A stretch of DNA of 64,000 nt from an uncultured Treponema sp. (GCA_946615905.1 CAMOIE010000001.1:44318-108317), one strand, 5' to 3'; counted from the stretch's first letter, positions 1 to 64,000 are shown. Notes: generated by a model from the sequence alone, not told the origin. Numbers and translations are program-made.

Positions 1-345
1 AAGCAGCTTAAGGCCTTTGGCTTTACATTCTCCCTTGATGACTATGGAACGGCTCACTCCGAGGCGACTTACATTTTCAACATGGATTTTAAAATCATCA
101 AAATTGACAAGTCAATCCTTTGGGGGGCTGAAAAAAATCAGTCTGCTAGGCTCTTTTTTGAATATACTGTAAAAATGCTGAAAAAAATGAACCTCAAGAT
201 TCTTGTGGAAGGCGTAGAGACTGAAAAACAAAAAGATTATGTTGTCTCGCTTGGCTGCGACTACTGCCAGGGATTTTATTTTTCACGTCCAATTCCACCT
301 ATGGATTTTGTCAAATACGTGACGGAATTCAACGGAAAAGAGTAG
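1..345 (+). CDS. EAL-domain (c-di-GMP phosphodiesterase) protein, C-terminal part, 5'-truncated by window edge
   Basis: Frame 1 is open from base 1: KQLKAFGFTFSLDDYGTAHS...IKIDKS...VEGVET...CQGFYFSRP, the typical EAL C-terminal motifs. Confidence 0.9.
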   Translation, partial: KQLKAFGFTFSLDDYGTAHSEATYIFNMDFKIIKIDKSILWGAEKNQSARLFFEYTVKMLKKMNLKILVEGVETEKQKDYVVSLGCDYCQGFYFSRPIPPMDFVKYVTEFNGKE

Positions 346-351
346 AAAACT

Positions 352-466
352 GGGGCTGTCTAATTTTACAGAATGCGGTCATTGAGCCTGTCGAAATGAC
401 ATTTGCCACTATAGATGGTGGTTTCGACAAGCTCAACCACCATTTTGCTACTTTTGGGACAGCCCC
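352..466. repeat. MITE/REP-like palindromic element: GGGGCTGTC...GACAGCCCC terminal inverted repeats enclosing two inverted TGAGCYTGTCGAA hairpins
   Basis: 9-bp TIRs at 352-360 and 458-466; GTCATTGAGCCTGTCGAAATGAC at 378-400 and GGTGGTTTCGACAAGCTCAACCACC at 417-441; lies between convergent genes. Confidence 0.75.
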
Positions 467-474
467 CTTGAAAA

Positions 475-1470
475 TTACATTACGTTGATTTCTTTGTAGT
501 ATTTTGCAGCTCCGTCATGGAGCGGAAGATTTGCGATGTCTTTTACAGCGTCTTCTGCTTTAAGTCCCTTGAGGTTGCGCTGGGCTTCTCCAAGCTCCTC
601 GATTCCTTCCCAGAAAGTTTTTGTGAGCTGGTAGACTGTTTCCTCGTCAAGGTCAGTCGTTGTGAACATAACCATTTTGATTGCGGATGTCTGAATGTCT
701 GCTGTCTGACCAGGATAGGTCTGAGCCGGAATCGTGTATGAGGCGTACCAAGGATATTCTTTTTTCAAAGTCTCAATTATTGAGTCATCGATATTCACCA
801 AATGGCTTCCTGATGAGCAAGCCTGTGATACAGCGGCAGCTGGAGTTCCGCTCATAATCCAAGCACCGTCAAGAGTTCCATTCTGGAGCATGTCAGCGGC
901 ATCACCAAAAGCGATGTATTCAGCGCGGATGTCCTGCGGATATGAAAGACCTGCGGCCGTAAAGTGGTTTTTGCATTCACCTTCAACTGAAGAACCTGCG
1001 GCGGCTACCGCAAAATGCTTGCCCTTAACATCAGCGATTGAGTTGATTCCTGATTTTTCTGTGGCTACAACCTGGTTGGGGTTAAAATAAAGTCCTGCGA
1101 TTACACGGAGTTTTTCGTTTGCAAAGCCGGAGAAAGAGTCTGTGCCTTTGAAAGACTGGTAGCAGTTTGAAGAAATCGCGATAGAAACCTGAGATTCTCC
1201 GTCGGCAACCTGATTCAAATTGTCGATTCCTCCGTTTGAAGCCTGACTTGCCGCGTTTACAAATGAAATTTTTGTTGTCCACAAGTTAGTAATCGCAGCA
1301 CCGACTGCGTACAAGGCTCCAGACGCTGAGGCTGTCGGGAATTTTATAGAAACCTGGGCGTGTTCACCGGAAGCCGCTTCTTTTTTTGAGCAGCCGCTTG
1401 TTCCAAGCATACAGACGGCTGAAAGCAAGACCGCCACGATTTTAATTTTTTTCATTTTCATAGTTTTCAT
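475..1470 (-). CDS. TAXI-family TRAP transporter solute-binding lipoprotein
   Basis: Lipobox LGTSGC; FPTASASGALYAVG, SNGGIDNL and AAAGSSVE motifs; ATG at 1470 follows a GGAG RBS. Confidence 0.9.
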   Translation of the reverse strand: MKTMKMKKIKIVAVLLSAVCMLGTSGCSKKEAASGEHAQVSIKFPTASASGALYAVGAAITNLWTTKISFVNAASQASNGGIDNLNQVADGESQVSIAISSNCYQSFKGTDSFSGFANEKLRVIAGLYFNPNQVVATEKSGINSIADVKGKHFAVAAAGSSVEGECKNHFTAAGLSYPQDIRAEYIAFGDAADMLQNGTLDGAWIMSGTPAAAVSQACSSGSHLVNIDDSIIETLKKEYPWYASYTIPAQTYPGQTADIQTSAIKMVMFTTTDLDEETVYQLTKTFWEGIEELGEAQRNLKGLKAEDAVKDIANLPLHDGAAKYYKEINVM

Positions 1471-1472
1471 AA

Positions 1473-3431
1473 TCACTCCTTTTTTTTATGAAAAATAAAT
1501 TGAATCACAAAAACGATTGCCAGCAGGGCAAAGCCCGCCAAATCACTTGCAAGACCTGCGTAAAGCAAAAGCGGGGCGACTGCCAGCAGCAAAATTCTTA
1601 CCAGCCAGGAAGCCCTGCACAAAAGCCAGCCTTCAAGGGCTGCGACCAAGGCGAAAGTTCCAACCGTGGCGGTAAAAAATGCCCAAATATTTTGCAAGAG
1701 CGTGAAATTTTCCGCCGCACCCAAAAGCAGAACCGGATTTCCCAAAAAGAAGAATGGAATCAAAAAGCCGATTAAGCCGAGGCGGACTGCAATCAAACCT
1801 GTTTTGAGCTGATTTGAACCTGCAATTCCTGCGGCGACATAGCATGAGATTGCAACCGGCGGCGTGATATTTGAAAGGCAGGCATAAATCAGGCAGAACA
1901 TGTGGGCCGCAAGCGGCATTACCCCGGCTTTGAGCAAAACAGGAACCGCAACCGCCTGAACGATTACGTAAGCCGCAACTCCAGGAACTCCCATTCCCAA
2001 AATCGTGGACATAATCATCACGAAAAATCCGGTCAGGTAAATTGATTCCGGCGGAACGATGTTCAAAATCAGGTAGCCCATATTAAGACCAAGACTAGTC
2101 AAAGTCACAGTCCCAATGATTACGCCGATTATCACGCAGCTCACACCGACTCCAACGGCTCCTCTCGCTCCTTCAACAACAGCTGCAAGAATCTTATCGG
2201 GAGTCATTCGGGTTTCCTTGCGAATCCATGAGGCGGCAATCGTAATGAAAATCGCGGCGACGGCAGAAATCAGCGGTGTAAAACCGATCATCATCATAAA
2301 AATCAAGGCGACCAGAGGAATCACCAGATGACCTTCTTCCTTGATGACTTTGACCGCATTAGGAATATTTTCTTTTGCAAGTCCTGAAAGTCCCAGTCTT
2401 TTTGCCTCAAAATGAACCGCAATCAAAAGTCCGAAATAATACAAAAATGCCGGGACAATTGCGGCAATCATCACTTTTGTGTAACTCAGATTCAAGAATT
2501 CCGCCATTACAAAGCCTACCGCGCCCATAATCGGCGGGCAGAACTGGCCTCCCGTGGAAGCGACCGACTCAACAGCGGCGGCGAATTCTTTTTTGTAGCC
2601 GGTTCTCTTCATCAAAGGAATCGTGATTGTTCCTGTCGTGGCGACATTTGCCACAGCCGAGCCGTTAATCATACCCATCAAGGCTGAGGCGATTACAGAG
2701 ACTTTCGCAGGACCTCCCGGAGTCTGTCCGACTAGCGTGAGTGAAAAGTCATTTATGAATTTTGAAAATCCTGAGTACTTTAAAAACGCACCAAAAACGA
2801 CAAAAAGAAAGATATAAGTCGCCGAAACCCCGATTCCAACGCCCAAAAGGCCTTGAGTTCCCCAGAACTGAGTGACCAAAACCCGTTTTAGCGTAAATCC
2901 GTTGTGCCCCAGCTGACCGGGAATGTATTTTCCAAAAAAATTGTATGCCAGAAAAATCAGGGCGAGAAGAGCCAAATTGAATGAAGTCCGCCTTGCCGCC
3001 TCAAAGACTAAAATCAAAGCGACAGCCGCAATCGCAACTTGAAAACTGTTCACCCTTCCGCCAGAGCGGGCGATTTCCGTATAATTCAAAATCAAGTAGC
3101 CAAAAACTACCGCGGCAAGAACGACCAAAATCAAATCAAGAATCGGCGGGAATTTTCTCTGCCGCTTTTCAGACTTGCGGGCTGGATAAAGCAAAAAAGT
3201 AAACAGAAGAAGAAAAATACAGTGGAAAGCCCGCAGATTTATTGCGGAAATCACTCCAATCGTAGAAAAATAGAGCTGAAAAGCAGTCCAGAGGCAAAAA
3301 AGCACCGTAATCGCGACAGCAGTCGGCCCGGAATAAGAGCGAATCTTAAAATCCGAGTCCTTTTTTTCAAGCATCTCCTGAATTTTTTCGGAACTTGCCG
3401 GATTCTGAATATCCTGAGGAGGAGTCTCCAT
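1473..3431 (-). CDS. TRAP transporter fused 4TM/12TM permease
   Basis: GGPAKVSV, SGSAVANV-like (NGSAVANV), ASTGGQFCPP, ILGMGVP and ITPPVA motifs; start re-set to METPP at 3431 behind GGAG. Confidence 0.92.
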   Translation of the reverse strand: METPPQDIQNPASSEKIQEMLEKKDSDFKIRSYSGPTAVAITVLFCLWTAFQLYFSTIGVISAINLRAFHCIFLLLFTFLLYPARKSEKRQRKFPPILDLILVVLAAVVFGYLILNYTEIARSGGRVNSFQVAIAAVALILVFEAARRTSFNLALLALIFLAYNFFGKYIPGQLGHNGFTLKRVLVTQFWGTQGLLGVGIGVSATYIFLFVVFGAFLKYSGFSKFINDFSLTLVGQTPGGPAKVSVIASALMGMINGSAVANVATTGTITIPLMKRTGYKKEFAAAVESVASTGGQFCPPIMGAVGFVMAEFLNLSYTKVMIAAIVPAFLYYFGLLIAVHFEAKRLGLSGLAKENIPNAVKVIKEEGHLVIPLVALIFMMMIGFTPLISAVAAIFITIAASWIRKETRMTPDKILAAVVEGARGAVGVGVSCVIIGVIIGTVTLTSLGLNMGYLILNIVPPESIYLTGFFVMIMSTILGMGVPGVAAYVIVQAVAVPVLLKAGVMPLAAHMFCLIYACLSNITPPVAISCYVAAGIAGSNQLKTGLIAVRLGLIGFLIPFFFLGNPVLLLGAAENFTLLQNIWAFFTATVGTFALVAALEGWLLCRASWLVRILLLAVAPLLLYAGLASDLAGFALLAIVFVIQFIFHKKKE

Positions 3432-3457
3432 TTTTTTGCTCCATTTTTTAAATTTAT

Positions 3458-3556
3458 GGGCGGCCCCGGCCCCTTCGGGGCCGGTCACGCTTTGCGGGGT
3501 TCCGCTTTCGCTACAATACTTCGTATCGGCTACGCCGCCCCTACAATCGTTGCCGC
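3458..3556 (-). repeat. Structured intergenic element copy A (Flavo-1-like)
   Basis: GGGCGGC...GCCGC terminal stem; internal hairpins CGGCCCC-TTC-GGGGCCG, ATAC-TTC-GTAT and CGGC-TAC-GCCG; aligns with copies B, D and E1. Confidence 0.75.
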
Positions 3557-3557
3557 T

Positions 3558-4865
3558 TTACGCCCTTCTTGCGCCTTTTGTACTTTTAATCGTAGATGCA
3601 AAGTATGTTATTGCGTCAACGCGTTCTGTGTTAGCCTTGAAATTCTTCAAATAATTCGGGTCGTTGATAAGGTTCACGAATTCATCGAACAAAAAGCTTG
3701 TGTCCAGCGGGCCGGATGAAGCCTCCGGGTGGAACTGCACACTGAATGCCGGAACGTCCGTGTATGTGATTCCCTCGCAAGTCCCGTCGTTTGTGTTCAC
3801 AAAAGAAAGAACTGCCCCTGCGGGAAGACTTTCGTTTTTGACCGCATAACCGTGGTTCTGGCTGGAAATATAAACGCGTCCTGTAGAAAGGTGTTTTACC
3901 GGCTGGTTTGCTCCACGATGGCCGTACTTCAGTTTCATTGTGTCCGCGCCTTTTGCAAGGGCAAGGAGCTGGTGACCAAGACAGATTCCAAAAATCGGAG
4001 TTTTTTTAGCCAAAAGCTCTTTGATTCCCTCGATAATCGCCTTGTTGTCCTGGGGATCTCCAGGCCCGTTAGAAAGCATTACACCGTCAGGATTTTTCGC
4101 AAGAATTTCGCTGGCAGTCGCTGTGGCCGGCATTGTGATTACCTCAAGACCTCGTTTAAGCAACTCGCGGCGGATGTTCGCCTTTGCTCCGAAGTCCCAG
4201 AGAACTACTTTCTTTCCCTTTCCGTTTTTCATGGCAACGTCCGGGTCATTTTCCTTTGTGCCGTCAGCACGAACCGGAACCGCCTTGTATGCCGCAGACT
4301 CAGCAAAAACTGTCTTCGCGTCTTTTTCGATTTTGACCGCTGAGCAAGTGACTGACTCAACAGCCTTTTCAATTTTATATGCTTTGATTTCAGCAAGGAG
4401 TTTTTCTTTTTCAGCGGGATTTTCAAGAGCCGCAAATTTTGCCTTGGCTTCATCAGAGTCACCGGAGATAATCATTCCGTTCATAACGCCGGATTCGCGC
4501 AGGACTTTTGTAAGGGCGCGGGTGTCGATGTCGCAAAGGCCGATGATTTTCTGAGTCTTCAAGTATGAATCCAAATCTCCGCCGTTCCTGAAATTTGAAG
4601 GCTCTTCGCACCATGAGCGCACGATATAGCCTCGGACGTGGGCAGCATCGCTTTCAAAATCATTCGGGATAATTCCGTAGTTTCCAATCAGGGGGAAGGT
4701 CTGCGTTACAATCTGACCGTAATAGGAGGGGTCGGTCAAAGTCTCGATATAACCGTTCATTCCGGTGGTAAAAACCGCTTCACCGGTAACGCATCCGGCA
4801 GCGCCAAAAGATTTTCCTTCAAAGACCAGTCCGTTAGCCAGGACGAGGCAAGCTTTAGTATTCAT
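3558..4865 (-). CDS. carA: Carbamoyl-phosphate synthase small subunit
   Basis: GEAVFTTGM..Y..TLTDPSY, LSNGPGDP, FGICLGHQ and VQFHPE (Cys-His-Glu glutaminase triad). Confidence 0.97.
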   Translation of the reverse strand: MNTKACLVLANGLVFEGKSFGAAGCVTGEAVFTTGMNGYIETLTDPSYYGQIVTQTFPLIGNYGIIPNDFESDAAHVRGYIVRSWCEEPSNFRNGGDLDSYLKTQKIIGLCDIDTRALTKVLRESGVMNGMIISGDSDEAKAKFAALENPAEKEKLLAEIKAYKIEKAVESVTCSAVKIEKDAKTVFAESAAYKAVPVRADGTKENDPDVAMKNGKGKKVVLWDFGAKANIRRELLKRGLEVITMPATATASEILAKNPDGVMLSNGPGDPQDNKAIIEGIKELLAKKTPIFGICLGHQLLALAKGADTMKLKYGHRGANQPVKHLSTGRVYISSQNHGYAVKNESLPAGAVLSFVNTNDGTCEGITYTDVPAFSVQFHPEASSGPLDTSFLFDEFVNLINDPNYLKNFKANTERVDAITYFASTIKSTKGARRA

Positions 4866-4908
4866 ACTAAAGCAGAATTATAGCAGAAAATTAGGTCTTC
4901 AATCAACA

Positions 4909-5008
4909 GGGCGGCCCGACTTAGGCAAAGCCGTCGGCTGTTCCACCCTTCGCTATTCGCTCATTCGTCCGCCTTGCGTCCGAACTTCGGGGTTCCATAG
5001 CCTGCCGC
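4909..5008 (-). repeat. Structured intergenic element copy B (Flavo-1-like)
   Basis: GGGCGGC...GCCGC ends; shares CTCATTCGTCCGCCTT with copy C and GGCAAAGCCGTCGG with copy E1. Confidence 0.75.
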
Positions 5009-5054
5009 AAACCTCTGTTGGTATTTTTGTTGGTAATGTGTATTATCTTTAACT

Positions 5055-5990
5055 ATGAAAAATTCTTTTTTTAAAAATTTCAGTCCGCTTGGGCTTTTTT
5101 TGGTTGTAACTTGTATTTTAATTTGGGGATCAACTTTTGTTTCCACAAAATATCTCCTTTCTTCTCTGTCAGCACTGGAAATCCTGATTCTCCGCTTTTT
5201 GGCGGCTTATATTGCCCTTTGGATTGCGAAACCCCGAATTCTTCCATTTGTCTCTGTAAGGCGTGAAATCCTTTTTATACTTGCAGGGCTTTCAGGAATC
5301 ACCGTTTACCAGTTTTTGGAAAACACAAGTCTCTTTTTTACGTCCGCATCAAATGTATCGATTATCGTCTCTATCTGTCCCCTTTTTACGGCAATTTTTT
5401 CACGTCTTTTTCTTAAGGAAAAATCCTTGAATCCATTTTTTTTCGTGGGATTTTTTGTCGCAATCATCGGAGTTGCCCTTGTGACTTTCAATGGCAAGAT
5501 TCAAATTCATTTTAGTCCGAAGGGTGATTTGCTGGCCTTGGCCGCCGCCATAAGCTGGGGCTTTTATTCACTTGCAGTCTCAAAAGTAAATAGTCTTAAG
5601 CTAGATCCGATTTTGGCAATCCGCAGAATTTTCTTTTGGGCCTTGGTCTTCATGTTTCTCCCCGCCATGTTTTCTGGAAAATTCGATTTTTGCGCCGTGA
5701 ATTTTTTTAAATCTCCTTCTAGCTTGAATAACCTTGTCGACCCTCTAATTATCTTTAATATTTTGTTTTTAGGCTTTGGGGCTTCCGCCTTCTGCTTTGT
5801 TGCATGGAATATGGCCTGTGAGCGTCTTGGCACTGTCAAGGCAACACTTGGGATTTATTTCAACCCGCTTGTCACAGTGATTCTGGCTTTTTTCGTGCTA
5901 GGGGAAAAAATCACACTGATGGGTTTTGCCGGAATGCTGCTGACTACCGCAGGACTTGTAGTTTCAAATATTAAAAGCAAAAAAAATTGA
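5055..5990 (+). CDS. DMT/EamA family transporter
   Basis: About 10 hydrophobic segments; IWGSTF, GDLLAL and YFNPLVTV EamA-type motifs. Confidence 0.9.
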   Translation: MKNSFFKNFSPLGLFLVVTCILIWGSTFVSTKYLLSSLSALEILILRFLAAYIALWIAKPRILPFVSVRREILFILAGLSGITVYQFLENTSLFFTSASNVSIIVSICPLFTAIFSRLFLKEKSLNPFFFVGFFVAIIGVALVTFNGKIQIHFSPKGDLLALAAAISWGFYSLAVSKVNSLKLDPILAIRRIFFWALVFMFLPAMFSGKFDFCAVNFFKSPSSLNNLVDPLIIFNILFLGFGASAFCFVAWNMACERLGTVKATLGIYFNPLVTVILAFFVLGEKITLMGFAGMLLTTAGLVVSNIKSKKN

Positions 5991-6038
5991 CGCTGCATTT
6001 TTTTTGCATAAAGACCGGCAATTGATTATAATTTTTCC

Positions 6039-7631
6039 ATGAGCGAAAATTTGATCAGCATAAACAACTGCCGCGTTGAGGATTCAAGCGGAATCAAAAT
6101 AAAAAATCTTTATTGGAATATGCAAAAGGGCCAGTCCTGGCTCGTAATCGGGCCGAACGGAGGCGGAAAGGCCGAATTTATCGCCTCCCTTGCCGGACAA
6201 AAGCGTTTTGTCCCGAACCAGCCCGCATCCGCTGCTGACGTTCCCCTTTACACGTCAGCCTTTGAGAATTCCGTGGAAATCGTTTCCCTTGAGCGCGCCG
6301 CAAAATTAATCGAAGAGGAGCGGGAAACTGACGAAAGCGAATACATCAACAAAATCGATGAGGGCCGCACTGGCCGCCGCTTTATCTGCGAAGTCCTTGG
6401 AGGACCTGACGTAAAGCACAGAAATCTTCCACTCCCGGCGATTGCAGACCGTCTTGAGACTTTGCCAGAAGTAAAGCTCTGCGGGGTTGAAAAAATCCTA
6501 GACCGTGGCCTTAAATTCATGTCCACAGGTGAAATCCGCCGCACTCTTTTGTGCCGAGCCTTGCTTTCTGGCAAAAAACTTTTGATTTTGTCCGACCCAT
6601 TTGCCGGACTCGATGCCCAAAGCCGGACGATTCTCCTTGAATTCTTCCAGACGATTGCAGGCAAGCAGAATTCCGCCGGTCACGAGGGGACAAAAATCAT
6701 CCTCTGCATGGAACGCTGGCACGAAATCCCTGGGACAATCACAAATGTTTTGGAATTCAAAAACAAGGAAATCTCATTTTGCGGCTCTCGCTCCGAATAC
6801 GAAAAACTTTTGAGCGAACGCTCCGAGCAAAATGAAAAAACTCGTGAATCGGAAAAGGCTGACTTTGTTTCTGCCCTCGGTCAAATCAACAGGGAGACGG
6901 AAGCGTTCAGAGGAAAAAAAATCCCCGGAGAAGAGACTTTAGTCCAGATGAACAAAGTCAACGTCGGTTGGGGCGACAAGCAGGTTTTAAAAGATTTCAA
7001 CTGGTCAGTCATGCCGGGCGAACACTGGCTTATCCGGGGGCCAAATGGCTCTGGAAAAACGACGCTTTTGGAGCTGATTACCGGCGACAACAAGCAGGTT
7101 TTCTGCAACGATGTCTGGCTTTTCGGCCGCAAGAGGGGAACTGGCGAGACAATCTGGGAAATAAAGGCAAAACTCGGAATCGTAAGCTACAGACTCCACG
7201 TTGAATACAGAATGGTCGGTGGAACCGACTTGCTGCACGTGATTCTTTCGGGATTTCACGACTCAATCGGAATGTACGAGCTACCCCAAGACACGGAAGT
7301 CGCCGCGGCAAAAAAATGGCTCAAACTCGGCGGATTTGAAGGTCGAGAAAATGAGTCTTTTTCTTCCTTGAGCTACGGCGAGCAGCGGGCGATTTTGATT
7401 TTGCGGGCGGCAGTAAAACAGCCTGAAATCATGATTTTGGACGAACCCTGCCACGGACTCGATGAATCTTACCGGCAAAAAATCCTAGACTTGCTGGAAG
7501 CAGTCGCCGCAACGGGAACCACGACTCTTTTGCACGTAACCCACGACCCAAGCGAAAAACTTGCCTGTGAAAAGCATATTCTGGAGCTTCATCCGGGCGA
7601 AGAGCCGATGTACAAACTTTTGGAAGTTTAA
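6039..7631 (+). CDS. ABC ATP-binding protein with two ATPase domains (ModF-like)
   Basis: Walker A motifs GPNGGGKA and GPNGSGKT; signatures MSTGE and LSYGE; Walker B motifs LSDPFAGLD and ILDEPCHGLD; no TM segments. Confidence 0.85.
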   Translation: MSENLISINNCRVEDSSGIKIKNLYWNMQKGQSWLVIGPNGGGKAEFIASLAGQKRFVPNQPASAADVPLYTSAFENSVEIVSLERAAKLIEEERETDESEYINKIDEGRTGRRFICEVLGGPDVKHRNLPLPAIADRLETLPEVKLCGVEKILDRGLKFMSTGEIRRTLLCRALLSGKKLLILSDPFAGLDAQSRTILLEFFQTIAGKQNSAGHEGTKIILCMERWHEIPGTITNVLEFKNKEISFCGSRSEYEKLLSERSEQNEKTRESEKADFVSALGQINRETEAFRGKKIPGEETLVQMNKVNVGWGDKQVLKDFNWSVMPGEHWLIRGPNGSGKTTLLELITGDNKQVFCNDVWLFGRKRGTGETIWEIKAKLGIVSYRLHVEYRMVGGTDLLHVILSGFHDSIGMYELPQDTEVAAAKKWLKLGGFEGRENESFSSLSYGEQRAILILRAAVKQPEIMILDEPCHGLDESYRQKILDLLEAVAATGTTTLLHVTHDPSEKLACEKHILELHPGEEPMYKLLEV

Positions 7632-9310
7632 AGTCCTTCTGATGAATATTGCTTGTTCCGCAAACGGATTTCAAATTCCATTTTTTGCAGGGGGCGGTCA
7701 AAGAAAAATCCTTGGACGTACAAGCAACCCAGATTTTTCAGCATTTCGATTTGTTCACGCCGTTCGACCCCTTCTGTGATTATGGACATTTCGAGTTCGT
7801 TTGCCATGGAAATTACATGCTTCATCATGATGAATTTACGTTCGTCGGACTCGTTTGCCCCGTCCAAGAATGACTTGTCAATTTTAAGCTCATCAAAAGC
7901 GATGTCGCGGATTAAGCTCAACGAAGAGTAGCCCGTACCAAAGTCATCAACAGAAGTTTTTATTCCTTTTGAACGCAGGGCAAATACAATTCCCTTGAGG
8001 TTCTCCAAATCTCTGACGGTCGTGGTTTCGGTAAATTCAGCAATCAGAAACCTGTGCGGAATTTTGTATTTGTCGACAATCTCAATAACCTGATCAATAA
8101 AATTGGGATTGCTTAAATGTTTGCGGGAGAAATTTACGCTGACTGGAACTGGAGTCAGGCCGGAATCTAGCCATTGTTTTAAATCTGCGCAAACATGGTT
8201 CAGCATGTAAAAATCAAGTGTACAGATATTTTGGTTTTTTTCCAGAATCGGCACAAAATAATCCGGGGGTAAAAGACTGCTTCCACGCTGCCAGCGACAC
8301 AAAGCTTCTGCACCAGACAGGGTACATGATTCAATTGAAACTTTCGGCTGATAGAAAACTTTGAAGGCTTCGGTTGAAATTGCCGTCTCAAAAGACGATT
8401 CGATGTTTTTTCCCCGCTCAATCATTCTGATTGCGTTGGCATCATAAAAGAGAATGTTCGTGTGATTTTGTTTTGCCAAATACATTGAGGCGGAAATTGC
8501 GTCCATAATGTCAAAATGAGTTTTTGCGGACTCATCGATTTGATAAACGCCTGCGGAGGCTGACATTTTTACGTAATCATACGGGCCGTTACCGTAATAA
8601 ATATCCGTTCCCTCCAAGAGTTCGATGATAGTCGGGGCAATCGTATTGCTAGCGATGATTCCAAAATTGTCTCCCCCGATTCTCCAAAGAAGCTCCGGGT
8701 CCTTTAAGAGTGAACGGATTTTATTGATGTAGGAAAGCAAGACTCCGGTTCCCCGCGGAAATCCGATAGAAGAATTTACAACGGTCATATTTTTTATGTT
8801 AAAGAAAAAAGCCGTATAATTCCCGATTTTTCCCTGCTGGATCAAGAGGTCAAGTGTTTTAAGACCATAGGCCATATTCGGCAGACCAAGTTCTGGCTCG
8901 TAATTCGCAGCGTAATAAACCACGTCTGCCAGACGAATTTTGCTTTTCACAAAAAAGAGGATATTTAAAAAATCCTCGACAAGTTTTTTCTCTTCATCGT
9001 TCCAAAGTTTATCCTGCGGGGGATTAGCCTCAAAAGCCATAATAGAGCCGTCAGGCAGAACCTTGCGGATGTAAAGCGAAAACTCTAAATTCGAGGCTTC
9101 TTCCGAAGTATAAAAATGTGTTATATTTTGACTTTTTCCGGCATGTTCCTCGCTGATAGACTTATATTCACTAAGCGTGACCATATTGATTTTTAACAGC
9201 TTTGACAGTTTGGCTATATTGTCAGAATCAGCATCTGAATAAAATTCCTTTAGCTGACATTCTTGCTTGAAAAAATCAAAAAGCGCGAGAGTATATTCCT
9301 TGGAATTCAT
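7628..9310 (-). CDS. GAF-like + degenerate GGDEF + EAL protein (probable phosphodiesterase)
   Basis: GGDNF instead of GGDEF; intact EALCRW, VNFS, DDFGTGYSSL, EGVE and QGFFF motifs. Confidence 0.88.
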   Translation of the reverse strand: MNSKEYTLALFDFFKQECQLKEFYSDADSDNIAKLSKLLKINMVTLSEYKSISEEHAGKSQNITHFYTSEEASNLEFSLYIRKVLPDGSIMAFEANPPQDKLWNDEEKKLVEDFLNILFFVKSKIRLADVVYYAANYEPELGLPNMAYGLKTLDLLIQQGKIGNYTAFFFNIKNMTVVNSSIGFPRGTGVLLSYINKIRSLLKDPELLWRIGGDNFGIIASNTIAPTIIELLEGTDIYYGNGPYDYVKMSASAGVYQIDESAKTHFDIMDAISASMYLAKQNHTNILFYDANAIRMIERGKNIESSFETAISTEAFKVFYQPKVSIESCTLSGAEALCRWQRGSSLLPPDYFVPILEKNQNICTLDFYMLNHVCADLKQWLDSGLTPVPVSVNFSRKHLSNPNFIDQVIEIVDKYKIPHRFLIAEFTETTTVRDLENLKGIVFALRSKGIKTSVDDFGTGYSSLSLIRDIAFDELKIDKSFLDGANESDERKFIMMKHVISMANELEMSIITEGVERREQIEMLKNLGCLYVQGFFFDRPLQKMEFEIRLRNKQYSSEGL

Positions 9311-9366
9311 ACTACTATTATAAATGATTTTTTAATTTAAGAAAGAAAAGAATTTATATTTTAGAG

Positions 9367-9397
9367 AAAAAAGCCTGTCCTAAGATTCCGGACAGGC
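9367..9397 (-). terminator. Intrinsic terminator after the DUF711 gene
   Basis: GCCTGTCC-N9-GGACAGGC stem with T6 tract on the minus strand. Confidence 0.75.
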
Positions 9398-9408
9398 CAT
9401 AATTTTTT

Positions 9409-10770
9409 TTAGTTCCTAAATGAATGAATTGCGGCGGGAATTCTTCCGCCCCGGTTGATAAAGTCTGCGCAGGAGAATTTGCTCACGTTCATAATCGGGC
9501 AACCGCCGAGAAGTCCACCGAATTCAACCCAGTCCCCGGCTTTTTTTCCAGGAACGGGAATTAGGCGGACAGCTGTAGTCTTGTTGTTGACCATGCCGAT
9601 TGCCATCTCATCAGCGATGATGCCGGAAATTGTCGTTGCGCTTGTATCACCGGGAATTCCAATCATGTCAAGTCCGACAGAGCAGACGCAGGTCATGGCT
9701 TCCAGTTTTTCCAAATTAATAGAGCCTTGCTTTACGGCGTTAATCATTCCCTCATCTTCGCTGACCGGGATAAATGCACCGGAAAGTCCGCCGACAGAGG
9801 TTGATGCCATTACGCCGCCTTTTTTCACCATGTCGGTGAGCATTGCGAGCGCGGCAGTCGTTCCTGGGGCACCAGCTCCCTCAATTCCGAATTCCTCGAT
9901 GATTCTGGCAACGGAGTCGCCAACAGCCGGCGTCGGAGCAAGGGAGAGGTCAAGTATTCCAAAGTCAACGCCAAGGCGGCGGGCGGCCTCGCTTCCTACA
10001 AGCTGCCCCATGCGGGTGATTTTAAAGGCCATCTTTTTGATTCCGTCTGCAAGAACGTCAATCGGCTGTCCCTTGTATTCGCGGGCGGCGGCAAGGATTA
10101 CTCCTGGGCCTGAAACGCCAACGTTGATTACGCAGTCTCCTTCTCCAGGCCCGTGGAAGGCACCAGCCATAAAGGGATTGTCATCCGGCGCGTTGCAGAA
10201 GACGACCAACTTTGCGCAGCCCATCGCGTCCCTGTCTTTTGTAAGTTCTGCCGCTTCCTTGATTTTTTCGCCCATCAATTTTACGGCGTTCATGTTGATT
10301 CCTGATTTAGAGCTTCCGACATTCACGGAAGAGCATACAAAATCAGTGGTTGCCAATGCTTTTGGAATCGAGTTGATTAAGTTCAAGTCTCCGGGTGTCA
10401 TGCCCTTTTGGACAAGGGCTGAAAATCCGCCGATAAAGTTTACGCCCAGTTCTTTTGCGCACTTGTCCAAAGTCTCCGCCCAAGGAGAAACGTCTTTTTC
10501 ACCGCTGGGTTCTGCCACGAGAGAAATCGGTGTGACTGAAATGCGTTTATTGATAATCGGAACTCCGAATTCTTTTTCGATGTCCTGTCCAGTTTTTACG
10601 AGATTTCCCGCCAGTCTCATGATTTTGTCGTAAATCCGCTGACGGCTGACTTTTCCATCGGAAGCGGCGCAGTCACGGAGGGAAATTCCCATCGTAATGC
10701 AGCGGACGTCCAATTTTTGCCGCATGAACATATTTACAGTTTCTTGAATTTCACTTGGGGAAAAAATCAT
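9409..10770 (-). CDS. PFL-family protein (DUF711/UPF0210)
   Basis: 453 aa; [41 protein letters not shown] and [14 protein letters not shown] motifs. Confidence 0.92.
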
Positions 10771-10792
10771 AAGAGCCTCGTTTTTTTATGAT

Positions 10793-10818
10793 AAAAAGCC
10801 GTCTTTTTGCAGACGGCT
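10793..10818 (-). terminator. Intrinsic terminator after the GH28 gene
   Basis: AGCCGTCT-N6-AGACGGCT with T tract on the minus strand. Confidence 0.75.
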
Positions 10819-10826
10819 AAAATCTT

Positions 10827-12176
10827 TTACTCGTAGATGAAAGTTTCCTTTGGTCCTGTGATGTTTACGTTGCTGAACTTTGCATCAGGCGTGTTGCGGA
10901 CTCGGAAACTCTTTACGCTGACTTCGGGCAGGCCGTAGAACATATCGCTTTCCTGAGGGCTGCGGTCAGAAGATTCGTCAGTATAAATTTCACAGTCAGA
11001 AATTTCAAGACCCGTAATCGGACTTTCGGGCAAGCCAACGATAAAACCTGCGGAAGCCTTGCATCCCTTTGCCTTGATTCCAGAGATTTTCACCTCATGA
11101 ATTTTCGGGGTCTCAGCTGTGACTGGCTGTTTTTCCAGGCTGAAAAGGGGCGACTTTGTGTCCTTGATTCCGCATTTATAGTACATGTTGATTGCAATCG
11201 GGCAGAGGGTGTCGTCCATCGTGAGATTTTTAAGGGTGACGTCAAAAATGTCCCCGCCACGTCCACGGCGAGATTTGATTCTGATTCCACGGTCGGTTCC
11301 GCTCAAGTCGCAGTCCTCGGCGGTGATTCCACTGATTGGGGCGGCAGTCTCGCTTCCGATTACGATTCCGCCATGAGCATCGCGGACTGTGCAGTTTTTA
11401 ACGGTGACGTTTTTCGTCGGCTTGTTCACGCGGATTCCGTCCGGGCCGGAGCCAGACTTGATGCAGATTCCATCGTCACCGACAGAGACAAAGCAATTCT
11501 CAACAAGAACATCCTCGCAGGAGTCGATGTCGATTCCGTCTGTGTTTGGAGCAGTGTAAGGATTCTCAACGTGCAGGTTACGCATCGTGAGTTTTTTTGT
11601 GTAAAGCGGGTGAATAGTCCAGAATGGAGAGTCTTTTACCGTGATTCCCTCAAGGGTGACGTTCTCACAATTGATGAATTCAATGAACGAGGGGCGCAAA
11701 AACTGACATTCTCTTCCGCCGCCGCCACCGGGCTGATCCTCGTAGCCGGGGTTCAACTTTGCAAGAGCCTTTTCGTAATCTTCAATCGGTTCTTTTTGGT
11801 TCGCCTTTTCCTTGCGGAGATTCCACCAAGGCTGACCGTTGCCGTTCACAGTTCCTTTTCCGCAGATTGTGACGTTTTTTTTGCCGGAAGCGTGAATAAG
11901 TGGGTGCATGGCGTAGCACTCAACGCCCTCCCAACGGGTAAATGCCGGAGGATAAAGGTTGGGGTCAGCGATAAAGAAGACTTCCGCGCCTTCTGAAATC
12001 TCCAGTGTTGTGTCGCCGGGAATCTCAATCGGGCCGGTAAGCCATTGGCCTTTAGAAAGGGTTAATTTTCCGCCGCCGGATTTTTCGATTTTGGCAAACG
12101 CATCAGCAAAAGCTTTTGTATTGTCAAATTTTCCATCGGGCTTTCCGCCGAATTCTTCAAGGCCAAGACTTTCCAT
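10827..12176 (-). CDS. Glycoside hydrolase family 28 (polygalacturonase), no signal peptide
   Basis: PNTDGID, GDDGICIKSG, AHGG and RIKS catalytic motifs of GH28. Confidence 0.93.
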   Translation of the reverse strand: MESLGLEEFGGKPDGKFDNTKAFADAFAKIEKSGGGKLTLSKGQWLTGPIEIPGDTTLEISEGAEVFFIADPNLYPPAFTRWEGVECYAMHPLIHASGKKNVTICGKGTVNGNGQPWWNLRKEKANQKEPIEDYEKALAKLNPGYEDQPGGGGGRECQFLRPSFIEFINCENVTLEGITVKDSPFWTIHPLYTKKLTMRNLHVENPYTAPNTDGIDIDSCEDVLVENCFVSVGDDGICIKSGSGPDGIRVNKPTKNVTVKNCTVRDAHGGIVIGSETAAPISGITAEDCDLSGTDRGIRIKSRRGRGGDIFDVTLKNLTMDDTLCPIAINMYYKCGIKDTKSPLFSLEKQPVTAETPKIHEVKISGIKAKGCKASAGFIVGLPESPITGLEISDCEIYTDESSDRSPQESDMFYGLPEVSVKSFRVRNTPDAKFSNVNITGPKETFIYE

Positions 12177-12247
12177 ATTTACTCCAAGATAATTAAATAT
12201 GGTATATTTTGGCCGAAGATTCCGCTGATAACAAGCAAATTAAGCGG

Positions 12248-13264
12248 TTAGTTTTTGTACTTTGACGCATAAGAGCCTAAAATCAGGCTTTCGCTTGCAT
12301 AGTGGGCAAAAAATTCCTTGTTCGAAAGAATATAGTTGTGGCTTGACCTTTTTGAAGTGTCAGCCGGGATGATTTTGCCGTTAGAGTCCTTAGTTTTTGT
12401 GCCGTATTCGCGCCAGCCGTACATCGCATTCCCAACCGGCGGATAAACTTGGCGGCTTCCGTCTTCGTCAGTCCAAAGGGCAGGGTCATAGCGGTCGCTA
12501 ATCGTACAGTTAATCAGGGCGATTGAATCCCAACGGTCTTTGGAATCTTTTTTGCCTGTTCCTTCCGTGCGGCCGATATAGATTTTCCCATTCGGACCAT
12601 GGTCATCAGCGGTGAATTCGCAGTCAGTAAAGACAAAACCTGGTTTAGAATTTAGGGCGCGGCTCTGCAAAACGTAGGCGGGTCTGTCGATTCCTCTGTT
12701 GTCCTCGCGTGTGTGAATATGACAGTTTTCCCAAAGAGAAATATCACAGTAGCCCCAGATAAAGTCGACATCGCCGGTCACGTAGCAGTCCTTAAAACGT
12801 GAAACGCCTTTTACATGAATTGTGTCCTGCCGGGAAATGAAGCGCATATTCTCGCAGTTCAAATAGCCCTTCTGATTGTGCCAGCAAAGGGCTTCCGCCT
12901 GATTTCCGAGTGAAGCATCGTCATTCGTTTTGACGTGGGTATTTTCGATTGTGAATCCCCTCAAAGTCACGTCTGTAGCAGCCGTTCCAATTACAAATAC
13001 GGCTCGGTTTTCCGTGTCCTTGTGGAAGGCCTCACAGTTTTCCGCAGAAATCACGCAGTCCTCCGGTTTTGTTCCGGTCGGAGTCTCCATCACGAGAGGA
13101 TTTGAAAGATTATATGAAATTATTTCGTGGTATTCGCCAGGGGCGATTGTGAGATGAACAGGAGCCTCAAAATCGAGGGAACCAGTTTTCACCATCTCAC
13201 TAATTTTTTTGAATGCCTGGGAAATTGCACCGGCATTTTTTGAAGTAATTGATAATTCTAGCAT
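12248..13264 (-). CDS. Pectin methylesterase (CE8), no signal peptide
   Basis: PGEYHE, NQAEAL, SRQDTI, GDVDFIWG and YIGR motifs. Confidence 0.88.
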   Translation of the reverse strand: MLELSITSKNAGAISQAFKKISEMVKTGSLDFEAPVHLTIAPGEYHEIISYNLSNPLVMETPTGTKPEDCVISAENCEAFHKDTENRAVFVIGTAATDVTLRGFTIENTHVKTNDDASLGNQAEALCWHNQKGYLNCENMRFISRQDTIHVKGVSRFKDCYVTGDVDFIWGYCDISLWENCHIHTREDNRGIDRPAYVLQSRALNSKPGFVFTDCEFTADDHGPNGKIYIGRTEGTGKKDSKDRWDSIALINCTISDRYDPALWTDEDGSRQVYPPVGNAMYGWREYGTKTKDSNGKIIPADTSKRSSHNYILSNKEFFAHYASESLILGSYASKYKN

Positions 13265-13325
13265 TTGCTTAAATTATAATTGCAAATTTGTCTGTGAACA
13301 AGCTAAAAATGCATTTTGCCCGACT

Positions 13326-14303
13326 TTACCGCTCCCCGTATTTTTTCATAAAGTCAGCGACGTTTTTTTTGTATTTTTCTGTGTCAAAAAGCCAGCTGAC
13401 GGCGTGGGGGGCGTTTTCAATCAAATACAATTCCTTGTCAGATTGGCAGGCCTGCCAGTTAAGCATGGTCATTTCAACAGGAACTGTTTCATCGGCTGTC
13501 CCAGAAATAAAAAGAATTGGCGTGAGATTTTCCTGTAGGGCCTCATAAGTCGAATATTCGTCCAGTGAGAATCCTGCAAAATTTTTTGTCATCCAATTGC
13601 CAATTTTTGTGATAGTGGCTGCAAGCGGATATTTTCTGTGTTGGCATGTCCAAAGGATGATTTCATAGGGAGAGGTAAAACCGCAGTCAGCGATGATTCC
13701 CCGCACGTTAATCGGCAAATTCAGTCCTGTTGACATTACTACAGTCGCACAGCCCATGGAAATTCCATGGATGAAAATTGGTTCCGTGTCGCCGTAAACC
13801 CGGCAAATTTCCTCGACCCAAGATTTGCAGTCCCTGCGTTCGTTGATTCCAAAAGTAACGTATTTTCCTTCACTTTTTTCGTGGCTGCGCTCATAAGGAA
13901 GAACAACTGCATAGCCTAAGTCATGGTAAAATTTTGCGAGTCCGGCATATTCGCGCTCTGGATTTGAATGAAAACCGTGCATACAAAGGACTACGCCCTT
14001 TTGGTCTTCAACAGGAATCAGCAATGCGGAAAGCTTCAAGCCATCAAAAGAAGTTATTTCCATGCGGGCAGGATTTAAATTCCTGAAAACCTCAACCTCC
14101 TCAAGGTGACGGGCATAATTTTCCTCGCCGCCGTAAAATTCGATTTCTGATTTTTCAGAACGCTCGCATGTATATCGGATAAATTGCGGACGATAGAGGG
14201 CAAAATAAACGATTCCCAAAAAAACAAGAGTCAAAGTGGCTAAGGCTCCGATTATAATTGCGAATATCTTTGGTACTGATTCTTTTTTCATATATTCTCG
14301 CAT
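13326..14303 (-). CDS. Membrane-anchored alpha/beta hydrolase
   Basis: N-terminal TM helix; HGF, GISMG nucleophile elbow, DCGF, G..D..VP and terminal H (APHA). Confidence 0.85.
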   Translation of the reverse strand: MREYMKKESVPKIFAIIIGALATLTLVFLGIVYFALYRPQFIRYTCERSEKSEIEFYGGEENYARHLEEVEVFRNLNPARMEITSFDGLKLSALLIPVEDQKGVVLCMHGFHSNPEREYAGLAKFYHDLGYAVVLPYERSHEKSEGKYVTFGINERRDCKSWVEEICRVYGDTEPIFIHGISMGCATVVMSTGLNLPINVRGIIADCGFTSPYEIILWTCQHRKYPLAATITKIGNWMTKNFAGFSLDEYSTYEALQENLTPILFISGTADETVPVEMTMLNWQACQSDKELYLIENAPHAVSWLFDTEKYKKNVADFMKKYGER

Positions 14304-14306
14304 GTT

Positions 14307-14879
14307 TTATGCTTTTTTAGCTTCCCTTGCGGCTTTTTTGGCTGCGATTGAGGCAGCTTTTCGGGCTTTTTTTGCCTCACGTTCGGCCGCACGTTCCATT
14401 CTTTTTTTGCACTGGGCTGTGATTTTTGCTGCCTCAAGCGGGTCTCCCCGGTCAATATAAATCACCCCGTCCAAATGGTCATTCTCGTGCTGAATTATGC
14501 GGGCCAAAAGTCCGTCTGCCTCAAGCGTAAATGGCTTTCCAAATTCGTTCAGAGCCTGAACAGTTACCCTCTGCGGACGGCGAATGTTCTCAGAAAATCC
14601 AGGGAGAGAAAGACAGCCTTCCTCGTAGTCGCCCATCTCCTCGCTGGTTGAGATTATCTGCGGGTTTATGAAAACGCGTTTTACATTGTCATCTGCGGTC
14701 AGGACAAAATATCGTTTTGCAACCCCAACCTGTGGAGCTGCAAGTCCTACCCCCTGAGCCTCATTCATTGTTGAGAACATTTCATCGAACCACGCTCTCA
14801 GTTCATCGTTGATTTCCTCAGGCTTAACCGGCTGGCATTTTTCGCGTAAAATTTCTTCACCAAGTTTGTATATTTTCAT
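14307..14879 (-). CDS. def: Peptide deformylase
   Basis: GVGLAAPQVG, EGCLS and QHENDHLDG motifs; start re-set to MKIYKLG. Confidence 0.96.
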   Translation of the reverse strand: MKIYKLGEEILREKCQPVKPEEINDELRAWFDEMFSTMNEAQGVGLAAPQVGVAKRYFVLTADDNVKRVFINPQIISTSEEMGDYEEGCLSLPGFSENIRRPQRVTVQALNEFGKPFTLEADGLLARIIQHENDHLDGVIYIDRGDPLEAAKITAQCKKRMERAAEREAKKARKAASIAAKKAAREAKKA

Positions 14880-14880
14880 G

Positions 14881-16251
14881 TTAATTTTCTCCAATTCTGA
14901 TTCTTGCGGCATGGGCGTGTCCTGCAAGTCCTTCTGCATCTCCCAAGTGGCCGGCGGCCTTTGCAGACTCGACAGCCCCCTTGCTTCCGGGAACCGTCCT
15001 CAAAGTCGTAACTGTCTTCAAGAAAACCCGGACGCTCAAGCCGCCCGTGAACCTCGCGCTTCCAGAAGTCGGCAGCGTGTGATTGAGTCCGGCTGCGTAG
15101 TCTCCGAAAACTTCTGCAGAGCCGTGTCCCACAAAGAGAGAGCCATAATTGTGAACGAGCCCTGCGATTTTGTTGCGCTCAGCTCCTTCTTCCATGGCAA
15201 GCTCTAAATGCTCAGGAGCCTTGCGGTTTGCGGCCTCGGCAGCCTCCTCAAGATTTTTGCATAGAATGATTCTTCCGCAATTTTTGATTGATTCAGCGGC
15301 TGTCGCCCGTGTAGCCAGTTTTTCAAGTTGTTTTTCGATTTCTTCGGCGACTGCTTTTGCAAGTTGTTCGTCATTTGTGGCCATGACTGGCTGGGCGACA
15401 ACATCGTGCTCGGCTTGGGCCAGTAGATCTGCGGCAACCCATTCAGGATTTGCCGATGAGTCTGCGATTATAAAGACTTCTGTAGGTCCTGCAACCATGT
15501 CGATTCCGACTGTGCCGTAGACCAGTTTTTTCGCCTCGGCAACGAATTTGTTTCCAGGTCCTACAATTACGTCAGCCTGTGGAATTGTTTGTGTTCCGAA
15601 TGCCATCGCTCCGATAGCCTGACTTCCTCCGCAGGCAAAAACTCTGTCGGCACCACAAATGTAGGCGGCCGCCATAATTCCCTCGTCAGCGTAGGGTTTT
15701 CCTCCTACAAAAGGCTTTCCTGGAAGACCTAAGCCAGCTTTTTGGGCGGCAACTTTGTCATCCGGGTGGACTCTTGGCGGAGTGCAAAGAACGATTTCCT
15801 TAACACCAGCAGCAACAGCAGGAGTAATCGTCATAACAACTGTTGAAACAAGAGGAAATCTTCCTGCAGGCACGTAAACACCAGCACGGTCAACAGGAAT
15901 ATTTTTTTGACCGGTAAAGAGACCTGGTTCAAGCTCCACCTCAAAATCATCAAAAGATTCTCGCTGTTTTTTTGCAAAGCGGAGGGCAAGGTCGTGGCTG
16001 TAGTTAAGAGCCTTGTAAAGTTCGGGATTTTCTTTTTGCATTTTTTCAGCGGCAGCCTTAAGCTCTGCCTTTGGAATTTCCAATGTTTTTGGAGCGGAAA
16101 GGTCAAATCTTGCCCCGTATTCTGCAAGAGCCTGGTCTCCGCGTTTTTTTACGTCAGAAAGAACGTCTTTTACAGTGTCAATCGAAGCACCAAAATCACG
16201 GCCGTCAAAAAAATCAGCCTCTATATCCTCATACTTTTGAATCTTTATCAT
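14881..16251 (-). CDS. hisD: Histidinol dehydrogenase
   Basis: GVYVPAG, VGPGNKFV, AGPTE, DLLAQAEHD, APEHLEL and GLNHTLPT motifs. Confidence 0.95.
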   Translation of the reverse strand: MIKIQKYEDIEADFFDGRDFGASIDTVKDVLSDVKKRGDQALAEYGARFDLSAPKTLEIPKAELKAAAEKMQKENPELYKALNYSHDLALRFAKKQRESFDDFEVELEPGLFTGQKNIPVDRAGVYVPAGRFPLVSTVVMTITPAVAAGVKEIVLCTPPRVHPDDKVAAQKAGLGLPGKPFVGGKPYADEGIMAAAYICGADRVFACGGSQAIGAMAFGTQTIPQADVIVGPGNKFVAEAKKLVYGTVGIDMVAGPTEVFIIADSSANPEWVAADLLAQAEHDVVAQPVMATNDEQLAKAVAEEIEKQLEKLATRATAAESIKNCGRIILCKNLEEAAEAANRKAPEHLELAMEEGAERNKIAGLVHNYGSLFVGHGSAEVFGDYAAGLNHTLPTSGSARFTGGLSVRVFLKTVTTLRTVPGSKGAVESAKAAGHLGDAEGLAGHAHAARIRIGEN

Positions 16252-16324
16252 AGTTTACTTGCCTTACGCTTATTTTAGCGTTTTTTGACATTCTTCACAA
16301 TGATTTAGAAAAATTTGCCTTTTT

Positions 16325-16425
16325 GGGCGCTCCCCCTTCGGGGGCGTTCCTTCCGGGGTTTCGGTGCCCTCATTCGTCCGCCTTCGCTCCCGAACGGCTT
16401 CGCCGCCCCTCCAGCAACTAGCGCA
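16325..16425 (-). repeat. Structured intergenic element copy C (Flavo-1-like)
   Basis: TTTT-GGGCGC...CCGGGGTTTCGGTGCCCTC...CCCCTCC...GCGCAATT; colinear with copy G. Confidence 0.75.
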
Positions 16426-16454
16426 ATTAATCCAAAAGCATTAGACTTTTTTAC

Positions 16455-17594
16455 ATGAAAAAATCGCGTCTTTTACTTTTGCTGGCTGGCATATTGCTTG
16501 TGGCGATAATCGTTCTTCAGTTTTTCTGGAATCCACTTGAGCCGAAGGCTGAATATGTTCCCTACAGAGAATTTTGCCAGAAAGTTGAGGCAGGACTTGT
16601 CGCCTCTGCTGAAATCTCAGGTGAAGATGTTTTTTTCACAGAAAAACAAATTACTTTTATAACAGAAAATCCCCATTCTCCGACTTTCCGCGAATTTCTT
16701 TTGCGAAACGGCGTAAAAGTCTCTGTCCAAAAGTCCGGCGAGAGTATTTTTTACGGAATCATGGATTTGCTTTTCTACGTGATTTTCTTCGGCGGAATCG
16801 TCCTCGTTTTCCGCAAATTCATCAGCCCAAACACATTCAAAGTTGTCAGAAAAACCGGAGTCTCTTTTAAAGATGTAGTTGGGATGGACGAACTCAAAAA
16901 ATACATGATTCAAGTCATGGACATCATGAAGCACCCGGACGACTACGCCCGTCGAGGAATCCGTATGCCCAAGGGAATTCTGCTCGAAGGTGCCCCCGGA
17001 AACGGAAAGACTTTATTCGCCCGTGCACTGGCAGGCCAGGCAAAAGTCCCATTTATTCCGGCAAAAGCCACCGATTTTGAAAGTATGTTCATGGCAATCG
17101 GCCCCATGAAAATCAAGCTTTTGTTCCACAAGGCTCGCCGCCGCGCCCCCTGCATAGTCTTTATCGATGAATTTGACGGAATCGGAACCCGCCGAAACTA
17201 CACAGGCTCAGCCCTTGAGACTGAAAATACTAGAATTGTCACCGCACTTTTAAATGAATTGGACGGCTTTCAAAAAAATTCTGGAATCCTCGTTCTTGCC
17301 GCGACTAATTCGATTGCTGCCCTGGACGAAGCTTTAATCCGTCCAGGCCGCTTTGATGTCCGCGTGAAAGTTCCCTTCCCGGACGAAAAAGCCCGTACAG
17401 AACTTGCCAAAATGTATCTGGCCGGAAAATCATTTGACAGCTCCGTCACACCGGAAAAAATCGCTCGGTTGAGTGAAGGACTGTCCGCTGCAAAAATAGA
17501 GTCCGCCATAAATGAAGCCGCGCTTTCCTCTATGCAAGAAGGTCGCAGTCAAATCTCGCTAGCGGATTTAGAAAGAGAATTTCTGCGGACATAA
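16455..17594 (+). CDS. FtsH-like membrane AAA+ ATPase lacking the M41 protease domain
   Basis: TM-periplasmic-TM region; GAPGNGKT, IVFIDEFD and ALIRPGRFD motifs; stops at 379 aa with no HEXXH. Confidence 0.85.
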   Translation: MKKSRLLLLLAGILLVAIIVLQFFWNPLEPKAEYVPYREFCQKVEAGLVASAEISGEDVFFTEKQITFITENPHSPTFREFLLRNGVKVSVQKSGESIFYGIMDLLFYVIFFGGIVLVFRKFISPNTFKVVRKTGVSFKDVVGMDELKKYMIQVMDIMKHPDDYARRGIRMPKGILLEGAPGNGKTLFARALAGQAKVPFIPAKATDFESMFMAIGPMKIKLLFHKARRRAPCIVFIDEFDGIGTRRNYTGSALETENTRIVTALLNELDGFQKNSGILVLAATNSIAALDEALIRPGRFDVRVKVPFPDEKARTELAKMYLAGKSFDSSVTPEKIARLSEGLSAAKIESAINEAALSSMQEGRSQISLADLEREFLRT

Positions 17595-17622
17595 AAAATC
17601 CGCCCCGACTTGGAGCGGATTT
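17593..17622. terminator. Hairpin terminator between convergent genes
   Basis: AAATCCGC-N11-GCGGATTT preceded by an A tract. Confidence 0.65.
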
Positions 17623-17625
17623 GAC

Positions 17626-18378
17626 TTATAAAACCTTGTTCAAAAAGTTCTTTGTGCGTTCCTGCTGGGGATTTTTCAGAACTTGGTCGGGGCTACCTTC
17701 CTCAACAATGTAGCCTCCCGCCATAAACAGGATTCTGTTTGCGACTTCTCGGGCAAATCCCATTTCGTGGGTGACAACGACCATAGTCATGCCGGACTGG
17801 GCAAGCTCTTTCATTACATTGAGAACTTCCCCGACCATCTCAGGGTCAAGGGCAGAAGTCGGCTCGTCAAAAAGCAGGATTGAAGGATTCATCGCAAGAG
17901 AGCGGGCGATTGCGACCCGCTGTTTTTGTCCGCCGGAAAGCTGCTGCGGGTGTGCGTTTGCCTTGCTTTCCAAACCGACCCTCGCCAAAAGTTTCATTCC
18001 GTTTTCGTGAGCCTCAGCCTTTGTCATTTTTTTCAGCTCCACCGGGGCAAGCATGATATTCTCAAGGACGGTCATGTTGGAAAAAAGGTTGAAGTGCTGG
18101 AAAACCATTCCGATATTCTCACGGACTTTGTTGATGTCAACTTTTTTGTCAGTGATGTCAGAGCCGTTTACAATGACTTTTCCTTCTGTGACAGTCTCAA
18201 GTTTGTTCAGGCAGCGCAAAAGTGTTGATTTGCCGCCGCCGGAAGGGCCAATCACGCAGACAACTTCTCCCTCGTGGATGTCGAATGAAATATCTTTCAA
18301 AACATCAAGTCCGCCAAATGATTTTTTGAGGTGTTCAACGCGGATTTTTACTTCTCTTGATTCATTACTGTTCGTCAT
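17626..18378 (-). CDS. Polar amino acid ABC transporter ATP-binding protein (GlnQ-like)
   Basis: [22 protein letters not shown] and [11 protein letters not shown] motifs. Confidence 0.95.
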
Positions 18379-19039
18379 GGCGCTTTATGTTCCTCTCGAT
18401 TTTTTTTGCGGCTTTGCTCAGGGCAACGATTACAATCATATACATAATTCCGACAATTGCCCATGTCTGCAAACTTTTGAATGTGTTTCCGGCAATCGTC
18501 TTTCCCATGTTCGTGAGTTCCGGGTAGCCGATTACGGAAAGAATTGACGTGTCTTTGAGCGTGATTATAAACTGGTTGATAATAGAAGGAATCATGATTC
18601 TGAAAGCCTGCGGAAGAACGACTCTGCGCATAGTTGTCGCATAGCTTAAACCGAGTGAACGTCCGGCCTCCATCTGCCCCTTGTCGATTCCCTCGATTCC
18701 GGCGCGGAAAATTTCCGCCATGTAAGCCCCGCAGTTCATGGCAAGGGCGATTGTTCCCGCCTGCAAGGCCGGAAGTCTGAAATCCGTAAATCCCAGCAGC
18801 TTGATTCCTTGGGGAACACCGAAGTAAATAAAATATGCCAAGACAATCAGAGGAACGCCTCGCACTGCGTCAACGTAAAATGAACCGATTACATTCAGAG
18901 CCTTGTTGCGACTTACGTTCAAAAGGGCGAAAATCAGTCCGATAATCATTGCGAAAAAAAGTGCGAAGAGAGTCAGCAAAAGCGTGTAGCCCAGCGATCT
19001 CAAAAGCATTGTCGAATAAACTTGGATAATTTGAATCAT
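18365..19039 (-). CDS. Polar amino acid ABC transporter permease
   Basis: [28 protein letters not shown] and LKDTS motifs. Confidence 0.95.
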
Positions 19040-19052
19040 ATAAAAATTATAT

Positions 19053-19085
19053 AAAAAAAAGCCCGCTGATTCAATTTCAGCAGGC
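19053..19085 (-). terminator. Intrinsic terminator between binding-protein and permease genes
   Basis: Minus strand reads GCCTGCTGA-N7-TCAGCGGGC-T8. Confidence 0.75.
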
Positions 19086-19119
19086 CTCTCAAAGTCATTT
19101 ATTTAACTTTTGCTTTAAT

Positions 19120-19893
19120 TTATTTCAAGTATTTCGCCAAGATTTCCTCATATTTGCCGTTAGCCTTGATGTTTGCAAGACCTTTGTTGAACAAATCAAG
19201 CAATTCCTGATTTTTTACGTCCATAATCGCAAATCCGTAGGGTGCGCCTTCGCTTTCCATTCCTGCAGGAATCTGCAATGGAAGTTTGGCTTCCTTGATG
19301 TTTGAAGCCATAATCGGAGTGTCCTCAACACAGGCGACAGAGTTTCCGAGGATTACGTCCTGATACATCGTGGGAGAGTCCTCAAAAACAGTGACTGAAT
19401 AGCCATATTTGTCCTTGAGAGAATTAGCGAAATCTGCACCGGCAGTTCCATTTTTAACGGCGACATTTTTTCCCTTCAAGTCCTCAAATTTAGAAACCGG
19501 GCTGTCCTTTGCGACTACGAAAGTCTGCGTGGCGTTGTAATATCCGTCAGAGAAAATCCAGCCGGAATCGATGCGCTCCTGTTTGATTGTAGCTCCTGCA
19601 ATCAAAGCGTCCGCCTGACCTGCCTGAACCGCGAGAACTCCTGAATCCCATCCGAGTGAGCGGAGCTCATATTTGAATCCCTGGTCAGCAGCGATAGCGG
19701 CCAAAATGTCAACGTCAATTCCGACAAATTCATTTTTTTCATTCGTGTATTCAAAGGGGCGGAAAACCGTATCAGTCGCGACAATCCAAGTTTTTACTCC
19801 AGGCTCGCTTGCCTTTGCAGAGTCCTTTTTGCTGCATCCCATAAAAATACTTGCGGCGGCCAAAAGGGCCATTCCAACCAGTAACTTTTTCAT
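19120..19893 (-). CDS. Polar amino acid ABC transporter substrate-binding lipoprotein (SBP family 3)
   Basis: Lipobox FMGC; DTVFRPFEY, GIDVDI and VAVKNGT motifs. Confidence 0.93.
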   Translation of the reverse strand: MKKLLVGMALLAAASIFMGCSKKDSAKASEPGVKTWIVATDTVFRPFEYTNEKNEFVGIDVDILAAIAADQGFKYELRSLGWDSGVLAVQAGQADALIAGATIKQERIDSGWIFSDGYYNATQTFVVAKDSPVSKFEDLKGKNVAVKNGTAGADFANSLKDKYGYSVTVFEDSPTMYQDVILGNSVACVEDTPIMASNIKEAKLPLQIPAGMESEGAPYGFAIMDVKNQELLDLFNKGLANIKANGKYEEILAKYLK

Positions 19894-19947
19894 ATTGTGC
19901 CTCCAATATTATTGATAAAAAAAATTTATAGATATATAAAATCTCTG

Positions 19948-20859
19948 TCAACAGTTACTTTTAGGAGATTTCAACTTTCTGTCAATAATTTCCGGCAAAA
20001 GCTGAGCCAAAACGACAGCCATAAAAATCAATACGCAGCCCAAAATCATGCGCCCGGTCAATTCTTCGCCCAAAATCAAGCAGCCTAGCCAAACACCAAA
20101 AACAGATTCAAATGAAAGCAAAAGGGCTGCCCAGGCTGACGGCAGATATTTTAGTCCGACGTTTTGCAAGACAAAGCAAACCAAGGTGGAGAAAATTCCC
20201 AAATACAAAAGAGAGGCTACCACCCTGCCATGAAAAATCCCCTGCGGAAAAGCTCCGTCAAAAATCGGGGCAAAAATCCAAGACAAAAGTGCGGCAAAGA
20301 AAAATTGCAGAACTGTCAGTAGAATCGGGTCATCATTCTGGGCATATTTTGCCGTAAATACAATGTGGATGGCATAAAAAATTCCGCAGACTAAAGTCAG
20401 AATGTCTCCCAGCCCGATAGTAGTCGCATCACCAGGATTCAGCGCCAAAAGTCCGATTCCGCATACCGACATCAAGGCGCAGAGAATTACGAACCAGCGT
20501 GGCTTGATTTTTGAAATCGGCCAGGCAAAAAACGGAACGAGAAAAACATAAATCGTGGTTAAAAATGCATTTTTTCCGGCAGTCGTATAATTGCAGCCGA
20601 TAGTCTGAAGAATGTAGGCAGTTCCCAAGTAAAGGCCTAAAAGCAGACCGTGAATCCAGATTTTTTTTGTGAGATTTTTTAATTTCGGCGCGTAGACAAG
20701 TGTAAGAACAAAAGTCGCAATCGTAAAGCGGAAGGCTACCATCCAAACCGGCCCCACGTAATCCAAACTGTCCTTTACAACGACAAAGCCAAAGCCCCAA
20801 ATGGCGGCGGTAAGCAGAAGTCCAGCAGAAGCAAGGGCAAAACGCAATTTTTTATTCAT
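19948..20859 (-). CDS. DMT/EamA family transporter
   Basis: AIWGFGF, TTAGKNAFL, GDILTL and SFESVFG motifs; start re-set to MNKKL. Confidence 0.9.
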   Translation of the reverse strand: MNKKLRFALASAGLLLTAAIWGFGFVVVKDSLDYVGPVWMVAFRFTIATFVLTLVYAPKLKNLTKKIWIHGLLLGLYLGTAYILQTIGCNYTTAGKNAFLTTIYVFLVPFFAWPISKIKPRWFVILCALMSVCGIGLLALNPGDATTIGLGDILTLVCGIFYAIHIVFTAKYAQNDDPILLTVLQFFFAALLSWIFAPIFDGAFPQGIFHGRVVASLLYLGIFSTLVCFVLQNVGLKYLPSAWAALLLSFESVFGVWLGCLILGEELTGRMILGCVLIFMAVVLAQLLPEIIDRKLKSPKSNC

Positions 20860-20925
20860 GGACGGAATGTAGCATTTTCTGGCAAAAAAAGAAATATTTA
20901 AAATTAGCCAATTAATCATAAATTT

Positions 20926-20992
20926 CGTCATTCTGAGCGGGCGGGCGTTGCCCGCGAAGAATCTATCTTGAGAATCTTTCGCTCAATATGAC
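20926..20992. repeat. CGTC-tagged REP-like palindromic doublet
   Basis: CGTCATTCTGAGCG-[GGCGGGC GTT GCCCG]-CGAAGAATCT...AGAATCTTTCGCTCAATATGAC; two inverted TGAGC..CGAA units. Confidence 0.7.
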
Positions 20993-21061
20993 AAAATTGT
21001 TTCAAAGTTAATCGACTATAAAAAAGCATCCCCCGTTTTTTGTTCAGGAGATGCCTTTTTT

Positions 21062-21163
21062 GGGCGCACCGACTTTCGCCGGCCGGGTGTTTCGGGGTTC
21101 GCTCACGCTCATTGTTCGGCGGCTACGCCACCTCCAACTTACGCCCCTACATACCCTTGCGCA
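21062..21163 (-). repeat. Structured intergenic element copy D (Flavo-1-like)
   Basis: GGGCGCA...CCCTTGCGCA; shares CGGGGTTC, CGGCTACGCC and CCCCTACA with copy A. Confidence 0.75.
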
Positions 21164-21177
21164 TTACAGCTGTCAGT

Positions 21178-23634
21178 TTATTTTACATCTGGAACAATAA
21201 CTTTCTTAAGCTTCCAGATGTCCTTGACGTACTCTTCAATCGTGCGGTCAGAAGAGAATTTGCCGGAGTTGGCAATGTTGATAATGGCTTTTCTTGCCCA
21301 GCCTTTTTTGTCAGCGTATGCGGCGGCGACTTTCTCCTGAGCTTTAACGTATGAGTCAAAGTCAGCGAGAATGTAGTAAACGTCAGGTCTTTGTCCCTCA
21401 ACGCCGTAAACCAAAGAATCGTGGATTTCCTTGAAAATCTGGCGGCTTGGGTCATAAGTTCCGTCAACAAGCTGCTCTACAATCTCGTTCAACGCTGGAT
21501 TGCGTTCCAGATACTGCTGGGGATTGTATGAGTGCTCTTCTTCCATCTTGTTGATTTCATCTGTTTGCAAGCCGAAGACAAAGTTGTTCTCTTCTCCAGC
21601 CTCATGGAAAATCTCAATATTTGCTCCGTCCATCGTTCCCAATGTCAAAGCTCCGTTTACCATGAACTTCATGTTTGAGGTTCCAGAAGCTTCTTTTCCC
21701 GCTGTAGAAATCTGCTCTGAGACATCTGCCGCCGGGAAGATTTTCTCTGCGACAGAAACGCGGTAGTTCTCGATAAAGACTACGCGGAGTTTTCCTCCAA
21801 CACGGCGGTCGTTGTTGATTCTCTCTGCGACAGTGTTAATCAGCTTGATGATTGCCTTTGCCCTTCTGTAGCCGGAGGCAGCCTTCGCGCCAAAAATGAA
21901 TGTGCGTGACGGCGGGTTGAAAGCAGGATCTTTGAGAAGACGGTTGTACAAGTACATCACATGGAAGATGTTCAAAAGCTGGCGTTTGTACTCGTGCAGA
22001 CGCTTGACTTGAACATCGAAAATAGAATCCGGGTCAAGGAAATTGTTCTGCTTGTGCTTGAGGAAGTCTGCAAGTTTTTCCTTATTGCGGTGCTTGATTT
22101 CAAGGAATTCTTCGAGAGACTTGTCGTCATCGGCAAATTTTTCGAGAGCCTTGAGCTTTGTCAAATCCTTTTCCCAACCGTGGCCGATTCTGCTTGAGAT
22201 GAATTCGGCAAGGTCGGGGTTTGCGCTACAGAGCCAACGACGCTGTGTAATTCCGTTGGTCTTGTTGTTGAATTTTGCCGGATAAATTTCAGACCAGTCC
22301 TTAAGCTCATAGTTCTTGAGGATTTCCGTGTGCAGGGCTGCAACACCGTTTACGCTAAAGCATGAGTGAATTGCCAGCCAGGCCATGTAGACGCGGCCGT
22401 CATGAATGATAGACATCCTCTGCTGACGGGCGTAGTCGTTCGGGAATTTGGCTCGGATTTCAATCATAAAGCGGCGGTTGATTTCCTCAATAATCTGGTA
22501 GACGCGGGGCAAGAGTGACTGGAAGATGTCAACCGGCCATTTTTCGAGGGCTTCCGCAAGAATCGTGTGGTTTGTGTAAGCGAATGTCTTTGAAACGACT
22601 GTCCATGAGTCGTTCCAGCCCATTCCGTATTCGTCCATCAAAATGCGCATCAATTCTGGAATCGCGACAACTGGATGGGTGTCGTTCAACTGGATTACGT
22701 GGTAATTCGGGAAGAGGGAGAAGTCCGTTCCGTGGTCTGCGACAAAGTGGTGAACCAAGTCCTGCAAAGAAGCTGACGTAAAGAAATACTGTTGTTTTAG
22801 GCGCAAGGCTTTTCCACTTGGTCCGTTGTCATTCGGGTACAAGACGCGGGAAATATTCTGGGCGGAATTCTGACGTTCAACGGCCTGGTTGTAGTTCATG
22901 TTGTTGAAGAGCTGCAAGTCAAATCCATTCGGAGAAGAGGCCTGCCAAAGGCGGAGGGTGTTGACTGTGTTTGTGTCAAAGCCGACAATCGGCATGTCAA
23001 AAGGTGTCGCAGTGATTTCCTCGGCGTTCTCAAGGTAGAATCTGTCCTGACCGTCAGGGGTCTTTCCGTATTTGATTTCTCCTCCGAATTTTACGGTGAC
23101 GGCGAGGTCTGAGCGTTTGATTTCCCAAGGGTCGCGGTGCTTGAGCCAGTTGTCCGGGTATTCAACCTGATAGCCATTCTCGATGTGCTGCTCGAACATT
23201 CCGTATTCGTAGCGGATTCCGTAGCCGTGTCCGGGGTAGTCCAAGGTCGCAAGTGAGTCAAGGAAGCAGGCTGCAAGACGACCAAGACCTCCGTTTCCAA
23301 GACCTGCGTCAGGCTCTTCGTCCTCAATCAGGTTGAAGTTGATGTCCATGTCCTTGAGGACTTTTACAACTTCATTTTTGATTCCCATGTTAATCAAATT
23401 GTTGGAGAGTGCCCTTCCCATCAAGAATTCTGCAGAAAGATAATAAACTTGTTTTGTCGGTTTTGCCTCATACTGGCGGCGGGTTTCCATCCAGGCCGGC
23501 ATAATCAATTCTTGTACCGAGGCGGAAACAGCGTCAAAAAGGTCGTGGCTGTTTGCCTGTGAAATATCTTTTCCGTACTGGCGGCGTAAACGGGCTGCAA
23601 GATTGTCCCGGAATTTTTCTGCATCAAATTTCAT
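21178..23634 (-). CDS. glgP: Glycogen/starch phosphorylase
   Basis: GLGNGGLGRLAACF, QLNDTHP, VKRLHEYKRQ and KEASGTSNMK (PLP lysine) motifs. Confidence 0.97.
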   Translation of the reverse strand: MKFDAEKFRDNLAARLRRQYGKDISQANSHDLFDAVSASVQELIMPAWMETRRQYEAKPTKQVYYLSAEFLMGRALSNNLINMGIKNEVVKVLKDMDINFNLIEDEEPDAGLGNGGLGRLAACFLDSLATLDYPGHGYGIRYEYGMFEQHIENGYQVEYPDNWLKHRDPWEIKRSDLAVTVKFGGEIKYGKTPDGQDRFYLENAEEITATPFDMPIVGFDTNTVNTLRLWQASSPNGFDLQLFNNMNYNQAVERQNSAQNISRVLYPNDNGPSGKALRLKQQYFFTSASLQDLVHHFVADHGTDFSLFPNYHVIQLNDTHPVVAIPELMRILMDEYGMGWNDSWTVVSKTFAYTNHTILAEALEKWPVDIFQSLLPRVYQIIEEINRRFMIEIRAKFPNDYARQQRMSIIHDGRVYMAWLAIHSCFSVNGVAALHTEILKNYELKDWSEIYPAKFNNKTNGITQRRWLCSANPDLAEFISSRIGHGWEKDLTKLKALEKFADDDKSLEEFLEIKHRNKEKLADFLKHKQNNFLDPDSIFDVQVKRLHEYKRQLLNIFHVMYLYNRLLKDPAFNPPSRTFIFGAKAASGYRRAKAIIKLINTVAERINNDRRVGGKLRVVFIENYRVSVAEKIFPAADVSEQISTAGKEASGTSNMKFMVNGALTLGTMDGANIEIFHEAGEENNFVFGLQTDEINKMEEEHSYNPQQYLERNPALNEIVEQLVDGTYDPSRQIFKEIHDSLVYGVEGQRPDVYYILADFDSYVKAQEKVAAAYADKKGWARKAIINIANSGKFSSDRTIEEYVKDIWKLKKVIVPDVK

Positions 23635-23801
23635 AAAAGTCTCCTCGAATTGAAAAGATGGATAAAAAATACTCTTAAATTATAACACGATTTTGTTCAT
23701 TTTTGTAAAAGAAAAATGGAAGAAATCTTAAAAAATGTTGTTAATCGTGTTTTTTTCTGAAAACTGCTTATTGTCAGTCTTTTGCGCTATCACCTTCCTT
23801 T

Positions 23802-24962
23802 TTAATGCAGAAGCTCGTCAGCAAGAGTCTCAAGCTGGGCAATAGTTTGGTCTGTGACGGCAATCTTTATGGTGACTTTGTTCTGCGCAAAAGTAATGTT
23901 TTTGCAACCTTCAAACATAGCGGCCATTGACTTTGCGGCAACGGGTGCCCAAGAGCCATTTTCAATTAATGCAATTGTCCGGTTCTGATAGTTGCGCTCA
24001 ACAAGGTTTTCGATAAAATTGTGCATCGCCGGAAAAACTCCGCCGTTGTATGTAGTGCTGGCAAGAACAAGCGTGCCATAACGGAATGCATCCTCAACGC
24101 ACTCGTGCAAATCTTCACGGGCAATGTCAAAAACGGCAACTTTTTTGCAACCCTTCGCCTTAAGGATTTCCGCAAATTTCTGAACGGCGGCCTTTGTGTT
24201 TCCGTAGACTGAAGTATATCCGACCGCAATTCCTTCGCTTTCGACTCCGTAAGACGACCATGTGTCGTAAAGATTTATATAATACTGAAGATTTTCGCTT
24301 AAAACTGGCCCGTGCAAAGAACAAATATGTTCGATTTTTAATCCTGCGACCTTTTTCAGGACGGCCTGAACCTGTACGCCGAATTTTCCGACTATGCCAA
24401 AATAATAGCGTCTGCCCTCGCAAGCCCAGCCTTCCGGGTCATCATAGTCGTTCGCACCGAATTTTCCGAATGCGTCAGCTGAAAAAAGAACCTTGTCGGT
24501 TGAGTCATAAGTCATTATTACTTCCGGCCAGTGAACCTGCGGCGCTCCGATAAATTGCAGGGTGTGTTTTCCAAGTTCCAGAGCCTTTCCTTCCGCCACT
24601 ACAAGCTGACGTTCCGCAAAATCAGTGCCGAAGTAGCTTTTCATAAGATTGAATGCCATTCTTGACGAGACAATCTTTGCATTTGGGAATTCTTCTGTAA
24701 AACGGCGGATATTTGCAGAATGATCCATTTCCATGTGCTGGACGACAAGATAATCAGGCTTGCGGTCTGCACAAATCGCCTTAATATTTTTTATCCATTC
24801 ATCGCCAAAACGCGCGTCCACCGAATCCATTACGGCAATTTTTTCGTCCAAAATCACATACGAATTGTAGGCCATGCCGTTCGGAACATTGAACTGCCCC
24901 TCAAAAAGGTCGATTTCGTGGTCATCAACGCCGACGTATTTGATGCTGTCTGTAATCGTCAT
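23802..24962 (-). CDS. fprA: Flavodiiron protein (FprA, A-type flavoprotein)
   Basis: HMEMDH, VHWPE, SADAFG and HGP diiron ligands plus flavodoxin domain SVYGNT; start re-set to MTITD behind GGAGAGG. Confidence 0.92.
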   Translation of the reverse strand: MTITDSIKYVGVDDHEIDLFEGQFNVPNGMAYNSYVILDEKIAVMDSVDARFGDEWIKNIKAICADRKPDYLVVQHMEMDHSANIRRFTEEFPNAKIVSSRMAFNLMKSYFGTDFAERQLVVAEGKALELGKHTLQFIGAPQVHWPEVIMTYDSTDKVLFSADAFGKFGANDYDDPEGWACEGRRYYFGIVGKFGVQVQAVLKKVAGLKIEHICSLHGPVLSENLQYYINLYDTWSSYGVESEGIAVGYTSVYGNTKAAVQKFAEILKAKGCKKVAVFDIAREDLHECVEDAFRYGTLVLASTTYNGGVFPAMHNFIENLVERNYQNRTIALIENGSWAPVAAKSMAAMFEGCKNITFAQNKVTIKIAVTDQTIAQLETLADELLH

Positions 24963-24978
24963 AAAGTCCTCTCCTGGT

Positions 24979-27093
24979 TTATTTTGCAATCAAAACAACA
25001 ACAGAATTTGATGGAATCACGTAGTGACCTTGGGAAATCAGCGGTTCTTCCTGACCAGCGCAAAGGATTGAATTTAGTCCTGTTATTGAAGTGTCAATCA
25101 CGCGGAACCACTGGCGGCCTCTCGAAGGATTTGGAACAGAAACCGTCATATCGTGAATATCAGTATTAAATGCGATGTAAAAATCGTTGTCTTCTTCAAC
25201 ACCCCGTATTCCGACACCACCGCCGAGACGCAGAGCCAAAAAGCGGTTCATCTTTTTCCAGTCGGGAATCTTCCCGTCGTAGTCTAGCCATGAAATATCC
25301 GCCGGGGTCAAATCTCCCGCAGTCTTGGAGCCTCCGAAAAAGTCCCTCCGCTTGAAGACCCTGTGGCTGGTTCTCAGCTGAATCAGTTTGCGGACAAAAT
25401 CGAGCATGGCTGAATTTTTCTGCAAGTCATCCCAGTTGAACCAGGAAATTTCGTTATCCTGACAGTAGGGATTGTTGTTGCCATTTTGAGTCCTGCGAAC
25501 TTCGTCTCCGGCCACAATCATCGGCACACCTTGTGCCAAAATGAGACAGACGAACATGTTCTTAAGCTGTTTTTCACGCAAATCCTCGATTCGCGGGTTT
25601 TCACAAGGCCCCTCAAATCCGCAGTTCCAAGAATTGTTGTTGTCGCTGCCGTCGCGGTTGTTTTCGCCGTTTTCCTCATTGTGCTTGCCGTTGTACATTA
25701 CCAAATCGTTCAGCGTAAAACCGTCATGGCAGGCGATATAGTTGATTGAATTTATCGGCTGACGGCCGCTTGACTGGTAAAGGTCTGAAGAACCGGCAAT
25801 TCTTGTCGCCGCCTCGTTGGCCAAATATTCGTCACCGCGGATAAATTTGCGGATTCCATCGCGGAAGTGGTCGTTCCATTCACACCAGCGTCCTCCAGGG
25901 AAAGAGCCAGTCTGATAAGCTCCGCCGGCATCCCAGGGTTCCGCGATGATTTTTGTGTCGCGCAAAATCGGATTTTCCGCAATCCGCCGTGGAAGAGGAG
26001 CCTCTCCGGTTAAAAAGCCCCTTTCGTTTCTGCAAAGAACAGAGGCCAAGTCAAAACGGAAGCCGTCAACGTGCATTTTTGTGACCCAGTAGCGAAGGCA
26101 GTCCATTATAAAATCTTGAACCACCGGATGATTGCAGTTGAATGTGTTTCCGCAGCCAGAGAAATTGTAATAGTATTGCTTGTTGTCGTTTACAAGCTGG
26201 TAAAAAATCGAGTTGTCCGCCGCACGGAAATTCAGCGTGGGGCCGTTTTCGTTGCCCTCCGCCGTATGATTGAAAACTACGTCCAAAAAGACTTCGATTC
26301 CAGCATTATGAAGGGCTTTTACCATGTCCTTGAATTCCCGCACAGCCCCTCCGGGACTTCTGTCAAAAGCATAAGAAGTCTTCGGGGCAAAAAATCCGAT
26401 TGTGGAATAGCCCCAGTAATTCTTGAGCCTGCCGCCGGTTTTCGGATTTGTGTTAGTGACTTCCCATTCGTCAAATTCGTTGATTGGCAAAAGTTCCACG
26501 GCTGTGATTCCAAGTGACTGTAAATAAGGAATTTTTTCTGTCAGTCCCTTGTAGGTTCCCGGCCAGCGGATTTTTGCCGTCGGAGATTCGGTGAATCCTT
26601 TTACGTGCAGCTCGTAAATTATAGATTTATTCAGCGGGGTTTTGAGAGGTTTGTCGCCTTCCCAGTCATAATCGTCAGGGTCAACAACAACGCATTTCGG
26701 CATTTTTTCAAGCGGACATGGCTGCCCGAATTTCATATTTTTAAAAACTGAGCCGTCAGTAAAGGCAAAAGCTTTGGGGTCAAAGACATATTTCGTCGGG
26801 TCAAATCTATGGCCTTTTGACAAGTCGAAGGGGCCGTCAAAACGGTAAAGATAAAGTGCGCCGGGTTTTAGCCCTTTTACAAAAACATGCCAAATGTCGC
26901 CAGAACGGTTTTCTTTTGGATTCAATTCGATGGTTTGAAAGGGGGCTGCGGAGTCAGATTTTTCAAAAAGTTCCAAAAATACTTTCGTGGCATTGCGGCT
27001 GAATGTTGAAAAATTCACACCATCGGGCATGATTTGGTATGCCGCTTCAACAGGGAATCCTAAAGAAAACTTAAATGAATTCATATTTCCCAT
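24979..27093 (-). CDS. glgX: Glycogen debranching enzyme (isoamylase, GH13)
   Basis: IYELHVKGFT, NYWGY, DVVFNHT, DGFRFDLAS, AEPWD and CHDGFTL motifs; exact start uncertain (27084 or 27093). Confidence 0.95.
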   Translation of the reverse strand: MGNMNSFKFSLGFPVEAAYQIMPDGVNFSTFSRNATKVFLELFEKSDSAAPFQTIELNPKENRSGDIWHVFVKGLKPGALYLYRFDGPFDLSKGHRFDPTKYVFDPKAFAFTDGSVFKNMKFGQPCPLEKMPKCVVVDPDDYDWEGDKPLKTPLNKSIIYELHVKGFTESPTAKIRWPGTYKGLTEKIPYLQSLGITAVELLPINEFDEWEVTNTNPKTGGRLKNYWGYSTIGFFAPKTSYAFDRSPGGAVREFKDMVKALHNAGIEVFLDVVFNHTAEGNENGPTLNFRAADNSIFYQLVNDNKQYYYNFSGCGNTFNCNHPVVQDFIMDCLRYWVTKMHVDGFRFDLASVLCRNERGFLTGEAPLPRRIAENPILRDTKIIAEPWDAGGAYQTGSFPGGRWCEWNDHFRDGIRKFIRGDEYLANEAATRIAGSSDLYQSSGRQPINSINYIACHDGFTLNDLVMYNGKHNEENGENNRDGSDNNNSWNCGFEGPCENPRIEDLREKQLKNMFVCLILAQGVPMIVAGDEVRRTQNGNNNPYCQDNEISWFNWDDLQKNSAMLDFVRKLIQLRTSHRVFKRRDFFGGSKTAGDLTPADISWLDYDGKIPDWKKMNRFLALRLGGGVGIRGVEEDNDFYIAFNTDIHDMTVSVPNPSRGRQWFRVIDTSITGLNSILCAGQEEPLISQGHYVIPSNSVVVLIAK

Positions 27094-27163
27094 TTTAACA
27101 CGGCTTTTATAAGATTGCAAATTGCGATATTATTTAAAAAATTGTTTGGCAAAGGGGATTTTT

Positions 27164-28663
27164 ATGGGCCGACCGAATGTTTGTTTGTGTTTGACCGGAA
27201 AAACGCTTGCAGAAGACAAAGCGATTGTTGAGCGTTACCGACAGTATATTGATATTGCCGAGTTGCGGCTCGATTTTTTGAACGAAGACGAACGCCTAAA
27301 AGTCCGTGAATTTCCGGCCAGCGTTGATGTTCCTTGCATTTTGACAATCCGCCGAAAAAGCGACGGAGGAAATTTTATCGAGGGGGAAGCCTCTCGCTCA
27401 ATGCTTTTTGCCTGGGCGCTTGCCTTTGCCAGTCAAGATAAATCAAAAAACTTCGCCTATGTTGATTTTGAGGATGACTTTAGGGTCTCCAGCCTGCAAG
27501 ACTCTGCCCTTGCCTACGGAATAAAAGTAATCCGCTCTTACCACAACATGACCGGCATGGTCGACAATATTCCACAGCGTCTCAATGAAATGCGGTTTAC
27601 CGGCTTCGAGATTCCGAAAATCGCCTGTATGCCAAGCAGTCTTGCCGATGTCACAAGACTTTTTGAGCAGACAAAAGGACTTGCGAATACAGAACAGATT
27701 ATAGTCGCCATGGGACCTTTGGGGCTTCCATCAAGAATTCTTGCCGCAAAAACGAATTCTTACCTTTCGTTTACGTCTCCCTTGGAACTTCGGCAAAATC
27801 TTCTTTCCCTTGGTCAGATAGACCCGATTACGCTGAACGACATTTATCATTTCCATTCAATCGACGCTCAGACTAAAATTTACGGAATCACTGGCTGGCC
27901 GCTGAAAGTCACATCTAGTCCTGAGCTGCAGAATAAATTTTTTGCGAATGATTCTTTGAACGCGGTTTTCGTTCCATTCAAGGCAGAAAAGGTCGTTGAT
28001 GCTTTTAATTTTGCAAAATCAACAGGAATCCGGGGATTTTCCGTCACGATTCCCCACAAGGAAATGATAATTCCCCACCTGCAAAAAATCGATGAAACTG
28101 CCATGGCAATCGGTGCCTGCAATACCGTCGTCAACAGAAATGGAGTTTGGACAGGTTATAACACTGACTGCACCGGATTTTCAAAAGCCCTCCTTGAATT
28201 CTCAGGATTTAAAGACCTGAACGGCAAAAAAGTCGCAATCATCGGGGCTGGAGGAGCCGCAAGAGCAGTCGCCTATGCCCTCCATGAGCTTGGGGCAAAA
28301 TGCTGTATTTTTAACCGCACTCTGGGCAAGGCAAAAATAATCGCCCAAAAATATGGATTTGAATACGCGACTCTTTCTCCAGATTCTTCCGAATTGATTC
28401 AACGCTATTCTGACATCATCGTGCAGACAACCTCAATTGGAATGGGTTCAGTCGGTCCTTCTGATGAAACGAACGACCCGCTATACTTTTATGATTTTTC
28501 TGGACACGAAATGCTTTATGACATAATCTATGTGCCTTCCGTAACTCCGATTATGGCTCGTGCTGCCCTTGCAGGATGCAAAACCCACAATGGCAGCACA
28601 ATGCTCCTCTATCAGGGAGAGGCGCAATTTGAATTATATAAAGAGGTCTATCAAGATGCTTAG
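27164..28663 (+). CDS. aroE: Fused type I 3-dehydroquinate dehydratase / shikimate dehydrogenase (AroD-AroE)
   Basis: AELRLD, SYHN and KIACMP motifs (type I DHQase), then SVTIPHK, NTD and GAGGAA motifs (SDH). Confidence 0.92.
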   Translation: MGRPNVCLCLTGKTLAEDKAIVERYRQYIDIAELRLDFLNEDERLKVREFPASVDVPCILTIRRKSDGGNFIEGEASRSMLFAWALAFASQDKSKNFAYVDFEDDFRVSSLQDSALAYGIKVIRSYHNMTGMVDNIPQRLNEMRFTGFEIPKIACMPSSLADVTRLFEQTKGLANTEQIIVAMGPLGLPSRILAAKTNSYLSFTSPLELRQNLLSLGQIDPITLNDIYHFHSIDAQTKIYGITGWPLKVTSSPELQNKFFANDSLNAVFVPFKAEKVVDAFNFAKSTGIRGFSVTIPHKEMIIPHLQKIDETAMAIGACNTVVNRNGVWTGYNTDCTGFSKALLEFSGFKDLNGKKVAIIGAGGAARAVAYALHELGAKCCIFNRTLGKAKIIAQKYGFEYATLSPDSSELIQRYSDIIVQTTSIGMGSVGPSDETNDPLYFYDFSGHEMLYDIIYVPSVTPIMARAALAGCKTHNGSTMLLYQGEAQFELYKEVYQDA

Positions 28664-29375
28664 TCAAAGTGAACAGAAAATCCTTGTGGCAAATACCGCA
28701 ATCGATACTTTAATTGAAGAAAAAAAGATTTTTTCCGGCATGAAAATCGGTCTTGGAACTGGCTCCACTGCCCTTCCTGCGGTAAAGCGTCTGGCTGAGC
28801 GAATTCAGGACGGAACTTTGACCGGCATAAAGGCTGTCGCGACTAGCTTCCAGACTGAAAATTATGCGAAAGATTTGGGTATTTCCGTTTTCGATTTGAA
28901 TGACCGTGAAATCAATGGACAGCTAGACCTCACGATTGACGGGGCCGACTCAATTGACCCGGACTGCAATTTAATCAAGGGCGGCGGAGCTGCTTTGACC
29001 CGCGAAAAAATCACCGCCTACAACTCAAAGAATTATGCGATTGTGGCCGACTCTTCAAAAGTTTACCCGGATTTGGGAACGAAATTTCCACTTCCTGTTG
29101 AAATCATTCCGATGGCAAGAGTCAGCATTCAAAATGCCCTGGCTGAACTCGGCGCAACTTGCACTCTCCGCGAGGGCGTAAAAAAATGCGGTCCTGTAAT
29201 CACGGACAATGGAAACCAGATTCTAGACTGCCTGTGGAAAAGCCCTGTAAATCCCGCCGAAATGGAGGATAAAATCAATTCTCTTCCCGGCGTAGTGGAA
29301 ACAGGATTTTTTACCAAAAAACACCCGCAAGTCTTCATTGCCAAAGAAGACGGAAGCGTTGAAATCCGTAAGTAA
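28656..29375 (+). CDS. rpiA: Ribose-5-phosphate isomerase A
   Basis: GLGTGST, DGAD, KGGGAAL.REK and ITDNGN motifs; start re-set to MLSQ. Confidence 0.95.
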   Translation: MLSQSEQKILVANTAIDTLIEEKKIFSGMKIGLGTGSTALPAVKRLAERIQDGTLTGIKAVATSFQTENYAKDLGISVFDLNDREINGQLDLTIDGADSIDPDCNLIKGGGAALTREKITAYNSKNYAIVADSSKVYPDLGTKFPLPVEIIPMARVSIQNALAELGATCTLREGVKKCGPVITDNGNQILDCLWKSPVNPAEMEDKINSLPGVVETGFFTKKHPQVFIAKEDGSVEIRK

Positions 29376-29457
29376 CAGGAATATATAAAGCTCCAACATT
29401 GATAAATTTAAGTGTTGGAATTACAATAGTTTAATATTTAGAACCGACGAGGACGAT

Positions 29458-30363
29458 ATGTCAAAACTTTCTATCCGCGAAAAATATGCGGATATGCTCA
29501 AAGAGCTTGCAAAATATTCTCAGGCTGCTGATCGAATCGACACAACGAACGTATATCAGAAAGCCAATCCTATGACCCGCAAATTTATGGATAAGCTTGT
29601 TGAAGACAACATGGCTCCAGGTTCCTGCCTTAAAGGAAAGGAAAATTTCCGTGCATTTTATGATGCCGTAAAAGCCGGAAAACGCGGTTTAATCTTGATG
29701 GAGCACTATTCAAATACAGATCTTCCCGCCCTTTGCTGGCTTTTGGAACATGATTTGCCAGAAGTTGGAAAGGACCTGGCAGATAGAATAGTTGCAATTG
29801 CAGGAATGAAGTTGAACGAGGCCAATCCCTTGGTAAAGGCCTTTGCTGAAAGTTTTACCCGTGTTGTAATTTATCCTACACGGTCTCTTACTAAAGCTGA
29901 AGCCGCCGCCCAAAGTCCAGAAGAAAAAGCCGCAGAAGAAAAGAAAGCCCGTTCAATCAATTTGGCGGCCATGCACGCAATGGATACCTGCAAGCGCAAT
30001 GGTGAAGTGATTTTGGTTTTTCCGGCAGGAACTAGATACCGGCCTGGTCATCCAGAGACAAAACGTGGCTTAAAAGAGATTGATTCTTACTTGCGCATGT
30101 TCGATGTTATGATTCTTGTGACGATTAACGGCTCTTGCCTTACGATTGACATGGACAATCCTGATGACATGTTGGCTGATTTTGTAGAGCCAGCCGTTCA
30201 GGTTTTCTCTGCAAGCCCTGTTATTGAATGCAAGCCCTACCGCAAGGATTATTTGGCAACGCTTCCCGCTGACTGTGAAGATACCAAACAGGCTATGATT
30301 GACCATGTTATGGCCCAGTTTGATATTCAGCACGAGCAGGTAGAAAAAGGAACTTATAACTGA
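29458..30363 (+). CDS. Glycerol-3-phosphate/1-acyl-G3P acyltransferase (PlsC-like)
   Basis: HxxxxD motif (HYSNTD) and FPAGTR. Confidence 0.82.
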   Translation: MSKLSIREKYADMLKELAKYSQAADRIDTTNVYQKANPMTRKFMDKLVEDNMAPGSCLKGKENFRAFYDAVKAGKRGLILMEHYSNTDLPALCWLLEHDLPEVGKDLADRIVAIAGMKLNEANPLVKAFAESFTRVVIYPTRSLTKAEAAAQSPEEKAAEEKKARSINLAAMHAMDTCKRNGEVILVFPAGTRYRPGHPETKRGLKEIDSYLRMFDVMILVTINGSCLTIDMDNPDDMLADFVEPAVQVFSASPVIECKPYRKDYLATLPADCEDTKQAMIDHVMAQFDIQHEQVEKGTYN

Positions 30364-30389
30364 CTTTTGCTAAAAGGCAGACAAGTTTT

Positions 30390-31229
30390 TTAGAAATAGC
30401 AGATTTTATAGTTTCCGAATTGTGCAAAACCGCAGGAGGCATAAAGGCGCAAAGCCGGGAGATTATCAGTTTTTACAAATAGAACTGATTTTTTTCCATT
30501 TTGCCCCTGGGAATTGACAATAAAATTAATCAGAGAGCCGGCAAATCCATGCCGGCGATATTCTTTTGGTGTAAAGACTCCTCCAAAAAGTATATGATTT
30601 TCCCCTTGTGCGGAAATATTCATTTTTGAAAGAATTTTTCCTTCTGAAAAAATGGCGAAAACTTGTCCAGCCTCAATGGCTTTTTTTAGGGTCGATTTCG
30701 TATAAAGCAGATTGACTTCCCGGCCGTTAAAAATAACTTCTTCTTTTTCATAAGCGGCTTGTAGTGGTAAAAGAGAATCTAAGTCATCAATACAACATTT
30801 TCGGATTTGTTGGTTTTTATCAGAAGACTCCGCTTGCTTGTTTTCTGCTTGCTGATTTATAAAAGGGGTTGCTTGGAGTAAAAAATATTCTTGTTCATGG
30901 GAAGGGGCTTTTTGGGCAAAAAGAATTTTTTTCATCGAGTCGATTGAGGAAGCCGGCCCGGCAATGCTGAAAAGCTTAATCTTTTGTTTCAAGATAAAAG
31001 TTGCCGCCACATTTATGACTTCATCAGAATCTATGGAAAAAAGCAGGTGAATCTGCCCGAATTTTGAGAGGGTAAAAAGTCCGAGGATTTTTTCTTCCTC
31101 GCAAATGGCATAAATAGGAAGGATTCCATCGCTGATTTTTTGAATCAGTGTAAGGTTGAATTTTTCATACTCTAGGCAAAATTCCTTTGCAGCTTGAGTA
31201 AGATTATCTTTTATGAGCAGAACTTTCAT
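30390..31229 (-). CDS. GNAT-family acetyltransferase
   Basis: GGVFTPKEYRRHGFA acetyl-CoA motif and N.PALRLY..CGF; start re-set to MKVLL. Confidence 0.85.
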   Translation of the reverse strand: MKVLLIKDNLTQAAKEFCLEYEKFNLTLIQKISDGILPIYAICEEEKILGLFTLSKFGQIHLLFSIDSDEVINVAATFILKQKIKLFSIAGPASSIDSMKKILFAQKAPSHEQEYFLLQATPFINQQAENKQAESSDKNQQIRKCCIDDLDSLLPLQAAYEKEEVIFNGREVNLLYTKSTLKKAIEAGQVFAIFSEGKILSKMNISAQGENHILFGGVFTPKEYRRHGFAGSLINFIVNSQGQNGKKSVLFVKTDNLPALRLYASCGFAQFGNYKICYF

Positions 31230-31233
31230 TAAA

Positions 31234-32907
31234 CTAAATAGCACCAATCGGAACTGGCCGGCCAAGCAAATTGCCCTGAATGTAGTCGCAGTTATTTTTA
31301 ATCAGATATTCAAGCTGACTGTCTTCTTCGATTCCTTCTGCGATTACTTCCAAATCAAGTTGGTGAGCCATGTCGATTATCGTTTTTACGATGTTCTTAT
31401 TGTCCGGAATCTTGCCGATTGGGTCAATAAAGGATTTATCGATTTTAACAATATCTAGCGGGAGAGTGCGCAAATAGCTCAGTGACGAATAGCCTGTTCC
31501 AAAGTCATCAAGGGCGATTTTAATTCCCATGTTTTTAAGCTCGGTCAAAATCCTTTTGGCCATCTCAGGAGAATTTATACAAATGCCCTCTGTCACTTCA
31601 AATTCAAGGTAATTTGTGTCGATTCCTGTTTCTTCGATGACTTCTTTTACCATGGAAAGAAAATCCGGGTCGCGGAACTGGACGACAGAAAAATTGATTG
31701 CTAAAGTCGGGCAGATTTCATATTCAGGAAGAACCTTCATAAATTCCATGCAGGCTTCTTTTAAAATCCACTTTCCGATTGTAATGATAGAGCCGTTTTC
31801 TTCTGCCAGAGGAATAAAATCTAAGGGACCGATATGACCCAGGGTAGGGGAGTCCCAACGGACAAGAACTTCAAAGCCTCGAAGTTTTTTCTCTGGGATT
31901 TTGTATTGGGGCTGGTATTCAATGTAAAGTTCTTTGTTTTTGATTGCTTCCTCAAGTTTTCGCTCAAGGGTCATTTGTCGCTCAAGGTTTTGTTGCATGT
32001 GCTCATCAAAAAAAACAATGCAATTTTTTCCGCGGGATTTAGCCCGGTAAAGGGCTAGGTCGACCTGCTGTAAAAGTTTTGTTACGTCTTTTGCATCTTT
32101 GGGGTAGCGGGAAACACCGATTGAGGTCGTCATCTTGTAATAATGGTCTTTATAATAGAAAGGCTGATTTACAATTTGAGTCAGTTGCGAAAGGTAAGTT
32201 TCGATTTCAGCATCGGTTTGAGCTTGCTTCATTACGATTAAAAATTCATCCCCGCCGATTCTTCCGATTGAATTCGGTTCCTTTATGAAATTGCAGAGGT
32301 TGTGAACTATTTCGGTCAAAAATACGTCACCAATTTGATGCCCCAGGGCTTCATTAATCATTTTAAAGTTGTCCAAGTCGATGACGGCTATCGAGAATGC
32401 TGGAATTGAATGGGGGCCGGAAGTTAAACTTTGAAGAAGGTTCATGCGTTCCTTGCGATTTGGCAGTCCGGTCAGGTCGTCGATGTAGGCCAGTTTGTGT
32501 AGGGTTTCGACATTGTGCATAATCCTCTGGTACTGCATGAATACTAGAGTTGAAATAAAGCAGCTGACGATTACGATTCCATAAAAGGCTATGATAAGTT
32601 TTTGTCCACCGAGAATAAGCTGGACGGTAAGACATGCGATATTGATTCCATTTAAAATGAATTGCGAAATAAAACCGGCCTTGTGGCAGGCGATTATCAG
32701 CTCAACGCTGTCCAAAAGCAAAAGAAGCTCAAGACCCACGGAGACAATGAGGATAAGTTCCATTTTTATAGGGTCAAATGGAAAAGTCGCATTTGGAACG
32801 ATTGCAGGGGTCGCGATAATTTGGCATAGCATGACGATTATATATAAAAGGCAAAGAAGTCCAAGCAGGACCCTGTCGTGGCCTCGTTGGTCAGTTAATC
32901 CATCCAT
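31234..32907 (-). CDS. Membrane GGDEF-EAL protein
   Basis: About 4 N-terminal TM segments; DDLTGLPN, IDLDNFK and RIGGDEF; EVLVRW, DDFGTGYSSL and EGIE motifs. Confidence 0.92.
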   Translation of the reverse strand: MDGLTDQRGHDRVLLGLLCLLYIIVMLCQIIATPAIVPNATFPFDPIKMELILIVSVGLELLLLLDSVELIIACHKAGFISQFILNGINIACLTVQLILGGQKLIIAFYGIVIVSCFISTLVFMQYQRIMHNVETLHKLAYIDDLTGLPNRKERMNLLQSLTSGPHSIPAFSIAVIDLDNFKMINEALGHQIGDVFLTEIVHNLCNFIKEPNSIGRIGGDEFLIVMKQAQTDAEIETYLSQLTQIVNQPFYYKDHYYKMTTSIGVSRYPKDAKDVTKLLQQVDLALYRAKSRGKNCIVFFDEHMQQNLERQMTLERKLEEAIKNKELYIEYQPQYKIPEKKLRGFEVLVRWDSPTLGHIGPLDFIPLAEENGSIITIGKWILKEACMEFMKVLPEYEICPTLAINFSVVQFRDPDFLSMVKEVIEETGIDTNYLEFEVTEGICINSPEMAKRILTELKNMGIKIALDDFGTGYSSLSYLRTLPLDIVKIDKSFIDPIGKIPDNKNIVKTIIDMAHQLDLEVIAEGIEEDSQLEYLIKNNCDYIQGNLLGRPVPIGAI

Positions 32908-33300
32908 AAAAACCTCTTAGCATAATACCTTAAAATAAATTATAACACGGAATTCTGTGAAAATGTAAAAAAAATCAACAGGTCTGGGGAAAGCCCACAA
33001 AGCTCTTGGTTCGTAATTGAAAGCACAGTCTAGATCAATGTCATTTTTTAGGCCTCGAAATTGAATTTTTACTCTAAAATTGACTTGAAAACTGCGAAAA
33101 GGGACTGATTTTATAAAAAAAGAGGAATCTGTTAAGTTTTTCTGATAAAAAAATAGAAAAAATAGTGAAATTTTGTGAATTTTTGTTGAATTCTTTTACA
33201 TTTTATTGACAAATTACATGCAAAAATCCAAAATGGTGAACAAAATTTGAAAAATTGCTGTTTTTTCGGTCGTTTTTCAGTAAAAAATGGGGTATAAATC

Positions 33301-35391
33301 ATGTCAGAATCGATTCCTGAACTGTTCGCCTGCAATGTATTCAACGACACCGTAATGCGCGAGCGTCTTCCAAAGGACAGCTACAAGGCCTTGAAAAAGT
33401 GCATCAAGGATGGCACGGAACTTACAATCGACTTGGCCAACGTGGTCGCAAACGCGATGAAGGACTGGGCGATTGAAAAAGGCTGCACCCACTACACTCA
33501 TTGGTTCCAGCCGCTAACCGGAGTCACGGCCGAAAAGCATGAGTCTTTCATCAATCCGACGAAAGACGGCGGGATCATCATGGAATTCTCCGGCAAGGAG
33601 TTGATTAAGGACGAGGCTGACGGCTCCTCATTCCCCTCTGGAGGAATCCGCGCGACATTTGAAGCCCGTGGTTATACTGCCTGGGACCCCACATCATTCG
33701 CATTTGTAAAAGAAGGAACCCTCTGCATTCCGACTGCCTTCTGCTCATACACAGGCGAGTCTTTGGACAAAAAAATCCCCCTTCTCCGCTCGATGGAAGC
33801 AATCAACAAGCAGGCTCTGCGTATCATGCGTCTCTTCGGCAACACAAGCTGCCAGAAGGTCAACACGACAGTCGGCCCTGAGCAGGAATATTTTTTGGTC
33901 GACAAAAACCTCTACAACCAGAGAAAGGACTTGATTTTCTGCAAGAGAACCCTTTTCGGCGCATTGCCCCCAAAGGGTCAGGAGATGGACGACCACTACT
34001 ACGGCACGATACAACCCAGAATCGTCGAGTACATGCACGATTTGGACAGGGAATTGTGGAAGATGGGGATTTACTCAAAGACAAAGCACAATGAGGTTGC
34101 CCCGGCCCAGCACGAGATGGCTCCGATTTTCACGACGACAAACCTTGCCGTTGACCAGAACCAGCTGACCATGGAAATCATGAAAAAAGTCGCCCTCAAG
34201 CACGGACTTTACTGCCTCCTCTCTGAAAAGCCATTTGAGGGCGTGAACGGCTCCGGCAAGCACAACAACTGGTCACTTTCAACCGATGAGGGGCAGAATC
34301 TTCTTGACCCCGGCGACACTCCTGAGGAGAACGCCCAGTTCCTGCTCTTTTTGACGGCCGTAATCAAGGCTGTTGACGAGTATCAGGACATGCTCCGCAT
34401 ATCAATCGCATCGGCCGGAAACGACCACCGTCTTGGAGCGAACGAGGCGCCGCCTGCAATCATCTCTATGTTCATCGGATCTGAGCTAGATGCTGTTCTA
34501 GAGTCAATCGTCACTGGAAAGCCCTACGACAAACGCGGAAAGCAGCGCATGGAAGTCGGCGTAAACGTCCTTCCCCGCTTCTCAAAGGATACGACCGACC
34601 GCAACAGAACTTCACCGTTCGCATTCACAGGAAACAAATTCGAGTTCCGCTCATGCGGCTCCGCCCTCTCAATATCAACTCCAAACGTGGTCTTGAACAC
34701 TGTTGTCGCAAAGGAACTGGACGATTTTGCGACAGAACTTGAGGGAGTCGCAGACTTCAAGTCAGCCCTCACGGACTTGATTAAGCGTGAGATTACAAAC
34801 CACCGCCGCATCATCTTCAACGGAAACGGCTACGATGACGCTTGGATTAAGGAAGCTGAGTCTCGCGGGCTTTTGAATTTACCGACAACCCCGGACGCGA
34901 TGGAGCATTATCTGGACAAAAAGAACGTCGAGGTTTTCACAAAGTACGGGGTCTACACAAAGTCCGAGATGAAGAGCCACTACGAGGTCAAGCTGGAAAA
35001 ATACTCCCAGATTCTTAACATCGAAGTGAACACGATGATTGACATGATTTACAAGGATATTCTGCCTGCCGCAGCCTCTTACATGCACGACTTTGCAGAG
35101 ACAGCCTCCCTGATTCAGAAAGTCACAGGGGCAAAGGCATCCGCTGAGACCAGCCTTGTAAAGACTATGAGCGACCTTGCTGATAAGCTAGTAAAGGAAG
35201 CCGAACTTTTGGCAAAGCTCCATGCGGAAGCGGAAGGCAAAAAAGATGTTGCAAAACAGGCACGCCTTTACGCGGACAAGGTTCTTCCGCAGATGGCAGC
35301 GGCCCGCGCCGTAGCCGACAAAATGGAACCGCTTTTGGGAGAGAAGTACAAACCTTATCCGAATTATGCAGACTTGCTTTTTAGGGTGTAA
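33301..35391 (+). CDS. glnA: Glutamine synthetase type III
   Basis: 696 aa; [65 protein letters not shown] motifs. Confidence 0.96.
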
Positions 35392-35394
35392 AAA

Positions 35395-36324
35395 ATGAAT
35401 CCTCTTATTGTTTTTGAACAGATGGTTGTTATCGTCCTTTTAATTCTGACTGGTTTTATCTGCCAGAAAATCGGGCGCGTAACTTTGGAAATCAAAAAAT
35501 TTCTTTCGTTCGGCGTAGTTTCAATTTTCAACCCAGCCCTTTTAATTTCTTCCGTGCTTGGTCATCAGGGCGAGCGTGATATGAATTCCGTCTGGATTAT
35601 TTTTGCGGTTGCAGCCGCCATGTTTGCGGCATTTATAATCATCGCAAAAATCGCATCTTTTACGGAAAAAGAATTCCGCGCAAAGGCGACTTTGCAGCTC
35701 ATGTTTATATTCTCAAACCTGGGCTTTATCGGGATTCCCCTTGTCGGCGCGGTTTTGGGAGAAGAATACATAATCTACACGGCGATTTTCAACTTGGTCT
35801 ACAACGTTGTCTTCTATTCTTATGGAACGGCATTGACCGATGAATCCGGCAAGAAATTTTCGCTTTCAAAACTCAAGAGTTTTATAAACGCGGGAACAAT
35901 TGGCGGAATTCTGGCGTTGCTGATTTTCTTCATAAACAAGGATTTGCCCTTGATTTTCTCTGAGTCAATTGGCTATCTCGGCGGAGTCTGCGTTCCGATG
36001 GCTCTTTTTATAATCGGAGTCACTTTGGGCGAGCAGAAAAACCTTGTAAAAGTCTTTTTAAGCCCCAAACTGTACCTTTTCTTTGTCGTGAAAATGCTTT
36101 TGATTCCTGTCGCATTCTCATTCGTCATAAAGGCACTGCCAATCGGTGACGACTTGAAAATCCTCACGCTTTTGATGGTCGGAATGCCAGTTGGCAACCT
36201 CCCGCTTATGACGATGACCGAAAAAGGCTGGGACGGAACTTTCTGCTCCAACGGAATCATTCTTACGACCTTGCTCTCGACATTTTCCCTGCCGGTAATC
36301 GTTTTTATTTATAATCTGATTTAG
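35395..36324 (+). CDS. AEC-family (auxin efflux carrier/malate permease) transporter
   Basis: FSNLGFIGIP, CVPMALF.IG and GMPVG motifs; about 10 TM segments. Confidence 0.88.
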   Translation: MNPLIVFEQMVVIVLLILTGFICQKIGRVTLEIKKFLSFGVVSIFNPALLISSVLGHQGERDMNSVWIIFAVAAAMFAAFIIIAKIASFTEKEFRAKATLQLMFIFSNLGFIGIPLVGAVLGEEYIIYTAIFNLVYNVVFYSYGTALTDESGKKFSLSKLKSFINAGTIGGILALLIFFINKDLPLIFSESIGYLGGVCVPMALFIIGVTLGEQKNLVKVFLSPKLYLFFVVKMLLIPVAFSFVIKALPIGDDLKILTLLMVGMPVGNLPLMTMTEKGWDGTFCSNGIILTTLLSTFSLPVIVFIYNLI

Positions 36325-36347
36325 CTGATTTAGGTCTTATAATTATA

Positions 36348-36382
36348 GCTGCCCATTTCAATATTTGGGCAGCCAATTTTTT
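36348..36382. terminator. Terminator between convergent genes
   Basis: GCTGCCCA-N10-TGGGCAGC followed by a T tract. Confidence 0.7.
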
Positions 36383-37661
36383 ATTCGCAGTCTTTTATAG
36401 CTGCGATACGTTCCAAAAGCGGGGGATGGCTATAATTGAAGACAGAATAAATCTTTGGCACGGTCAGCTCGCTTAAGTTTTCCTTGTTGAGCTTAATCAA
36501 AGCTGTGGAAAGAGGCTCTCCAGAACCACAGATTTTTGCCGCAAAGGCATCTGCCTGAAATTCATCGCGTCGGCTGAAATAATTCATAATCGGGTTCAGC
36601 AAAATCGTAAATGAACCGAAAGTCAGATTCAAAAGAAAAAGTCCGATAAAGCGCATTTTTGGCAGCAGGAGTTCAAAATTTTCTTTTGGAGCGAATCCGA
36701 ATCCCAAATACAAATCAAACGAGTTTATCAGCAGGCTCAGTAAAAAGAAAAAGACGAAAATTATTGGAATAATGAAAATCATCTTTTTGACTATGTGATG
36801 GTGCTTGTAGTGGCCAAGCTCATGTCCCAAAACAGCTTCGATTTCTTCTGGGGTAAGTTGCTCAATCAGGGTATCGTAAAGAACGACCCGCTTTGACTTT
36901 CCAAAGCCGGTAAAATATGCGTTTGAGTGACCAGAGCGCTTTGAAGCGTCCATCACAAAAAGTCCAGAAGCTTTGAAGCCGGCCTCCTCAAGCTCTGCGG
37001 TCAGGCGGGATTTTAGCTCTCCGTCCTCAAGCGGTGTAAATTTGTTGAAAAGTGGGGCAATCACCATCGGGAACAAAGTTGAAATTGCAAAGGTAAATGC
37101 CACGACCAGAATCGAAACCCAAAGCCACCAAAGACTTGAGGCCCGTTCCAAGAAAAATCCGATTGCAAAAACCAGCGGTAGCGAAATCACAAGGGAGATT
37201 GCAAAAGACTTTACTTGGTCGACCAGCCAAAGCTTTAAAGTCATTTTGTTAAAACCGAATTTCTCTTCAATTTTAAATTGGTCGTACAAATCAAAGGGGA
37301 TTGAAATTATAGAACCGGGAATCCCGATGATTACCAAAAACAAAAAGTCGACCAAAAGAGAATTTTCTATGCGGCTGAAAAGTGCATGGTAAACGGCCGG
37401 ATAAAAGCCTGAAATCAGCAGGAACAAATTCAGGGCAAGTGTCACAAGTGTTTCTGGAATCGAGAATTTGTAGTTTGTGTTTTCGTAGGCGACAGTTTTT
37501 TCAAGGGTAGCACGGTCAACTTTGCCTTCAATTTCGGCAGGAATCTCAAGACCATGCTTTTGCCTGTGACGAAAGTCTGCGTAGTCAAGCCCCTGGTCGA
37601 TGAAAAAATCCAGAGCCATACCGGTAAAAGTTAAAATTACAAAAATGTTAGAAAAATCCAT
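36381..37661 (-). CDS. M48 family metallopeptidase (Ste24p-like)
   Basis: DASKRSGHSNAYFTG, GHELGH (HEXXH), SRRDEFQAD and SHPPL..RI motifs. Confidence 0.93.
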   Translation of the reverse strand: MDFSNIFVILTFTGMALDFFIDQGLDYADFRHRQKHGLEIPAEIEGKVDRATLEKTVAYENTNYKFSIPETLVTLALNLFLLISGFYPAVYHALFSRIENSLLVDFLFLVIIGIPGSIISIPFDLYDQFKIEEKFGFNKMTLKLWLVDQVKSFAISLVISLPLVFAIGFFLERASSLWWLWVSILVVAFTFAISTLFPMVIAPLFNKFTPLEDGELKSRLTAELEEAGFKASGLFVMDASKRSGHSNAYFTGFGKSKRVVLYDTLIEQLTPEEIEAVLGHELGHYKHHHIVKKMIFIIPIIFVFFFLLSLLINSFDLYLGFGFAPKENFELLLPKMRFIGLFLLNLTFGSFTILLNPIMNYFSRRDEFQADAFAAKICGSGEPLSTALIKLNKENLSELTVPKIYSVFNYSHPPLLERIAAIKDCE

Positions 37662-37682
37662 GTGTTAAATATAATGAAATTT

Positions 37683-37797
37683 GGGCGGTCCGGCAAAGCC
37701 GTCGGGCTATCCGCACTTCCGCTATCGCTACATTCGCGGTAGTTTCGACAAGCTCAACTTCCGCGAACGCCTTCGGCGGTGCTACTATCCCTACCGC
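37683..37797 (-). repeat. Structured intergenic element copy E1 (Flavo-1-like) with nested REP hairpin
   Basis: GGGCGGT-[hairpin]-CGGGCTATCCGCAC...GTGCTACTATCCCTACCGC; contains AGTTTCGACAAGCTCAACT at 37741-37759. Confidence 0.8.
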
Positions 37798-37807
37798 ATG
37801 AAAGCAA

Positions 37808-37915
37808 GGCTGGTAGCGGGCTGTCTGGCGGTCTCGCAGTGGCTCGACCGAGACTCGCCTACAAACTCACCTCGTGAGTTTGTTCGCCTTCGGCGACCGG
37901 CTCCCTACCTACCGC
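37808..37915 (-). repeat. Structured intergenic element copy E2 (tandem to E1)
   Basis: GGCTGGTAG-CGGGCTGTCTGG...CCGGCTCCCT..CTACCGC; hairpins GTCTCG/CGAGAC, ACAAACTCAC/GTGAGTTTGT and TCGCC-TTC-GGCGA. Confidence 0.7.
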
Positions 37916-39339
37916 AGGCGCGGAAAAACTTGCTGGCCTCGGTTGAAGGTCGCCTTTACTTTTCCTGTGACTGTCTGGCCTTCAAAGGGAGTCGACTTTC
38001 CCTTGCTGTAGAATTTCTCAGGATTTACGACCCATTCCTCCTCCGTGTCAACAAGGGCAAAGTCTGCATCGTAGCCTGGCTTAAAAAGTCCAGCCTTTAA
38101 TCCCAGAATTTTCGCCGGATTTGCGGACATCAGCGCGGAAAGTTTCTTTAAAGAAATTCCCTCTCTTTTTACCAGAACCGAATGGCATACCGCGAATGCA
38201 AGCTCCAAACCGGTAAAGCCCGGAGAACCGGCCGCCTTGTCTTCCTGAGTGTGCGGGGCATGGTCTGTGGCGATTGCGTCAACAGTGCCGTCAATAATTC
38301 CCTTGATTATCGCCCGCCGGTCTTCTTCGCTGCGGAGGGGAGGATTTACAAGGGCACGGATATATGGGGCTTCCGTTCCTGTCAGTCCTATGTGGTGGGG
38401 GGTGACTTCCATAGTCAAGTCAAAACCCGGCTGACCGAATCCTTCGAGATTTTTCAGCCCCTTGTAAAGGCGCACTGAGTTCACGCAGACTTTTGTCGAG
38501 CAATGGCAGATGTGGATATGGCAGCCCGCCAAGGAGGCCAGCTGAATATTGCGGGAAGTCATTGTGTTTTCCGCGATGGCAAGCAAATCATTTGCGGACT
38601 TTAAATTTCCATCGATTTCAAAGTCAACTGCCGCAGGAACATTCGGAGTCTTTACGTTCACCTTTCCGGCCGGAATATTGTATTGCTTCATAAATTCCAA
38701 TGCTCTCTGCCTGAAAGGCTTTGCCGCCTGGGCTAAAGAAACATCCTCGCAGTGGCAGCTTACGACGATTCCCTTTTTTCCGGCTTTTTGCATGGCAGAA
38801 AGCATTACGGCTGTGTCCCCGACATCGTGACCGTCCTCCGAGATGACAGGAATTTTACTTGCGTCATAGGAGTCGATATCGGTGACAGTTTTGCCGTCAA
38901 AATTTTTTGTGATTGATGTCGTCTGGAAAAGGCGGGCAAGACCGATTTTTTCCGCCCGTTTTATATTCTCTAGCGCATCTTCCTGACTTGAAATCACAGG
39001 ATTCGTGTTCGGCATTGCGACTACCGTTCCGTAGCCGCCTGCGGCGGCGGCATTTAGGCCTGATTCCAAATCCTCTTTTTGAGTCAGCCCTGGGTCGCGG
39101 AAGTGAACGTGCAGGTCGATAAAGGCCGGCATTAAAGTCTGTCCCTTGCCGTCAAAAAATTCGGCGGATTTTACCTCGCTCTCGCTCAAAATCGCGGAAA
39201 TCGCAAGCTCTGCGGATTTTTTTGTTTTAAAGTCTCCCAAAAGCACGGACTTGATTTTTTCGCCTGAGCAAATCACCATTCCAGAAGAGTCAATTTCGCT
39301 GTCAGTAAGCGTGACGTTAAAAATTACGAGAGATTTCAC
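37909..39339 (-). CDS. pyrC: Dihydroorotase (type I)
   Basis: DLHVHFRDPG, MPNTNP, HCED, HICH, EVTPHH, NPPLR and ATDHAPH motifs; GTG start behind GGAG. Confidence 0.93.
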   Translation of the reverse strand: MKSLVIFNVTLTDSEIDSSGMVICSGEKIKSVLLGDFKTKKSAELAISAILSESEVKSAEFFDGKGQTLMPAFIDLHVHFRDPGLTQKEDLESGLNAAAAGGYGTVVAMPNTNPVISSQEDALENIKRAEKIGLARLFQTTSITKNFDGKTVTDIDSYDASKIPVISEDGHDVGDTAVMLSAMQKAGKKGIVVSCHCEDVSLAQAAKPFRQRALEFMKQYNIPAGKVNVKTPNVPAAVDFEIDGNLKSANDLLAIAENTMTSRNIQLASLAGCHIHICHCSTKVCVNSVRLYKGLKNLEGFGQPGFDLTMEVTPHHIGLTGTEAPYIRALVNPPLRSEEDRRAIIKGIIDGTVDAIATDHAPHTQEDKAAGSPGFTGLELAFAVCHSVLVKREGISLKKLSALMSANPAKILGLKAGLFKPGYDADFALVDTEEEWVVNPEKFYSKGKSTPFEGQTVTGKVKATFNRGQQVFPRLR

Positions 39340-39351
39340 TTTTTTACTCCT

Positions 39352-40482
39352 TTAAAGCTCTGTGCCAGTAATCGCGGCGTTTTCCAGTTCCTCAAAAGAA
39401 CAAATTTTGTTTCGTCCGGAATTTTTCGCCTGATACAAGGCCGCGTCTGTTTTTTTAATCATAATCTCATAGTCATAGTCTTCGCTAGGTTCAAAATAGG
39501 CATAACCGATGCTGATTGAAACATAATTTGACGGGTTTTCCTCTGCCGGAAAAGGAATTTCCAAATCAGCAACCGCTTCCCGCAAATTTTCAGCCCTGTC
39601 TTTCAAATCTTCCTGATTTTTCACAAAACAGAGGCCACAGAATTCTTCCCCTCCGTAGCGGAAAAACGAGATTCCGTTCTCAAGCCCGAATTTCTTAAAG
39701 CACTTGCCGATTTCAAAGAGGCAGACATCGCCAGCCCTGTGTCCGTACGAATCATTGAAAAGCTTGAAGTGGTCAATGTCAATCATGAACATGCCGCTTA
39801 CGTGATTCTCAACCGGCCCTTCCGATTTTTTCAAATTCTCAAAAAGGCTCCGGCGGTTCGGCAGGTCAGTCAGAGAGTCAGTGTTTCGCTCATAAAGAAG
39901 TTTTCTGTTGGCCTCGAAATTTTCCAAGCGGCTCTTTCTGATTTCAAGCCCGATGAAAATTCCGACCGCAAAAAACGAAGTCGTATTCATCATGTCCATA
40001 ATGAAGGTCGACTGCTTTTTGAAGAGGTAAGAAAGAATCATCCCGTAAAAAAACATGCAGATTGTAAAAATATTAACCCTCAGTGAGCGGTCCAGCAAAA
40101 GAATTTGCATCAAAAGAAGAATACATGTGAAAGTGACATATTCAACTGCATAAATATTTGCGAAATTGACCAAAATTGAAAAACTGACAGCGATAAAGAA
40201 AAGTAGGTAAATTAACGGCAACGGATGCTTTTTTATGAATTTTTCAAAAAGAAAAATCGTGAACATTACCAGCAGGGACGCTAAAAAAAATGAAAAATAG
40301 AGGACTTTCAAGTGAATTTCAAAGTCTGCTGCGTATGAGAAAATCATTAGGACGAGCATTAGAACCATGACGATTCCATTCAGGACTTTCAAAAGAGAAA
40401 AATTGTAATTACTTACGGCCTCTCTGTTCCGCTTGAGAAGGTTGATTTCATTTTCAAAAAGTAAAAAAGTCAGTATTCTCAT
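39352..40482 (-). CDS. Membrane diguanylate cyclase
   Basis: About 6 TM segments; DSLTDLPNRR, IDIDHFK.FND.YGH..GD and RYGGEEF motifs. Confidence 0.92.
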   Translation of the reverse strand: MRILTFLLFENEINLLKRNREAVSNYNFSLLKVLNGIVMVLMLVLMIFSYAADFEIHLKVLYFSFFLASLLVMFTIFLFEKFIKKHPLPLIYLLFFIAVSFSILVNFANIYAVEYVTFTCILLLMQILLLDRSLRVNIFTICMFFYGMILSYLFKKQSTFIMDMMNTTSFFAVGIFIGLEIRKSRLENFEANRKLLYERNTDSLTDLPNRRSLFENLKKSEGPVENHVSGMFMIDIDHFKLFNDSYGHRAGDVCLFEIGKCFKKFGLENGISFFRYGGEEFCGLCFVKNQEDLKDRAENLREAVADLEIPFPAEENPSNYVSISIGYAYFEPSEDYDYEIMIKKTDAALYQAKNSGRNKICSFEELENAAITGTEL

Positions 40483-42680
40483 TTCTTAGTATTTCCTGCC
40501 CATTTTCGCGGACTGAATCCTGTGTTTTTTTTGAAAACCGAAGAAAAATAATTTTGGTTTTGAAAGCCTAATCTGCTGGCGATTTCACTTAGCTTTGCGT
40601 TTCCCATCGAGAGAAGTTTTTTTGCCTGTTCAATTTTTAATTTTTCATGAAGCTCTTGAACCGTAAATCCTGTCATTTCCTTTGTCTTTCGCACAAGGTG
40701 ACTCTTGCTTACAAGAAGTTCATCGGCCATTTTATTCAGATTAGTCATTTCATCCAAATGTTCGAGCAAATAATTCATAATTTGTCTGACAGTCAGGCCT
40801 GACTGAATTTTAATTACGGATTCGTCTTCGTCTGGAAGATTGAAATCCTTGAAGATTTGGTCGTTGTTCAAAAGTGATGAATTGGCCTTTGCCTTTGAGG
40901 CTTTTAAATAAGTTGTGTAGAGGGCATTGCTCATCAGCAGGCGAACTGTGTCGTAAAGAGAGATATTTTGGTTTCCGATTTCCAAAAGCATGTAGCCAAA
41001 GTAGAGGTCATCATGATAAAGGGTTTCCAACATCAGCGAGTAACGCCGTTCCTGGGGCAAGAACATCTTTGGAAAGCAGGAGGGATCATAAACTTTGTGG
41101 GGAAGTTTTTCCTGAATGAAAGGCTGCGGTTCTGGCAGAATCAGTTTTACGGATGCGGACATCAGGTCGTGGGTCAAAGTGTCGCTCAGGGCAAGGATTA
41201 TTCCAGAAATCTCAAGTTCGCCCAACTGACGGCGCAGGACTTCGTAAATTTGTTTTTCCGTGGTGGCCGAGGCAAAGTTAATTGCGATTTTAGAGAGGTT
41301 TGAAAATGTATAGGCGTTCTCCTGATTTGAAAGAGTGTCATAAGAAAGGTGGACTGATGCAAAAACTCTCAGCTGGTGGAAAATTGCTTCCATGTGCAAA
41401 ATCTGCTCAGGATCATCTTTTACCAGCGGAATAATCAAGGCCCGCAAATCCGTAATGAACTGCTGATATGTCGTACTTGAAACTTTGCCTCGTTTGTCGG
41501 CGTTTTGTAAAATCCGCTGGAAGCTTTTCAACAAGTGTGAATCTTTTTCCTGCTCGTAAATGTCAAAAAATATCGAGTCGATAAGGTCGCCCTGTTCAGA
41601 ACTCGTTGACTGGGGAAGTAAATTCCGAATTTGATATGTCAAATAGTTTCTCAAATCTTTTCCTGAACCGCTAATGATTTCAGAAAGATTTTTTACTATT
41701 GGGATCGCTTTTCCGGCATCAAGTATGCTTTGCTCAAAGCAACCGCATGACTGTCTGACGACAAGCGAAGTTTTTATGAATTTTGACTCCAGAATTTTTT
41801 CCGGCTCGATTATTTTGTCGATTAAAAGTTCTACGGCTGTGTAACCCCGTTTAAAGTATTCCAAATTGATTGTTGTAATAGGCGTGAATGCGGAAATTCC
41901 TGAATACTGGTTGTTAAAGCCTGTTATTGCTACGTCCTTTGGAACTGCGATTCCGAGTTTGTCGAATTCATTGATTAATTCAGCTGCAATAATATCACTT
42001 GACGTGACGATTACATCCAGACCTTCATGGTTGTGCAATTTGAATGACGTGACAAGTTTTCTGATGACGTAGGTTATGTCTACTGGCTCCATAGACTTTG
42101 CCATGTAAACAGAATTCGGAAGTTCTGGAATATTGTATTTTGCGAGTTCCGCCCTGTAGGCTGTGAGTCTGCGCTGGTGGGGCAGCGAAATTTCACTGCC
42201 GACAAAGGCAAATTTCCTGTATTTGTGGACTTTTATCAGGTGTTTGAACAGATATGACATTGAATATGTGTTGTCAATTCTTACTGACGGGACACCAGGA
42301 ATGTCCATGTAGCCGATGTCGACAATCGGAAGTGGGGCAAGTGAAGTGAATAAATTTGTGACGCTTTCTGGCTCCATGTATTCGCAGAGTGTTGAAGCCC
42401 AAGAAACAAGCCCGTTGATTAAGGGCTGCTTCATGAATTTGAAATTCTTTGTGTAATGGTGAATGAAATCCAAGTCGTCAAATGTTGAGTACTTGATTGC
42501 TCCACCCATGTTTATAAAGTTTACATCGTAGTCGGAGCAGGCTTTCATAATTCCTGCCAAATATTCCTGTCCGATAAATGAACGAAAATCTGCAATTCCT
42601 GCAAAAGCTATCGTAATTCGCTGACCTGCATTTTTTTTAGCTGAGAGAAAATTTCTTCTGTGGGCAATTCCCTGATCCAT
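40479..42680 (-). CDS. Hybrid regulator: LacI-type periplasmic-binding-fold sensor plus C-terminal AraC HTH
   Basis: VPSVRIDN, SSDIIA and IAVPKDVAITGFNN (PBP1 fold); C-terminal SEIASRLGFQNQNYFSSVFKKNTGFSP (AraC). Confidence 0.85.
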   Translation of the reverse strand: MDQGIAHRRNFLSAKKNAGQRITIAFAGIADFRSFIGQEYLAGIMKACSDYDVNFINMGGAIKYSTFDDLDFIHHYTKNFKFMKQPLINGLVSWASTLCEYMEPESVTNLFTSLAPLPIVDIGYMDIPGVPSVRIDNTYSMSYLFKHLIKVHKYRKFAFVGSEISLPHQRRLTAYRAELAKYNIPELPNSVYMAKSMEPVDITYVIRKLVTSFKLHNHEGLDVIVTSSDIIAAELINEFDKLGIAVPKDVAITGFNNQYSGISAFTPITTINLEYFKRGYTAVELLIDKIIEPEKILESKFIKTSLVVRQSCGCFEQSILDAGKAIPIVKNLSEIISGSGKDLRNYLTYQIRNLLPQSTSSEQGDLIDSIFFDIYEQEKDSHLLKSFQRILQNADKRGKVSSTTYQQFITDLRALIIPLVKDDPEQILHMEAIFHQLRVFASVHLSYDTLSNQENAYTFSNLSKIAINFASATTEKQIYEVLRRQLGELEISGIILALSDTLTHDLMSASVKLILPEPQPFIQEKLPHKVYDPSCFPKMFLPQERRYSLMLETLYHDDLYFGYMLLEIGNQNISLYDTVRLLMSNALYTTYLKASKAKANSSLLNNDQIFKDFNLPDEDESVIKIQSGLTVRQIMNYLLEHLDEMTNLNKMADELLVSKSHLVRKTKEMTGFTVQELHEKLKIEQAKKLLSMGNAKLSEIASRLGFQNQNYFSSVFKKNTGFSPRKWAGNTKK

Positions 42681-42813
42681 TTTATTTATTATAGCATGTA
42701 CTGATTCAATTTTATATTAGAATTTATAAAATTTGCTCATAAATTTGACCTTCAAAGAAAAAACAAAAAATTAAAAACTTGCAAAATCCTAAAATGGACT
42801 TATAATAATCTTT

Positions 42814-43548
42814 ATGGATATCTATCAAAACATTTCGGAATATTATGATGAACTCTATCCTGTCTCTGCTGAGCAGAAGAAATTTTACACTGATATTTTA
42901 AACTCTTATGCAAAACCCGCAAAAGTTTTGGGGCTCAATTGCGGAACCGGTAATTTTGAATACAGTTTGGCAAAAGAAGATTACGATGTTACTGGCTTGG
43001 AGACGATTCCTGACTTGCTCGCCTCTGCCAACCGCAAACGGTGGACTCAAACTATGTCCATGCGTTTTTTCAACATGTCTACGCTTGAAATGGCGAGATT
43101 TTTAGGCAAGAAATTCTACAATCTGATTTCTGTCCGCGACAGTCGAGTTGTTTTCACTCATGACAAAACTTTGATGAATAAATTTTTCTACGACTGTCAC
43201 GAACTTTTGAGCGATGGAGGCTCCCTGATCATTGTCCTGCCGAATTTTGAGAAATTTGTCCCAGCACAAGAGCCTGTGGAGCTTCCGGCCCGCGAGAGCA
43301 TCCGAGTTTCATTGTTTACGAGAATTGTGACCGACCCGGACGGGCAAGTTTATGAGGAGCAGGTTCTTGAAAGCGGCAATGGAAAAATGCAGACAGTCAC
43401 TTCGCACGCACCGATTTTCCCGCTGACTAAAACTGATATCTCCGAGTTGGCCAAAAAATCAGGCTTCTCAAAAATTGATTTTTACGGTGATTTTTCAAAG
43501 TCAGAATTTACAAAAGATTGTGATGAGTTAATCGCTGTAATCCGCTGA
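42814..43548 (+). CDS. Class I SAM-dependent methyltransferase-like protein
   Basis: LGLNCGTG (degenerate motif I), DVTGLE and YGDFSKSEF C-terminus. Confidence 0.7.
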   Translation: MDIYQNISEYYDELYPVSAEQKKFYTDILNSYAKPAKVLGLNCGTGNFEYSLAKEDYDVTGLETIPDLLASANRKRWTQTMSMRFFNMSTLEMARFLGKKFYNLISVRDSRVVFTHDKTLMNKFFYDCHELLSDGGSLIIVLPNFEKFVPAQEPVELPARESIRVSLFTRIVTDPDGQVYEEQVLESGNGKMQTVTSHAPIFPLTKTDISELAKKSGFSKIDFYGDFSKSEFTKDCDELIAVIR

Positions 43549-43549
43549 A

Positions 43550-44476
43550 TTATTTGAATTTCCAGTGGTTGTTGTCGCGGTAAAAGCGTTTTGCAGGAAC
43601 TTCCAACAAGCGTCCGTCTTCTCCGAGCATTTTAATCATCTGCGTAAGCGGATTTACGTCCGTGATTTTAAAATTCGTTCCATCGTAGAAAATATGGATT
43701 CCCTCATTCGGAAGATTCCTGCGGGCTTCTGCGTACCATTTGAATTCGTAGCTCAGGCAGCAAAGCAGTCGGCCGCACTGCCCTGAGATTTTTGCGGAGT
43801 TGAGCGAAAGATTCTGCTCTTTTGCCATCTTGATTGAAACAGAAGGAAGTTTGTCTGAAATTGAGGAGCAGCAGAATGGCCGGCCGCAAACGCCGAGTCC
43901 ACCTGTAATCCTTGATTCGTCCCTTGCCCCGATTTGGCGCAGTTCTATTCTCATCTTGAAGACAGAAACCAAGTCCTTGACCAGCTCCCGGAAGTCAACC
44001 CGGTTTTCGCTTGAAAAGAAAAATAGTGCTTTCGGCTCGTCCAGCAAAAAGTGAACGGCAACAAGCTTCATATCAAGGTGGTGAAGGGCTGCCTTTTCCT
44101 GAAAAGTCTTAAAGGCTTCGTCTTCCTTCGCGCAGTTTTCCTGATATTTTTTTAAGTCCTCGTCAGAAGTTTTGCGTTCGATTGTCACTATGTCAGATTT
44201 TTTGATTTGCACCGGATGCTCTGATTTTCCAAGAACAAAGGCCAAATCTTTGCCGTAGCGGGTTGAAACGATTACGCCGTCACCTTTTTTGAGTTCGCCC
44301 ATTCCCTTGGGCTGATTGCAGAAAATATTTTCGTTTGAATATTCCAGACGCACAACGTAGAGAGGCCCGTTAAAAGAGTCCTGGGCAGAAGAGTCAGAAG
44401 TATCTTCATAGTTGTCTTCGAGTTTTGAGAAATCAATTTTCTCGTCGTCTATGTCCTGTTCAAAAATATCGCTCAC
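43550..44476 (-). CDS. PSP1 C-terminal domain protein (YaaT/RicT family)
   Basis: RVDFRELVKDL, RIELRQIG.RDE, G.CGRPFCC and SGQCGRLLCCL.YE motifs. Confidence 0.9.
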   Translation of the reverse strand: MSDIFEQDIDDEKIDFSKLEDNYEDTSDSSAQDSFNGPLYVVRLEYSNENIFCNQPKGMGELKKGDGVIVSTRYGKDLAFVLGKSEHPVQIKKSDIVTIERKTSDEDLKKYQENCAKEDEAFKTFQEKAALHHLDMKLVAVHFLLDEPKALFFFSSENRVDFRELVKDLVSVFKMRIELRQIGARDESRITGGLGVCGRPFCCSSISDKLPSVSIKMAKEQNLSLNSAKISGQCGRLLCCLSYEFKWYAEARRNLPNEGIHIFYDGTNFKITDVNPLTQMIKMLGEDGRLLEVPAKRFYRDNNHWKFK

Positions 44477-44533
44477 GGGTCTACCTCAAAATGTCCTTCC
44501 TCCGAAAAAAGAACACCTTTTTATATTTTATAA

Positions 44534-45109
44534 TTATCCGGCTAATAAGTCCACAATTAAACCGTTGATTTCTTCAATGCGGGCTAGCATATTCAGATTT
44601 TTGCGGTGATTGTATAAAAAGTCCGAAGTGAATTGATTTAGTTTTTCATTGATTACGCGGATTTGGATTCTCGGGTCGACGGGTTTGCCGCTTTTTCTGC
44701 TGATTGGAATTTCCCATTTACCTGTCACCGGGTTGAATTTCTTGCGCTGCTGGACAACGACCTCATAGTTGTTTTTTACGATGAACTTTATGAACTGGCT
44801 GACCTTTTCCCGGTATCTGTCAATTGAGGCCCTGTCCTGCTTTCGCTGCAACTCGTCTCCTGCTATGTCCACCGCGTCTTTCAAAAAGATTACGGCTTCT
44901 TCCCCACTCATTCCGGCTATTTCCGGCGGAAGACCCTCTGAGATCAGATTTTTTTCTTCCTGAGCTTTTTTCAGCGACGATGCGAATGAAATTTTAGAAT
45001 TTTTTGCGGATTTTTCTGATTTCTGGGCGTTTTTTGCCTGCTGACTTGCGGCAGACTGGACTCCAGAAAAATACAAGGCAGAACTTTGAAGTGTGCTGAT
45101 TTCAGCCAT
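44534..45109 (-). CDS. YaaR family protein (DUF327)
   Basis: Y...V..FI..IVKNNY and C-terminal IEEINGLIVDLL. Confidence 0.8.
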   Translation of the reverse strand: MAEISTLQSSALYFSGVQSAASQQAKNAQKSEKSAKNSKISFASSLKKAQEEKNLISEGLPPEIAGMSGEEAVIFLKDAVDIAGDELQRKQDRASIDRYREKVSQFIKFIVKNNYEVVVQQRKKFNPVTGKWEIPISRKSGKPVDPRIQIRVINEKLNQFTSDFLYNHRKNLNMLARIEEINGLIVDLLAG

Positions 45110-45516
45110 TACATAACCTTGCTCAGAACAGCCTGTTTGTCAGTGAATTCTTTTACGGCCTTTGAATAAGATTCTTCGTCCTTGAGGGAAATACAGTGGC
45201 CTTGAACGAACGTGTTCTCAGCAATTTGAAGGCGGCGGGTCGTGATGTTCCCGATGACGATTGATTCTGTAAGGAGGGTGATGCTTTTCGGGGCTGAAAT
45301 GTCGCCGATTACGATTCCTCCGACTGTGACTGCTGCAGCCGTAATGTTTCCGCGAATTCTTGCTTTTTCTCCGATGATGACGTTTCCTGGAGTGTCGAGA
45401 TTTCCATCGATGTCCCCGTCAACACGGACAAAACCGTTTACGCGCAAATTCCCGCTGACTGCGGAACCTTCGCCTACGATTGTGTTGATTGAAATGTCAT
45501 CAGAAAAAAATGCCAT
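45109..45516 (-). CDS. Bactofilin (polymer-forming cytoskeletal protein)
   Basis: NTIVGEGS...G.LRVNG.VRVDG...G beta-helix repeats. Confidence 0.9.
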   Translation of the reverse strand: MAFFSDDISINTIVGEGSAVSGNLRVNGFVRVDGDIDGNLDTPGNVIIGEKARIRGNITAAAVTVGGIVIGDISAPKSITLLTESIVIGNITTRRLQIAENTFVQGHCISLKDEESYSKAVKEFTDKQAVLSKVM

Positions 45517-45517
45517 C

Positions 45518-46540
45518 TTATTTTGCGAGTTTTACGTTAACGTATTTTGCCGGGTCTACAACGTCTGAGCCGATGTGGACTTCGTAATGAAGGTGGGGGC
45601 CTGTCGTAACGCCGGTGTTTCCGATTGCTCCGATAACCTGACGCTGTGAAACCTGCTGTCCCTTTTTGACGCGGACTGTACTCATGTGACAGTAACGCGT
45701 GTAAATTCCGTGCTTGTGCTTGATTACAACGTAGTTTCCGAATCCTGAGTCATAAGCGACTGTGACGACTTGACCGTTAGCCGTGGCGACAATCGGGTCT
45801 CCTGAACGCCATGTTGAGAAGTCCAAGCCCTTGTGGATGTACCACTGGCCTGTAATCGGGTGGACGTTTTGGCCGAACTGCATTGAAATGTGTCCGATTC
45901 CGCCCCGGATTGGCCAAATATTGGGAATGTCAGAGAAAAGTGTTTCCTGGCTTTCGAGCATTTTTCCAATCTGCTCAATCGGCTGGACTGCGCCTTCGAG
46001 ATAGGCGTTGAGCTTGCGGATGTCTGCGGCTTCGCGTGTGGAGCCTGTGACCTGTTCCTGTGTGTCAAAAAGTGAGGAAAGGTCGGAGTCGTTCATTGAG
46101 GCTTTTGCAACTGAAGATGTCTGGTTGATTCCCAGCAGTGAAAGTGACTGTGAGAGTGAAGTCTGGAATCTTTTTGCGGTCTGAAGAAGGTTGTTGTTCT
46201 CATCGCGGAGTTCATCAAGACTGGCAAGGGTGCGGCGGTTTTCACTCATCAAGCGGCCGATTTCTGCGGATGAGGATGCCGCCTTGCGGTTGAAATATAC
46301 AAATGAAGAGATTACACCGCCCAAAAGGACTACGCCCAAAGTCAATGCGAATACGTTTGTCTGGAAGTTCAGAACTTTGCTCTGTGAATGGGGAACGACC
46401 ATGATGGTCAGCTTGGAGTCGCAAATCTTAAAGAATTTAACAAAAAGGCCGCCTAAAAATCCAAAAAAAACGCGGATTTTGTTCATCAGCGACGCGACAA
46501 GATTTTTTTCTATTTTTTTGTAGTGTCTTACTTTTGCCAA
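45518..46540 (-). CDS. M23 family peptidoglycan endopeptidase with TM and coiled coil
   Basis: HKGLDF (HxxxD) and TTGPHLHYEV (HxH); TTG start behind GGAG. Confidence 0.92.
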   Translation of the reverse strand: MAKVRHYKKIEKNLVASLMNKIRVFFGFLGGLFVKFFKICDSKLTIMVVPHSQSKVLNFQTNVFALTLGVVLLGGVISSFVYFNRKAASSSAEIGRLMSENRRTLASLDELRDENNNLLQTAKRFQTSLSQSLSLLGINQTSSVAKASMNDSDLSSLFDTQEQVTGSTREAADIRKLNAYLEGAVQPIEQIGKMLESQETLFSDIPNIWPIRGGIGHISMQFGQNVHPITGQWYIHKGLDFSTWRSGDPIVATANGQVVTVAYDSGFGNYVVIKHKHGIYTRYCHMSTVRVKKGQQVSQRQVIGAIGNTGVTTGPHLHYEVHIGSDVVDPAKYVNVKLAK

Positions 46541-46590
46541 AGTATTTCTCCGATTACTCTACAATCCTTCTACCTATACAATAGCGAATC

Positions 46591-46620
46591 ATAATATCAC
46601 AGAAGAATCTTCTGTGTCAA
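46591..46620 (-). promoter_or_regulatory. Sigma-70 promoter for the M23-bactofilin operon with a palindrome in the spacer
   Basis: TTGACA (46620-46615)-18 nt-TATTAT (46596-46591) with TG extension; CACAGAAG-AAT-CTTCTGTG at 46598-46616. Confidence 0.6.
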
Positions 46621-46683
46621 ATGAAAGCCCATGCACCTTCCTTAGTTCTAATATCGGGAGAATTCAGCTTAAACTGAAAAAAT

Positions 46684-46712
46684 TTGACACTTACAAATTC
46701 CTATGTTATTAT
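46684..46712 (+). promoter_or_regulatory. Sigma-70 promoter upstream of tatD
   Basis: TTGACA (46684-46689)-17 nt-TATTAT (46707-46712), preceded by TG (extended -10). Confidence 0.65.
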
Positions 46713-46744
46713 TGCAATAGTTAAATTAATTTTGCTCTTAGGAA

Positions 46745-46775
46745 GCGCAGGCGCATTCACGTCTGTGTTTTTTTT
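46745..46775 (+). terminator. Intrinsic terminator in the tatD leader
   Basis: GCGCAGGCG-CATTCA-CGTCTGTGT followed by T8; its three G-U pairs form only on the + strand. Confidence 0.7.
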
Positions 46776-46797
46776 ATTATCTAAAATAGGAAAAGCC

Positions 46798-47580
46798 ATG
46801 CGGTTTTTTGATACTCACGCCCACATAGGGCTTATCTATGATGACCCTATCGAACAGTTGCGCGTTATTCACCAGGCAAAAGCCGCCGGTGTTACCCGCA
46901 TCATCAGCATTAACAACGGCCTTTACGATTTTAAAAAGGTTTATTCTCATCTCAAGGCTGCTTCTGGTGTTTACCATGCAGTTGGGGTCGGCCCGTCAGA
47001 AGTCATGAATCCTGGAAAAGATTGGATTAAGACAATAGAAGAATCCGTAAAACTTCCTAATGTTATCGCAATCGGCGAGACAGGATTGGACTATCTAAAG
47101 CAGTACGGCGATAAAAAAAGCCAAATCGAACTTTTTATTACACAGCTGGAGCTTGCACAAAAATACGAAAAGCCGGTAATTATTCACAACCGCGAGGCCG
47201 GAAAAGACGTTTTTGAAATCCTCACTGATCGAATTCCTGACAAGGGAGCGATTCTCCATTGTTATGGCGAGAATGCGGCTTATGCAAAAAAATGCCTCGA
47301 TGCAAATCTCAACGTCTGGTTCTCTTTTGCTGGAAATCTGACTTACCGCAATGCCCGCAATTTGCATGAAACTGTTTTGAACATTCCTCTTGACCGCATT
47401 TTGCTTGAGACAGAAAGCCCATTCATGATTCCTGCGGAAATCCGCGAGAAAAAGCGCACGATGCCAGCGTATCTTCCGTACACGGCAAGATTCCTTTCCG
47501 AAATGCTGGAAATCCCGCTAGAAGAGCTTGCTGACCAGCTTTGGAAGAATTCATGCAAGGCTTTCGGCTTGCCGGAGTAA
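46798..47580 (+). CDS. tatD: TatD family nuclease
   Basis: FDTHAH, IGETGLDY, IIHNR, ILHCY and LETESPF motifs; start re-set to MRFFD. Confidence 0.93.
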   Translation: MRFFDTHAHIGLIYDDPIEQLRVIHQAKAAGVTRIISINNGLYDFKKVYSHLKAASGVYHAVGVGPSEVMNPGKDWIKTIEESVKLPNVIAIGETGLDYLKQYGDKKSQIELFITQLELAQKYEKPVIIHNREAGKDVFEILTDRIPDKGAILHCYGENAAYAKKCLDANLNVWFSFAGNLTYRNARNLHETVLNIPLDRILLETESPFMIPAEIREKKRTMPAYLPYTARFLSEMLEIPLEELADQLWKNSCKAFGLPE

Positions 47581-47602
47581 ATCCTAAAAGTTTGAATAAA
47601 AT

Positions 47603-47643
47603 AAAAAAGGGTTGCATTTCAAATGAAGTGCAACCCTTTTTTT
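47603..47643. terminator. Bidirectional intrinsic terminator
   Basis: AAAAAAGGGTTGCA...TGCAACCCTTTTTTT between convergent genes. Confidence 0.8.
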
Positions 47644-47659
47644 ATGAATATTGGTTTTC

Positions 47660-48304
47660 TTACATTACGGCTTTTACGGCGTCTGCAACGTCCTTGTTCT
47701 TTGCATCGCGGAAGAAGTATTCTGCGAAATGCTCGCCGGCAAAGGCTCCCTTAACAAGGTCTGCGTCTTTTTTTGCAAGGTCGGCCAAAATTTCTGTGAA
47801 GGGGCGGTATGTGATTTCCTTTACACCGTCCAAAATCTTTTTGTTGCGCTGCTCAGGAACTACGCGCTCCTTTGGATAGCCGCCGCCGAAAGGCTCTGAC
47901 CAGAGTTTTTCAAAAATGTATTCGAGGTTCAAGTCTCCGCCCCAGCCGAATCCTTTTGCGAAAGGAAGGGCGATTGCGTTTCCATCGTTAATCTGTGCGA
48001 AAGTGTAAGCGTCGAGCGGGTCTGCAACGTGGCCGCAGATAACTCCGGGGAAAGAGTTCAATGCAAGCATCGCGCCTTCGCCAGTTCCGCAACCTGTGAC
48101 AACGAAGTCTGCGGCACCGGAGTTCAAGAGGGCTGCGGCCAAGATTCCGTTCTGCACATAAGTGAGCTGGGCCTTGTCGTCAGCGGCGTACATTCCGTAG
48201 TTCACGACCTCAAATCCTTTTGTGTCGGCGACTTTTTTGAGGGCATTGTAAATAACCGCGTTTTTTGCGGCCTGTGAGTTTTCGTTAATCAAAGCGATTT
48301 TCAT
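47660..48304 (-). CDS. RpiB/LacA/LacB family sugar-phosphate isomerase (DhuI-like, with C-terminal extension)
   Basis: MKIALINENSQ, VTGCGTGEGAMLALNSFPGV and GGGYP.ER motifs. Confidence 0.85.
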   Translation of the reverse strand: MKIALINENSQAAKNAVIYNALKKVADTKGFEVVNYGMYAADDKAQLTYVQNGILAAALLNSGAADFVVTGCGTGEGAMLALNSFPGVICGHVADPLDAYTFAQINDGNAIALPFAKGFGWGGDLNLEYIFEKLWSEPFGGGYPKERVVPEQRNKKILDGVKEITYRPFTEILADLAKKDADLVKGAFAGEHFAEYFFRDAKNKDVADAVKAVM

Positions 48305-48351
48305 CTGTCTTTCTCCTTGCAAAATCGATTTGTCAAATTATAATAGATTTT

Positions 48352-49386
48352 ATGATTTTCCCCAATCCCCTAAAAAAAGGCATGACAATCGGAGTCGCAT
48401 CTCCATCTTTCGGCTGCACGATAGAGCCGTATATCTCTCGTTTTAACGAGGCTCTTAAAAAATTTGCAGAATACGGCTACAAGGTCAAAGTCGGGGACTG
48501 CTGCTACAAGTCTGACGGAATCGGTATTTCGACAAATCCAAAAGACGCGGCGGCCGAGCTGACAGAATTTTACTGCGACCCGGAGATTGACGCGGTGATT
48601 TCCTGCGGAGGCGGGGAGCTGATGTGCGAGACTATCTCTTACGTTGACTTTGAACGCATAAAGTCCGCCCCCGCAAAGTGGTTTATGGGCTATTCGGACA
48701 ACACGAATTTTATCTATCCGCTTGTGACCAAGTGCGGTGTCGCCGCGATTTACGGGAACAATTTCCCCGGATTCGGAAAGCCCTGGGAGGGGCCGGAGAC
48801 TGACGCATGGAAGCTGCTTGAGGGAAATGATTTTACAGTCCACGGCTATGAGAAATTCCAAAGCCCCGAGACTGAGCTGACTGACCCGCTTTCAAAATAT
48901 ATTTTGAATGAAGAGAAAATTCTGAAAGTCTGGAAGAATGGCAGCTTTACAAAAGAAAAAATCGAGTTCTCCGGAACGCTGCTTGGCGGCTGCCTTGACG
49001 TGCTTGCGGGGCTTGCAGGAACCCGCTTTGACGGAATAAAAGACTTTAACAGGGAGAATCCTAAGACAATCTGGATTTTGGAAGCCTGCGATTTAAGCCC
49101 CATGGACATAAGGCGTTCAATTTGGCGGCTGGACGAGTGCGGATTTTTTGCGAACGCGGCGGGATTTTTAATCGGGCGGCCGCTTGCGGCCTGGAAGCAG
49201 GAGATGATGGGAGTCAATCAATATAACGCCGTCAGTGATTTGCTCGAAAAATACCATGTTCCGATTGTTTTTGACGCGGATTTGGGTCATATTGACCCGG
49301 CCATGCCTCTGGTCATGGGGGCGGGAGCCAGAGTGACCGTGTGTGGAAACGACATAACGGTAAAAATGGACCTTAAAAATCGCTGA
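48352..49386 (+). CDS. S66 family peptidase (LD-carboxypeptidase/MccF-like)
   Basis: SCGGGE, FMGYSDNT, GTLLGGCL, ILE and DLGHI motifs. Confidence 0.9.
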   Translation: MIFPNPLKKGMTIGVASPSFGCTIEPYISRFNEALKKFAEYGYKVKVGDCCYKSDGIGISTNPKDAAAELTEFYCDPEIDAVISCGGGELMCETISYVDFERIKSAPAKWFMGYSDNTNFIYPLVTKCGVAAIYGNNFPGFGKPWEGPETDAWKLLEGNDFTVHGYEKFQSPETELTDPLSKYILNEEKILKVWKNGSFTKEKIEFSGTLLGGCLDVLAGLAGTRFDGIKDFNRENPKTIWILEACDLSPMDIRRSIWRLDECGFFANAAGFLIGRPLAAWKQEMMGVNQYNAVSDLLEKYHVPIVFDADLGHIDPAMPLVMGAGARVTVCGNDITVKMDLKNR

Positions 49387-49504
49387 TAAAATAAAATTTG
49401 AGTAATTTTGACACAGTTTTACTGTGTCATTTTGGAACAATTTGCCCTCGGAAGATGGAAATTTTCCGCTAAGCGAAAAAAATCTTTCGGATATAAGGAC
49501 GAAT

Positions 49505-49626
49505 TGCGCAAGGATTGCTGGGTGTGCGTTGCGCACACCCGACACAAATTGCTACGCAATTTCTGTCACCTTATTCGAGGCTTTTATCTGTTGCCGGAAA
49601 GCCCAGACGGCAATGCCTTTGCGCCC
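49505..49626 (+). repeat. Structured intergenic element copy F (Flavo-1-like)
   Basis: TGCGCAAGGATTGCTGG...CCGGAAAGCCCAGA-CGGCAATGCC-TTTGCGCCC; internal perfect hairpins GGGTGTGCG/CGCACACCC and AAATTGC/GCAATTT. Confidence 0.75.
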
Positions 49627-49680
49627 AAAAAGAAAAAAAATCCACAATTTTTATAATTTTTTTCACTTTTTTTTTGAAGG

Positions 49681-49698
49681 TTGGCACGTCTCTTGCTA
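49681..49698 (+). promoter_or_regulatory. Sigma-54 (-24/-12) promoter for hsp20
   Basis: TTGGCACG-TCTC-TTGCT matches TGGCACG-N4-TTGCW; GG (49683) and GC (49695) are exactly 12 apart. Confidence 0.75.
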
Positions 49699-49760
49699 AT
49701 ATCATAGTGTACGGCAAAAGAGCCGCACGAAAAACTACAAACAATTTTTGGAGGCATGAT

Positions 49761-50192
49761 ATGAACGAACTTTCACTTTTTAACACACTTTTTGGTGATG
49801 ACGAACCCGACTTGGGATTCAACTTCCCGGTTTTCAGCGCAAAGACTGTCACTGCGCCGAAAGTTGACGTAAAAGAGACTAAGGACTGCTACTCATTGGA
49901 CATGGACTTGCCCGGAAAAACTGAGAAGGACGTTGACTTGAGCATCGACGACAATGTTTTGACAATTTCCTCACACCACGAGGAGGCAAAAGAGGAAAAA
50001 TCTGACAAAAAAGAGGAAGGCTCCTGGCTTATCCGCGAGCGCCGCTCATACAACTTCAGCCGCCGCTTCACTCTTCCCCAGGACGTTGACTCCGAGGGAA
50101 TCAAGGCAAGCTTCAAGAACGGGGTTTTGCATGTGAATATGCCGAGAAAGGCTCTTCCGCAGCCCAAGAAAATCGCAATTGAAGTAGCGTAA
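49761..50192 (+). CDS. Hsp20/alpha-crystallin small heat-shock protein
   Basis: PKVDVKET, DLPG, IRER....FSRRFTLP and ASFKNGVL motifs; GGAGG RBS. Confidence 0.95.
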   Translation: MNELSLFNTLFGDDEPDLGFNFPVFSAKTVTAPKVDVKETKDCYSLDMDLPGKTEKDVDLSIDDNVLTISSHHEEAKEEKSDKKEEGSWLIRERRSYNFSRRFTLPQDVDSEGIKASFKNGVLHVNMPRKALPQPKKIAIEVA

Positions 50193-50208
50193 ACTTTAAC
50201 TTTGTGAG

Positions 50209-50243
50209 AGCCCGCTGATTGATTTCGGCGGGCTTCTTTGTTT
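50209..50243 (+). terminator. Intrinsic terminator after hsp20
   Basis: AGCCCGCTGA-N6-TCGGCGGGCT followed by a T-rich tail. Confidence 0.75.
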
Positions 50244-50338
50244 GAAATCCTCAAATTCTGGATTATAATTAAAAGAATATCAGCCGATTATCTAAATAGA
50301 AATTTATTGCTGAAATTATTGCAAAAACGGAGGATTTC

Positions 50339-51226
50339 ATGAAAAAATCACTGGCGCTTATTTCTGCCGCAATTCTGGCGGGAAATTTGTACGCATTCGA
50401 TACGGCCGCATCTCTCAAACCGGCAGGTTCTGTAAGCGAATATACAAAGACTTCATTTACAATCACACAGAAATTTGGTGATTATTATCGGTCACCGAAG
50501 GCAAAATACATTCATTCTTTTGACGCAAGCGGACGCGAAGTTTCATCCACAGAAATGACGAATAAGGATTCTTTGGTTGACCGTCTGGCTTATGAATATG
50601 ACGCAGGTGGCAATTTGGTTTCTACAACCGCTTTTGACGCTGACGGAAAAATCACTTGGAAAACTTCTATTACCTACAAAGATGGTGTAAAGGCTGATGA
50701 GTCTGAATACAATGCAAGCAACATTTTGGTGAACAAGTCAATTTGGAAAATCACCCCCGGAAAAGAAAGCGAAGAGGCCTTCTATAATGCTGATGGTGCC
50801 TTGCTTGGAAAGACAATCACAAAATTTGACAACCAAAAACGTGATTCAGAAGTTTGTGTTTACAACGCTGACGGTGCTCTCGATGAAAAACGGATTTACA
50901 CATACAACGATGCAGGCCGCCTTTCTGAGGTTACTTATTACAATGGAGCCGGAATCCAGACAAAGAAAAACGTCTACCGCTTTGATGAAAGCTATGCAAT
51001 TACAGAATTGCAGACTTACAACGAGGCTAACAAACTGACACAGAGAATTATTTACAAATATGACGACAAAGGAAACGTTGTCCGCGAGACAACTTACGCC
51101 GTTGCGGATAAATTCGGCGGTACGGTGAACGAACTCGTTGATATTTGCGAATATTCCTACAATTACGGCTCTTCTGCCGCAACTGCACAGCCGGTAAGAA
51201 GCAATCCTTCTGCTGTTGCAAAATAA
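50339..51226 (+). CDS. Secreted hypothetical protein with YD-like (Y.YD..G) repeats
   Basis: Signal peptide MKKSLALISAAILAGNLYA; repeats YEYDAGGN, YTYNDAGR, YRFDESY and YKYDDKGN; GGAGG RBS. Confidence 0.75.
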   Translation: MKKSLALISAAILAGNLYAFDTAASLKPAGSVSEYTKTSFTITQKFGDYYRSPKAKYIHSFDASGREVSSTEMTNKDSLVDRLAYEYDAGGNLVSTTAFDADGKITWKTSITYKDGVKADESEYNASNILVNKSIWKITPGKESEEAFYNADGALLGKTITKFDNQKRDSEVCVYNADGALDEKRIYTYNDAGRLSEVTYYNGAGIQTKKNVYRFDESYAITELQTYNEANKLTQRIIYKYDDKGNVVRETTYAVADKFGGTVNELVDICEYSYNYGSSAATAQPVRSNPSAVAK

Positions 51227-51267
51227 ATTAAATCGGCATGATGTCCTGGTGGATTTGTAAAATAGGA

Positions 51268-52773
51268 TTACAAGTCCGCCACAGCTTCTATCAGAGAAAA
51301 GGGGGTCATGCTGTAGTCATTTTTGATTTTTCGTGAGGCGAGCGCATGTGCTAAAGAGCCGCTGACCGCAGCCTCAAAAGTCTTATAGCCTTGGGCAAGC
51401 AGACCGCAAATCAGCCCAGAAAGGACATCCCCGCTTCCTGCCTTTGCAAGACAGTTGGTTCCGAAGGGATTTATGCACACCGTCATTTTTCCGTTTGAAT
51501 ACATTCCAATCACAGGATTCGCACCTTTTACCAGCAGGACAGTCTCTGGAAATTTCTTGCAAAAAAGAGGAATCAGCTCCAGCCTTTTATTCACGCAATC
51601 AGAAATTGAAAAAGTTCCAAGCCCGCAAATCTCAAGGAGCGACTGAAATTCCTTTGGATGCGGAGTAAGAATGCAATTCGTCCCCCGTCCGGACAAAAAT
51701 TCCGGGAGATTTTTGTAATAGCATGCATCGGCATCGATTAAAGCCGGAATTTCAGCGTGATTTTTCAGCCAGTCAAAATAATGTTCCAGAATTTCGTGTT
51801 TACGGCTAAGACCCGGTCCGATTGCAATGGCAGTCACATTTTGGGGAAAAGAGGTCGAGGCCATAATTTCCGCAGGGATTTGAGGCAGCTCTTCCTTTGA
51901 AAAATCTGAATCCATTCGCACAAGAGAGACAAGTCCACTGCCGAATCTCAAGGCTGCGCTTGCGGCAATACATGCGGCTCCGGGCTTTTCTCCACAGGCG
52001 ACTGCCGAATGACCGAAAGAACCCTTGTTCACCAAATTTGATTTTCTGTGGGGGAGTCTCAAGTCGGATTCTTCAAGCAAAAAAGCATTAGGGAGTATTT
52101 TTTCAGAAGAATTCTCGAAATTAACTCTGGAAATGCCCAAGTCTTTGACGATAATTTTTCCGGTAAAATCTTTTGCTGAATCAGAATAAAGAGAGGATTT
52201 CAACGCCCCCATCGTGACCGTCAGATTCGCCTTGAAAATATTCTCAGCGCAAGTTCCGTCTTCCGCAAGACCAGAGGGCAAGTCGCAGGCGATTTTGTAG
52301 GCTGTCAGCGAATTGATTTTCTCAAAGAGAGAATTTACTTCCGTCGGGAATTCCCCGTGAAAGCCGGAGCCGAAAAGGCAGTCAACGATTACGTCAGCTT
52401 TTTGAAATTCTTTGGGAAGATTTTCAAAATCCCCGGAATAAAAATTCACCCCAGTCTTTTTTGCCCTTTCAGCCTGAATTTTGCACAGGTCAGATTTTGG
52501 CTGACTGACTTGAAAAAGGGCAATTCCGCCATCTTCCAGAAAATTTCCAGTCATCCGGCGGGCAAAGACATAACCGTCAGCCCCGTTGTTGCCGGAACCG
52601 CACAAAACGAGGATTTTTAAAAATTCCGGGCGAATTTCAAGGTCATCACAAAAAGAAAAAAAGCCCTCTTCCAAACCGGAAGCGGCGTTTTCCATCATGA
52701 TTTCTTCGGTGAGCAAAAATTTTTCACGCGCCGCACAATCAAGAGGACGCGTGTCAGAAAAGAGAACTTTCAT
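51268..52773 (-). CDS. nnr: Bifunctional NAD(P)H-hydrate epimerase/dehydratase (YjeF)
   Basis: GSGNNGADG, DCLFGSG, DLPSG, NKG.FGH, IGPGL, IDADA, LTPHPKEF and AGSGDVLSG motifs. Confidence 0.93.
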   Translation of the reverse strand: MKVLFSDTRPLDCAAREKFLLTEEIMMENAASGLEEGFFSFCDDLEIRPEFLKILVLCGSGNNGADGYVFARRMTGNFLEDGGIALFQVSQPKSDLCKIQAERAKKTGVNFYSGDFENLPKEFQKADVIVDCLFGSGFHGEFPTEVNSLFEKINSLTAYKIACDLPSGLAEDGTCAENIFKANLTVTMGALKSSLYSDSAKDFTGKIIVKDLGISRVNFENSSEKILPNAFLLEESDLRLPHRKSNLVNKGSFGHSAVACGEKPGAACIAASAALRFGSGLVSLVRMDSDFSKEELPQIPAEIMASTSFPQNVTAIAIGPGLSRKHEILEHYFDWLKNHAEIPALIDADACYYKNLPEFLSGRGTNCILTPHPKEFQSLLEICGLGTFSISDCVNKRLELIPLFCKKFPETVLLVKGANPVIGMYSNGKMTVCINPFGTNCLAKAGSGDVLSGLICGLLAQGYKTFEAAVSGSLAHALASRKIKNDYSMTPFSLIEAVADL

Positions 52774-52809
52774 TTTTTATAAGTTAAAAGGTCTGCAATC
52801 CGTCTGGAA

Positions 52810-52971
52810 TTAGGAATGAGATGCGATGTACGAAACAAAGTCATCGGTAGAGGCTGTGCAGCCGTTTGCCTGTAAAAATGCGTCTATTGTTCCGTTGTCA
52901 GTTGCTTCTTCAAGAGCCTTTTCCAAATCTGGGCTTGCGATAACTTTCTTGTAAAATTCTTCTGCGTTCAT
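52810..52971 (-). CDS. 53-aa Nif11-like leader-domain peptide (not in the ORF track)
   Basis: Translated by hand: MNAEEFYKKVIASPDLEKALEEATDNGTIDAFLQANGCTASTDDFVSYIASHS*; TG-C-TAGACT -10 box 7 nt upstream of the ATG. Confidence 0.65.
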   Translation of the reverse strand: MNAEEFYKKVIASPDLEKALEEATDNGTIDAFLQANGCTASTDDFVSYIASHS

Positions 52972-53035
52972 ACCAAATAGTCTAGCACGTTTCTGAAAAA
53001 AAGCCTAATGAAATCGCTTTAGAATTGACAAATTG

Positions 53036-54403
53036 TTAAATTACTTTTTTTGAAAGCCATTTTTTGCTGCAAAAACGGGTCAAGAACATGATTGCACGGA
53101 AAACCCAGTCAATGTACATTCCGAACCAAACTCCGTAAAGGGCGATTCCATGGTTATCCGGGAATTTTCTAAGGAGAAAGAGCGAAATCAAGTAGCTGAA
53201 CAAAACGCGGAAAAGCCACATTGAAATATTTGAGACAACCATTGTGTACTTTGCGTCACCGGCGGCACGGAGAATATTTGGCATTGTGAATGACATCGGC
53301 CAGAAAATTACGTTGGCACACATGCAAGTTCTCACGACCCCAACGGTCAGATTGGAGGCGGCTTGTGAAAGGTTGAAGAATTCGACGAAGAAGGGGGTGA
53401 ATGCAAAAATCACAGATGACGTAAGCAGCATGGCGATGTAGGTTTCCCGCATGAGTTTTTTACCGTAGCCGACAGCCTGATCTTTTTCTCCGGCTCCAAT
53501 GCATTGACCGATTACCGTCACGGATGCCAAGCCGATTGCGTTGCCTGGAATATTAGAGAATGAGGCCATTGTGTTTGAAATTGCGTTTGCAGCGATTGCC
53601 ACTGTTCCGAAGCCTGACATAAATGACTGGACTGAAATTTTTCCGATATGAAAGACAGAATTTTCGATACCGGACGGAATTCCGATTTTTAAAATCCTGT
53701 GGATCATCGCCCTGTCCCAGACAAAGTGATGTAGATTTTCGTAGTAGATTTCATTTTTTCCATGTCGGCAAAGGAGGAAAGTCATGACTGTCGCTGCAAA
53801 AAACCTTGAGGTCAGCGTGGAAATTCCAGCTCCTGCCACTCCAAGCTTTGCCCCATAGATTAAAACCGCGTTTCCACCGATATTGATTAAATTCATTAAA
53901 ATGCTGACTTTTAGGCTCAGTTTGCTGTTGCCCATAGAGCGGTAGAGGGCTGCTGATGAGTTATAAATTGCTAGAAATGGGAATGAAAGCAAAACCCAGG
54001 CAAAATAAGTCAAGGCATTGGACATAACGTCAGACTCGATTCCGCCATAAAGAAAATTCAAAATTATTTTTCGCAAGGGCAGGCAAATTAGGACAACTGC
54101 GAGTCCTGCAAAAACTGAAAGGTAGAAAAGTTGTTTGGCGGCCTTGCGGGCTGATTTTTTGTCTTGATGACCTAAATACTGACTGGAAATTACGGCTCCA
54201 CCTGTTGCAAAGGCGGCAAAAAGCTGAATCATCAGTTGGGAAAACTGGTCGATTAAGGAAACTCCGCTGACTCCGGCTTCGCCCACGGAAGAAACCATAA
54301 CCGTATCGCAGGCTCCGATTGCAATTGCCAAAAACTGCTCTGCAATCAGCGGCAAAATCAAGCGGATAAGGTATTTTTTACTAAAAAGGGGCTTCCCTGT
54401 CAT
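53036..54403 (-). CDS. MATE family efflux transporter
   Basis: 12 TM segments; DTVMVSSVGE..V.GV, LKIGIPSGIE and LRAAGD.KYTM motifs. Confidence 0.92.
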   Translation of the reverse strand: MTGKPLFSKKYLIRLILPLIAEQFLAIAIGACDTVMVSSVGEAGVSGVSLIDQFSQLMIQLFAAFATGGAVISSQYLGHQDKKSARKAAKQLFYLSVFAGLAVVLICLPLRKIILNFLYGGIESDVMSNALTYFAWVLLSFPFLAIYNSSAALYRSMGNSKLSLKVSILMNLINIGGNAVLIYGAKLGVAGAGISTLTSRFFAATVMTFLLCRHGKNEIYYENLHHFVWDRAMIHRILKIGIPSGIENSVFHIGKISVQSFMSGFGTVAIAANAISNTMASFSNIPGNAIGLASVTVIGQCIGAGEKDQAVGYGKKLMRETYIAMLLTSSVIFAFTPFFVEFFNLSQAASNLTVGVVRTCMCANVIFWPMSFTMPNILRAAGDAKYTMVVSNISMWLFRVLFSYLISLFLLRKFPDNHGIALYGVWFGMYIDWVFRAIMFLTRFCSKKWLSKKVI

Positions 54404-54465
54404 AGGCAAGAAAGATTAGCACAGAATGTCCGAGATTACAAATACAGGAAATTATGACGAATTGC

Positions 54466-55926
54466 TTACAGCCGAATTTTCACTGCGCCGGATTTTTTGT
54501 CTTTCTCAAAGCCATCGGTAAAGTCCGGGGCGGAAATCTCAAGCAAGTCGCCGTTTTGCGGGTGAAAGCCTTTTGTCCCGACCGCAAGAAAAAGTCCTGC
54601 CTGACTGCAAGCGTACCAGCCAAAGGCGTGGTCTTCCGGCAGACGGATTTCGTCAGAGGCGATTCTGATTTTGAGAGTCTTTTGCCCGGAAAGCTCATGC
54701 AGGTCTTCCCGCTCTTCGATTTTAATATTTTCTGCCTGACCGGATTTTCTTTTGCAGACCACGAAGGAAAGACCCGCCCTTTCTTTTGCAAGCCCTGATT
54801 TTTCCGAGAGTTTTAAAAGACCTTTCGGGGCATCCTCTGTTGAGAAGGCGAAGTTGCACCATTTTCCGCCTTTTTTCGCGTCTCGGCCGTCCATCGGGCA
54901 TTCGCGGGCGTGGGGGCAGGGGGCGACCGGCAAAAATCCCCGGCGGAGGAATGAATCTCGCATCAACGATACAAATCTTGCCGAATGAGGGTCGCCCGGC
55001 TCTATCATGATGATGGTCTGCGGAGCTTTTTCTTCAGCAGAAAAATAATTTTCGATTTCACGCTGGTATTTTTTTGCCAAAAAGTCTGAGGCTGTCGGAC
55101 TTTCGCTTTGCCTGGACTGAATCACTTCGTTGAAAACATTCGCACTCGTAATCAGGCGGGGAGATTTTTTTACGCCCGTTCCAAGAGAGCCTTTTATGCG
55201 GACAATCTGCCAAGGCTCCTGGTTTTCGGCCGACGTTTTTGCCGCCACAGAAAGAAAAAGCTCTTCCCCGGCGGACAAGGCCCCCTGTGACAAGTCCATG
55301 CAGTACCAGGTTATTTTTTTTGACCGCAATTCTGGGCGGGCAAGCCAGAGGGCAATCACGACTGTTAGGGGGCCGGAGCCGATGTCCAAAGCTGTGTCTC
55401 CGTCCTGTAAGTCAAAAGTGTTAGCCGGGAGATTTGCAAAGAGTCTGGTCAGACGGACTAAATTCCACCACATAAAATAATTGATGTAGGCGGCCAGGGC
55501 GGAATTATTGTTCATGTAGCCTAAGCGGCGGCTTCCCCGGTCGTCTGTAAGCTCGTGGGAAAGTTTTTTGATTTCTCCGCCAAGGGTGACTTGCTGCTTG
55601 CTGCTCAAATTCAGGACTGAGGAAATCACTTGGTCAAAATTATTCAGGACTTCAAGGCTTTCTTTTGAGATTGCGCTTGCGTCAAAAAGATGACTGCATG
55701 GATATTTTGTCCCGAAAGATTTTTTTGAGTCGGGATTTTTCGCCTTTCTGATGTTTTTTCTGTCGAGTCCGGATTTTTCACTTTTCCCGGCGAATTTTTC
55801 AGATTTGCTGAATTTTTTCTCTTCTTTCTTATCGTGCGCGGACTTGGAATTTTTTTGCGTCTTAGGCTTTTTTCCTGAAGCCTTTACCCACCAGGGATTT
55901 TCTGTGCTTTTTTCTGAATCTCTCAT
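54466..55926 (-). CDS. Rsm22/METTL17-family methyltransferase-like protein
   Basis: LDIGSGP SAM motif, IEPG, APCPH...CP...WCNF and a later ACS; basic low-complexity N-terminus. Confidence 0.75.
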   Translation of the reverse strand: MRDSEKSTENPWWVKASGKKPKTQKNSKSAHDKKEEKKFSKSEKFAGKSEKSGLDRKNIRKAKNPDSKKSFGTKYPCSHLFDASAISKESLEVLNNFDQVISSVLNLSSKQQVTLGGEIKKLSHELTDDRGSRRLGYMNNNSALAAYINYFMWWNLVRLTRLFANLPANTFDLQDGDTALDIGSGPLTVVIALWLARPELRSKKITWYCMDLSQGALSAGEELFLSVAAKTSAENQEPWQIVRIKGSLGTGVKKSPRLITSANVFNEVIQSRQSESPTASDFLAKKYQREIENYFSAEEKAPQTIIMIEPGDPHSARFVSLMRDSFLRRGFLPVAPCPHARECPMDGRDAKKGGKWCNFAFSTEDAPKGLLKLSEKSGLAKERAGLSFVVCKRKSGQAENIKIEEREDLHELSGQKTLKIRIASDEIRLPEDHAFGWYACSQAGLFLAVGTKGFHPQNGDLLEISAPDFTDGFEKDKKSGAVKIRL

Positions 55927-55931
55927 GGCTC

Positions 55932-56255
55932 TTAGTTCTTTCGGTATTTTCTGACAGTCAGATATAAATCTGAAAGCTCTCTCCGCAGCTGACGGATGTT
56001 GTCCAAAATGTCAGCGTGGGCATCGTAATTCATCGTGTCGTTGAGAAGCTCGTCGCGTGCGCCTTCAATCGTGAATTTGCGCTCGTTGATTAGGAATTTG
56101 AGTCGCAGAATCATGTCCACGTCGCGCTCGGTGTAAACGCGCCTGCCGCCCATGTCCTTTTTTGGCGCAAAAGCCGGGATAACTTCTTCCCAGTAGCGCA
56201 GGATGTGGGCTTTTATGCCGGTCAATTCCTCAACTTCTCCGATTGAATATGTCAC
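55932..56255 (-). CDS. MerR family HTH regulator
   Basis: YSIGEV..LTGIK.HILRYWE, GGRRVY and FTIEGAR motifs. Confidence 0.9.
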   Translation of the reverse strand: MTYSIGEVEELTGIKAHILRYWEEVIPAFAPKKDMGGRRVYTERDVDMILRLKFLINERKFTIEGARDELLNDTMNYDAHADILDNIRQLRRELSDLYLTVRKYRKN

Positions 56256-57784
56256 CGCTCGTCTCCGTCAAAACGGTTTTCCCACCTCTTTCGGCTGGCT
56301 TTCATCTCAAGCTGAACAGGAATTCTGTCAAAGCCCAAGTCGGTGCGGATTTTGTTTTTCAGGTAAGTCACGTAGGACTGGGGGACGTTTTCCGGCGATG
56401 TTGCGAAAATCAAAAATGAAACCGGATTCGTGCTTGTCTGCGTGGCGTAGCGGATTTTAAAGTGAATCGCCTTTGTCGCTGGCGGCGGATAATGGAAAAG
56501 CCAGTCTTTCAATGCGGCGTTCAATGCGGCTGTCTCAACCTTTTTGGTCAGCTGATGGTAAACATCGATAGCCGTGTCCATCAAAGCCTTGATTCCGTCT
56601 CCGTTCAGGGCGGAAAGGGGGAGAATCGGTGCCCAGTTCATCTGACCGAACATAGTCTTGACGTATTCGACTGTGTTGCGCAAAGTCTTGCGGCTCTGGT
56701 CCTGGGTGTCCCACTTGTTCAAGACGAAAATGATTCCGCGTCCGCGCTCGTAGGCCAGAGAGCAGATTTTTTTGTCCTGTTCGGCAAGTCCCTCCTGTGC
56801 GTCAATCATAAGGAAAACTACGTCGCAGTCGTCCAAAGTTTTGATTGCCCGGTTGACTGAATAATATTCCACGTTCTCTGTGACTTTCTTTTTGCGGCGG
56901 ATTCCGGCTGTGTCCAAAACGATAAAGTCCCTGTTGTTGAATCTGAAAGAGCCTTCGACGACATCGCGGGTGGTTCCGGCGTAGTCAGAGACAATTGAAT
57001 TTTCCGTGTGGGTCAGGCGGTTGCTCAAAGTTGACTTGCCTGTGTTGGGCTTTCCGAGAATCGCAATTTTTATCGGACGCTCCTGCTCAGTTCCTTCCGT
57101 GACGCGGGAGAAATCAAGGTCGGAGACGATTTTTTCCGCCAGCTCGCTGATTCTGTCGCCGTGGTCTGCGGAGACAAAGAGCATGTCCTTAAATCCGTAC
57201 TGCAAATAATTCCACGCGATTGACTCGTCTTTGCCGCCCTCGCACTTGTTGATTACTGTCAGAACCTTGCTCCAATAGGGACGCAAAACCTGAAGGAATT
57301 CCTCGTCCTCACCTGTGAAAAGTCCGGCCTCCAAAAGGAAAATGATTTTGTCAGCTTTTTTGAGCATTGAGAGGGTTTTCTCAACTACGAGTTCGTCCAT
57401 CTCGGCTTCGCGTGAACCGATGTCACGGTCAAGTTTGAAGCCGCCTGTGTCCATCAGGTGGACGGGTTTTCCTGCGATAAAGGCTGTGCCTTCAACAGGG
57501 TCGCGTGTAACGCCTGGGGTCGGGTCGACTATGGCAAGGCGTTTTTTCATAAAGCGGTTGAAAAGCGTTGACTTGCCGACGTTGGGGCGGCCTGCGATTA
57601 CGACAAGCGGGAGGTTGAAATATGTTTTTTTGGGGTCAAATTCCTGAGATTCAACGTCTTCTTGAGAATCCGATTCGTCAGTCTCTTGAGTTTCTTCAAT
57701 AATCTGTGATTCTTCTTCGATAGGGGCTTGTGAAACTTGAGGCTTCGGTTTTGAAAAATCGGGCTTTTTGCGGGTTTTCTTCAT
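56252..57784 (-). CDS. der: Ribosome biogenesis GTPase Der (EngA)
   Basis: Two G domains: GRPNVGKS/DTGG/NKCE and GKPNTGKS/DTAG/NKWD, then a KH-like C-terminus. Confidence 0.96.
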   Translation of the reverse strand: MKKTRKKPDFSKPKPQVSQAPIEEESQIIEETQETDESDSQEDVESQEFDPKKTYFNLPLVVIAGRPNVGKSTLFNRFMKKRLAIVDPTPGVTRDPVEGTAFIAGKPVHLMDTGGFKLDRDIGSREAEMDELVVEKTLSMLKKADKIIFLLEAGLFTGEDEEFLQVLRPYWSKVLTVINKCEGGKDESIAWNYLQYGFKDMLFVSADHGDRISELAEKIVSDLDFSRVTEGTEQERPIKIAILGKPNTGKSTLSNRLTHTENSIVSDYAGTTRDVVEGSFRFNNRDFIVLDTAGIRRKKKVTENVEYYSVNRAIKTLDDCDVVFLMIDAQEGLAEQDKKICSLAYERGRGIIFVLNKWDTQDQSRKTLRNTVEYVKTMFGQMNWAPILPLSALNGDGIKALMDTAIDVYHQLTKKVETAALNAALKDWLFHYPPPATKAIHFKIRYATQTSTNPVSFLIFATSPENVPQSYVTYLKNKIRTDLGFDRIPVQLEMKASRKRWENRFDGDER

Positions 57785-57840
57785 ATTCAATTAGTGTATC
57801 AGATTTGTTTGAAAATGTATATTTGATTTAATCTCGCCTT

Positions 57841-57871
57841 GATAGTGAGCCGCGTTAGCGGCGAACCAATC
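57841..57871. repeat. REP-like TGAGC..CGAA variant
   Basis: GATAG-TGAGC-CGCGTTAGCG-GCGAA-CCAATC, the same core frame as the 378-400 and 20926 units. Confidence 0.45.
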
Positions 57872-57921
57872 CGTGTGATTCTCACCCGCTATGCGGAAAA
57901 CCGGCAAGATGAAAAATGAAT

Positions 57922-58021
57922 TGCGCCACGGGACCGGAGGGTTGCCGAAGGCAAGTGCAGGCGAGGCCTGCACCGAGGGCACTGAAGCCCGGAGGCCACG
58001 CTTGCAGACAGACTTGCGCCC
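57922..58021 (+). repeat. Structured intergenic element copy G (Flavo-1-like)
   Basis: TGCGCCACGGGACCGGAGGG-[TTGCC GAA GGCAA]-[GTGCAGGC GAG GCCTGCAC]-GAGGGCACTGAAGCCCGG...TGCGCCC-A7; colinear with copy C. Confidence 0.75.
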
Positions 58022-58041
58022 AAAAAAAAGAACTTTTGGAA

Positions 58042-58701
58042 CTATTCTGATTTTGAGAGAGTCTTGTACCAAATTCTGCATTCGAGGGCGGCAAATAAAA
58101 TCGCTGCGAAAGTAAAATATCTAAAGTCGTTTTCAAAGGCGGCAAAAAAGTTGTAAAGTCCGTGAATTACCGCGGCATAAACAAAAGGTAGGATTCTGAC
58201 CTTTTTATTTTTGAAAGACCAAATGTAAAGGCCGCTCAAACCTGCACAAAATGCGTGGATAAAAACTGCCGTTGCAGAGCGGATTACGATAAGCTTGTAC
58301 ATTTCATCGGCAAAAATGTTTTGACCTGATTGCAAGGCATTTAAAAGATAGATTACGGACTCAAAAGTTCCGAGGGCAAATCCGCAGAGCAAAGTCAGCG
58401 TAAAGAAAACTGCAAGCGAATGTTTTTTTTGCGGAATCAGGAACATAAAAGCCATTTTGAGAGTTTCTTCAATTAGACCGTTAAAAATAATCGCTGTGAC
58501 TAAAACCGCCAACAGAGAAGATCCCTGAAAAATCGGCAGATTCAGAACGAAATATTGGATGAAGGCGGTCGGAAAAACTGTAATTAAGGCGATTATGCAT
58601 GACCAAGCACACAAATAGAATTTCTGGCCGGGGACAAGAATCAAAAATAGAAGAAAGATTGTCAAAAGAGGCAGAAAATTCAAAAGTAAAAGATAATACA
58701 T
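58042..58701 (-). CDS. PrsW family glutamic intramembrane protease
   Basis: IEETLK, GF..G.FES, IHAF and IHGLYN motifs. Confidence 0.85.
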   Translation of the reverse strand: MYYLLLLNFLPLLTIFLLFLILVPGQKFYLCAWSCIIALITVFPTAFIQYFVLNLPIFQGSSLLAVLVTAIIFNGLIEETLKMAFMFLIPQKKHSLAVFFTLTLLCGFALGTFESVIYLLNALQSGQNIFADEMYKLIVIRSATAVFIHAFCAGLSGLYIWSFKNKKVRILPFVYAAVIHGLYNFFAAFENDFRYFTFAAILFAALECRIWYKTLSKSE

Positions 58702-58717
58702 GATTTTTTTCCGTAAA

Positions 58718-59383
58718 TTATTTTTTTAAGTACGAGCAAAGCTGGTCAACGGTGGCGTTCAATTTTGAAAAATCCGGTTCATCAGAAGCGAGGTCTGCAA
58801 AAAGGGAGCCGGCTGAAGAATCTGGATTTTTGCGGATGCTTTCTTTTTTGTGGGCGAGAAAATTGTCCAACGAGTCGCGGAGGGCTGAAACAAAGGTCTT
58901 TGACCATCTATCGTAAGAATCAATTGAATCTTGGGCGATTTTTCCTGCCGCTGCCAGACTTTCCAAAGCGACCTTCGATCCGTAAATCATCCGGTCGCGG
59001 GTTTTGGCAACGATTCTTTGTGCTTCGGACGAAAAATATTTTTCACTTTCCAAGAAAATATAAATTTGGAACAGGGGTTCCCGAGAAAAAATTTTGAACC
59101 AGCGGTTTACGATTCCCTTGAAAATCACTTCTGTCGGATACTTTTTTGCCGCCGCATCGATTTCTGTCGGGATGAAGGTTGTTTTTTCAAGACTTTCAGA
59201 GCAGTAGCGGAGGGTATCTTTGATTATTGCGTCTCGGCTCTCGTAATGGTTGTAAAGAGAGGCCTTTTTGATTCCCAATTTTCCAGCAATATCGGCAAGG
59301 GATGTTCCGCCCACGCTTGAATCGAAGGAAGATTCCAAAAGAGACTGAATTATTTTTTCTTTAGAAACTTTTACGGACGGCAC
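58718..59383 (-). CDS. TetR/AcrR family regulator
   Basis: SLADIAGKLGIKKASLYNHYESRDAI helix-turn-helix; GTG start. Confidence 0.9.
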   Translation of the reverse strand: MPSVKVSKEKIIQSLLESSFDSSVGGTSLADIAGKLGIKKASLYNHYESRDAIIKDTLRYCSESLEKTTFIPTEIDAAAKKYPTEVIFKGIVNRWFKIFSREPLFQIYIFLESEKYFSSEAQRIVAKTRDRMIYGSKVALESLAAAGKIAQDSIDSYDRWSKTFVSALRDSLDNFLAHKKESIRKNPDSSAGSLFADLASDEPDFSKLNATVDQLCSYLKK

Positions 59384-59406
59384 GGTAAACCTTTTTTTTG
59401 AAAATT

Positions 59407-59449
59407 AACTAACAGTCATTAGTTTATAAGTCGCATTATGGATTGTCAA
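59407..59449 (-). promoter_or_regulatory. tetR promoter with overlapping palindromic operator
   Basis: TTGACA (59449-59444)-17 nt-TAAACT (59426-59421); AACTAA-N6-TTAGTT at 59407-59424 overlaps the -10 box and start site. Confidence 0.6.
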
Positions 59450-59539
59450 CTGAAAATATGATAGAGTGATTTTAATCGCAGTTGCTTTCTAAAGCCTGCA
59501 ACTGCGATTCGCACCACCGAGGCTTTTACGGAGGAAAAA

Positions 59540-60535
59540 ATGAAAAAACTTCGCGTTCTTTATGCTGGAAGCCCCCTTGCTTCTGCGATTGTCCTCAAAA
59601 ATCTTATTGAAGACTCTGCAAAATGCGGAAAATACGAAATTGCCGGAGTTTTGACAAATCCTCCGTCTGCAAAAGGCCGTCACAAGGAGTTGATTCCAAC
59701 TGACGTTCAAAAGTGCGCGGAAATCAACGGAATTCCAGCATTCTCTTTTGAACATTTGGACTCTGCCGCCCGTGAAAAAATATCCCCGCTGGCCTGCGAT
59801 ATTCTCGTTTGTTTTGACTACGGACACATTTTCGGCCCCAAATTCCTCGGACTTTTCCCCCTCGGTGGAATCAATTTGCATCCGTCTGCCCTGCCAAAAT
59901 ACCGTGGCTGCACTCCCGTTCCTGCCGCGATTTTAAATGGAGACTCAGAGCTTGGTATTTCCGTACAGAAAATTTCTTTAAAAACTGATGAGGGCGACTT
60001 GCTCAGTCAGATTTCAGTCGGGCTTGCCGGAACCGAGACAACAGAGAGCCTTATGGACGGTAACGGCAGCGAAAGCGTAGTCACGAAAAACGGAACGCTG
60101 ATGTTCACGAATATCTTGCAGAATATCGCGGATTCAGAGAAAGACGGAAAATTCACTATGCCAGCTGCAAATCCACAAAATGGAGAGTCTTCTTATACTG
60201 ACTTCATCAAAAAGGAAGACGGAATAATCGATTGGAGCGAAAACGCACAAATCATCGACAGAAAAATCCGGGCATATACGCCTTGGCCCCTCTGCTCGAC
60301 TGAATGTAACGGTGTGAAACTGACTATTTTAAAATCCGCCTTGGATCCTGACAAAAAAACTGACGCTGCCCCTGGAACTGTCCTGCCATACGAAAAGTCA
60401 GTCGGTGTGCAGATTGCCTGCGGAGACGGAAGCGTTTTGATTGCGAAGGAACTCCAGTGGCAGGGTAAAAAAGCCATGGCCTACAAGGATTTTATGAACG
60501 GGGCCAGAAACTTTACGGGCAGTCAGCTAAAGTAG
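59540..60535 (+). CDS. fmt: Methionyl-tRNA formyltransferase
   Basis: INLHPSALPKYRG.TP, D.GD, KKEDG.IDW and IRAYTPWP motifs. Confidence 0.95.
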   Translation: MKKLRVLYAGSPLASAIVLKNLIEDSAKCGKYEIAGVLTNPPSAKGRHKELIPTDVQKCAEINGIPAFSFEHLDSAAREKISPLACDILVCFDYGHIFGPKFLGLFPLGGINLHPSALPKYRGCTPVPAAILNGDSELGISVQKISLKTDEGDLLSQISVGLAGTETTESLMDGNGSESVVTKNGTLMFTNILQNIADSEKDGKFTMPAANPQNGESSYTDFIKKEDGIIDWSENAQIIDRKIRAYTPWPLCSTECNGVKLTILKSALDPDKKTDAAPGTVLPYEKSVGVQIACGDGSVLIAKELQWQGKKAMAYKDFMNGARNFTGSQLK

Positions 60536-60585
60536 AGTCGAATACTTCTATTGAAAAAGCCTCCTTAAAATGCTATTTTGGGGAG

Positions 60586-61635
60586 GTGAAAAACTTTAAC
60601 CTCAAAGAGAAAATCAAAAATTTTAACATAAAGAATTGCCGGGTTGATTTTGAAGAAAGCATGGAAAAACTCCAGTACAACGGAAAAGCTCTCTTTTTGA
60701 CCGTTTTATTTGCCCTGGTTTTTATGTTTTTGGTCTGTTTGACCGTTTTCTTTATGACCGTAAAAGGTGCGGAAAAAGTCCTCGTTCCGAATGTCGAAGG
60801 AAAAGAACTGACTTCTGCCCTGATTGAAATGCAGCAAAAGGAACTTTATCCCAAAATTCAGCTGCGCTACACAGATAATCCAGAAGACGCGGGAAAAATC
60901 TTGAACCAGAGTCCTGATGCCGGGGCAATCGTAAAGGCCGGAACCCGCGTCAGCCTGACAGTGAGCCGTGGTGTGATTATCGACCATGTGGAAAATTACG
61001 TCGGCTTGAACTATGACGATGTTAAAATCAAATTGCAGACTTTGTTCTCCGGTTCTGGCAAGCAGTTGATTCTTTTGGCAAGTCCTGTTTATAAGGCTGA
61101 CCAGTCAGAGGCAGGAACAATTCTTGAGCAAGACCCGCCGGAAGGAACCAGTATTTCTGACCCAGTTACAGTCCAGCTTATTGTCAGCCGTGGTCCTGCT
61201 TATGATAGCACGAAAGTTCCTGATTTGACCGAAAAATCAATTTCTGATGTGCTTGCTGAGATGGCCAATACGAAACTGGTCTTTGATTTTACTTCTCATG
61301 CGGCAGCAGCGAATGAAATCCCAGGAACCGTAACTTCAATTCAGAAATTCAGTTCAGAATTTGTGAATAATTATACACATGTCATTGTTGACTTGGCTTT
61401 GCCCACAAAAGCTTCCGGGGACACGCGCTATGGAATCTTCACACGGGAAGTTGCGAAATATCCTTATGCGGTGACAATGACTTTAAAAGCCGTACCAGAA
61501 GAAGGTCAGCCCTACACATTGGTGACAATTGATCATACTGGTGGAAAAGTCACAATTCCTTATGCGGTTCAAAAGGGAACAGAACTGATTTTCTCAGTTG
61601 CTGGAAAAGAAGTCGCACGCGAAACAGTGAGATAG
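60586..61635 (+). CDS. PASTA-domain membrane protein
   Basis: TM helix then VPNVEGK..., G.ILNQSP..G..VK, VENYVG and G.ILEQDP repeats. Confidence 0.88.
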   Translation: MKNFNLKEKIKNFNIKNCRVDFEESMEKLQYNGKALFLTVLFALVFMFLVCLTVFFMTVKGAEKVLVPNVEGKELTSALIEMQQKELYPKIQLRYTDNPEDAGKILNQSPDAGAIVKAGTRVSLTVSRGVIIDHVENYVGLNYDDVKIKLQTLFSGSGKQLILLASPVYKADQSEAGTILEQDPPEGTSISDPVTVQLIVSRGPAYDSTKVPDLTEKSISDVLAEMANTKLVFDFTSHAAAANEIPGTVTSIQKFSSEFVNNYTHVIVDLALPTKASGDTRYGIFTREVAKYPYAVTMTLKAVPEEGQPYTLVTIDHTGGKVTIPYAVQKGTELIFSVAGKEVARETVR

Positions 61636-61636
61636 A

Positions 61637-62551
61637 ATGGAAGAACAAGAAAAAACAGAAATCGGCCCAAAATCTGGCCTCGTCACGATTATCGGTCGCC
61701 CGTCAGCAGGAAAATCAACTTTTTTGAATACTGCGGCAGGCGAGCAGGTTTCGATTGTATCTGCAATTCCGCAGACGACCCGTAACGCAATCAAGGGAAT
61801 CGTAAATACTTCCCTCGGTCAGCTGGTCTTTGTTGATACTCCAGGCTACCACGATTCAGAAAAAAAGATGAATCTGAAGATGCGCAAAATCGTTGCCGAC
61901 CAGCTTGAAACTTCAGATGCGGTTTTGTACGTAATCGACACGACCAGAAAATGCGGTGAAGAGGAAAAACTAATCACGGATTTGCTCAAGGACTATCAGA
62001 CTAAAACTGTTGTCGCCCTGAATAAAATCGATGAAAAATCCTCTAGAATGGATGACGGAAAATCTTTCGTAAGGACGGAACTTGACGGAATCCCGGAAGA
62101 GAGAATTTTTGAGATTTCGGCAAAGGACGACAAGGGAATCAATGAAGTTCTAAAATCTCTTTATGAGCTTTCTCCTGAAGGCCCCCACCTTTACCCAGAT
62201 GATTTTTACACTGACCAGGAAGTCGATTTCAGAATTGCGGAGGTTGTCCGAGGCGAAGCGATTAACCGCCTGGAGCAAGAAATTCCACATGCGATTTACG
62301 TTAAAATCGCTGATTTGGAGATGAAAAAGCCGAATCTTCTTTGGTGCCGGGCATTTTTATGTGTGGAAAAGGAAAGTCAGAAGGGAATTGTAATCGGCAA
62401 GGGCGCGCAGATGATAAAGGCAATCCGCGTTGAGAGCATGAAAAAATTGCGAAAAATCTTTCCTTACCGGGTAGATTTGGACTTGCAGGTGAAAGTCGAC
62501 AAAAATTGGCGTCAAAAAGACGTTGTTTTGGATAAAATTTTTAAGAATTAG
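61637..62551 (+). CDS. era: GTPase Era
   Basis: GRPSAGKST, PQTTR, DTPG, NKID and KGIVIGKGA (KH domain) motifs. Confidence 0.96.
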   Translation: MEEQEKTEIGPKSGLVTIIGRPSAGKSTFLNTAAGEQVSIVSAIPQTTRNAIKGIVNTSLGQLVFVDTPGYHDSEKKMNLKMRKIVADQLETSDAVLYVIDTTRKCGEEEKLITDLLKDYQTKTVVALNKIDEKSSRMDDGKSFVRTELDGIPEERIFEISAKDDKGINEVLKSLYELSPEGPHLYPDDFYTDQEVDFRIAEVVRGEAINRLEQEIPHAIYVKIADLEMKKPNLLWCRAFLCVEKESQKGIVIGKGAQMIKAIRVESMKKLRKIFPYRVDLDLQVKVDKNWRQKDVVLDKIFKN

Positions 62552-62563
62552 GAACTTTTGAAT

Positions 62564-62878
62564 ATGACATTGAACAGTAAACAGCGTAAATTTCTCGAAA
62601 AGAATGCTCAGCCCCTTTCTCCAGATGTTTTAATTGGTGGAGCTGGCGTAACAGAGGCTCAAATTGCCCAAATCGACAAAATGCTTGCTGACCATGAATT
62701 GATAAAAGTTAAATTCAACGAATTTAAGGAAGATAAAAAAGAACTGACTGAGCAGATTGTGCAGAAAACAAATTCTACGTTCGTCCGCACAATCGGCAAT
62801 GTTTCAACCCTCTATCGTCCGGCAGAAAAGCCAGCCAATAGAAAGTTTGAAAACGATTTGAAGAAGTTGGAAAAGTAA
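62564..62878 (+). CDS. yhbY: YhbY/CRM-domain RNA-binding protein
   Basis: LNSKQRKFL...A, IG..GVT, HELIKVKF and IG....LYR motifs. Confidence 0.92.
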   Translation: MTLNSKQRKFLEKNAQPLSPDVLIGGAGVTEAQIAQIDKMLADHELIKVKFNEFKEDKKELTEQIVQKTNSTFVRTIGNVSTLYRPAEKPANRKFENDLKKLEK

Positions 62879-64000
62879 TTAGTCTTCTTCCTCGTGCTTG
62901 AGTCCCCAGCCAGTCAGAATCGCAAGCCAGAAGACTAGAAAAAGTGCCATCGAATGGAAGTTGTAGACTACAAATGAAATCGGGTTGTAGCCCTCAGAAA
63001 CGACCCCTGCGGCAATCGCAAGCGAAGCGAGATTAAGACAGCCTGCGTTTGTCGGAACAAGGTAGCCGACTCCGCAACCAAGTCCGTCAACAATATTCGC
63101 GGCTCTTGCACGGTCGATTTTAAATGGCTTGAGCAATTTTCGTACGATCGGGCCGCAGAAAGCAATTGCAGAAGTACCAGAAGAAACCGCGATTCCTACG
63201 ACAGAAACCATTGCACCGGCGGCAATTTCTGCGGAACGGTCTGTCTTTGCCCGTTTGCTCATAAAATTCAAAATTTTGTCTAGGCAGCCCGCATTTTGAA
63301 TCAAACTGACCATCACAAAAATGAAAAGCAAGAAGAGGGATGCCGTAAGCATTGAGTCAAATCCGCTTGCAATCAAGCCTGACTTGTCAAAAAGAGAGGC
63401 GGGAGTTGCGTATCCAAAGCAGAAAAGCATTAAGATTCCCAAAATTTCCGCAATCAAAAGGGAAGTGAAAATGCTGGAGCCTTTGAGCATCAAAATTACG
63501 ACCAAAATCGGCAACAACAAGAAAACAAGGCTTGATGCGTATTCTGCGTTTCCGGCTGCGAGCTGGGCTGAGGCGGGAATAGTCGTTGCGATTCCGAGAA
63601 TCACATACAAAACTGCGGAAATGACTCCCGCGATAATCGAATACTTAAATCTTGATTTTACGACTTTGCCGACATCGATTTCCTGAGAAAGTGAGGATGC
63701 GATTGTCGTGTCTGAAATCGGGGCAAGGTTGTCTCCAAAACAGGCACCGGCAAGAATCGCTCCGCAGACCAAATCAGCCTTGCAGCCCATAGCTACTGCA
63801 AGGGGAATCATCAGGGGACCGGCCGTGTTAATAGAAGAGGCCGCGCTTCCTGTCGCCACAGAAAGAACCACACAAATCAAAAAGCAGAAAAGTGGCATGA
63901 GTTTTGCTGGAAAATGCAGCTTTAAAAGTCCCCACATCAAAGCATCGATTAAGTGTGATGCAGTAAGAATTTTTGCCAAAACTCCGGCTAAAAGCAGACA
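62879..64000 (-). CDS. NhaC-family Na+/H+ antiporter-like transporter, 5'-truncated by window edge
   Basis: Frame is open to the window edge; SVATGS, GAILAGACFGDNLAPISDTTI and SRFKYS motifs. Confidence 0.85.
   Translation of the reverse strand, partial: CLLLAGVLAKILTASHLIDALMWGLLKLHFPAKLMPLFCFLICVVLSVATGSAASSINTAGPLMIPLAVAMGCKADLVCGAILAGACFGDNLAPISDTTIASSLSQEIDVGKVVKSRFKYSIIAGVISAVLYVILGIATTIPASAQLAAGNAEYASSLVFLLLPILVVILMLKGSSIFTSLLIAEILGILMLFCFGYATPASLFDKSGLIASGFDSMLTASLFLLFIFVMVSLIQNAGCLDKILNFMSKRAKTDRSAEIAAGAMVSVVGIAVSSGTSAIAFCGPIVRKLLKPFKIDRARAANIVDGLGCGVGYLVPTNAGCLNLASLAIAAGVVSEGYNPISFVVYNFHSMALFLVFWLAILTGWGLKHEEED

Follow-up and report, generated by a model that had tools for sequence, protein, structure and literature searches.

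A dispersed family of structurally covarying intergenic repeats in Treponema and other spirochaetes

Dispersed structured repeats are known from a few well-studied bacteria, and both their origin and their function are still argued. A spacer in the genome of an uncultured Treponema species raises the question in compact form: two GC-rich elements sit there side by side (positions 37683–37915), and six more stretches of the same kind lie elsewhere in the window, by which we mean the whole 64,000 nucleotides analysed (C1:44318-108317, in a 2.96-Mb genome of 47 contigs, 46.6% G+C and 96% complete). The original prediction took all eight for one hypervariable family under structural selection, resembling the Flavo-1 motif and mobilised by an enzyme encoded outside the window. 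Flavo-1 has been reported from some spirochaetes, according to its Rfam description. Are these elements one family, is a fold what they conserve, and what sort of repeat are they?

All eight stretches proved to be where they had been placed: they are intergenic, their G+C content is 54–71% compared to 45% across the window, and their predicted folding is strong (–36 to –54 kcal/mol). These islands separate housekeeping genes, identified by Pfam as carA and genes for a DctM-type transporter, glycogen phosphorylase, an EamA transporter, an M48 peptidase and an amidohydrolase. For one flanking protein, the closest relatives come from rumen and gut Treponema MAGs and from T. saccharophilum, which places the organism in Treponema.

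We seeded a sequence HMM with five of the elements (A, B, C, D and E1) and iterated it with nhmmer, going from 25 matches to convergence at ∼110 in the genome. In addition, a covariance model (R1) was seeded with seven copies whose 3′ architecture agrees, under a structure drawn by hand; the seed was restricted in this way because MAFFT, given full copies, puts the 3′ strand of the closing helix in the wrong place. With 150 of 409 candidates scored, R1 gave at least 104 full-length genomic matches at E ≤ 0.01, and the union of HMM and R1 matches comes to at least 130 main-family copies in the genome. An HMM of the 3′ half had 155 matches at a permissive E ≤ 10, and a simple scan for the end pattern GCGNN...N′N′CGCCC was too noisy (291 matches, 80 of them real). 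A second model (R2), made from a 76-copy alignment, was used for searches of other species. One caveat here is that the models are home-made, and hence E-values are rough and copy counts are lower bounds.

The five window copies of this main family all lie on the minus strand. Copy A (3458–3556; R1 47.7 bits, E = 4.6e-7, full length) lies 1 nt past the carA stop codon, co-oriented, and upstream of the DctM-type transporter gene, while copy B (4909–5008; 59.0 bits, E = 2.6e-9) occupies the divergent spacer between carA and a gene at 5055–5990. Copy D (21062–21162; 54.9 bits) is found 15 nt past the glycogen phosphorylase stop codon and adjoins a bidirectional terminator (21020–21061). Copy E1 (37683–37797; 42.8 bits, E = 4.5e-6) has GCGGT/ACCGC as its closing helix, P1, and the module TTGAGCTTGTCGAAA at the tip of its hairpin P4 (37741–37759); its nearest relative, at C1:114387, is 87% identical and differs in P1 by one compensatory pair. 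Copy C (16325–16424; 30.5 bits, E = 0.0013) is a weak match, missed by the sequence HMM, and counts as a divergent member, with P1, P3 and the side hairpin in common with the main family and an atypical inner junction. For the other three elements, E2, F and G, R1 gave no match at E ≤ 1. The idea of a single family was thus right for A, B, C, D and E1 by the covariance model, and wrong for E2 (a second family), G (a third) and F (a singleton). Just upstream of the M48 peptidase gene is a weak promoter-like match, TTGCCG-17-TATATT (9/12; 37668–37696, minus strand), whose –35 region is formed by the final hairpin of E1; with 0.6 matches of this kind expected and one observed, it may be due to chance.

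Read on the strand that ends in CGCCC, main-family elements are 90–150 nt long and fold into six helices (P1–P6) with two three-way junctions. P1 is a 5-bp closing helix, formed by GCGNN and by N′N′CGC at the 3′ end, with an unpaired CC tail after it. The P1 5′ strand is followed by an unpaired A, P2, a purine-rich internal loop and P3, and this arm ends in a three-way junction. The inner junction bears the hypervariable hairpin P4 (with a small GNA hairpin ahead of it in some copies), then AUGA, a short P5 hairpin (GC-GNRA-GC) and GAA, which lead into the 3′ strands of P3 and P2. The 3′ portion consists of GA, the side hairpin P6 (capped by a GNA or GNRA loop), the P1 3′ strand and the CC tail. 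To our eye, the inner junction, AAU-GA-[GC-GNRA-GC]-GA-A, looks like a kink-turn set in a three-way junction, the kink-turn pattern being a bulge of three nucleotides and then tandem sheared G-A pairs. What had been drawn for A, B, D and E1, both the ends and the layout of P1, P2, P3 and side hairpin, is correct and extends to at least 130 genomic copies. The GGGCG ends stand as well, and the T run said to precede them is a tendency, no rule: on the folding strand, A is found at positions +1 to +3 past CGCCC in 51–71% of copies, which gives the complement its T-rich 5′ side.

Does this fold explain what varies and what does not? Across 76 copies, 93.4% of cells are paired, compared to 62.2% in shuffled controls (0 of 500 shuffles reach the observed value) and 37–40% when the partners are slid. 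In the model-based alignment of the same copies, 26 of 27 pairs have changes on both sides, and P1 and P3 are 99% paired with three or four pair types per position, counts to be read with the knowledge that the alignments behind them were made to fit the model. Copies that came from the sequence HMM alone are free of this dependence, and their P1 variants include GTGTT/AACAC, GGGTT/AACCC, GAGTT/AACTC, GCATT/AATGC, CTGCT/AGCAG and CGGCT/AGCCG. For 33 distinct copies of other species, pairing is 92.2% compared to 58.6%, and RNAalifold, run unaided on this set, returned the same helices P1–P6. Over both sets, no shuffle attained the observed pairing and slid partners gave 37–42%. The structural covariation that had been proposed is therefore far beyond chance in both sets, and it backs a consensus secondary structure in the way generally asked of an RNA family.

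A comparison of nearest-neighbour copies (≥80% identical) points in the same direction. Their stem differences comprise 102 compensatory doubles versus 24 breaking and 8 G-U singles. In P1, whose strands are ∼100 nt apart, there are 32 doubles versus 2 singles, and in P3 16 versus 0, so that the pattern cannot be put down to an exchange of contiguous hairpin modules. These data show that the fold itself is what is preserved, with nearly all differences in the long-range helices coordinated on both sides. Primary sequence is far looser, with a median pairwise identity of 63% in the main family, nearest neighbours mostly at 70–90% and only three pairs at or above 91%. The copies are old or highly diverse, and at these identities no parent–offspring pairs are seen.

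Only one strand of the element behaves as the folded form. The CGCCC strand is predicted to be the more stable in 106 of 116 copies (P = 4.5e-18; mean –48.0 versus –42.4 kcal/mol with RNA parameters), and DNA parameters gave the same outcome. Its predicted hairpins include 50 C(GNA)G triloops and 33 GNRA tetraloops, compared to none for the complement. G-U pairs make up 1.7% of cells (30 G-U versus 11 A-C, P = 0.004). The folded strand is either RNA or DNA. Few G-U pairs, GNA triloops and, as described below, indifference to the direction of transcription lean towards DNA; RNA is favoured by the GNRA loops, by the junction that looks like a kink-turn by eye and by the purifying selection seen at a single-copy orthologue. 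Two other candidates were rejected on the way. UUCG tetraloops on the GGGCG strand were ruled out by register analysis, the loops being GNA triloops and GNRA tetraloops of the opposite strand, and ARAGORN detected no tRNA or tmRNA likeness in the window.

The three remaining elements are of different kinds. E2 (37808–37915, minus strand; no match to R1 or R2) lies 10 nt 5′ of E1 and overlaps the amidohydrolase stop codon. Together the two elements occupy the spacer from that stop codon (37909) to the start of the M48 peptidase gene, co-oriented with both genes. By iterated nhmmer, E2 belongs to a second structured repeat family with 42 genomic copies, covarying hairpins of its own and the core TAGGGAGCCG...AGCGAGTCTCGG...GCCCCTGC. 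Twelve of the 42 lie within 40 nt of a main-family copy, and since 10 of these 12 are directly 5′ and co-oriented, the E2–E1 ‘tandem pair’ is a recurrent composite. G (57922–58021, plus strand; no covariance-model match) represents a third structured family, with 15 genomic copies by nhmmer and covarying hairpins in their alignment; its ends, TGCGC...GCGCCC, are similar to those of the main family, and it is antisense to both flanking genes. F (49505–49626, plus strand), a GC-rich multi-hairpin stretch between peptidase S66 and HSP20 genes, had no covariance-model match and no second copy by nhmmer, with only a 30-nt module recurring in the genome, and it falls inside a gap-free, 97.5%-identical alignment with a metagenomic contig of a related strain. 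Being ∼130 nt upstream of the HSP20 small heat-shock gene, F could be a 5′ leader element, such as an RNA thermometer; no ROSE-type Rfam match to it was found.

Smaller modules are nested within or set beside these elements. TGAGCYTGTCGAA is a conserved 13-nt hairpin loop carried on freely covarying stems (GGTGGT/ACCACC, GGTCAT/ATGACC, CGTCC/GGGTCG). This hairpin occurs 110 times in the genome, in 33 cases at the P4 or P6 tips of main-family copies, and otherwise alone or as inverted pairs within a composite of ∼110 nt; its sites in the window are 378–441 and 37741–37759. With E2-type elements beside main-family copies in 12 cases and this hairpin nested in 33, the mosaic, modular make-up that had been suspected is real, and distinct small repeat modules combine recurrently, as in BIME and BOX elements. 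Taken together, the genome holds a dispersed, hypervariable, structure-constrained modular family of ∼130 copies, much as had been foreseen, and two sister families add 42 and 15 copies. Another small repeat, (G)ATTCTTCGC-N(6-20)-GCTCAGAATGAC, adjoins main-family copies at ∼20925–20965 of the window (minus strand), in the flanks of C14:39580 and C3:38618 and in a relative (L168), and is also seen downstream of the phosphorylase gene in a congeneric species.

To place the copies relative to genes, we used a crude ORF call (2370 genes, 90% coding). Main-family copies are mostly intergenic, with 15 overlapping called ORFs; convergent spacers are enriched for them and divergent spacers depleted. 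Where the 3′ end of a gene faces a copy, the gap to the stop codon is ≤25 nt in 72 of 117 cases, equally for both orientations. In tandem spacers, 40 of 49 copies are closer to the upstream stop codon than to the downstream start (P = 9e-6). Relative to tandem flanking genes, 31 copies are co-oriented and 26 anti-oriented, and the model score does not differ between these two groups (P = 0.28); nor was any orientation bias seen relative to GC skew. Several copies directly adjoin a terminator, which may be on either side. The flanks themselves contain no consistent promoter or terminator, the 5′ profile being weak and the 3′ flank A-rich, and at none of the offsets tried do direct repeats at the junctions exceed their frequency in shuffled flank pairs, so that no target-site duplication was found. 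Nine of 130 copies lie within 500 nt of contig ends, compared to 1.6% expected (P = 3e-4), which is as expected because repeats break assemblies.

One rearrangement touches these spacers. A 2956-nt metagenomic contig (L219; 96–97.5% identical) joins the HSP20 terminator (window ∼50193) to the EamA gene (window ∼20897), indicating that the present genome and that strain differ by an inversion or rearrangement of the ∼29 kb between them; the contig does not supply an empty site. The breakpoints lie in repeat-bearing spacers, beside D (window ∼20897–20931) and downstream of F. Another contig (L220) has the same sequence as the window and so does not count as independent, and a gut metatranscriptome contained no contig over the D locus.

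We then extended the search to other species. With R2, the family was detected in 18 of 24 congeneric species, with 0, 1–14, 25–65 or >85 matches per species (lower bounds), and in all seven of the further congeners sampled. Five other Treponemataceae genera have one to three copies each. In another family of the phylum, genomes of 3.8–4.5 Mb that we take to be Leptospira (LipL32 is encoded in all four of those checked) have one to seven or more. Homologues from other genera share the ends, the core and the side hairpin, and conservation extends to the same unpaired nucleotides from Treponema to Leptospira. In one pair of Leptospira copies with alignable flanks, P3 is GGG/CCC versus GGT/ACC.

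Individual sites have different histories. The site of copy D is empty in 13 relatives, which have a plain hairpin-plus-T-run terminator past the orthologous phosphorylase stop codon. In 22 other spirochaete loci, no copy was found within 3 kb of the M48 peptidase gene, and synteny is lost there. At the one clear locus on which syntenic orthology within Treponema rests, the copy of a congener (G007; flanking proteins 68–74% identical) is ∼60% identical to that of the present genome, with P1, P3, P4a and P5 kept by compensatory changes. In three species of another Treponemataceae genus, a single copy lies 7 nt past an ABC-transporter stop codon and is 97–99% identical, compared to 82–91% at third codon positions of the transporter gene (Fisher P = 2e-5), and its three substitutions are all in loops. 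The syntenic copy and this single-copy orthologue show maintenance at resident loci, and the evidence points to long-term maintenance as much as to transposition. Outside Treponema, in a genus of Treponemataceae (L210, G115:C43), identical main-family copies at 501–608 and 2021–2128 flank an ORF of 421 amino acids, one of them 6 nt past its stop codon; either a gene and its element were duplicated in tandem, or the arrangement is a unit resembling a cassette.

No Rfam family reached its gathering score in the window, and none matched the eight elements at E ≤ 1; even at E ≤ 10, nothing at the E1/E2 locus fell on the elements, and 14 homologous loci from other genera had no match at E ≤ 1. Judged by these searches, A, B, C, D and E1 belong to what is a previously uncatalogued, spirochaete-wide family. 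The TD-1 and TD-2 motifs of Treponema denticola are likewise multi-copy orphan structured motifs, and their Rfam models have no match here at E ≤ 1.

Among known systems, the REP/BIME repeats of enterobacteria and pseudomonads, mobilised as REPINs by RAYT, come closest in behaviour. They too are intergenic, mostly just past genes and in both orientations, with hundreds of copies, mosaics with other small repeats, a single-strand fold and no target duplications. They differ in being simple 20–40-nt hairpins with a GTAG tag, often in inverted pairs, that need a Y1 (RAYT) transposase, whereas the main family has a 100-nt six-helix fold with two junctions and covarying ends, pairs with E2-type elements rather than with itself in inversion, extends across a phylum, and resides here in a genome with no RAYT gene. 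ERIC/IRU of Enterobacteriaceae and BOX of Streptococcus pneumoniae are transcribed intergenic repeats of ∼100–130 nt with stable folds, and BOX is modular (boxA/B/C), like the combinations of main-family, E2-type and nested-hairpin units. However, ERIC and BOX sequences are typically >80% conserved and form one long imperfect hairpin, compared to a median identity of 63%, near-perfect covariation and conserved junction nucleotides in the main family.

These comparisons suggest a reading to which we give about even chances: that the family is a REP/BIME-like structured repeat of spirochaetes, whose single-strand fold is under selection and which has been amplified independently by lineage. Amplification from 0 to >100 copies would have gone lineage by lineage, as for REP/BIME, ERIC or BOX repeats. 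The elements lie where they would be co-transcribed with the 3′ ends of genes, and would combine with E2-type elements on their 5′ side and with the TGAGCYTGTCGAA hairpin in their loops. The folded single strand would be the working form, either by forming a stable block of structure within 3′ untranslated regions or by serving as the substrate of a putative trans-acting protein that recognises and also copies the element. Several points weigh against parts of this reading. No apparent mechanism of spread emerged, given the lack of target-site duplications, of a Y1 transposase in the genome and of any correlation with Y1_Tnp or RVT_1; the copies are old or highly diverse; a strand-specific fold that is equally common in both orientations, with equal model scores, is hard to square with action in cis on transcripts; and a role as single-stranded DNA sits badly with the lack of GC-skew bias.

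A possible alternative, clearly less probable than the repeat reading, is that the elements encode structured small RNAs of a new class, either as genes or as modules that are processed out. The junction (AUGA, GNRA hairpin, GAA) would then bind a spirochaete protein, and the RNA would have one copy in some lineages and a very large set of paralogues in rumen Treponema. The strand-specific fold with its GNRA loops and G-A-rich internal loops fits this, as do the conservation of unpaired nucleotides from Treponema to Leptospira, the purifying selection on the single-copy orthologue and the compensatory evolution at the syntenic locus. However, the flanks offer no consistent promoter or terminator, and the element is dispensable, being absent from six of 24 congeners. 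G-U pairs, at 1.7% of cells, are unusually few for an RNA, and the core motif in context is absent from the sequences in the supplements of two Leptospira small-RNA surveys. The kink-turn resemblance, moreover, is judged by eye.

We consider it rather unlikely that the elements are purely selfish: non-autonomous mobile DNA read as a folded single strand, in the manner of REP/RAYT, IS200/IS605 ends or integron attC sites, with the fold kept only for copying. The loops are dominated by C(GNA)G triloops, a hallmark of stable DNA hairpins; G-T and A-C are both rare; target duplications and fixed terminal repeats are absent; orientation does not follow transcription; congeners have anywhere from 0 to >85 copies; the D site is empty in 13 relatives; and copies are enriched at contig ends (9 of 130 versus 1.6% expected). 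All of this is what such DNA might produce. But mobilisation by a RAYT or other HUH nuclease finds no support: the genome has no Y1 transposase (PF01797 is absent from it and from the copy-rich congeners G005, G007, G017, G020 and G023), and across 24 congeners neither Y1_Tnp nor RVT_1 is related to copy number. Young, near-identical copies and an orientation bias relative to GC skew were not seen either, and the syntenic copy and the conserved single-copy orthologue indicate selection at resident loci, which a purely selfish element would not predict. We found no autonomous form, in the sense of a split main-family version with an ORF in P4, and no carriage by phage, two pattern matches in viral contigs being no elements. 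The sole reverse-transcriptase domain of the genome lies in a 607-aa ORF (C25:38366-39085), for which a defence-type enzyme and a diversity-generating retroelement are both possible.

Integron attC sites, such as the Vibrio cholerae repeats, deserve separate mention here. They are 60–140 nt long, variable in sequence and conserved in structure, lie directly past stop codons and are recognised as one folded strand; the ORF between two identical copies at L210 is a further likeness to attC cassettes. The main family differs in having no GTTRRRY/RYYYAAC cores (P1 positions 4–5, where GTT would be expected, vary freely) and in being scattered among housekeeping genes in both orientations rather than set in a one-way array by an integrase.

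A reading that includes a terminator role is highly improbable. It draws on the elements being small, intergenic, multi-copy and often beside terminators. On the folding strand, though, the structure is followed by A and an A-rich flank rather than by the U run of an intrinsic terminator with its GC-rich stem, T preceding the element on the other strand, and relatives have plain hairpin-plus-T-run terminators at the same place. Nor do the elements look like MITEs, with their conserved terminal inverted repeats and target-site duplications: no target duplication was found, and the terminal 5 bp covary instead of being conserved (GCGGC/GCCGC, GTGTT/AACAC, GGGTT/AACCC, CTGCT/AGCAG).

That the elements are members of Flavo-1, a link that came from the likeness of a few short motifs and the reported occurrence of Flavo-1 in some spirochaetes, is almost certainly wrong: across the genome the Rfam model has four matches of 13.9–17.2 bits (E about 1–8; gathering score 42 bits), never at an element, matches at the same level in 10 of 14 unrelated control genomes, and no Rfam model matches the elements at E ≤ 1. 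Flavo-1 (RF01705; Weinberg et al. 2010, PMC2864571) is an orphan structured motif, which has been described mainly from Bacteroidota, with a few spirochaetes, and shares its orphan status with the main family, to which its 76-position model has no match.

A bolder proposal, speculative and in our view improbable as it stands, is that the family is a new functional class of single-stranded nucleic acid in Spirochaetota, and that a conserved spirochaete protein binds its conserved k-junction-like core together with the closing helix and the CC tail. One selected copy would be kept in the Treponema denticola group, and in Treponema of the rumen and gut a mechanism that reads structure, with neither RAYT nor a dedicated reverse transcriptase, would have produced >100 copies. 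If true, this would be a bacterial counterpart of a SINE derived from an RNA gene, or a new ribonucleoprotein RNA with many paralogues.

The family described here is an unusually clean case of its kind, with six helices, two junctions and near-perfect compensatory evolution. It spans two spirochaete classes, ranges from one conserved, selected copy to >100 copies, and does so where the usual mobilising enzymes are absent. Its covariance model can be used for the annotation of spirochaete genomes, in which GC-rich islands of this type break assemblies and create false ORFs. More broadly, the family offers a testable system in which repeats as selfish DNA, as transcript-end modules and as protein-binding RNAs may be weighed against one another.
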